The translations under genes were made by a program, and so were the position numbers. A stretch of DNA of 34,823 nucleotides. Source: a virus. Location of the stretch: the UHGV virus genome UHGV-0392850; one strand, written 5' to 3'. The notes under the pieces are model-generated. The model was not told the origin of the DNA and ran no database searches. It saw nothing but the letters and a program-made list of their open reading frames with translations. Shown here piece by piece: positions 1 through 34,823 of the stretch. Numbering within the stretch: the first letter of the stretch is position 1; every line of letters starts with the position of its first letter.

Positions 1-133
1 TTTCGCCTGAACACCACTTCATTCCTTGCTTATGCATTCTTTCGCAAAAGTCTTTCGCTTCCTCTTCTGTCTTGCAGTGTACTGCAATCTTATTTTCTTC
101 ATTTTTAAATTCATCCCAGTTAAATTTTCTCAT
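1..133 (-). CDS. hypothetical protein, N-terminal part only (C-terminus lies beyond the window start)
   Basis: The minus-strand ORF MRKFNWDEFKNEENKIAVHCKTEEEAKDFCERMHKQGMKWCSGE... runs off the left edge. Its ATG is at 131-133, preceded by a GTGAGGTAGGA RBS. Confidence 0.4.
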   Translation of the reverse strand, partial: MRKFNWDEFKNEENKIAVHCKTEEEAKDFCERMHKQGMKWCSGE

Positions 134-138
134 ATTTC

Positions 139-330
139 CTACCTCACTATCTTTCGCACAATCCAATCTAAAAACACCACAAATAGCAGTATTGGGAATC
201 CTCCAGCCAGAAGGTAATCTGCTCCTTCAAGTTCTACTTCCTCTTCGATTCCTGTTTTTAAAGTAATCACGGTTCCTAGCCCCAATATGTAGTACAGAGC
301 CAGGAATGCGATTGTGATTAAAATGTCCAT
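139..330 (-). CDS. small membrane protein (63 aa)
   Basis: An internal ATG at 328-330 has a GGAGGT RBS 5 nt upstream and is followed by the hydrophobic helix ILITIAFLALYYILGLGTVI. The track ORF 139..399 uses a weaker upstream start. Confidence 0.45.
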   Translation of the reverse strand: MDILITIAFLALYYILGLGTVITLKTGIEEEVELEGADYLLAGGFPILLFVVFLDWIVRKIVR

Positions 331-331
331 G

Positions 332-811
332 TTATACCTCCTTGTATGGTTCTGGAAGTGGCTGCCATGCGATAACACATTTATCCTCAAACAGTTCATA
401 ATGGATTCCGCTTATATGCCTTGAAAATTTAAACTTGCCATCATAAATATCAAACAAGCCCTGATATCGTCTGTTCCCATCATCGAGAATGAATCTGCCA
501 TCATCTTTAAGAAATTCTTCTTTTGTAGGCATCCTTTCCTCCACCGGAATCCAGCCGTCATTCTTTCCATCTTTATATCCTATCTGATACCATTTTCTCC
601 GGCTGCATTTCTCGTGCAAATTATTGTTATCCATGTGCTTGCGGATGATATCTCTCACAACCGCAAGTTCATGCACTTTTATTTGTTCAATATCAACCTC
701 GGTATAGCACTGGGTCAAGGGTTCTCGTGCCACCAATTCATAGGCTTTATTTTTGTGCTTTTCGATCAGTCCCTTTATCTCTTCCAAGATCTTCTCTAGT
801 ACGTTCTCCAT
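332..811 (-). CDS. phage protein with DUF551-like C-terminal region (GWIPVEERMP motif)
   Basis: 159-aa ORF. The C-terminal W-I-P-V-E-E-R-(M/L)-P pattern resembles DUF551 phage proteins. It sits in the early region. Confidence 0.4.
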   Translation of the reverse strand: MENVLEKILEEIKGLIEKHKNKAYELVAREPLTQCYTEVDIEQIKVHELAVVRDIIRKHMDNNNLHEKCSRRKWYQIGYKDGKNDGWIPVEERMPTKEEFLKDDGRFILDDGNRRYQGLFDIYDGKFKFSRHISGIHYELFEDKCVIAWQPLPEPYKEV

Positions 812-823
812 TATTCCACTCTC

Positions 824-1147
824 CTAAAATCCTATATCATCTAAGAAAAAACCAATTTCTTCTTCAAATTCTTCTTTTTCAATACCATAATCTTCAAGCA
901 TTTCTTCTAATGGAAATACTTCAGACAGTTTTTTCATTAAGTATTCTGCTATTCCCTCTGTATCATATTCTTCGACAATAGTATCTTTCTGTAAAGGTTG
1001 AATCATTCCATCTTTTAAATGATGTGCAAATTCGTCAGCTCCAATAATTATTTTATTCCCTTTTGGAATAATTACTTTTTCTCCAAACATCTTCTCTACT
1101 TCTATATCACAATTTGATGTTAGGATTTGACCTATTTTGTATTTCAT
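824..1147 (-). CDS. small highly acidic protein (candidate DNA mimic or anti-restriction protein)
   Basis: 107 aa. The C-terminal half is dominated by Glu/Asp (EEYDTEGIAEYL...EEMLEDYGIEKEEFEEEIGFFLDDIGF). It abuts the Lar-like gene with an ATGA overlap. Confidence 0.45.
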   Translation of the reverse strand: MKYKIGQILTSNCDIEVEKMFGEKVIIPKGNKIIIGADEFAHHLKDGMIQPLQKDTIVEEYDTEGIAEYLMKKLSEVFPLEEMLEDYGIEKEEFEEEIGFFLDDIGF

Positions 1148-1374
1148 TTATTCCATCTCCTATTCCATGCTTCGATTGCATTTATTTTGCAAGTATTAAT
1201 ACTATTTAGTGCGTTGTCTGCATTTTGCATACTAGGACAATATCCTTCTGCTTTTGCATAACATTTTTTGCATTCACACCAAATAGTCCAACCAACATTA
1301 TTTTTTCTTTCCATTTTTATTCTTGCTTCTCCACCACAAAACGGGCATTTCTTTAATTCTTCCATGTTACTCAC
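1144..1374 (-). CDS. Lar-family-like zinc-ribbon protein (putative restriction alleviation)
   Basis: The N-terminus EELKKCPFCGGEA, followed by C..C...C, resembles the LKPCPFCG signature of Lar-type restriction alleviation proteins. 76 aa. Confidence 0.5.
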   Translation of the reverse strand: MSNMEELKKCPFCGGEARIKMERKNNVGWTIWCECKKCYAKAEGYCPSMQNADNALNSINTCKINAIEAWNRRWNK

Positions 1375-1678
1375 TCCAATCTAATCTCTGTCCACAATGA
1401 TTGCAGCAATCAGAATCCCAATAACAAAACATTTCTATATCTGCCATATTTCCAAACAGTCTTTTGCATCTAGGACACGACGCTTGTCCATTCCAGTTTT
1501 CTACTTTCTTCGGCAACTGCTTTTCTAATGCTTCGATTGCTACTAGAAATGCATCGACATAATTGTTATAATCACTTCTTTCTCTCGTTTTCTGCGGAAG
1601 TGAGCGCAATGTTGCATTGTACGCATCTCGCATTTTGTGTATTCTTTCTATCGCTTCTCTAACTTTCTTCTCATCCAT
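1367..1678 (-). CDS. hypothetical protein with C-terminal Cys-rich zinc-finger-like motif
   Basis: 103 aa with a helical N-terminus and the C-terminal motif CPRCKRL...CYWDSDCCNHCGQ. It overlaps its neighbours (translational coupling). Confidence 0.45.
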   Translation of the reverse strand: MDEKKVREAIERIHKMRDAYNATLRSLPQKTRERSDYNNYVDAFLVAIEALEKQLPKKVENWNGQASCPRCKRLFGNMADIEMFCYWDSDCCNHCGQRLDWSE

Positions 1679-1853
1679 CTAATTTTCCTCCCGTTATTTC
1701 CAACCATAAACCACTCTCTCCATCTTTTTCGTAGAGAAAATCTGTCTCTATCCCGCAGACCGCCAACTCATTCATTGTCCTCACGCAATCCTCTGCATCA
1801 GCGCATTTGATCGTGTCACCTTTTCGCAAGCATGTTTCTTTCACTTTTGGCAT
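1671..1853 (-). CDS. hypothetical small protein
   Basis: 60-aa ORF, tightly coupled to both neighbours. Confidence 0.4.
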   Translation of the reverse strand: MPKVKETCLRKGDTIKCADAEDCVRTMNELAVCGIETDFLYEKDGESGLWLEITGGKLDG

Positions 1854-1999
1854 TAGTCATTCCTCCTACACCTCATATCTTTACAAAAATACAATTCCGT
1901 CCCTCTCTTTGTCTTTACACACTCAAAATCTCCGATAATTTCCCGTCCGCAGGAAGAACAGATATGTACTTCATTTTTCTTCGGATTCTCTTTTTTCAT
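1853..1999 (-). CDS. small Cys4 zinc-ribbon protein (48 aa); not in the ORF track because it is under 60 aa
   Basis: Translation MKKENPKKNEVHICSSCGREIIGDFECVKTKRGTELYFCKDMRCRRND*. The ATG is at 1997-1999. Its stop TAA overlaps the start of 1671..1853 as TAATG. Confidence 0.4.
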   Translation of the reverse strand: MKKENPKKNEVHICSSCGREIIGDFECVKTKRGTELYFCKDMRCRRND

Positions 2000-2002
2000 A
2001 AC

Positions 2003-2320
2003 CTACTGTAAATACCTCCGCATTAATATCTGGTTTGGATTCGACATCGCCCTGTTGAGCCGGCAACTGGTCCGCACCCAGCCCTCGTGAAACTCCATGT
2101 AATTTGCAATGTTTCCAAAGATATCCTTGACCGAAGCTTCCTGTTTCTTTGACTCAGGCAGCATATCATTGTCTTTTAAAAAGTTTTTAAACGTTTCAAT
2201 GCTCGCATCTATTCCGCTCTCTTCGCTTATTGCTGCATAGATGTTCTGGATCGTAAATCCATTTTCAATCATGTGTTGGATGGTCTTTATGTGCGGCTTA
2301 TATAGCTTTCTTTTATTCAT
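2003..2320 (-). CDS. hypothetical protein (possible DNA-binding)
   Basis: 105-aa ORF with a helix-rich N-terminus (KTIQHMIENGFTIQNIYAAISEESGID). Confidence 0.4.
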   Translation of the reverse strand: MNKRKLYKPHIKTIQHMIENGFTIQNIYAAISEESGIDASIETFKNFLKDNDMLPESKKQEASVKDIFGNIANYMEFHEGWVRTSCRLNRAMSNPNQILMRRYLQ

Positions 2321-2524
2321 TTAACCCTCTTCTTTCATTTTGTTGATAACCGGCGTCCACGTGATTGCCAAGTTTTTGCAGAAATTCAACATAGTATGAT
2401 CATCCCTGTACTTCTCAATAATCCCATCGACATCTGCATTGTATTGACTCATTGAGCCGGTACCCTTATAATTTTTATACGCTTTCCAGAACAAATTCTG
2501 GATATCTGTTATTTTTTCGTGCAT
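2321..2524 (-). CDS. hypothetical small protein
   Basis: 67-aa ORF abutting 2003..2320. Confidence 0.4.
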   Translation of the reverse strand: MHEKITDIQNLFWKAYKNYKGTGSMSQYNADVDGIIEKYRDDHTMLNFCKNLAITWTPVINKMKEEG

Positions 2525-2538
2525 ACACTACCCTCTTC

Positions 2539-2750
2539 GTAACAAAGCAACAAAATTTTTCTTCCGGTAACAAAAGTCTGTTACCCTATCAAACCCGCAT
2601 GGTTGACAGGTTTTTGAGGTTGGTAACAAAAGTAACAATGATTTTTACCCTATATAGGGACTTCATATTTTTGAATTTCTCACATTTTTATTCCGTATAT
2701 ATAGCGCGATTTCCTGTTGTTACTTTTGTTACTTGTTACCTTATCGTAAC
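2539..2750. repeat. iteron-like array of GTAACA/TGTTAC half-sites around an AT-rich stretch (putative replication origin or protein-binding array)
   Basis: GTAACAAAG at 2539-2547. Palindrome GGTAACAaaagtcTGTTACC at 2566-2585. Direct pair GGTAACAAAAGTAACAA at 2622-2638. Perfect palindrome CCCTATATAGGG at 2648-2659. AT-rich run at 2660-2700. Inverted copy GTTACTTTTGTTAC at 2719-2732, followed by TTGTTACC and CGTAAC. Confidence 0.5.
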
Positions 2751-2912
2751 TTTTCTGCCCCGATATTCCACTGAAATCACATCATTCGGCGACGAATTTT
2801 TGAATTTTTCCAGCACCTCATTTAATATTGCATTTATCGGAACTCCATTCCTGAACGCCATGCATTCAATAAAATCATAGTTTTCATCACTAATCCTCAC
2901 AATTTTTGACAT
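2736..2912 (-). CDS. small ribbon-helix-helix-like protein (58 aa); not in the ORF track
   Basis: Translation MSKIVRISDENYDFIECMAFRNGVPINAILNEVLEKFKNSSPNDVISVEYRGRKVTIR*. The beta-strand then two-helix pattern looks like an RHH fold. An AAGAGGAGG RBS lies 7 nt upstream of the ATG at 2910-2912. The 3' end overlaps the iteron array. Confidence 0.4.
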   Translation of the reverse strand: MSKIVRISDENYDFIECMAFRNGVPINAILNEVLEKFKNSSPNDVISVEYRGRKVTIR

Positions 2913-2926
2913 TGTATTTCCTCCTC

Positions 2927-4795
2927 TTAACTAAAAGGTAGCTTTTCTTGTGTTTCATCGATGCTTTCAAACCCATCATTATCCGTATTTCCTTTCGATT
3001 CAAGTTGCAAAAACACGCATCTCGCCGCTCTTCCGTCTATCTTTTTCAGCTTTGTTGGGTTTCCCCTGCTGTCCTGCTGAATAACGCCTTTCTTTGCAGC
3101 CCATGACAGGAAGGACTTTTTTGAGAATTTCCCAGATTCGCAGATTTCCTTAAATGCCTGTCCGTAAATTACTGCGTACCCATCTTCAATAATTCCCCAT
3201 TTTTCACAATTTGAAGACACATCAAATCTCTGGCTGTTCATTGCGATTTTATCAAGGATATATTGGTAGCATCGCTCATTGTCAGACAGCTCATTTCGGT
3301 CTATAAGCACCTGCTTCGCTTCGTCTATCGAAATATACTGCCCATCTTTAAAAATCAGATCTGTGGCTATTTTATCGGCTGTCAGGACGATGGAAAGCGA
3401 AATACTCTGCTTCTGCATCTTATCCGTGTTAAATAATTCCTTCTGAAACTCTTTCTGGATAGAACGAATTTCATCTTCTCCCATTTCTTTGATGATTTCC
3501 ACGAACTTCTTGCCCGCATGTCCGTAATTCCGTTTTACCGTTTCCGCTGTCTTCTGAGGATCCTGATAAATCTTTTCACCACACTCAACCTCCAGAATTC
3601 TGTTGATCGCACCGCCCTGACTGACATAGCTGCTAAGCGGTCTCTCACCATTACAGATCATTACGTTCCGCCACCGATTCTCTCGATTGATTCCGAGGTC
3701 TTTGTTTGACCGGCTCTTTCCTTTTCCTGAACACAGATCATAAACAATTCCCTCGAAGTTATCCCTGATTCTCGCTGATGTTTTGCTTGTATCATCCAGA
3801 AACATTGGTAAATTATTTAACATATCCGCTTTCGCTTCCAGTGCAACATCCGTTGTTTTGAAGTCTCCAATATATCTACTTTCGTCTGGATTCGCCCACA
3901 CGGAAGCTGCGACCATTAAAGATACCGTCTTTCCTCCCTCTGTCTCTCCCCACAGATCGACAAAAAATGGAAGTCCGCCCAAGACATGAACTAGTACACT
4001 TGCGAATGATGCGGCCAATAGGAATTTCACTTCCATTCTTCCAGCTGCCCTCAGTTCTCGAACGTGATTCAACCACACATCGAAACTTCCATGCTCCGAC
4101 ACGCTTTCAAAGGTCTGCTTAAATCGATTATCCCCGTCAAAAATGATGTCTGTATCATAGGGGATAAACTGATCCTTGATCCACCCAAGTTTACTAGTGG
4201 AATACTGCACGTCTATGTAGTCATCATTTCCGTTTTCTACGTCCGCCAGATATTTAACCAGCAATTTTGCATTTTCTGACGTAACTGCAATCCCTCTTCC
4301 GGATAATGCCACGATCTTATTCGCTGATGTGATCATCGTTTTTGGAACCACAATATCGTGCCACTGGTTATTTCGCCTGTACGACAGTTTTATTTGCTCT
4401 TCCCCGGTCTCTAAGTTTCGCAGCCGCTCTACTGGTAGGATTGGGTGATAGCAAGCCACTTCATCAACCCTTCCGGAATTCTGTGCGAACACGCCGCGAT
4501 CATCCGCAATCCAGGCGCCGCAATACATACGATCGTGAGGTCCTGTGAAATTCGTATAGTTATCTACTGTGCAAACAGTTCTGTTTTCCCGTTCCTGTCT
4601 CTTCATTTCTCGGTCAGCCTGATTGTATCCTTTCAAAATCTCTTCAAAATCCGACTTGGCGCCCAGCTGTTTCGCTCTTCTGATGAGCTGCACTTTTGTC
4701 TTTGATCGGAGAATCGGATCTTCCATTTCAAATAATTCGATGAAAACTTCATCATCCAGTATGCTGTCTACATCGAATTCGTTCATTTCCCTCAT
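2927..4795 (-). CDS. replication protein, P-loop NTPase (DUF927/VirE/D5-like primase-associated helicase)
   Basis: 622 aa. Walker A-like GETEGGKTVS and Walker B-like LPMFLDD. It follows the CHC2 zinc-finger gene with an ATGA overlap. It ends ...ETQEKLPFS. Confidence 0.55.
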   Translation of the reverse strand: MREMNEFDVDSILDDEVFIELFEMEDPILRSKTKVQLIRRAKQLGAKSDFEEILKGYNQADREMKRQERENRTVCTVDNYTNFTGPHDRMYCGAWIADDRGVFAQNSGRVDEVACYHPILPVERLRNLETGEEQIKLSYRRNNQWHDIVVPKTMITSANKIVALSGRGIAVTSENAKLLVKYLADVENGNDDYIDVQYSTSKLGWIKDQFIPYDTDIIFDGDNRFKQTFESVSEHGSFDVWLNHVRELRAAGRMEVKFLLAASFASVLVHVLGGLPFFVDLWGETEGGKTVSLMVAASVWANPDESRYIGDFKTTDVALEAKADMLNNLPMFLDDTSKTSARIRDNFEGIVYDLCSGKGKSRSNKDLGINRENRWRNVMICNGERPLSSYVSQGGAINRILEVECGEKIYQDPQKTAETVKRNYGHAGKKFVEIIKEMGEDEIRSIQKEFQKELFNTDKMQKQSISLSIVLTADKIATDLIFKDGQYISIDEAKQVLIDRNELSDNERCYQYILDKIAMNSQRFDVSSNCEKWGIIEDGYAVIYGQAFKEICESGKFSKKSFLSWAAKKGVIQQDSRGNPTKLKKIDGRAARCVFLQLESKGNTDNDGFESIDETQEKLPFS

Positions 4796-5283
4796 TTCCT
4801 CACCTCTTCTCTGTTTAATATTTCATGCAAATATAACTGGTACTGCAACGCATTGCAGCAATCGCACCATACCTCGCTGAACGGTTCTGATTTATTCATA
4901 TAATCGCGGTACACATCAATCAGAACATTATTCAGCTCTCTTTTTTTTCGAAGCTTTTCCTCTTCTCGCTTTCTCTGTTCTGCCTTCTTCTGGCTCCTAT
5001 ATATTGCCAATTTCGACTGGAATGTTGGCTTTTCATAGGTTCCACCGAGATTCTGAAACGCTTCTTTGAAATCAACATGATCAATCAGCTGCACGAATGT
5101 AAAGATATCTCCACTTGCTCCGCATCCGAAACAATGGAAGCTGTCTGGGTAGATTTTTAATGATGCTCCCTTGTCTCCCTTGTGGAACGGGCAGTGGATG
5201 AACCCTGCCCGATTTACATGGAACCCATATCTTTCCACAATTTCCCTCATGCTGTATGAATGTTTAATCTCTTCTCTATTCAT
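4792..5283 (-). CDS. DnaG-type primase CHC2 zinc-finger domain protein
   Basis: CPFHKGDKGASLKIYPDSFHCFGCGASGDIFTFV matches the CHC2 zinc-finger signature of bacterial and phage primases. Confidence 0.65.
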   Translation of the reverse strand: MNREEIKHSYSMREIVERYGFHVNRAGFIHCPFHKGDKGASLKIYPDSFHCFGCGASGDIFTFVQLIDHVDFKEAFQNLGGTYEKPTFQSKLAIYRSQKKAEQRKREEEKLRKKRELNNVLIDVYRDYMNKSEPFSEVWCDCCNALQYQLYLHEILNREEVRK

Positions 5284-5794
5284 GTCTTTCGCTCAATAAC
5301 TCAATAATTTTCTTTCCGGTATCATTCTTCTCACAGAATTCAAACCTCACGTTGTACCGGTCCCTAATCGTGCAAAGGGACTTGTATAGCTGATTCCCAT
5401 CGACTGCTTTAGAAGATGCTACATACCTCTCCTTCTTTTCGTTCACAGTGCGCCATCGTACTTCATGTTTTCTTGGATTTTTCCAAAAATACACATCCTC
5501 GATGCTTTTAATATCCTTCCCGTGCTCAATCAGTATGATCAACTGTATTCCTGCATCCATAGCCTTAAGCAGCTCCCTTTTAAATCTTTCGTGCTGCTGA
5601 CAGACATTTCCGCACAACTCTTGGAGATTTTGCTTTCTGTCGATTATGAGCCGGGGATTGTCCAAAGACATGTAATCCCCAACTAATAATTTGCTGGAAA
5701 AATGCTTAACTCCATTATCATCAAAAGTCTTCACGATCTTCCGAATCGCCCTTGCTTTTTCCCTGCTGTCAATCTGTATATCCATCTGTCTCAC
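5276..5794 (-). CDS. ERCC4-type (XPF/Mus81/Hef-like) nuclease domain protein; candidate branched-DNA endonuclease
   Basis: IDSREK ... LLVGDY ... IIDRKQNLQEL fits the ERCC4 motif pattern VDxRE...GDY...(E/D)RK..DL. 172 aa. Confidence 0.45.
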   Translation of the reverse strand: MRQMDIQIDSREKARAIRKIVKTFDDNGVKHFSSKLLVGDYMSLDNPRLIIDRKQNLQELCGNVCQQHERFKRELLKAMDAGIQLIILIEHGKDIKSIEDVYFWKNPRKHEVRWRTVNEKKERYVASSKAVDGNQLYKSLCTIRDRYNVRFEFCEKNDTGKKIIELLSERHE

Positions 5795-5796
5795 CT

Positions 5797-6402
5797 CTAA
5801 TTAAATGGCAATTCTTCATCAATGCCATACGGAATATTCATAAATCCATCAGATCCGATCGGCGGCGCTGCTGCAGACGCTCCATTATTATCCTTGTATG
5901 CCTTTGTTTCGATTTCCGCAGGGATATCAGCGTCTTTCACTCCTTCTGCGCTTCTGAACCAGCGGAGTTGATGCTTTGCAATGTTCCTTCCATTGTAATA
6001 ATCATTTACAACGCCAAATACTGCTCCAACCAACTTGTTTTTAAAACATTCCGCAAATCCATCGCCCCAATTCACCACGAACCCCGGATTTGACTTCTCA
6101 ACAGATGTGATAAATGTCTTGAAAGATTTACTGCAGTCACCATTCTGATCCTCGGTTAAAATATATGTAGTTCCATTTGCCGGCCATTTCTTATCCGGTC
6201 TTATATCATCTCGAAACGCTTTTTCGAAATATCCAGGCTGGCTATCATTTTGTGCGAAGTCGAAAGACACCTTAATCATGTCTTTGTTTGTCTTTGATTT
6301 CATTTCCAGAATTTCCTTGATGATCAAGATATGTCCTCCAAGCTCTACCGGTGTAAATTCTCCCTGTACCTGTGTGTTGTCAAAATTATTTGGTTTCTGC
6401 AT
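5797..6402 (-). CDS. DUF669-like putative ssDNA-binding protein with an SSB-like acidic C-terminal tip (DEELPF)
   Basis: 201 aa, immediately downstream of the AAA_24 ATPase as in Sak4 modules. The C-terminus ...GIDEELPFN resembles the Firmicute SSB tip DDLPF. Confidence 0.45.
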   Translation of the reverse strand: MQKPNNFDNTQVQGEFTPVELGGHILIIKEILEMKSKTNKDMIKVSFDFAQNDSQPGYFEKAFRDDIRPDKKWPANGTTYILTEDQNGDCSKSFKTFITSVEKSNPGFVVNWGDGFAECFKNKLVGAVFGVVNDYYNGRNIAKHQLRWFRSAEGVKDADIPAEIETKAYKDNNGASAAAPPIGSDGFMNIPYGIDEELPFN

Positions 6403-7042
6403 TGTTTTCTCCTTCTTTTCCTAATCCGTAGTATTCTCTAATTTTCTTATCGACCAACAATAGGTCATTATCTATTGTTAAATCCTCAAACATTCCGATC
6501 GGAGATTTACTTACTGCTCCTTGGCTTGCTTGAGTGACAAACAAATGCTTTCCGCCTTCCTCAATGCATCTAAGCACTATCGTAAACATTCCTTCGATAC
6601 AAACTTTTTCATCGAGTAGCTTCCCGATGGTTTTTGGTTTCACTTCCCCTGCTTCGTCTTTTTCCTCGTGCATGATAATATACACGATTTTATTCTCTGG
6701 CACTTTTGTCACAATAAACTGGATTAAATTCCAGAAATAGTCTCCAATGTCGTTGTACAGGGAGAATACCCCATTTCCTTTTCCGGCTGAGCTGTGTCCC
6801 CTCATAAAATGATTTGTTATTAGATAGCCGGCATCGTCAATCACGATAGAATCCGCTTTTGATGCAATTAATAATTTCATGATCTGCTGGTAATCATCCG
6901 AAAACCATCCATTCACCTTCCCTTTAAATGGTAGCGGCTTATTAAGAACCCTGATAAGATTAAAGTCATCATTCTGACAGTTTCTCATACTGGTAGATTT
7001 CCCACTTCCTGATTTGCCAATAATTAATACTGGTGTTGCCAT
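6386..7042 (-). CDS. AAA_24 family ATPase (Sak4-like, RecA-fold recombination/annealing ATPase)
   Basis: The N-terminal Walker A motif PVLIIGKSGSGKST, ~220 aa size, a hhhhDE Walker B-like IYIIMHEE, and its position next to a DUF669 gene all fit. Confidence 0.6.
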   Translation of the reverse strand: MATPVLIIGKSGSGKSTSMRNCQNDDFNLIRVLNKPLPFKGKVNGWFSDDYQQIMKLLIASKADSIVIDDAGYLITNHFMRGHSSAGKGNGVFSLYNDIGDYFWNLIQFIVTKVPENKIVYIIMHEEKDEAGEVKPKTIGKLLDEKVCIEGMFTIVLRCIEEGGKHLFVTQASQGAVSKSPIGMFEDLTIDNDLLLVDKKIREYYGLGKEGENNAETK

Positions 7043-7045
7043 TTT

Positions 7046-7207
7046 TTATTCCTCCTTCATAATTCTCACAATATTCAAAAGTGCCTGCGTCAGATTTGCT
7101 ATATCCCTTGTCTGGTAATATGTATTCACCTCCCCATTCTCAATCATTCCGAGACGCTCATCCAACAGATCCTCAATTCTCTCCTTGCGCTGCTGCATCG
7201 TAATCAT
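7046..7207 (-). CDS. small hypothetical protein (53 aa); not in the ORF track
   Basis: Translation MITMQQRKERIEDLLDERLGMIENGEVNTYYQTRDIANLTQALLNIVRIMKEE*. Its ATG forms an ATGA overlap with the stop of 7204..7419. Its stop is embedded in the AGGAGGAATAAAAAATG RBS/start of the next gene. Confidence 0.4.
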   Translation of the reverse strand: MITMQQRKERIEDLLDERLGMIENGEVNTYYQTRDIANLTQALLNIVRIMKEE

Positions 7208-7419
7208 GGAGCCACCTCCTCATACACCCAATTTCCGGAAAAGTACCACAGCACAACTGTGACCACCGCCATGTAAAAACTCTCAGCTTCTTTCATGATC
7301 TGCATAAATGTTTCCTGTTCTCTTTCCGTACCATTGTTTATTCGTTCGCAGGCGTAAGAAAAGGCATCTTCGTCATGCACTTTCTTTCCTTTCTCTGGCC
7401 CGATACCTACATACATCAT
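7204..7419 (-). CDS. hypothetical small protein with C-terminal hydrophobic helix
   Basis: 71 aa with AVVTVVLWYFSGNWV at the C-terminus. It is coupled to its neighbours by 4-nt overlaps. Confidence 0.4.
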   Translation of the reverse strand: MMYVGIGPEKGKKVHDEDAFSYACERINNGTEREQETFMQIMKEAESFYMAVVTVVLWYFSGNWVYEEVAP

Positions 7420-7679
7420 TCGTCCTCCGTCTTGTCCACTGCCATTTCCAGCAATACCCCAACTAAAATGATTGCATTATCCAGCTCCGCGTCTGTTTCG
7501 ATACACTCAAGCAAATCAAAACCACCAGACGAGAATCCGTTCTCACATGCATACAAAGTTATTCTATGTCCATAATTCGAAAAGTCGATTCCTACGTACG
7601 GGAATCCGTCTACACCCTTTCCGCGTTCATGAATCTCAAGAATTAAGTCTAAAAGTTCATGCATTTTCTTTCTATCCAT
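7416..7679 (-). CDS. hypothetical protein
   Basis: 87-aa ORF with an AGGAGG RBS (revcomp of 7683-7688) 6 nt upstream of the ATG. Confidence 0.45.
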   Translation of the reverse strand: MDRKKMHELLDLILEIHERGKGVDGFPYVGIDFSNYGHRITLYACENGFSSGGFDLLECIETDAELDNAIILVGVLLEMAVDKTEDE

Positions 7680-7766
7680 TGCTTATCCTCCTAAAATCTG
7701 TTACTATATTCTTGATTTTTTGTCAGAGTACCTACGGCTCCCCAGCCTTTTTGTAGGTGCTCATTT

Positions 7767-7955
7767 TTAATACCCAAACACTAACCACCATCCGATCACC
7801 GCCATTCCGAACCCGATCACAGATGCTGTAACCTTGTGCCAGTAAGGCTTGTCCTCTTCTTCCGGCAGATCAACTGATACTGACCGGATATCCCAGCTAT
7901 TTAATGTGTTGGGCTGCTGAGTAGTCTGGCAGTGGTAGGTTCCTTTAATTTCCAT
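7767..7955 (-). CDS. small membrane protein
   Basis: 62 aa with a C-terminal TM segment VIGFGMAVIGWWLVFGY. Confidence 0.4.
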   Translation of the reverse strand: MEIKGTYHCQTTQQPNTLNSWDIRSVSVDLPEEEDKPYWHKVTASVIGFGMAVIGWWLVFGY

Positions 7956-8130
7956 GCTTGTCCTCCCTTATTTTTACGGATCTCTTTCCGCGCTCTTCCA
8001 ATCTGACGCGATAGTTCGTTAGATACGAGATTGCGACTTGCTTCTGCTCCTCAGAATCACCGTCTATCTTTTCTACGGATTTCAGAGTCTGGATAAATTT
8101 CTCGATCTTGTTTACTGTTAGCCTTTTCAC
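7945..8130 (-). CDS. hypothetical small protein (GTG start)
   Basis: 61 aa. GTG start with a GGAGGA RBS 6 nt upstream. Confidence 0.4.
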   Translation of the reverse strand: MKRLTVNKIEKFIQTLKSVEKIDGDSEEQKQVAISYLTNYRVRLEERGKRSVKIREDKHGN

Positions 8131-8152
8131 AGCTTGTCCTCCATTCTACCGC

Positions 8153-8290
8153 CTAAGCGGTTTTCTCTTCCGTGTAATTTCTTGCTGTCAGAGCTTTCCG
8201 GTTTAATTTTTCTGCAAATAATTCAGCGTCCGGCAAGTCTTTAACTTCCACTTCTTTTCCGTTGATTACTACAATGTTCTTTATAGTCAT
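8153..8290 (-). CDS. small hypothetical protein (45 aa); not in the ORF track
   Basis: Translation MTIKNIVVINGKEVEVKDLPDAELFAEKLNRKALTARNYTEEKTA*. A GAGGTGGTG RBS precedes the ATG at 8288-8290. Confidence 0.35.
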   Translation of the reverse strand: MTIKNIVVINGKEVEVKDLPDAELFAEKLNRKALTARNYTEEKTA

Positions 8291-8343
8291 TCACACCACC
8301 TCTCTAATATGTATGACGGATGGTTTGTCCGAGATATGTTGTC

Positions 8344-8499
8344 CTAGTCATCTTCTTTTTCTTTATTTTCTTCGTTCTTCTGGCTCTTCTGAGATGCCAT
8401 AGCTTCTGCAAAGCCGAGAAAATACCCTTTATTCATGTCCGACATATCCGGCAGTGCTTGCGCCACTTTTCTGATGATTTCTTTCTCTTTTTCGCTCAT
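8344..8499 (-). CDS. small hypothetical protein (51 aa); not in the ORF track
   Basis: Translation MSEKEKEIIRKVAQALPDMSDMNKGYFLGFAEAMASQKSQKNEENKEKEDD*. A TAGGAGGT RBS lies 5 nt before the ATG at 8497-8499. Confidence 0.4.
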   Translation of the reverse strand: MSEKEKEIIRKVAQALPDMSDMNKGYFLGFAEAMASQKSQKNEENKEKEDD

Positions 8500-8508
8500 G
8501 TGTACCTC

Positions 8509-9186
8509 CTATGCTACATTCAGGAATTTGTTGATAAAATACTGCTGTCCTTTGCCGGTTACTTTTGTGGTTTTGTTAATCCGAACGGAACCATCTGGAT
8601 TCATAGCTGTTGTCTCTTTCACTTCAAACAGCCCTAAATTCATAGATTTCTGTGTGGGCGAGTTCCATTCCGTTCCTTTTCTCTTACTCAGATATCCATT
8701 TTCACGCAACCACTCAAATAAGCGCTTCTGCCCTGTTTCAACGCCGTTCTGTTTCAAAATCTTCGCCAGATCGCCGATTAAGATGGATGTATGACTGGTA
8801 GCGACAGCATCCGCAAATATCGCTTTCGGCTTCATTTCCTCAATCTGCGCTGTCTGCTCTTCAATGGTCTTATGCGCTTCCAGAACTGCCAGTGCAAGAA
8901 GTTCTTTACCCTGCGGAACGTGCTCTTTGATGATATTTTCCATCTCATGAAACCGTTTGATGTATTTTGCTGTGAACTCCGTCCCTTTGACTCCTGTGAG
9001 TTTGTGGGCGATAAATTCGCAGCCCTCTTTTGTGATTAAATAGCACGGGTATTCTTTTCCGCGACGCTTATATGTAGATTCATGGAAGAAATCTGACGGC
9101 TCAAAATTGAGCTGTGAAAATTCTTCTAAATACCCTCTTATGTCTCTGATGATGTTCTTGTGTTCCTTTCCAACCATTTCAGCCAC
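8509..9186 (-). CDS. phage antirepressor/regulatory protein (Rha-like N-terminus plus KilAC/ANT-like C-terminal domain)
   Basis: The N-terminus GKEHKNIIRDIRGYLEEF matches the Rha family signature. The 225-aa size and two-domain layout are typical of Firmicute phage antirepressors. Confidence 0.55.
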   Translation of the reverse strand: MAEMVGKEHKNIIRDIRGYLEEFSQLNFEPSDFFHESTYKRRGKEYPCYLITKEGCEFIAHKLTGVKGTEFTAKYIKRFHEMENIIKEHVPQGKELLALAVLEAHKTIEEQTAQIEEMKPKAIFADAVATSHTSILIGDLAKILKQNGVETGQKRLFEWLRENGYLSKRKGTEWNSPTQKSMNLGLFEVKETTAMNPDGSVRINKTTKVTGKGQQYFINKFLNVA

Positions 9187-9270
9187 TTCTCGGCTATCTA
9201 ATTTTTACTGCAATTTGTTCAATACCTTTTACCTCCTATTTTTATTGCCGTCGTAACCTCCGTGGCGGGA

Positions 9271-9309
9271 TTGCTTTCTTTTTGTTTATCTCCTATACTG
9301 TAAATACAG
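9271..9309 (+). promoter_or_regulatory. sigma70-like promoter TTGCTT-17-TATACT with overlapping palindrome CTGTAaaTACAG (candidate operator)
   Basis: -35 at 9271-9276, a 17-nt spacer, and -10 at 9294-9299. The 12-bp inverted repeat at 9298-9309 straddles the predicted start site. It lies 40 nt upstream of the plus-strand gene at 9349. Confidence 0.4.
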
Positions 9310-9348
9310 GGCACTGCCATGCCTGAGTATTACGAAAGGAGCGATTTT

Positions 9349-9576
9349 ATGAGACGTTGTAATTCGCCATTTAACGGCAATCGCTATGTGCTTAATAAAA
9401 ACACTGGTGAAATCCATGATTTAGACCGCGAAACCTCGTGCTGCCGCATAAATGATATAAAGTCCGAACATATCTTTAATTGCAGTTCCTATGAGGAAGC
9501 TGTTGTTTTTTCTTCCATGCTTGACATCAGAAGAAACGGATGCGCTCACTGCATGCCAGAGAAAAACAACGGATAA
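9349..9576 (+). CDS. small Cys-rich protein (75 aa); lone plus-strand gene in the early region (moron or regulator)
   Basis: An AAAGGAG RBS at 9335-9341 sits 7 nt before the ATG at 9349, so I prefer this start over the track start at 9319. Cysteines fall in CNSPF, SCCRIN and NGCAHCMPE. The gene has its own promoter. Confidence 0.45.
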   Translation: MRRCNSPFNGNRYVLNKNTGEIHDLDRETSCCRINDIKSEHIFNCSSYEEAVVFSSMLDIRRNGCAHCMPEKNNG

Positions 9577-9968
9577 CCATTAAGAGCTGCTTCTTTTAAA
9601 TGAGGTAGCTCTTTTTCAGGCATCTCCTCTTCAAGAAGTTCTGCAAATGCTTCAGGAGTTTTTTTGACTTCGATCAAGCCAAATACCATATTAGAAAACT
9701 CTTTCTCTCTAGTAATGGATTTCAATACATCGAATTTTTTTATCTTTCTATCCTTATTTTCTTCGTCAAGACCTATAAACTCATCGATATATTTTTCGAT
9801 ACGTTCAACCCCCTGAATTTCTTCGCGCAACTCTTCTGGTTGTTCAAGAATTTTTTTTGCAGTATTCCTGATTAAATTCTCCGTATTTTCCTTCTGAATT
9901 TTGATGTCATCTTCACACTTTTTGATGCGATACAGCAAGCAATCCCATGATCGTCTTGAAACCCACAT
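9546..9968 (-). CDS. early protein, first gene of the leftward (lytic/early) operon; function unknown
   Basis: An internal ATG at 9966-9968 is preceded by a GAGGTGA RBS (MWVSRRSWDCLLYRIKK...). The track start at 10061 is a TTG lying inside the promoter. Confidence 0.45.
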   Translation of the reverse strand: MWVSRRSWDCLLYRIKKCEDDIKIQKENTENLIRNTAKKILEQPEELREEIQGVERIEKYIDEFIGLDEENKDRKIKKFDVLKSITREKEFSNMVFGLIEVKKTPEAFAELLEEEMPEKELPHLKEAALNGYPLFFSGMQ

Positions 9969-10046
9969 CTTTCTCACCTCGCTTTCTTTTTCCCCGTCAT
10001 GCCGATAGGTCAGCGTTTTTTTTGTTTTGGTTTGTGTTGTTGCTTT

Positions 10047-10090
10047 CTTGTTGATGAACAAATCATAACTCGTTTTATTTTGTTTGTCAA
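10047..10090 (-). promoter_or_regulatory. leftward sigma70 promoter TTGACA-17-TATGAT plus operator CTTGTTgatgAACAA
   Basis: On the minus strand, TTGACA is the revcomp of 10085-10090, the spacer is 17 nt, and TATGAT is the revcomp of 10062-10067. The palindrome at 10047-10061 sits at about +1 to +15. Confidence 0.5.
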
Positions 10091-10119
10091 TAAGATTTTT
10101 AAAAAAATTAAATATTTTT

Positions 10120-10152
10120 CTTGTTGACTAACAAGTATAATAATGATATACT
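10120..10152 (+). promoter_or_regulatory. rightward sigma70 promoter TTGACT-17-TATACT with operator CTTGTTgactAACAAG over the -35
   Basis: -35 at 10124-10129 and -10 at 10147-10152. A perfect 6-4-6 palindrome occupies 10120-10135. A GGAGGA RBS and a TTG start at 10176 follow. Confidence 0.5.
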
Positions 10153-10175
10153 GATTTCAGAAAGGAGGAAGCCTT

Positions 10176-10559
10176 TTGGAATTAAATATAGGAGAAAGAA
10201 TTGAAATCTTAAGAAAAGACTTAAGTATGTCCAGGAGAGTTTTTGGAGAAAGGCTTGGCGTCAGTGAAAGCGTTATTGTTAATATAGAATACGATCGCTT
10301 GAAACGCCCAGATCAAAAAGAATCCTTATATAAGTTGATTTGTAAAGAGTTCAATGTGAACGAAGAATGGTTAAGAACCGGAAACGGTGAAATGTTTATC
10401 CAATTAACAAGAGACCAGTTGATTACAGACTTTGCTGCTGATCTTATAATGGAAAATGATACATTTAAAAAAAGATTAGTAGAAGCTCTTGCAAAGCTGG
10501 ATGAAAGTGAATGGGATGTCCTAGAAAAGCTCGCAGAGAGCTTAATTAAAAAAGACTAG
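10176..10559 (+). CDS. cI-like repressor, XRE-family HTH protein (127 aa) transcribed in the integrase direction
   Basis: N-terminal HTH IGERIEILRKDLSMSRRVFGERLGVSESVIVNIE plus a C-terminal helical domain. It is divergent from the early operon. The hairpin CTAGGGtttcCCCTAG at 10556-10571 includes the stop codon. Confidence 0.6.
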   Translation: MELNIGERIEILRKDLSMSRRVFGERLGVSESVIVNIEYDRLKRPDQKESLYKLICKEFNVNEEWLRTGNGEMFIQLTRDQLITDFAADLIMENDTFKKRLVEALAKLDESEWDVLEKLAESLIKKD

Positions 10560-10715
10560 GGTTTCCCCTAGCCTAAAAGCTTTATGCAGAATCGGTACAC
10601 AAGTTCCAACACCTCAATATTGTTGGACTTGTTGACCAATTCGATGATAAGTTTTTTGTAGTCCATTTCGTAATCCCCCTAACTGCAAAAACACATGTTC
10701 GAAATCCCTGAACAT

Positions 10716-10744
10716 ATAATACTATTTCAGTGGATAAAAATCAA
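10716..10744 (-). promoter_or_regulatory. candidate minus-strand promoter TTGATT-17-TATTAT flanked by TGTTCGAA boxes
   Basis: TTGATT is the revcomp of 10739-10744 and TATTAT the revcomp of 10716-10721. Boxes TGTTCGAAA (10696-10704) and perfect palindrome TGTTCGAACA (10750-10759) lie about 54 bp apart, centred on the promoter. Confidence 0.35.
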
Positions 10745-10863
10745 TATTTTGTTCGAACATTTGTTCTGTTATTTTTTGGTACTTATGTACCTCTCTATTA
10801 AGTTAACAATCTAAAATCGGGAAACTTACGCGAAAATGGACAATCGTCCCATATCTGGGACAC

Positions 10864-11061
10864 TTATTGATATGGAGAGTCGATAAGGTCAGAAATTCGG
10901 ACTTTTAAGCCCTTGGCAAGCAATTCCAGCGTGTCGGCTGTCGGTGATATTTCACCGTTTGCAATACGGTTAATCGTTGATTTTGATATTCCGGTCGCAA
11001 TGGATACTTGCCGGACTGATAGATTTTTCTTAAGCATGATCTTATTGAGTAGTATTTTCAT
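10864..11061 (-). CDS. small XRE-family HTH protein (66 aa), Cro-like or second regulator
   Basis: MKILLNKIMLKKNLSVRQVSIATGISKSTINRIANGEISPTADTLELLAKGLKVRISDLIDSPYQ is a canonical HTH_XRE. I rejected the long N-terminal extension of track ORF 10864..11241: it is low-complexity and overlaps the lipoprotein gene. Confidence 0.5.
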   Translation of the reverse strand: MKILLNKIMLKKNLSVRQVSIATGISKSTINRIANGEISPTADTLELLAKGLKVRISDLIDSPYQ

Positions 11062-11188
11062 AGTGGTTTTATTGTAGTATATTCCAGATCTGGAAACTAC
11101 AGGTAAATAATGGTAATAATACGATATAACCGCTTCGGCGTTTATATAGAGTAAAGTGGTGTTGAGGTACAGGAGAAAAGAGGAAAAT

Positions 11189-11719
11189 ATGAAAAAGAAA
11201 ATTGTAGCAATGTTATTAGTAGGAGCTATGGCATTATCCATTACAGCATGTGGTGGAGATGCCGAACCATCCAGAGACGCCGAGACAACGACAGAAGCAA
11301 CAACAGAGCAGAAAGAAGAGCCAAAAGAAGAAGCTCAGCCAGTGGATGACGGAATCATAGATTTTACAGCAGAAAAATTTAATGTAAAATATGTACGACA
11401 TGAATTTGCGAATGATTATGAGGGAAATAAATGTCTGCTTTACTATTATACCTTTACAAATAATTCGGACGAAAACGCAACAGCTGGAATTGCTGCAAAC
11501 GTACAGTGTTTTCAGGACGGTGGCGAGTGTGAAATGGGAATTATGGCAGAACAGAACGACTCTATGAACAATTACGCTATAAATGAAGTGCAGCCGGGTG
11601 GAACGGTTGAAGTATGCCAGGTATATAAATTGAAGAGTGATACTGAGCTCACAATCGAAGCATCCGATATGATATCGTTTGACAACAAGAAGGATACTCA
11701 GAAAATCGCCGTGCAATAA
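11189..11719 (+). CDS. secreted lipoprotein (moron between the switch and the integrase; candidate superinfection-exclusion factor)
   Basis: Signal peptide plus lipobox MKKKIVAMLLVGAMALSITAC. A GAGGA RBS precedes the ATG at 11189. The mature part is Thr/Glu-rich and then globular. The track ORF starts 33 nt upstream of this ATG. Confidence 0.65.
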   Translation: MKKKIVAMLLVGAMALSITACGGDAEPSRDAETTTEATTEQKEEPKEEAQPVDDGIIDFTAEKFNVKYVRHEFANDYEGNKCLLYYYTFTNNSDENATAGIAANVQCFQDGGECEMGIMAEQNDSMNNYAINEVQPGGTVEVCQVYKLKSDTELTIEASDMISFDNKKDTQKIAVQ

Positions 11720-11900
11720 AATAAAAAACCGCCCCAGTGCTACCAACACTGAGACGGTCTACATATCCGAAGATATGCGATTGAAATCCAAGAATATTGT
11801 ATCATCTTCGGAAACAGCTTGCAATCCAGAACATTTGTTCATGTGCTGGCTGTTATTTTTGTACTCGTTTTTGCATAAAATTAAATAAGGAGATGATAAC

Positions 11901-13376
11901 ATGGAAACGCAATATGCTTTTGGATACGTCCGTGTATCCACTGGAAAGCAAGACGAATTATCCCCAGATTCCCAAGCAAAGCTGTTAAAAGATTACGCAA
12001 AGAGTCACGGGTATGTGGTGTCTAAGATTTTTTACGAGGTCGGGATTTCTGGAAGAAAAGCTGATAAGCGCCCGGAGTTCCAAAAAATGATTGGACTCGC
12101 AAAAGCATCAGATCATCCAGCAGATGCCATTCTTGTCTGGAAATATAGCCGATTTGCGAGAAACCAAGAAGAAAGTATCGTATACAAGTCTCTTCTCAAA
12201 AAGAAGCACAATGTGGATGTCATAAGCGTGTCAGAACCGTTGGTAGATGGCCCATTTGGCTCTCTGATAGAGCGAATCATCGAGTGGATGGACGAATATT
12301 ATTCCGTTCGTCTCTCCGGAGAAGTAACCAGAGGAATGAAGGAGAAGGCAGAAAGAGGTGGATACCAAGCACGCCCACCGCTCGGGTATAAGATCGTGAC
12401 TCATAAGGAACCTCCGGTAATCGTTCCCGAAGAAGCGGAAATTGTGAAACTGATTTTTGAAAAGTATGCGAACGAAAACTTAGGCATATTTGAAATTGCT
12501 AGGCTTTTAAATATGCATAATTTCAAAACCTCGCACGGGAAAGAATTTGAACGCCGATCTATCGAATATATCTTGCAGAATCCTACTTACTGCGGTATGA
12601 TACGTTGGAATCGGACAATCAATGAATCCAACGAAATCCGCCCGGAAAGCGAATGGATTGTCACCGATGGGGAACATCCTGCAATCATAAGCAAGGAGCT
12701 ATTCGATAAAGCACAGGAACGATACAAGAGAGAATACAGGCCACGTGGTTCGAGACCAGTAAGCACATACAAGCACTGGTTGTCTGGTGTCGTTAAGTGC
12801 CCAGCGTGCGGCAGGACAATGACTGCAAACACGATCAGAAATAACACAAGAGTGTACTCTCATTTTAGGTGCTATGGATACACAAAGGGGAAATGCATGG
12901 CGAACAACTCTATCAGCTCAATCAAGTTAGAACCTGCAGTACTGGAATCCATCAAAACTGTGCTTGATAGCGGTAAAATCACATACCGAAAGATTGAAGC
13001 CAAAACCGATGACACTGTGGACTTAAAAACCATACTGGAAGACCAGATCAAAAAGATCGATGTGAAACTGCAAAGAATCAAAGAAGCCTACATGAACGGG
13101 ATTGACACTATGGAAGAATACAAGGAAAATAAACAGGCTGTACAAGAAGAAAAACAACACCTTGAAAAACAACTGTCCGAAATCAAGGAAGAAAAAAGCA
13201 ACAGCAAAGATGATGACGAGGACATGCTGCTAAGGGTGAAAAATGTGTACGATATTCTCTCTTCCGACTCTGTTGATGCGACAACCAAGAATGATGTGCT
13301 CAGGAGTGTTGTAGAAAAAATCATCTACGAAAAGGATAAGGACTTGTTAAAGGTTTATTACTACTACATGCCGTAA
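11901..13376 (+). CDS. large serine recombinase (phage integrase, resolvase/invertase N-terminal catalytic domain)
   Basis: YAFGYVRVSTGKQDELSPDSQ contains the catalytic serine. A recombinase domain, Cys-containing zinc-ribbon region and coiled-coil C-terminus give 491 aa. An AAGGAG RBS is present. Confidence 0.85.
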   Translation: METQYAFGYVRVSTGKQDELSPDSQAKLLKDYAKSHGYVVSKIFYEVGISGRKADKRPEFQKMIGLAKASDHPADAILVWKYSRFARNQEESIVYKSLLKKKHNVDVISVSEPLVDGPFGSLIERIIEWMDEYYSVRLSGEVTRGMKEKAERGGYQARPPLGYKIVTHKEPPVIVPEEAEIVKLIFEKYANENLGIFEIARLLNMHNFKTSHGKEFERRSIEYILQNPTYCGMIRWNRTINESNEIRPESEWIVTDGEHPAIISKELFDKAQERYKREYRPRGSRPVSTYKHWLSGVVKCPACGRTMTANTIRNNTRVYSHFRCYGYTKGKCMANNSISSIKLEPAVLESIKTVLDSGKITYRKIEAKTDDTVDLKTILEDQIKKIDVKLQRIKEAYMNGIDTMEEYKENKQAVQEEKQHLEKQLSEIKEEKSNSKDDDEDMLLRVKNVYDILSSDSVDATTKNDVLRSVVEKIIYEKDKDLLKVYYYYMP

Positions 13377-13497
13377 ACCCTTGAAAACACTGGGTTTGCT
13401 GGTGTTTGTAGGTTGTTACAAAAAGGTCAACCTTTTCTCAAGAGCGTACAATTATTTTTCTACCTATTATAAAGAAGTAAAAATGATACAATATTCA

Positions 13498-13530
13498 CCC
13501 CTCAGAGAGCTGATCTCCGAGGGGGTTTTT
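13498..13530 (+). terminator. Rho-independent terminator after the recombinase gene (convergent with the endolysin)
   Basis: Stem CCCCTCaGAG / CTCcGAGGGG with an 8-nt loop, followed by TTTTT at 13526-13530. It sits between the convergent stops of the integrase (13376) and the amidase (13532). Confidence 0.55.
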
Positions 13531-13531
13531 A

Positions 13532-14506
13532 TTAGAACAACTGGAACCGATCGATTGCCTGTCCGAACGCTCCAGCATATCCGTCCTGTCCGTTTCCAGT
13601 CTCGTTATCATACTGCCATGACCAGTAAGCTCCATTTACAGGGCTGACACGGTACTGGGCTTTCTGGTAGCCGTATTTTGCCGCATAATCTGCTGGAGTA
13701 TTGTAGTACACCTCGATTGCGTCAATTGGCTGTCCTGTACCGGCATAACCATTATTGTGATCTTTCCAGTTGCATCCTGTCACATAAGGTAGCCACCCTC
13801 TTCCGATCACGTGGACTCTGTATTTTACGGAGCCTTTGTCTACCTTAATAGCTACATCCGTGATGCGCTTGCCCTGAATCCCGGCAAAGTCTGTAAGATT
13901 CCGCACGAACGGCAAGATGCGTCCGTCCTCCAGTTTGACGGCGTAAGTAAATACTACTTCCGGCTGTCTCTGTGCAGCTTGAGCCTGCGCCTGTCCTCCA
14001 GATACATAAGTTGGCGGCGTGACATTACCACCCATGTACTCCTTAATCCGTTTAATAAAGTAGGATTTTGTAGCTTCCCTGCCACCGTGAATCTCCACAG
14101 ATCTGTGAGGGCAAGATGTAGCATACACTTCCTGATGTAGCCTTATCGTGCTTGTACTTGGTGTGATTCCATATTGCTTGCACTTCTGTGCTGCCAGCTG
14201 CAATGCTTTTTCCTCATTTGCTTTAAATACATCCAGATCACCCATACTCTGACACGTTTCGATGCCGAGATAATTTAAGTTCCCGTTTGTGTCTCCGCAG
14301 TGCCAAGCGCAATTCCAGTCATCCTCTGCCTGCAAGATTCCATCCTGCGCTACATAATAGTGCGCAAATCCGTTTTCCAGAGGATGTGTCTGTAACCAAT
14401 TTCTATAAAATTCTGCATTGGCGTTCTTGCTTCCAGCGTCATTGTGGAAAAAAATTCCTACTGGATTTCTTCCTCTGTTTCCTGCTACTCCACGACAAAT
14501 ACTCAT
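13532..14506 (-). CDS. endolysin: N-acetylmuramoyl-L-alanine amidase (Amidase_2/PGRP fold) with C-terminal cell-wall-binding region
   Basis: GIFFHNDAG, AHYYV and CAWHCG are hallmarks of zinc amidases. A GGAAGGAGAG RBS precedes the ATG at 14504-14506. The track start at 14539 is TTG. Confidence 0.75.
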   Translation of the reverse strand: MSICRGVAGNRGRNPVGIFFHNDAGSKNANAEFYRNWLQTHPLENGFAHYYVAQDGILQAEDDWNCAWHCGDTNGNLNYLGIETCQSMGDLDVFKANEEKALQLAAQKCKQYGITPSTSTIRLHQEVYATSCPHRSVEIHGGREATKSYFIKRIKEYMGGNVTPPTYVSGGQAQAQAAQRQPEVVFTYAVKLEDGRILPFVRNLTDFAGIQGKRITDVAIKVDKGSVKYRVHVIGRGWLPYVTGCNWKDHNNGYAGTGQPIDAIEVYYNTPADYAAKYGYQKAQYRVSPVNGAYWSWQYDNETGNGQDGYAGAFGQAIDRFQLF

Positions 14507-14552
14507 GTTTTTCTCTCCTTCCCGTGCGATGACGCACAATAAAAGAGGACGA

Positions 14553-15005
14553 TTACTCGCCCTCCTGCTCCCGTGATTTATTTGTTAAAACATCCAGTGC
14601 TTTTTTTAACGCTTCCGGATATTTCACACCCATAATTCCAACATTTTCCAAAATCGAGATACCCTCATTTGCTATAAATGCCAGTACTACGGCTGTGCGG
14701 ATGTAGTCTACGCCGAGAGTGACATCCAGCCGATATGCAATAAGTACGATCAGTAGGGATACCCCTTTTCTGCACAGACCTTTCCATGCAGAGTAGCTGC
14801 TCAGTGCCCCGTTCTCTGATTTGTTGCTCTTTTTCCAAAAGGCAGCGATCAGAAGTCCGAGAACAAAGTCTGCTCCCATAAAAATAAGTAATGTAGTCAA
14901 ATCCTCGGACCATCCTCCAATCAGATTTACAAATCCTCCAACAATGGCTCCAAACACCATGCATAAAAACGCTTTTACATTTGCCAACTGTTCCATTTTC
15001 TTCAT
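14553..15005 (-). CDS. holin (phage_holin_4/TcdE-like, three predicted TM helices)
   Basis: 150 aa with three hydrophobic segments and a charged C-terminus. It lies directly upstream of the amidase. A GTGAGGA RBS is present. Confidence 0.65.
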   Translation of the reverse strand: MKKMEQLANVKAFLCMVFGAIVGGFVNLIGGWSEDLTTLLIFMGADFVLGLLIAAFWKKSNKSENGALSSYSAWKGLCRKGVSLLIVLIAYRLDVTLGVDYIRTAVVLAFIANEGISILENVGIMGVKYPEALKKALDVLTNKSREQEGE

Positions 15006-15029
15006 ATCCTCACTTTCCTTTCTGGTTTT

Positions 15030-15060
15030 AAGTATAAAAATAAGACCAACACGGTCTTGC
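15030..15060 (-). terminator. candidate terminator/attenuator between the tail fibre and holin genes
   Basis: Minus-strand hairpin AAGACCguguuGGUCUU (15042-15058) followed by AUUUUUAU. Confidence 0.4.
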
Positions 15061-15086
15061 CCTAATCTCCATATAATCTCCTTTAA

Positions 15087-18000
15087 TCAATCATCTGTAA
15101 TCCACGTGAACGTTGCGTGACGTTCTGTCCATACGGCATTCTCCACATAAATCTTGATCCCCCCATCTTTTCCTATGCCGTATCTTCCCGTTCCAAATAT
15201 GTTAGGTCCTACAACTTCACTATAGGGAGCAAAGAAATCCACAACCGGTCGATATCCTACTGGAATTTTCACCTCGTTGAATGGCCCGTATTCGCCACTT
15301 CCTGGAAATTGTGCAAGCATTGTGATCTTGCATGTTACCATAAATCCTCTTCTTTTTAGTTCCACGTGGATGTTATTATTGGAGTTTGCACTTGTATATG
15401 GACCTTTCACGGTGCCGGAATCGTAATTGCGATACGCATATATGCTTATACGTGGGGATACAGAATTTCTTGCATATATCATTTCATCCTCAAACTGGAT
15501 TGTCGTTGCTTTTCTTGTATTTTCATTTGTAAACATGATGTTTTGCAAGTTCACGCTCATAGTAGCTCGATCTGTTGTCGGAGCCTTACCGGAGAAAGCC
15601 AAATACGCATTACTCAATGACGCAACATTTTCCACTGCTCCTTGCACGATTTCCTTGCTAATAATCTTTCCGGATGTAACATCGATAAGCATTGTTCCAT
15701 TCTTATCCTTAATAAGTCCGGCAGTTACAGTTCCAAGATCTGCCGCTATCGCACTTAAAGTCTGTGCGTTTAAGTTATCAACAGAAATATAATGGATCAC
15801 CCACCTACTTCCATCCCACCGCTTGATCGGCTGACCGGATGCTGTCTGCCATAACTGGCCAGCTTTAGGATTTGACGGAGCCGTAGAAGATACAATTATG
15901 CCACTTGGTCCTGTTGCTCCTGTAGCACCGGTCGCTCCCTTATCACCATATACTCCGATGATACATGGTGCTGATTGATACGTGCTACCATTTGTATAGG
16001 TAACAACTTCATAATTCCACAGATATTTTTTTGACGCCGTTATTGCTTGTACAGTTGTAGTCCATCCTGATGTGGACGCCGACACACCGCTTCCGCTTGC
16101 CGTTGCAAGATAATAATTCGTGATAGACTTTATTCCGTTTCCAGTTACCCCTTGTGGTCCCGTTGCGCCAGTTGCCCCTTGCGGTCCTTTCGGGCCAGTC
16201 GCTCCTTGTGGCCCCTGGGGACCTGTTGCACCTGCATTTCCTTGAGGTCCTTGCGGACCAGTAGCTCCTGTTGTTCCTTTGTCTCCGTATATCCCGATTA
16301 TTTTTGGCGTAGTGGTCGCTGTGGTATTATCTGTAAACGTAAATTTTTCATAGTTCCACAAGTATTTATTTGTTGCTGTCATCGTCGGAACTGATGTACT
16401 CCAACCGCTTGACGCTGTTGTAATTCCTGTTTTTGCGGAAGAAATCAAATAATATTCTGTAATGGTTTTTATCCCTCTTCCTGATGTCCCCGCCGGCCCT
16501 TGTGGTCCCGTTGCTCCTTGTGGTCCTGTAGCACCTTGTTCTCCTTTAATCTTCGCCCACTTATAAGATCCAACACTTGCAGGATCGGACTGATTGTAAT
16601 CCACACAAGTACCGATATGCGTTCCCACATCTTCTCCGCTGTTTCCGGTAAACGTTTTTCCTCCATCATTGGAATATTTAATGTGCAGATAACTTGTCTT
16701 GCCGTTTGTGCCGTTTGTTCCCGGAATTCCCTGCGTTCCCTGGGGACCCTGGGCTCCTTGGAAACGTGACCAGGTATATTTCTTTGGATCCGTGCTATCT
16801 TCCCGTGTGAAGTCTACGTAAGTACCAATATATGTGTTAGGTATCTCTGTCATCTGGTTAGAGGTGGTTGGATTCGATACTGCGGAATACTTGATGTGAA
16901 AATAGGTGCTCTTCCCTTTAATATTGGTTCCGCTTGGTACAGGTCTGCTATCTAAGACAGGTGCTGTCTGCTTATAATTTCCATTCTGCCATGTATATCC
17001 TGTTGGCTTAGGCGTCCAGTTGACCACAAAATCAGTCTTTACAAAATATTTACCGCCACCTCTTAAATATAATACAGGGATTGATCCATAAGTCAGTTGT
17101 GTATAGCTGGCAGGCGACACTGAACAGAATGAATACGTGTCTGCATAAATAATACATTCGCCAGAAGTAGTTCCCCACCCAGATCCAATGGAAGCCAGAT
17201 CTAAATTCACCGAGAATCCGCTAACATGTGTACTCCAGGATGGTTTTGTTCCACTATTTAAAGACACATTAACCAAAATACGATTATAAACACTCGTTGG
17301 AAGCTGACTCCCCACAACGGGATACCATTTATTTACATCGTAAGTTTTAGTATCAGATAAGTCTATCGTTGCTGATGATCTCCAGTAGTTTACACCTGCA
17401 GCTCCAGTATCTCCTTTGGGACCCTGTATCCCTTGTTCACCTTTGGGACCTTGCACTCCTTGCAGACCGGGAACTCCCTGCGGACCTTGTTCCCCCTGTT
17501 CGCCTTTTATTTTTGTCCATGCGTATTTCGTCGGGTCTGTAGAATCCTCTTGCGTAAAATCTGTATACTGTCCAATATAAAACTTCCCAGTGCTGTTCGA
17601 AACATCAAACCCTGTCTTTCCATCAGCACTGTTTGCATAGGCGATATGTAAATAACTTGTTTTCCCATCTGCACCATTCTTACCAGCAATTCCCTGATCT
17701 CCTTTTACGCCTTGCGATCCTTTAAACTGCGACCAGGTATATCTTGCAGGATCTGTAGAATCTTCCTGTACAAAGTCCACATAAGTTCCAATATAAGCAG
17801 ACGGCGTCTCTGTCATCTGACTGAACGTTGTCGGCTTTGCCACAGAAGAATACTTGATGTGGAAATAACTGGTCTTTCCATTCGCACCAGCTGTTCCAGG
17901 AATCCCCTGTTCTCCTTTTTCTCCTTGCAATCCTTGTAGCCCACGTTCCCCCTGTTCGCCTTTTATTTTTGTCCATGTATACTTCGTAGCATCTGTACTA

Positions 18001-19910
18001 TCTGCCTGTGTATAATCTGTATACTGCCCGATATAGAGCTTATTTGTACCATCCGTGGTGGAAAATCCTGTCTTTCCATCAGCACTGTTTGCATAGGCGA
18101 TATGTAAATACGGGGTCTTTCCATCAGCTCCCGGCTTTCCGGGTGTTCCGTTTTCCCCGTTTGCGCCTTTGATCTTGCTCCATGCGTATTTTGTTGGGTC
18201 TGTGCTGTCGTTCGGAATAAAATCGACATACATTCCGATATATTCCCTATTACTGTCGGACACGGAAAAATCTGTCCTACCGTCTGCGCTGTTCGCATAG
18301 GCGATGTGGGTGTACTGTGTTTTTCCGTCCCTCCCATCTTTTCCCGGGATTCCTTGATCCCCCTTTGGACCCTGTATACCATCCAATCCCGGAGCGCCTT
18401 GTGGACCCGGAGGTCCCTGTTCGCCTTGCTCTCCTTTCTCACCTTGCGGACCCTGTTCCCCGTCTTTTCCGTCCTCTCCATCCATTAAATCTGCAATCGT
18501 AACCTCGTAATACCCACGTTTTATCCCATTTTCCATAACCTCAAACGAGTACACCGCCTTTGTATCCACGTCAGTAGCATTTACCGTAACACTCTTACCA
18601 ACATAAAACTCTGTGCCATCTTTGCTCCACCGGAATTGTAGCTTGTCTGCCACGTCCACGCCGTTATCGTAAGCGTAAGCTGTCAGAGTAGTGCTACCAA
18701 TGCCATTTTTAAAGATGATGCCATTGTTGGTGGAGATGGAACAAGTGTAGACCTTATTTTTGTTGATAAGATCTTCCATCCTCTGCAACAAGCTATCCGA
18801 AATTTCGGATGTAAGCTCTTTGTAGTTTGTAAATACCGTCTTTGCAGTTTTTGGATTGGTAAGACTGCGCACCTGTTCGGACACTCTTGCCTGTAGATAA
18901 AGGACTGGTGTCCACTCCTGATCCTGCATCCTCACGGTGTCCCCGATGTTGGTGTCAAAATATCCGTCCACCTCGTAAGTCACCACCGGTTCAGATGCTG
19001 TTTTAAGATCAGACAGAGCCATGCTATAGAGCTTGTCCTTGCTGTCTGTATCATACTCTTTCCGCATCAGGATATAAGCATCCTCTTTATTCACGATATT
19101 GGACGGAAACCGGTCTCTTGCCTGTGGTGCGCGGATGATCGCACCATCCGTAAAGTATTCCAAACGTCCGTTTTCATCGTATTCTTTCTTGTCAAGACCA
19201 TTGATTGTCAGACCGTCCTTTCCGGTCGGCTGGATGCATGTATATAACTTTTCTGCATCCGTGGTCTTACGGATTCCGGTAATTCCTTTCCCGTACCGCA
19301 GTACAATGTCATTCCGGTATTCTCCGACTCCGCTGTCTGTATCGGAGTGTTTCCGATATACATTTAGGACAATCTCTTTTAAAGAGTAGTCTCTGTTCAA
19401 TACTGTCTCAAATTCGATCTCCGCAGAAAAGACATTAGCCAGGGAGAATAATCTCTTTAATACGGACGTTGTACCTGTCCATTCGTTGGTGATTCGCTTG
19501 TCTGATACCTCATTGAGCCCCAGTTTTAGTGTTCTCTCAGCATCAAAAACGGCAAGGTACTCCTCAAAGCTCATTGCTTTTCCGGCTTTGTACTCTCCGG
19601 CATCCTCGTTGATTAGCTCAAAAGATAACGACCACGCCGTAGCTGTGATCGTCTCCTCTGTCTGCTCAGTGTTTACGATGTTTAGATAGTAGGATTTCCC
19701 TTTGTGTATAAACGCCACCTTATTCCCGGCGGTAACATTCTCTGCATCCTGATGCTTTGCGGACACCGTAAAGGTGTAAGTATTCGCTGTACCCTGCAAG
19801 TATTCGTGCAGATCATCATTCCAGTAATGCATGGACTTTTTATGCCCGTTGTCCATGTATGCTACTGGCGTGTTATTTGTGCTTAGAATCGCAATTCTGA
19901 TGTTATCCAT
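15087..19910 (-). CDS. tail tip/tail fibre fusion protein (Tal-like N-terminal domain, collagen-like Gly-X-Y tracts, tandem modules, C-terminal receptor-binding region)
   Basis: 1607 aa, immediately after Dit. GxxGxxG runs ([31 protein letters not shown]...) alternate with six copies of a ~60-aa module (Y.HI.Y...G...YIG.Y.D....DSTDP..Y.W...KG) and two copies of a ~70-aa GIK.IT.YYL...GW...KYLWNYE module. Confidence 0.7.
15900..18480 (-). repeat. collagen-triplet plus tandem-module repeat region inside the tail fibre gene (approximate bounds)
   Basis: Repeated GGNCCNNNNGGNCC-type nucleotide periodicity on the plus strand corresponds to Gly-X-Y coding on the minus strand. The modules recur about every 270-300 nt. 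Confidence 0.6.
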
Positions 19911-21382
19911 TACAAATATACCTCCCGTATTTTTGCTTTAATATGCGGCGGTGGAGATGAAAAGGAAGAATAGCAGAACTGGACTTCCGTTGTCCCCGGT
20001 GGAACTTTTGGATAATTGGATCCATTAATCTCATCTCCCTTAGCCACCATCCCATTAACGTAGACCTTCGTACTCTCCCCGTCTATAGACACCACATCTC
20101 CGGCACGGTACCGGTTCGGCACATCTCGGTATTTTTCCACGTTATCCTTACGGAACCAGATACTTTTTAAATAATTGTGCGTAACCAGCTGATTTCCAAG
20201 ATCTCTACTTCCCCACTGCCCGATCCAGACCTGTATCTTCTCACACACCATGTCTTTAATCTCCGGGATAGTAAAGTGGTAATACTTCCCGTACCAGAAA
20301 ATACGCAACTTGTCACCCTCTTTTAAAAAGTCATTGTGTCCGCCGCCCATTTTTAAATTAAACGGGTTATCCTCGTAGGATGTCGGCTGGAAATCCAGTG
20401 TCTTAATTTTCTTGTTTTGAGGGGCAAACCAGTCCACATGCGCCGTATTACCAACCGTATCACTCTTGTTAATAGACATGGCACATATCACCTTGTTATC
20501 TCCAGTCAGGAATGCAATGGTCTGCGCTCCCGTCTGTCCCATCAAACCTGTCTCGAACCAGTGCTGGGTATAACAATAAAAATTCTTCGCACCACGTCTT
20601 CCCTCGCTGTCCACCGGGATAGTAAGTGTTTTCATTCCACCGTTCCAGTATCCGGATGTTGCTTGTCCACCTTTTAATGCCATCACGTTATATCCGGCAA
20701 CATTCCGTACTTCCAACGTTCCTTGCGTTGTGTTTTCCGGATTCTGATAAGAGGTGCCATGATCATCTTGAAACAAGCCGTAACCGTTAAACAGTTCTTC
20801 GGACGCTTCGTAGTTCTCTCCGTCCGCCTCTTCCTGTTTTCCGAGCTGGATCACTCCATACTGGCTCACAAGTCCGATAAATCCGTTTTCGTGCTGGTGC
20901 GTGATCTCGTAGTCCACGTCTGCCCATTCGGTGCCGTTGTTTTGGATGGTAATGGTCTGGTAGCCGTCTTGCTGTACACCGTCAAATTCAAATTCGCCGA
21001 CAGAGTACGCTACCCCATCCGGGATAAGCCAAGTGATTGTGCCTTTCCCAAAAATCGCAACCTGTGTCACATCAAGGTTTCCGTCCGGTATCGCATAAAA
21101 GTAGCGATCTGGATAATTCCCAAAAACAAGTTTTTTCGGCTCTGTGACGTTTAGGATTTTCTGAATCGCGTCATAGCTTGCTAAGATGTCTCCTTTAATT
21201 TCAAATGGCATTTCAAGCGTCTTTGATTTATATGTTGTATAGCCAAAATCCTCTCCTTTTGCACTTTCTGCTCCGTCAAGAAGTCCTGACTCTCTATTTA
21301 CTCCACTAAACGGAGAGAACCCGGACAATACACTTAAGTATCGCCCGAGTTCCTGATCGTCAAATTTTACTGATAGGCTCAA
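19910..21382 (-). CDS. distal tail protein (Dit-like) with extended C-terminal region
   Basis: 490 aa, between TMP and the Tal/fibre. ATGA overlap with TMP and TAATG overlap with the fibre gene. Synteny-based call. Confidence 0.5.
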   Translation of the reverse strand: MSLSVKFDDQELGRYLSVLSGFSPFSGVNRESGLLDGAESAKGEDFGYTTYKSKTLEMPFEIKGDILASYDAIQKILNVTEPKKLVFGNYPDRYFYAIPDGNLDVTQVAIFGKGTITWLIPDGVAYSVGEFEFDGVQQDGYQTITIQNNGTEWADVDYEITHQHENGFIGLVSQYGVIQLGKQEEADGENYEASEELFNGYGLFQDDHGTSYQNPENTTQGTLEVRNVAGYNVMALKGGQATSGYWNGGMKTLTIPVDSEGRRGAKNFYCYTQHWFETGLMGQTGAQTIAFLTGDNKVICAMSINKSDTVGNTAHVDWFAPQNKKIKTLDFQPTSYEDNPFNLKMGGGHNDFLKEGDKLRIFWYGKYYHFTIPEIKDMVCEKIQVWIGQWGSRDLGNQLVTHNYLKSIWFRKDNVEKYRDVPNRYRAGDVVSIDGESTKVYVNGMVAKGDEINGSNYPKVPPGTTEVQFCYSSFSSPPPHIKAKIREVYL

Positions 21383-23709
21383 TTTCTATCCCCTCCTAAC
21401 ATCTTCCGAAAACTTGAATTCTTTTCTATTTGTTTTTCCATTGGTGTTGCAAGTACTCTGGATGTCTCTACAGAGTCAATTTTATTAACAATCTCTAGTG
21501 GTCTGTTGGCAAGTCTGGATAGACGATCTACTGCGTAGAGTAGCTCGTTGTTATTTTCAGACTTCCGGATTCCAACGCTTTTCTGGTAAGTTTGACTTCC
21601 AGCACTTTCCGGCACTGATAACGTTATACCGCTCACAGATGCAGACAACTGAGACACCACCTTACCGGATACTTTTTTCATCTCTTTGTACGGCATGTAC
21701 TCTTCGTATCCGGCACCGACTCCCATCGCAAGGTACTTACCAACCTGATCTCGCATAACTCTGGACGGGGAATGAATGCCAAAGAAATCCTTAATGGATG
21801 AAACTACACTGCTTGCAAAACCTCCAATTTTGTCAATAATCCATCCTGTCATGTTCGAAATACCATTCCACAATCCCTGGACGATATTGCTTCCGATAGA
21901 AGCCATCTGTCCCGGAATAGAAGAGATCGTGCTTACAATGGCGTTTACAATGTTTGAAGCTGCACCTTTAAGAGAACCTACAGCTGACGATATAACATTT
22001 CCAAGTCCCGACATTGCAGTTCTTCCTATGTTCATCAATGTATTTGGTAAATTCTGTACAGAAGTCTTAATTCCTTCCAATATACTTTCCCCGCATTGCT
22101 TCACGAATCCGACCATAGACTTAATTCCATTTCCCAGTGCGGTTATAATGGTTTTACCAAGGTTCAGCCACTGGAATGCCATCAGTGTGTCAACAATAGC
22201 TGCTATAATCTGCGGAATGTTTGCAATCAGAGTTGGTATTGCCTGGATAAGTCCGAGTGCCAACTGTCCAAGTAATTCCGCGCCCTTCATAAGAATTGTT
22301 GGAAAATTGTCGTTAATAATGTTTGCAAATGTAGAAATAATCTCTGGGACTCGCTCAATCAATATCGGTATTGCGGTTACGATTCCCTCGACCAATTTCT
22401 GTAGCAACTCAAAACCTTTTTGAATCATTACAGGTGCAGCTTCTGCAAGTTTTTCTCCGATGCCCTGTATAAAATCAAGCACTTTCGGCAACGCTTCTGG
22501 AATTGCCTTTACAAATCCGTCAATCAGATTGCTTAACAATTCATAGCCTTGCTGCAGCAGACTTGGCCCCTGCGATGTTATCTGCTCGTATAGAGTTGTA
22601 ATAAGCTGAGTTATAAGCAAGCCGACAGACGGCAATACCTGCATCATACCGCTTATTATTGCCTGTATGATCTGGATCCCAGACGACAACAGTTGCGGTA
22701 TACTTGTGCTGATATTTTCTGCAAACGAACTTATAATCTGTGCTGATGCAGTCACAATTCCGGGCAATGCTTGTATAATTCCCGTTGTTATGTTGGAAAT
22801 GACTTGTCCACCTATCTGCATCATTTCTCCGAGTTTTCCGGAGTTAAGTGACTGCGAAAGACTTTCCATCAACAGGTTTCCGACTTCTGGGAGTTCTTTT
22901 GCAAGTCTTGGGACGATCTGCATCAAATTATTTGTTATATTTTCAGCTGCGGACTTTACAGCATCTGCCAACTCCTGAGGTGAACTTGAACCATTCAAAA
23001 AGTTATCAAACGCCGCTTTTGCGGATTGCACAGAACCCTCTATGGTAGTCAATGCTTCTTCGCTTGTCGTTCCGGCAATACCCATATTTTCTTGAATCTT
23101 GTGGATTGCCTGAATGATCTGGTCGAACGACACATTGTCAAGATTCTCTATTTTTTCGTTGAGAATGCCGCTGTCGTTAATCAAGCGGATCATTTCAGTC
23201 TGCGTTCCACCATATCCAAGTTTCAGGTTATCCAACATTGTGTAGTTCTGCTTCGCAAATCCCTGATAAGCGTTTTGGATATCCGTCATGTTGGAACCAA
23301 ATTTATTTGCATTGTCTGACATGTCTACCATTGCCATGTCTGCTATTCTGGCGGCTTCTGCGGTATTGTTTCCGAGTCCCTGTAAAAGTGATGCAGAAAA
23401 GCTTGTTACAGTCTCCATGTACTTATTTGCAGATACGCCAGCTGTCTTATACGCATTGTTCGCATTATCGATCACTGTCTGCGCACTATCTTTAAACAGC
23501 GTCTCGACACCGCCTATGTTCTGCTCAAGACTCGCAACGGAATCAAGAGACATTTTTGACACCGCTCCAAATGCTGCAGCAACGCCAGCTACTGATCCGG
23601 CAATCACTTTTAATCCTCCGCTTGCAACGCTGCCAAGTTTGGAAATTCCTGAATTGAATCCGGATTCGTTTATTTCTGTGTTAAATTTTAATGAGCCATC
23701 ATAACCCAT
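21379..23709 (-). CDS. tail tape measure protein
   Basis: 776 aa of low-complexity helical repeats (IPQLLSSGIQIIQAIISG...). The conserved TMP motif FFGIHSPSRV is present. Position after the chaperone genes fits. Confidence 0.85.
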   Translation of the reverse strand: MGYDGSLKFNTEINESGFNSGISKLGSVASGGLKVIAGSVAGVAAAFGAVSKMSLDSVASLEQNIGGVETLFKDSAQTVIDNANNAYKTAGVSANKYMETVTSFSASLLQGLGNNTAEAARIADMAMVDMSDNANKFGSNMTDIQNAYQGFAKQNYTMLDNLKLGYGGTQTEMIRLINDSGILNEKIENLDNVSFDQIIQAIHKIQENMGIAGTTSEEALTTIEGSVQSAKAAFDNFLNGSSSPQELADAVKSAAENITNNLMQIVPRLAKELPEVGNLLMESLSQSLNSGKLGEMMQIGGQVISNITTGIIQALPGIVTASAQIISSFAENISTSIPQLLSSGIQIIQAIISGMMQVLPSVGLLITQLITTLYEQITSQGPSLLQQGYELLSNLIDGFVKAIPEALPKVLDFIQGIGEKLAEAAPVMIQKGFELLQKLVEGIVTAIPILIERVPEIISTFANIINDNFPTILMKGAELLGQLALGLIQAIPTLIANIPQIIAAIVDTLMAFQWLNLGKTIITALGNGIKSMVGFVKQCGESILEGIKTSVQNLPNTLMNIGRTAMSGLGNVISSAVGSLKGAASNIVNAIVSTISSIPGQMASIGSNIVQGLWNGISNMTGWIIDKIGGFASSVVSSIKDFFGIHSPSRVMRDQVGKYLAMGVGAGYEEYMPYKEMKKVSGKVVSQLSASVSGITLSVPESAGSQTYQKSVGIRKSENNNELLYAVDRLSRLANRPLEIVNKIDSVETSRVLATPMEKQIEKNSSFRKMLGGDRN

Positions 23710-23760
23710 ACTATCCCTCCTTTATGGATAGCACAGGCTCAATGGCTCAATTTAAAGTGC

Positions 23761-23916
23761 TTAAATCTTAATCTCTACTTCTTTTTTGCACGTCCGGCAC
23801 TTGATAAATGCATTGGTGCAAACGGAATTGTTGTTATAAATCAATAGCTTGCACCCGCAAAAAGGACACTTATACCACTTTCTCTCAAGTGATGGTTTTT
23901 TAATTTTACAACTCAT
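23761..23916 (-). CDS. small Cys4 zinc-ribbon protein (51 aa) in the chaperone-TMP gap; not in the ORF track
   Basis: Translation MSCKIKKPSLERKWYKCPFCGCKLLIYNNNSVCTNAFIKCRTCKKEVEIKI*. A GAGGTGA RBS lies 5 nt before the ATG at 23914-23916. Confidence 0.4.
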   Translation of the reverse strand: MSCKIKKPSLERKWYKCPFCGCKLLIYNNNSVCTNAFIKCRTCKKEVEIKI

Positions 23917-23924
23917 CTGTCACC

Positions 23925-24509
23925 TCACATAAAAGCATTTCCGATATCATAATCCGTCAGGCTCTCAGATGGCAATTGAATTGATTTCTGGATCTTTTTA
24001 ATTCGTTTTTTCTCTTCTTTGTCTTTAATTTCCGATAAATCAACACTGCGGTACATTATTCGCTGTTTAATCTCTGTATCGTCAGACAAACCATCAAAAA
24101 GCATCCGGAATTTCCACCAATGCATATATTTAATGTCGATTAAATCAATTCCATAATCTCTGAGAAAGCCGGATAATATATATGGATAATCAATGGAGTA
24201 CGAGAATAAATTTTTCTTCGGCTTTTCTTGCAACTTTTCTTGCGGTTCTTCACAATCACCTGTCTCCGCAACCTTTGCACAGTTTGTATCCATCGTTATA
24301 AAGTGGGACAATGCGCTTATAGCTTCTTCATCTGCAACTACATCATCAATAAAATACTGCTGTATGATCGCGAATTTTTGGAGAGCATCAAGCTCTTGGT
24401 CTTTCAACATGTCCAAAAGCCTGATGTATTCACGGAAATCCGTAATAACCTTGATATTTTCCCCTCTTACATTTACTGTGCTCGGTAACTCTTCATAAAA
24501 AAAGTTCAT
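23925..24509 (-). CDS. tail assembly chaperone (gpT-like position)
   Basis: 194 aa, between the major tail protein and TMP. Its start overlaps the upstream stop as TAATG. Confidence 0.5.
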   Translation of the reverse strand: MNFFYEELPSTVNVRGENIKVITDFREYIRLLDMLKDQELDALQKFAIIQQYFIDDVVADEEAISALSHFITMDTNCAKVAETGDCEEPQEKLQEKPKKNLFSYSIDYPYILSGFLRDYGIDLIDIKYMHWWKFRMLFDGLSDDTEIKQRIMYRSVDLSEIKDKEEKKRIKKIQKSIQLPSESLTDYDIGNAFM

Positions 24510-24874
24510 TATTTCTTCGCCCGTCTCTGTGCTCTATTCGGTGTGTATTTGCTAACAACAGAGTTCCGTCTCTTATTTACGGCATTGATTTCTTTTTCAC
24601 ATACAGCAATGAACGAATCATAGCACTCTTCGCAAACTCTCAAATTCATTTTCCCGTCAAAAAGTTTTTCAGAAGTACCTTCCCCGAAAATTCCGTCAAA
24701 AATATCATAAAACAACAAACAATATTCTCTGGTTATTTCCGATATCTTCCCAGCCTTTTCAAGGTTCTTCTCTCTCGGCTCAATGCTTTCAAATACTTTT
24801 TCGTATCTTTCCAAAAACTCTACGTCATCCATATCTATTTCAAGTTCTACATCGTTCCATTTCCACTGGTTCAT
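24509..24874 (-). CDS. tail assembly chaperone (gpG-like position)
   Basis: 121-aa acidic protein immediately downstream of the major tail gene. Synteny-based call. Confidence 0.5.
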   Translation of the reverse strand: MNQWKWNDVELEIDMDDVEFLERYEKVFESIEPREKNLEKAGKISEITREYCLLFYDIFDGIFGEGTSEKLFDGKMNLRVCEECYDSFIAVCEKEINAVNKRRNSVVSKYTPNRAQRRAKK

Positions 24875-24929
24875 TGGCTCACTCTCCTATTCTTTCTCGT
24901 ATTTTTTACCGCCTTAAAATCGGCGGCAG

Positions 24930-25454
24930 CTACTCCCCCATGTAATCTCCCTTGGCGTAAGTAACTGTCTTGGATGTAATGTCAGTTTCCGTAACGTATC
25001 CTTCCTCAAGATCGGATACAGCTTTCAGCGATCCATTGTAAACCAATGCGTCTGTTCCATCTCCGTCCGAATCCGGGATAACTGCGTAAGTTCTCTTTGT
25101 TGCGTAACACTTGTCACCTTCCGTGTTCTTTTTGTAAAAATCCACCGTGACCACTTCCACATGTGCATCATCCGCAACTTTCTCACCGTCATGGATTTTT
25201 GCAATTCGCTCATGTACAGGATTCCCTGCATACATATCAAAAGAGTACTCTGTAGCCGGAGCATATCCAACTACATCTGATCTCTCGGTGCTTTCATCCA
25301 CGTACTGTCTGGAATACTCTTTCGGGTTTTTCCCGTTTGTCATTGCGGTAAAATTGGTCATTCTTTCAAATTTCGGAGAGCTGCCCGTTGCATCCGTGTT
25401 CATGAATGCCACACGCAAATGTCTGCCTACTAATTTTGGTGCTGTTCCTGACAT
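24930..25454 (-). CDS. major tail protein
   Basis: An AGGAGG RBS precedes the ATG at 25452-25454 (MSGTAPKLVGRHLRVAFMNTDATG...). The track start at 25487 is GTG without a Shine-Dalgarno sequence. 174 aa, upstream of the chaperone pair. Confidence 0.6.
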   Translation of the reverse strand: MSGTAPKLVGRHLRVAFMNTDATGSSPKFERMTNFTAMTNGKNPKEYSRQYVDESTERSDVVGYAPATEYSFDMYAGNPVHERIAKIHDGEKVADDAHVEVVTVDFYKKNTEGDKCYATKRTYAVIPDSDGDGTDALVYNGSLKAVSDLEEGYVTETDITSKTVTYAKGDYMGE

Positions 25455-25456
25455 AC

Positions 25457-25876
25457 TTATACCTCCTGTGTATAAATTAAGCGGCACTCAATACGATACT
25501 TTGCGTTTTCACCGTTCATATCGTACAAGTAACCGCTGTTTAAAGTTTCAATTGATATTGGGTTCTTCTTTTCTCCAAGCTCCGGCAGGTTATTATTGAA
25601 ACTCTGCTGTTCCAACCACTCTTCGAAGCTCTGGAAGAATCCACTGTTTTCAATGTTAATTCGCGCGTCTTGGTCATATTCTTCTTGGCTTGTAAATGCG
25701 AATTGGAACTGCTTCTTTGCCCCACCGTCCATGTATCTCTGCATGATCGGATCGCAAGGGAGAGGGTCAACAGAGTACCCCATATCCGTTCCAATGTAGT
25801 CCACGTTCACACGTCCATCACTTAAAAACGGACATGTGAGAATATATGATCTGACGCTGTCAATGAGATTTGACAT
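25457..25876 (-). CDS. tail terminator-like protein (synteny-based)
   Basis: 139 aa, immediately upstream of the major tail protein. An AAGGAG RBS is present. Confidence 0.35.
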   Translation of the reverse strand: MSNLIDSVRSYILTCPFLSDGRVNVDYIGTDMGYSVDPLPCDPIMQRYMDGGAKKQFQFAFTSQEEYDQDARINIENSGFFQSFEEWLEQQSFNNNLPELGEKKNPISIETLNSGYLYDMNGENAKYRIECRLIYTQEV

Positions 25877-26261
25877 ACTTAGCCGCTCCTTTCAGGATAG
25901 AGTCTTTGTGACGATTTTTCATTCGCTCAAACCATCGTGATTTTTCCTTATGCTCATAATATTGTCTACGTGCATAAGGTGCGATCTGGTTAATTTCTCC
26001 ACTTCCGATCACTGTTCCAAGTGTTGCAGATTTAATTAAAACGCCGGATCTCTTTGGTGTTTCAGGCGCCATTCTTCTTACGCATTCAGAATCAACAAAA
26101 GACTGTGCGTTTGCGAAACCGGATTCCATATTCGGTCTAAAGTTCGGATTCCAGTCGAGTCTCGCTATTGTCCTTCCTTTCAAATTTCCCTTGGAAATCG
26201 TGTAAGTTGATATCTTACCTCTCGGCGTCTCAATCTGGAATTTTTTCTTTCCTCTTGCCAT
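25860..26261 (-). CDS. head-tail joining/tail completion protein (HK97 gp10-like position)
   Basis: 133-aa basic protein with a GGTGGTGGGAG RBS. Synteny-based call. Confidence 0.4.
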   Translation of the reverse strand: MARGKKKFQIETPRGKISTYTISKGNLKGRTIARLDWNPNFRPNMESGFANAQSFVDSECVRRMAPETPKRSGVLIKSATLGTVIGSGEINQIAPYARRQYYEHKEKSRWFERMKNRHKDSILKGAAKYVKSH

Positions 26262-34701: not shown

Positions 34702-34823
34702 GTAATCACTCCATTCTAAGATTTCATACCCATTGCTTTTATAGTACTGATACGGCGAAAACTCTCCTTTGATATAACATATTTCTTCTTCGCAGAATTC
34801 GTAATTTGTCTCTTTCAGGTAGC

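Follow-up and report, generated by a model that had tools for sequence, protein, structure and literature searches.

The 34,823-nt stretch of DNA analyzed here (hereafter referred to as the window) is that of a temperate siphophage of Ruminococcus (Mediterraneibacter) gnavus, which is close to the phages phiRg507T2_2/3 (MT980836/7) and RG-TP1 (PQ571303). Its gene content includes a serine integrase, Cro/CI-type repressors, a Rha/KilAC antirepressor, and an AAA_24 protein, and the presence of the large serine integrase (11901-13376) indicates that this phage integrates. In the two R. gnavus phage papers searched, neither an origin nor iterons are mentioned.

The region studied in this work is an array of short repeats, and every gene around it is encoded on the minus strand. 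Following the direction of these genes, a gene for an ERCC4 nuclease (5276-5794) is followed by that of a 163-aa CHC2 zinc-ribbon primase-like protein (4792-5283), which overlaps the start of the helicase gene. This small protein matches Pfam Zn_ribbon_DnaG (1e-14) as well as PHROG primase families; no catalytic domain was detected in it, only the zinc ribbon of DnaG-type primases, and it is probably the priming partner of the helicase. The gene for the 622-aa helicase (2927-4795) comes next. Between this gene and the array lies a gene for a 58-aa ribbon-helix-helix-like protein (2736-2912), preceded by the ribosome-binding site GAGGAGG. After it, a non-coding stretch of 210 bp (2525-2735) extends up to a 67-aa ORF (2321-2524), the first in a run of small genes.

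The 622-aa protein is predicted to be a self-loading initiator helicase of the SaPI Rep/SCCmec Cch type. It holds a DUF927 domain (Pfam, 1.1e-40) and, in its C-terminal part, an HTH_56 domain, named in Pfam the "Cch helix turn helix domain" (6.6e-19, residues 506-600). At the sequence level it matches the PDB entries 8tch (SaPIbov1 Rep, 9.5e-32) and 5dgk (Cch, 4.4e-10), together with PHROG 8841 (4e-198). Since its score against the NCBIfam Cch1 model (44.5 bits) is far under the cutoff of 700, the protein has to be considered a relative of Cch and not an ortholog. In the AF2 model of residues 485-622, residues 559-569 are helical and residues 581-597 build a beta hairpin, with QQDSRGNP (573-580) as the loop between them. 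When this C-terminal model was used in a Foldseek search, the best match was again SaPIbov1 Rep (8tch; E 9e-4, probability 1.0), and the runner-up was the winged helix protein TcpK bound to oriT DNA.

Architecture of the repeat array

The array is built on the hexamer GTAACA (TGTTAC when read on the opposite strand), which is found in eight exact copies. Four of them are on the plus strand (starting at 2539, 2567, 2623, and 2632) and the other four on the minus strand (2579, 2718, 2727, and 2734), while GCAACA at 2547-2552 represents a degenerate ninth copy. These exact copies, confined to 216 bp, are 8 of the 23 sites present in the window, compared to the 0.094 expected in a segment of this size (Poisson 1.3e-13), and the clustering still yields a value of ~5e-9 after position correction. 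No second iteron cluster was found elsewhere in the window.

Read in the orientation of the genes, the array consists of three GTAACA units, 78 bp of AT-rich DNA, two inverted units, a gap of ~38 nt, and three to four more units. The set proximal to the helicase gene (2718-2740, minus strand) comprises three direct GTAACA units at 2734-2739, 2727-2732, and 2718-2723, with periods of 7 and 9 bp, all of them oriented toward the AT-rich centre. In this phage, the 58-aa ORF displaces the iterons 187 nt from the helicase gene, and its TAA stop codon falls inside the first iteron. The second set (2623-2637, plus strand), which is inverted with respect to the proximal one, holds two units at 2623-2628 and 2632-2637 with a period of 9 bp. 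Both sets contribute to a perfect inverted repeat of 16 nt (2623-2638 and 2717-2732) that encloses 78 nt. The distal cluster (2539-2585) contains the palindrome GGTAACA-N6-TGTTACC at 2566-2585, the unit at 2539-2544, and the degenerate copy mentioned above, and its last repeats stop ~10 nt short of the ribosome-binding site of the 67-aa gene.

The 78-bp spacer between the two inner sets (2639-2716) is presumed to be the DNA-unwinding region. Its GC content is 31%, compared to 42% in the whole window, and falls to 22% in its GC-poorest 45 bp, a value within the lowest 0.5% of the window. In terms of nearest-neighbor stability over 50 bp, the spacer is within the least stable 0.24% of the window. 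Two sequence elements can be recognized inside it, CCCTATATAGGG at 2648-2659 and TATATATA at 2696-2703. The anatomy reported in the first-pass annotation was therefore accurate: it had claimed at least six GTAACA/TGTTAC motifs within 210 bp, which turned out to be eight exact sites and a degenerate one, and the palindrome with the N6 centre, the perfect palindrome CCCTATATAGGG, and the AT-rich tract of ~45 bp that it had described are all present at the positions given above.

The module in related loci and the helicase C-terminal domain

The comparison with related loci was based on 47 viral contigs from IMG/VR, with helicases 62-99% identical to that of the window, and on 80 prophage loci, one per genome of Lachnospiraceae or other Clostridia, with helicases 54-80% identical. 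Five further loci were reached through homologs of the 58-aa protein, and 27 of the fetched loci, which were missed by the simple finder used for the helicase C-terminus or reached a contig end, were left out. An origin-like anatomy following the helicase stop codon is observed in about 55 of the approximately 60 non-redundant loci (helicases 54-99% identical), whereas for about 5 of these 60 the automated map did not resolve a clear family of repeats. In these relatives, the module starts with two or three direct units with a period of 7-9 bp, continues with a low-GC spacer of 77-109 bp (16-38% GC) that holds CTATATA-like elements near each end, and is completed by two inverted units. Usually, a distal cluster made of the lineage's own hexamer appears 45-60 nt past the inverted pair. 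In the relatives that do not encode the 58-aa ORF, the iterons mostly begin within ~25 nt of the helicase stop codon, with a subset in which this distance is 46-80 nt.

The hexamer itself varies by lineage. GTAACA is the one found in the group of the window, while other lineages hold GTTACA, GTTACC, GTAACC, TTACAC, or (G)TAACAC(C). Within one locus, every iteron set carries one and the same hexamer, and the sets change together.

These changes can be followed in the helicase as well. Compared to the protein of the window, the helicases of the loci L013/L014 and L017/L044 are 96-100% identical over residues 1-500, but only 58-68% over residues 501-622, and their iterons are GTTACA (L013/L014) and GGTTACC (L017/L044) instead of GTAACA. 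In these phages, the C-terminal domain and the iterons have been swapped together, as a cassette. The helicase of L015 is a mosaic, in which the first half of the C-terminal domain is like that of the L013 group, and only residues ~565-597 are like those of the window; the iterons of this locus are GTAACA.

The segment that best follows the iteron type comprises residues 561-598, which include the end of the recognition helix, the loop with N579, and the first strands of the hairpin (codons at 3002-3115, minus strand). When identity in this segment is used to predict whether two loci have the same type of iteron, the AUC is 0.83 (50 loci and 1225 pairs, uncorrected for phylogeny), compared to 0.62 for residues 1-250, 0.65 for 251-500, 0.67 for 501-560, and 0.60 for 599-622. 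The codons of this last segment lie closer to the iterons than those of the loop, on the stretch that separates the two, and its low value therefore speaks against mere physical linkage. This control weakens, without removing, the objection that the co-variation reflects co-transfer. According to these values and to the mosaic helicases, residues 561-598 would be the determinant of iteron specificity.

As a general observation, co-variation of adjoining DNA segments can come from co-transfer alone.

At the level of single residues, the position aligned to N579 is Gln in 9 of 10 GTTACA loci and Arg in all nine GTTACC loci; it is Asn in those GTAACA loci whose loop is DS[RK]GNP, and Arg or Lys in the GTAACC loci. 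This can be expressed as a simple rule, with Asn or Gln in the loop when position 6 of the iteron is A, and Arg or Lys when it is C. The switch between Gln and Arg has occurred on at least three to four matched backgrounds (L013/L017, L054/L098, L099/L056, and L097/L053). Furthermore, the rule predicted two loci that had been found by a separate route, L132 (Gln, in the sequence GQVTK, with GTTACA iterons) and L133 (Arg, in RRLTK, with GTTACC iterons). Such pairings, of an amide side chain with A and of Arg or Lys with a G:C pair, are in keeping with contacts often seen between proteins and DNA. N579 and its Gln, Arg, or Lys equivalents may contact the base directly. The sequence comparisons as a whole point to a helicase that would bind its own iterons through the C-terminal winged helix.

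The putative origin and known replicons

In view of its architecture and of the protein encoded next to it, the region 2539-2740 is very probably the replication origin of the phage, of the SaPI/SCCmec-Cch type and read by the neighboring helicase. That the iterons and the AT-rich unwinding stretch form an origin beside the helicase had been the central proposal of the first-pass annotation, and it is now strongly supported by homology and by ~130 related loci. In the mechanism proposed, the 622-aa DUF927 helicase would act as initiator and replicative helicase in one, and its C-terminal winged helix would recognize (G)GTAACA, the iteron of 6-7 bp. On the oppositely oriented iteron sets that flank the 78-bp AT-rich spacer, the helicase would assemble, probably into two hexamers in line with the proposal for SaPI Rep, melt this spacer, and then load itself. 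Priming and extension would be carried out by the small CHC2 zinc-ribbon protein with host enzymes. Both melting and origin firing would take place within 2539-2740.

In SaPIs, the origin follows directly after rep. It holds 6-12 iterons of five or six nucleotides, and consists of an AT-rich centre with at least two iterons per side in opposite directions, which are read by the C-terminal winged helix of Rep, a self-loading helicase that probably acts as two hexamers (PMC9371898, PMC7581432). The closest of these systems is that of SaPIbov1, whose Rep and ori were reported by Ubeda et al. (2007, 2012), as summarized in PMC9371898. The module of the phage shows these same elements, since eight exact and one degenerate hexanucleotide iterons are situated downstream of rep, three minus-strand and two plus-strand units are opposed around an AT-rich centre, and the DUF927 initiator ends in a winged helix, with SaPIbov1 Rep (8tch) as the best match both in sequence and in fold. 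Also as in SaPIs, the predicted rep-ori specificities differ among related elements, and a gene that is primase-like, at least in its zinc ribbon, lies just upstream.

Despite these similarities, the two systems differ. The element that carries the module here is a complete temperate siphophage of a member of the gut Lachnospiraceae, and not a phage satellite, and the similarity between the helicases is distant (E 1e-31, with C-terminal domains ~15% identical in the fold alignment). Of the primase partner, only a CHC2 zinc ribbon is recognized in the phage, and the 58-aa gene is placed between rep and ori, while SaPIs have not been described with such an accessory. Finally, the phage loci regularly include a third cluster of iterons, the distal one.

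The second reference system comprises the Cch and Cch2 helicases of SCCmec and their putative origin (Mir-Sanchis 2016; Bebel 2020, PMC7581432), of which Cch2 specifically binds repeats downstream of the helicase gene. Cch and the phage protein share the DUF927 and HTH_56 domains. However, the Cch2 site is limited to three direct repeats of 5 nt, the module studied here belongs to a phage and not to a cassette chromosome, and, as mentioned above, the phage protein is far below the cutoff of the Cch1 equivalog.

More distant parallels are offered by phage P4 and by the phages of the Sfi21 type. As in the P4 alpha protein, origin recognition by a C-terminal domain and helicase activity are predicted here to be joined in one protein. 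The alpha primase-helicase acts on a bipartite origin (ori and crr) with type I iterons, TGTTCACC, which are short and superficially similar to the TGTTACC of the phage. In contrast, alpha belongs to another helicase family, and the window holds a single iteron cluster. The origins of Sfi21-type phages of Streptococcus thermophilus and of lactococcal phages lie downstream of a putative primase/helicase gene; they resemble the locus studied here in being non-coding, repeat-rich, and located right after the gene of the replication protein in a siphophage of Firmicutes.

Classical theta-plasmid and lambda iteron origins (RepA, pi, lambda O) were also considered as a candidate class and rejected. 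These origins hold iterons of 17-22 bp that are bound by a non-helicase initiator, usually together with DnaA boxes and loading of the host DnaB. Here, the units are of 6-7 bp with a period of 7-9 bp, the adjacent initiator is itself a helicase and not a non-helicase initiator, and no DnaA boxes were found in the region 2401-2950.

The putative origin is of an ordinary, already known kind, and knowledge of the mechanism class is left unchanged by the finding. Its interest is in the location of an origin, so far unannotated, for a family of temperate phages of R. gnavus and other gut Lachnospiraceae, which would carry the SaPI/SCCmec type of self-loading-helicase replicon beyond staphylococcal satellites and into complete phages of anaerobic bacteria of the gut. 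The compact rep-ori cassette, of ~2.7 kb, could be a starting point for vectors in hosts that have few genetic tools. Moreover, the related loci provide a natural specificity series of at least six iteron types with distinct helicase loops, which can be used to test whether origin swapping spares co-resident prophages cross-talk, and the near-isogenic helicases that differ only in their C-terminal domain are suitable for testing how a winged helix reads DNA.

The 58-aa protein and alternative readings of the array

The 58-aa ORF is a real gene, because it has a strong ribosome-binding site, it shows a dN/dS of 0.08 when compared to its 76%-identical homolog in L050 (that is, strong purifying selection), and it is annotated in relatives, as a "DNA binding regulatory protein" in MT980836 (gp43) and as an "Arc-like repressor" in PQ571303 (gp2). 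The first-pass annotation was right about the ORF and its ribosome-binding site, but not in presenting it as uncalled, since relatives annotate it.

The AF2 model of this protein (mean pLDDT 75, obtained with a shallow alignment) consists of a beta strand at residues 2-6, two helices at 9-22 and 26-40, and a hairpin at 45-57. Foldseek placed CopG and Arc on top of the matches, but with E values of 0.6-2. Sequence searches led to an E value of 0.016 with the PHROG "Arc-like repressor", and the profile of the family reached 0.66 with the omega repressor and 0.0024 with the N-terminus of the PDB entry 9wa8 ("Anti-CRISPR protein"), while neither the protein nor its family had a meaningful match in Pfam and NCBIfam. 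The family is tiny, with 4 and 7 matches in large database searches, and the long repetitive proteins P0068 and P0072, which appeared among its matches, were set aside as spurious. The ribbon-helix-helix fold suggested earlier is therefore probable, though weakly supported: the beta-alpha-alpha layout is reproduced by the AF2 model, whereas the matches to CopG, Arc, and omega are not significant. In size and in its predicted beta-alpha-alpha core, the protein is like CopG (pMV158), omega (pSM19035), and Arc, from which it differs in an extra C-terminal beta hairpin and in the absence of any significant sequence match to them. As in the case of CopG, the gene adjoins a replication gene, although it is located downstream of rep and not upstream.

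A fold of this kind raises the question of whether the main GTAACA binder could be the 58-aa protein and not the helicase, with the array being an operator, an origin-control site, or a heptad array like those of omega and CopG. Arrays of 7-bp repeats, both direct and inverted, are targets of omega-type proteins, the best (though non-significant) matches of the 58-aa protein are CopG, Arc, and omega, and the gene encoding it reaches the first iteron. In addition, homologs occupy the same slot, between a DUF927+HTH_56 helicase and the iterons, in L050 (76% identity, GTAACA), L132 (53%, GTTACA), and L133 (40%, GTTACC). However, about 100 related loci keep the full module but lack the gene, including L012, whose helicase is 96% identical to that of the window and in which the module comes directly after the helicase stop codon. 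The iteron type follows the helicase loop (residues 561-598), and not the presence of the 58-aa gene, and the beta strand of the 58-aa protein is near-constant (SK[IV][VI][RK]IS) across GTAACA, GTTACA, and GTTACC loci. Since the module is kept without this gene, the 58-aa protein is not the primary reader of the iterons, and its role as the repeat binder, which the first-pass annotation had put forward, is unlikely, even if it may have a secondary, competing role in iteron binding.

The presence of the gene in the same slot in diverged lineages indicates that it is not a random insertion. This protein may be an optional accessory of the replicon, perhaps a regulator. It can be suggested only tentatively, and with the balance of probabilities leaning against it, that the 58-aa protein represents an undescribed optional control factor of SaPI-type replicons, a small DNA binder that would tune origin firing or copy number, for instance by competing with the helicase at the iterons or by assisting it, and, separately, that the helicase loop constitutes a simple, re-programmable recognition code. 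Such a code, if true, would explain how phage replication specificity diversifies through cassette swap.

Another reading regards the array as the promoter or operator of the operon of small genes that begins at 2524 and continues below this position on the minus strand. The end of the repeats and the ribosome-binding site of the 67-aa gene are ~10 nt apart, and an intergenic site between two gene blocks is a typical place for a promoter. Nevertheless, a scan of the gene strand in 2525-2735 gave no sigma-70-like promoter, 28 diverse modules show none at a conserved position, and there is no terminator between the array and the helicase operon; the only strong sigma-70 promoter in the scan is antisense, at 2444-2472. 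The architecture and the protein homology fit an origin, although this origin may additionally modulate read-through. The operator option contemplated in the first-pass annotation is accordingly unlikely as the main function, as the module lacks a positionally conserved promoter, and this reading is very improbable.

The perfect 16-nt inverted repeat, with its 78-nt loop and with left and right arms that co-change between lineages, would also be expected if the repeats formed an RNA or cruciform stem instead of being protein-binding iterons. In many relatives, however, the longest perfect inverted repeat falls to 7-11 nt, that is, a single unit, because the spacing of the units differs between the two arms. 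As the long inverted repeat is not conserved, the conserved feature is the short unit and its arrangement, and not the stem. A stem would not account for the co-variation of the distal cluster, nor for that of the direct repeats inside each arm, and a search of 2200-3200 against Rfam, with E values up to 1, gave no match. The probability of such a stem is thus minimal.

Small ribbon-helix-helix proteins of the ParG and omega types act as centromere binders on repeat arrays, but a partition (centromere-like) site of this kind, the remaining option of the first-pass annotation, is hardly credible here, as the phage carries a serine integrase and therefore integrates, no ParA or ParM ATPase was found among the ORFs scanned on the lysogeny and replication sides, ParA is not named in the annotated stretches of the relatives examined, the array and the 58-aa gene have the genes for the helicase and the 67-aa protein as neighbors, with no adjacent NTPase gene, and the ribbon-helix-helix gene is absent beside the array in most relatives.

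Finally, a 15-nt direct repeat, ATTTTTGAATTT(C/T)TC, occurs in the spacer (2667-2681) and inside the 58-aa gene (2796-2810), and was considered as a possible operator for the 58-aa protein. It was taken as a chance occurrence, because it is not conserved in L050 and the copy of the spacer is also present in L012, which does not encode the 58-aa protein.

Probable exchange of replication specificity

In four related loci (L013, L014, L017, and L044), the DUF927+HTH_56 helicase is 96-100% identical to that of the window over residues 1-500, while its C-terminal domain, the putative reader of the iterons, is different (region compared: window positions 2930-3295). In the same four loci, this different C-terminal domain occurs jointly with a different iteron set. 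The comparison of these sequences indicates that phages that are otherwise near-identical swap their replication specificity as a single small cassette. Directly upstream of the helicase gene lies the gene for a 163-aa protein (4792-5283, minus strand), the counterpart of which is annotated as "DNA primase" in relatives; it is only a CHC2 zinc-ribbon protein, and no catalytic domain is recognizable in it.

The 58-aa protein family

Homologs that have diverged from the 58-aa protein to 40-76% identity are encoded in L050 (4001-4177), L132 (3001-3183), L133 (3001-3180), and L134 (927-1106), always in the slot between the DUF927+HTH_56 helicase gene and the iterons. In L133 and L134, an additional palindrome, GGTTACCATGGTGGGTAACC, directly follows the stop codon of this small gene. 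When the family profile (alignment A5) was compared with PDB sequences, the top match was to the N-terminal 45 residues of 9wa8 (E 0.0024), a structure deposited under the title "Anti-CRISPR protein". This match probably reflects a common ribbon-helix-helix-like DNA-binding module; a similarity this weak gives no reason to propose an anti-CRISPR function for the 58-aa protein.

AT-rich elements and a putative antisense promoter

CTATATA(GG)-like elements are found approximately 10 nt inward of each iteron set (2648-2659 and 2696-2703). They occupy the same positions in the modules of L012-L131, being retained across lineages with differing iterons, and may mark the sites of first melting or a site for a host factor. 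Over the whole window, DNA stability per 50 bp is lowest at 10051-10150, in a divergent intergenic region between a gene at 9546-10061 (minus strand) and an HTH gene at 10176-10559 (plus strand); this region is probably the lysis/lysogeny switch.

The 67-aa gene (2321-2524, minus strand) contains, in antisense, a near-consensus sigma-70 promoter (TTGACT-17-TATAAT, 11/12; 2444-2472, plus strand) directed into the iteron module. In the comparison of related modules, this promoter is retained in L012, L013, and L017. In L015, which differs in the encoded protein, its form is TTGATT-16-TATAAT, and other lineages lack it. Transcription that starts there might enter the origin, or the motif may be fortuitous.

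Phage-borne tRNA genes

Two tRNA genes are encoded on the minus strand of the window, tRNA-Ile (anticodon TAT, 33303-33376) and tRNA-Ala (CGC, 33569-33641). The close relative phiRg507T2_2 carries tRNA-Asn and tRNA-Ala in the equivalent place.
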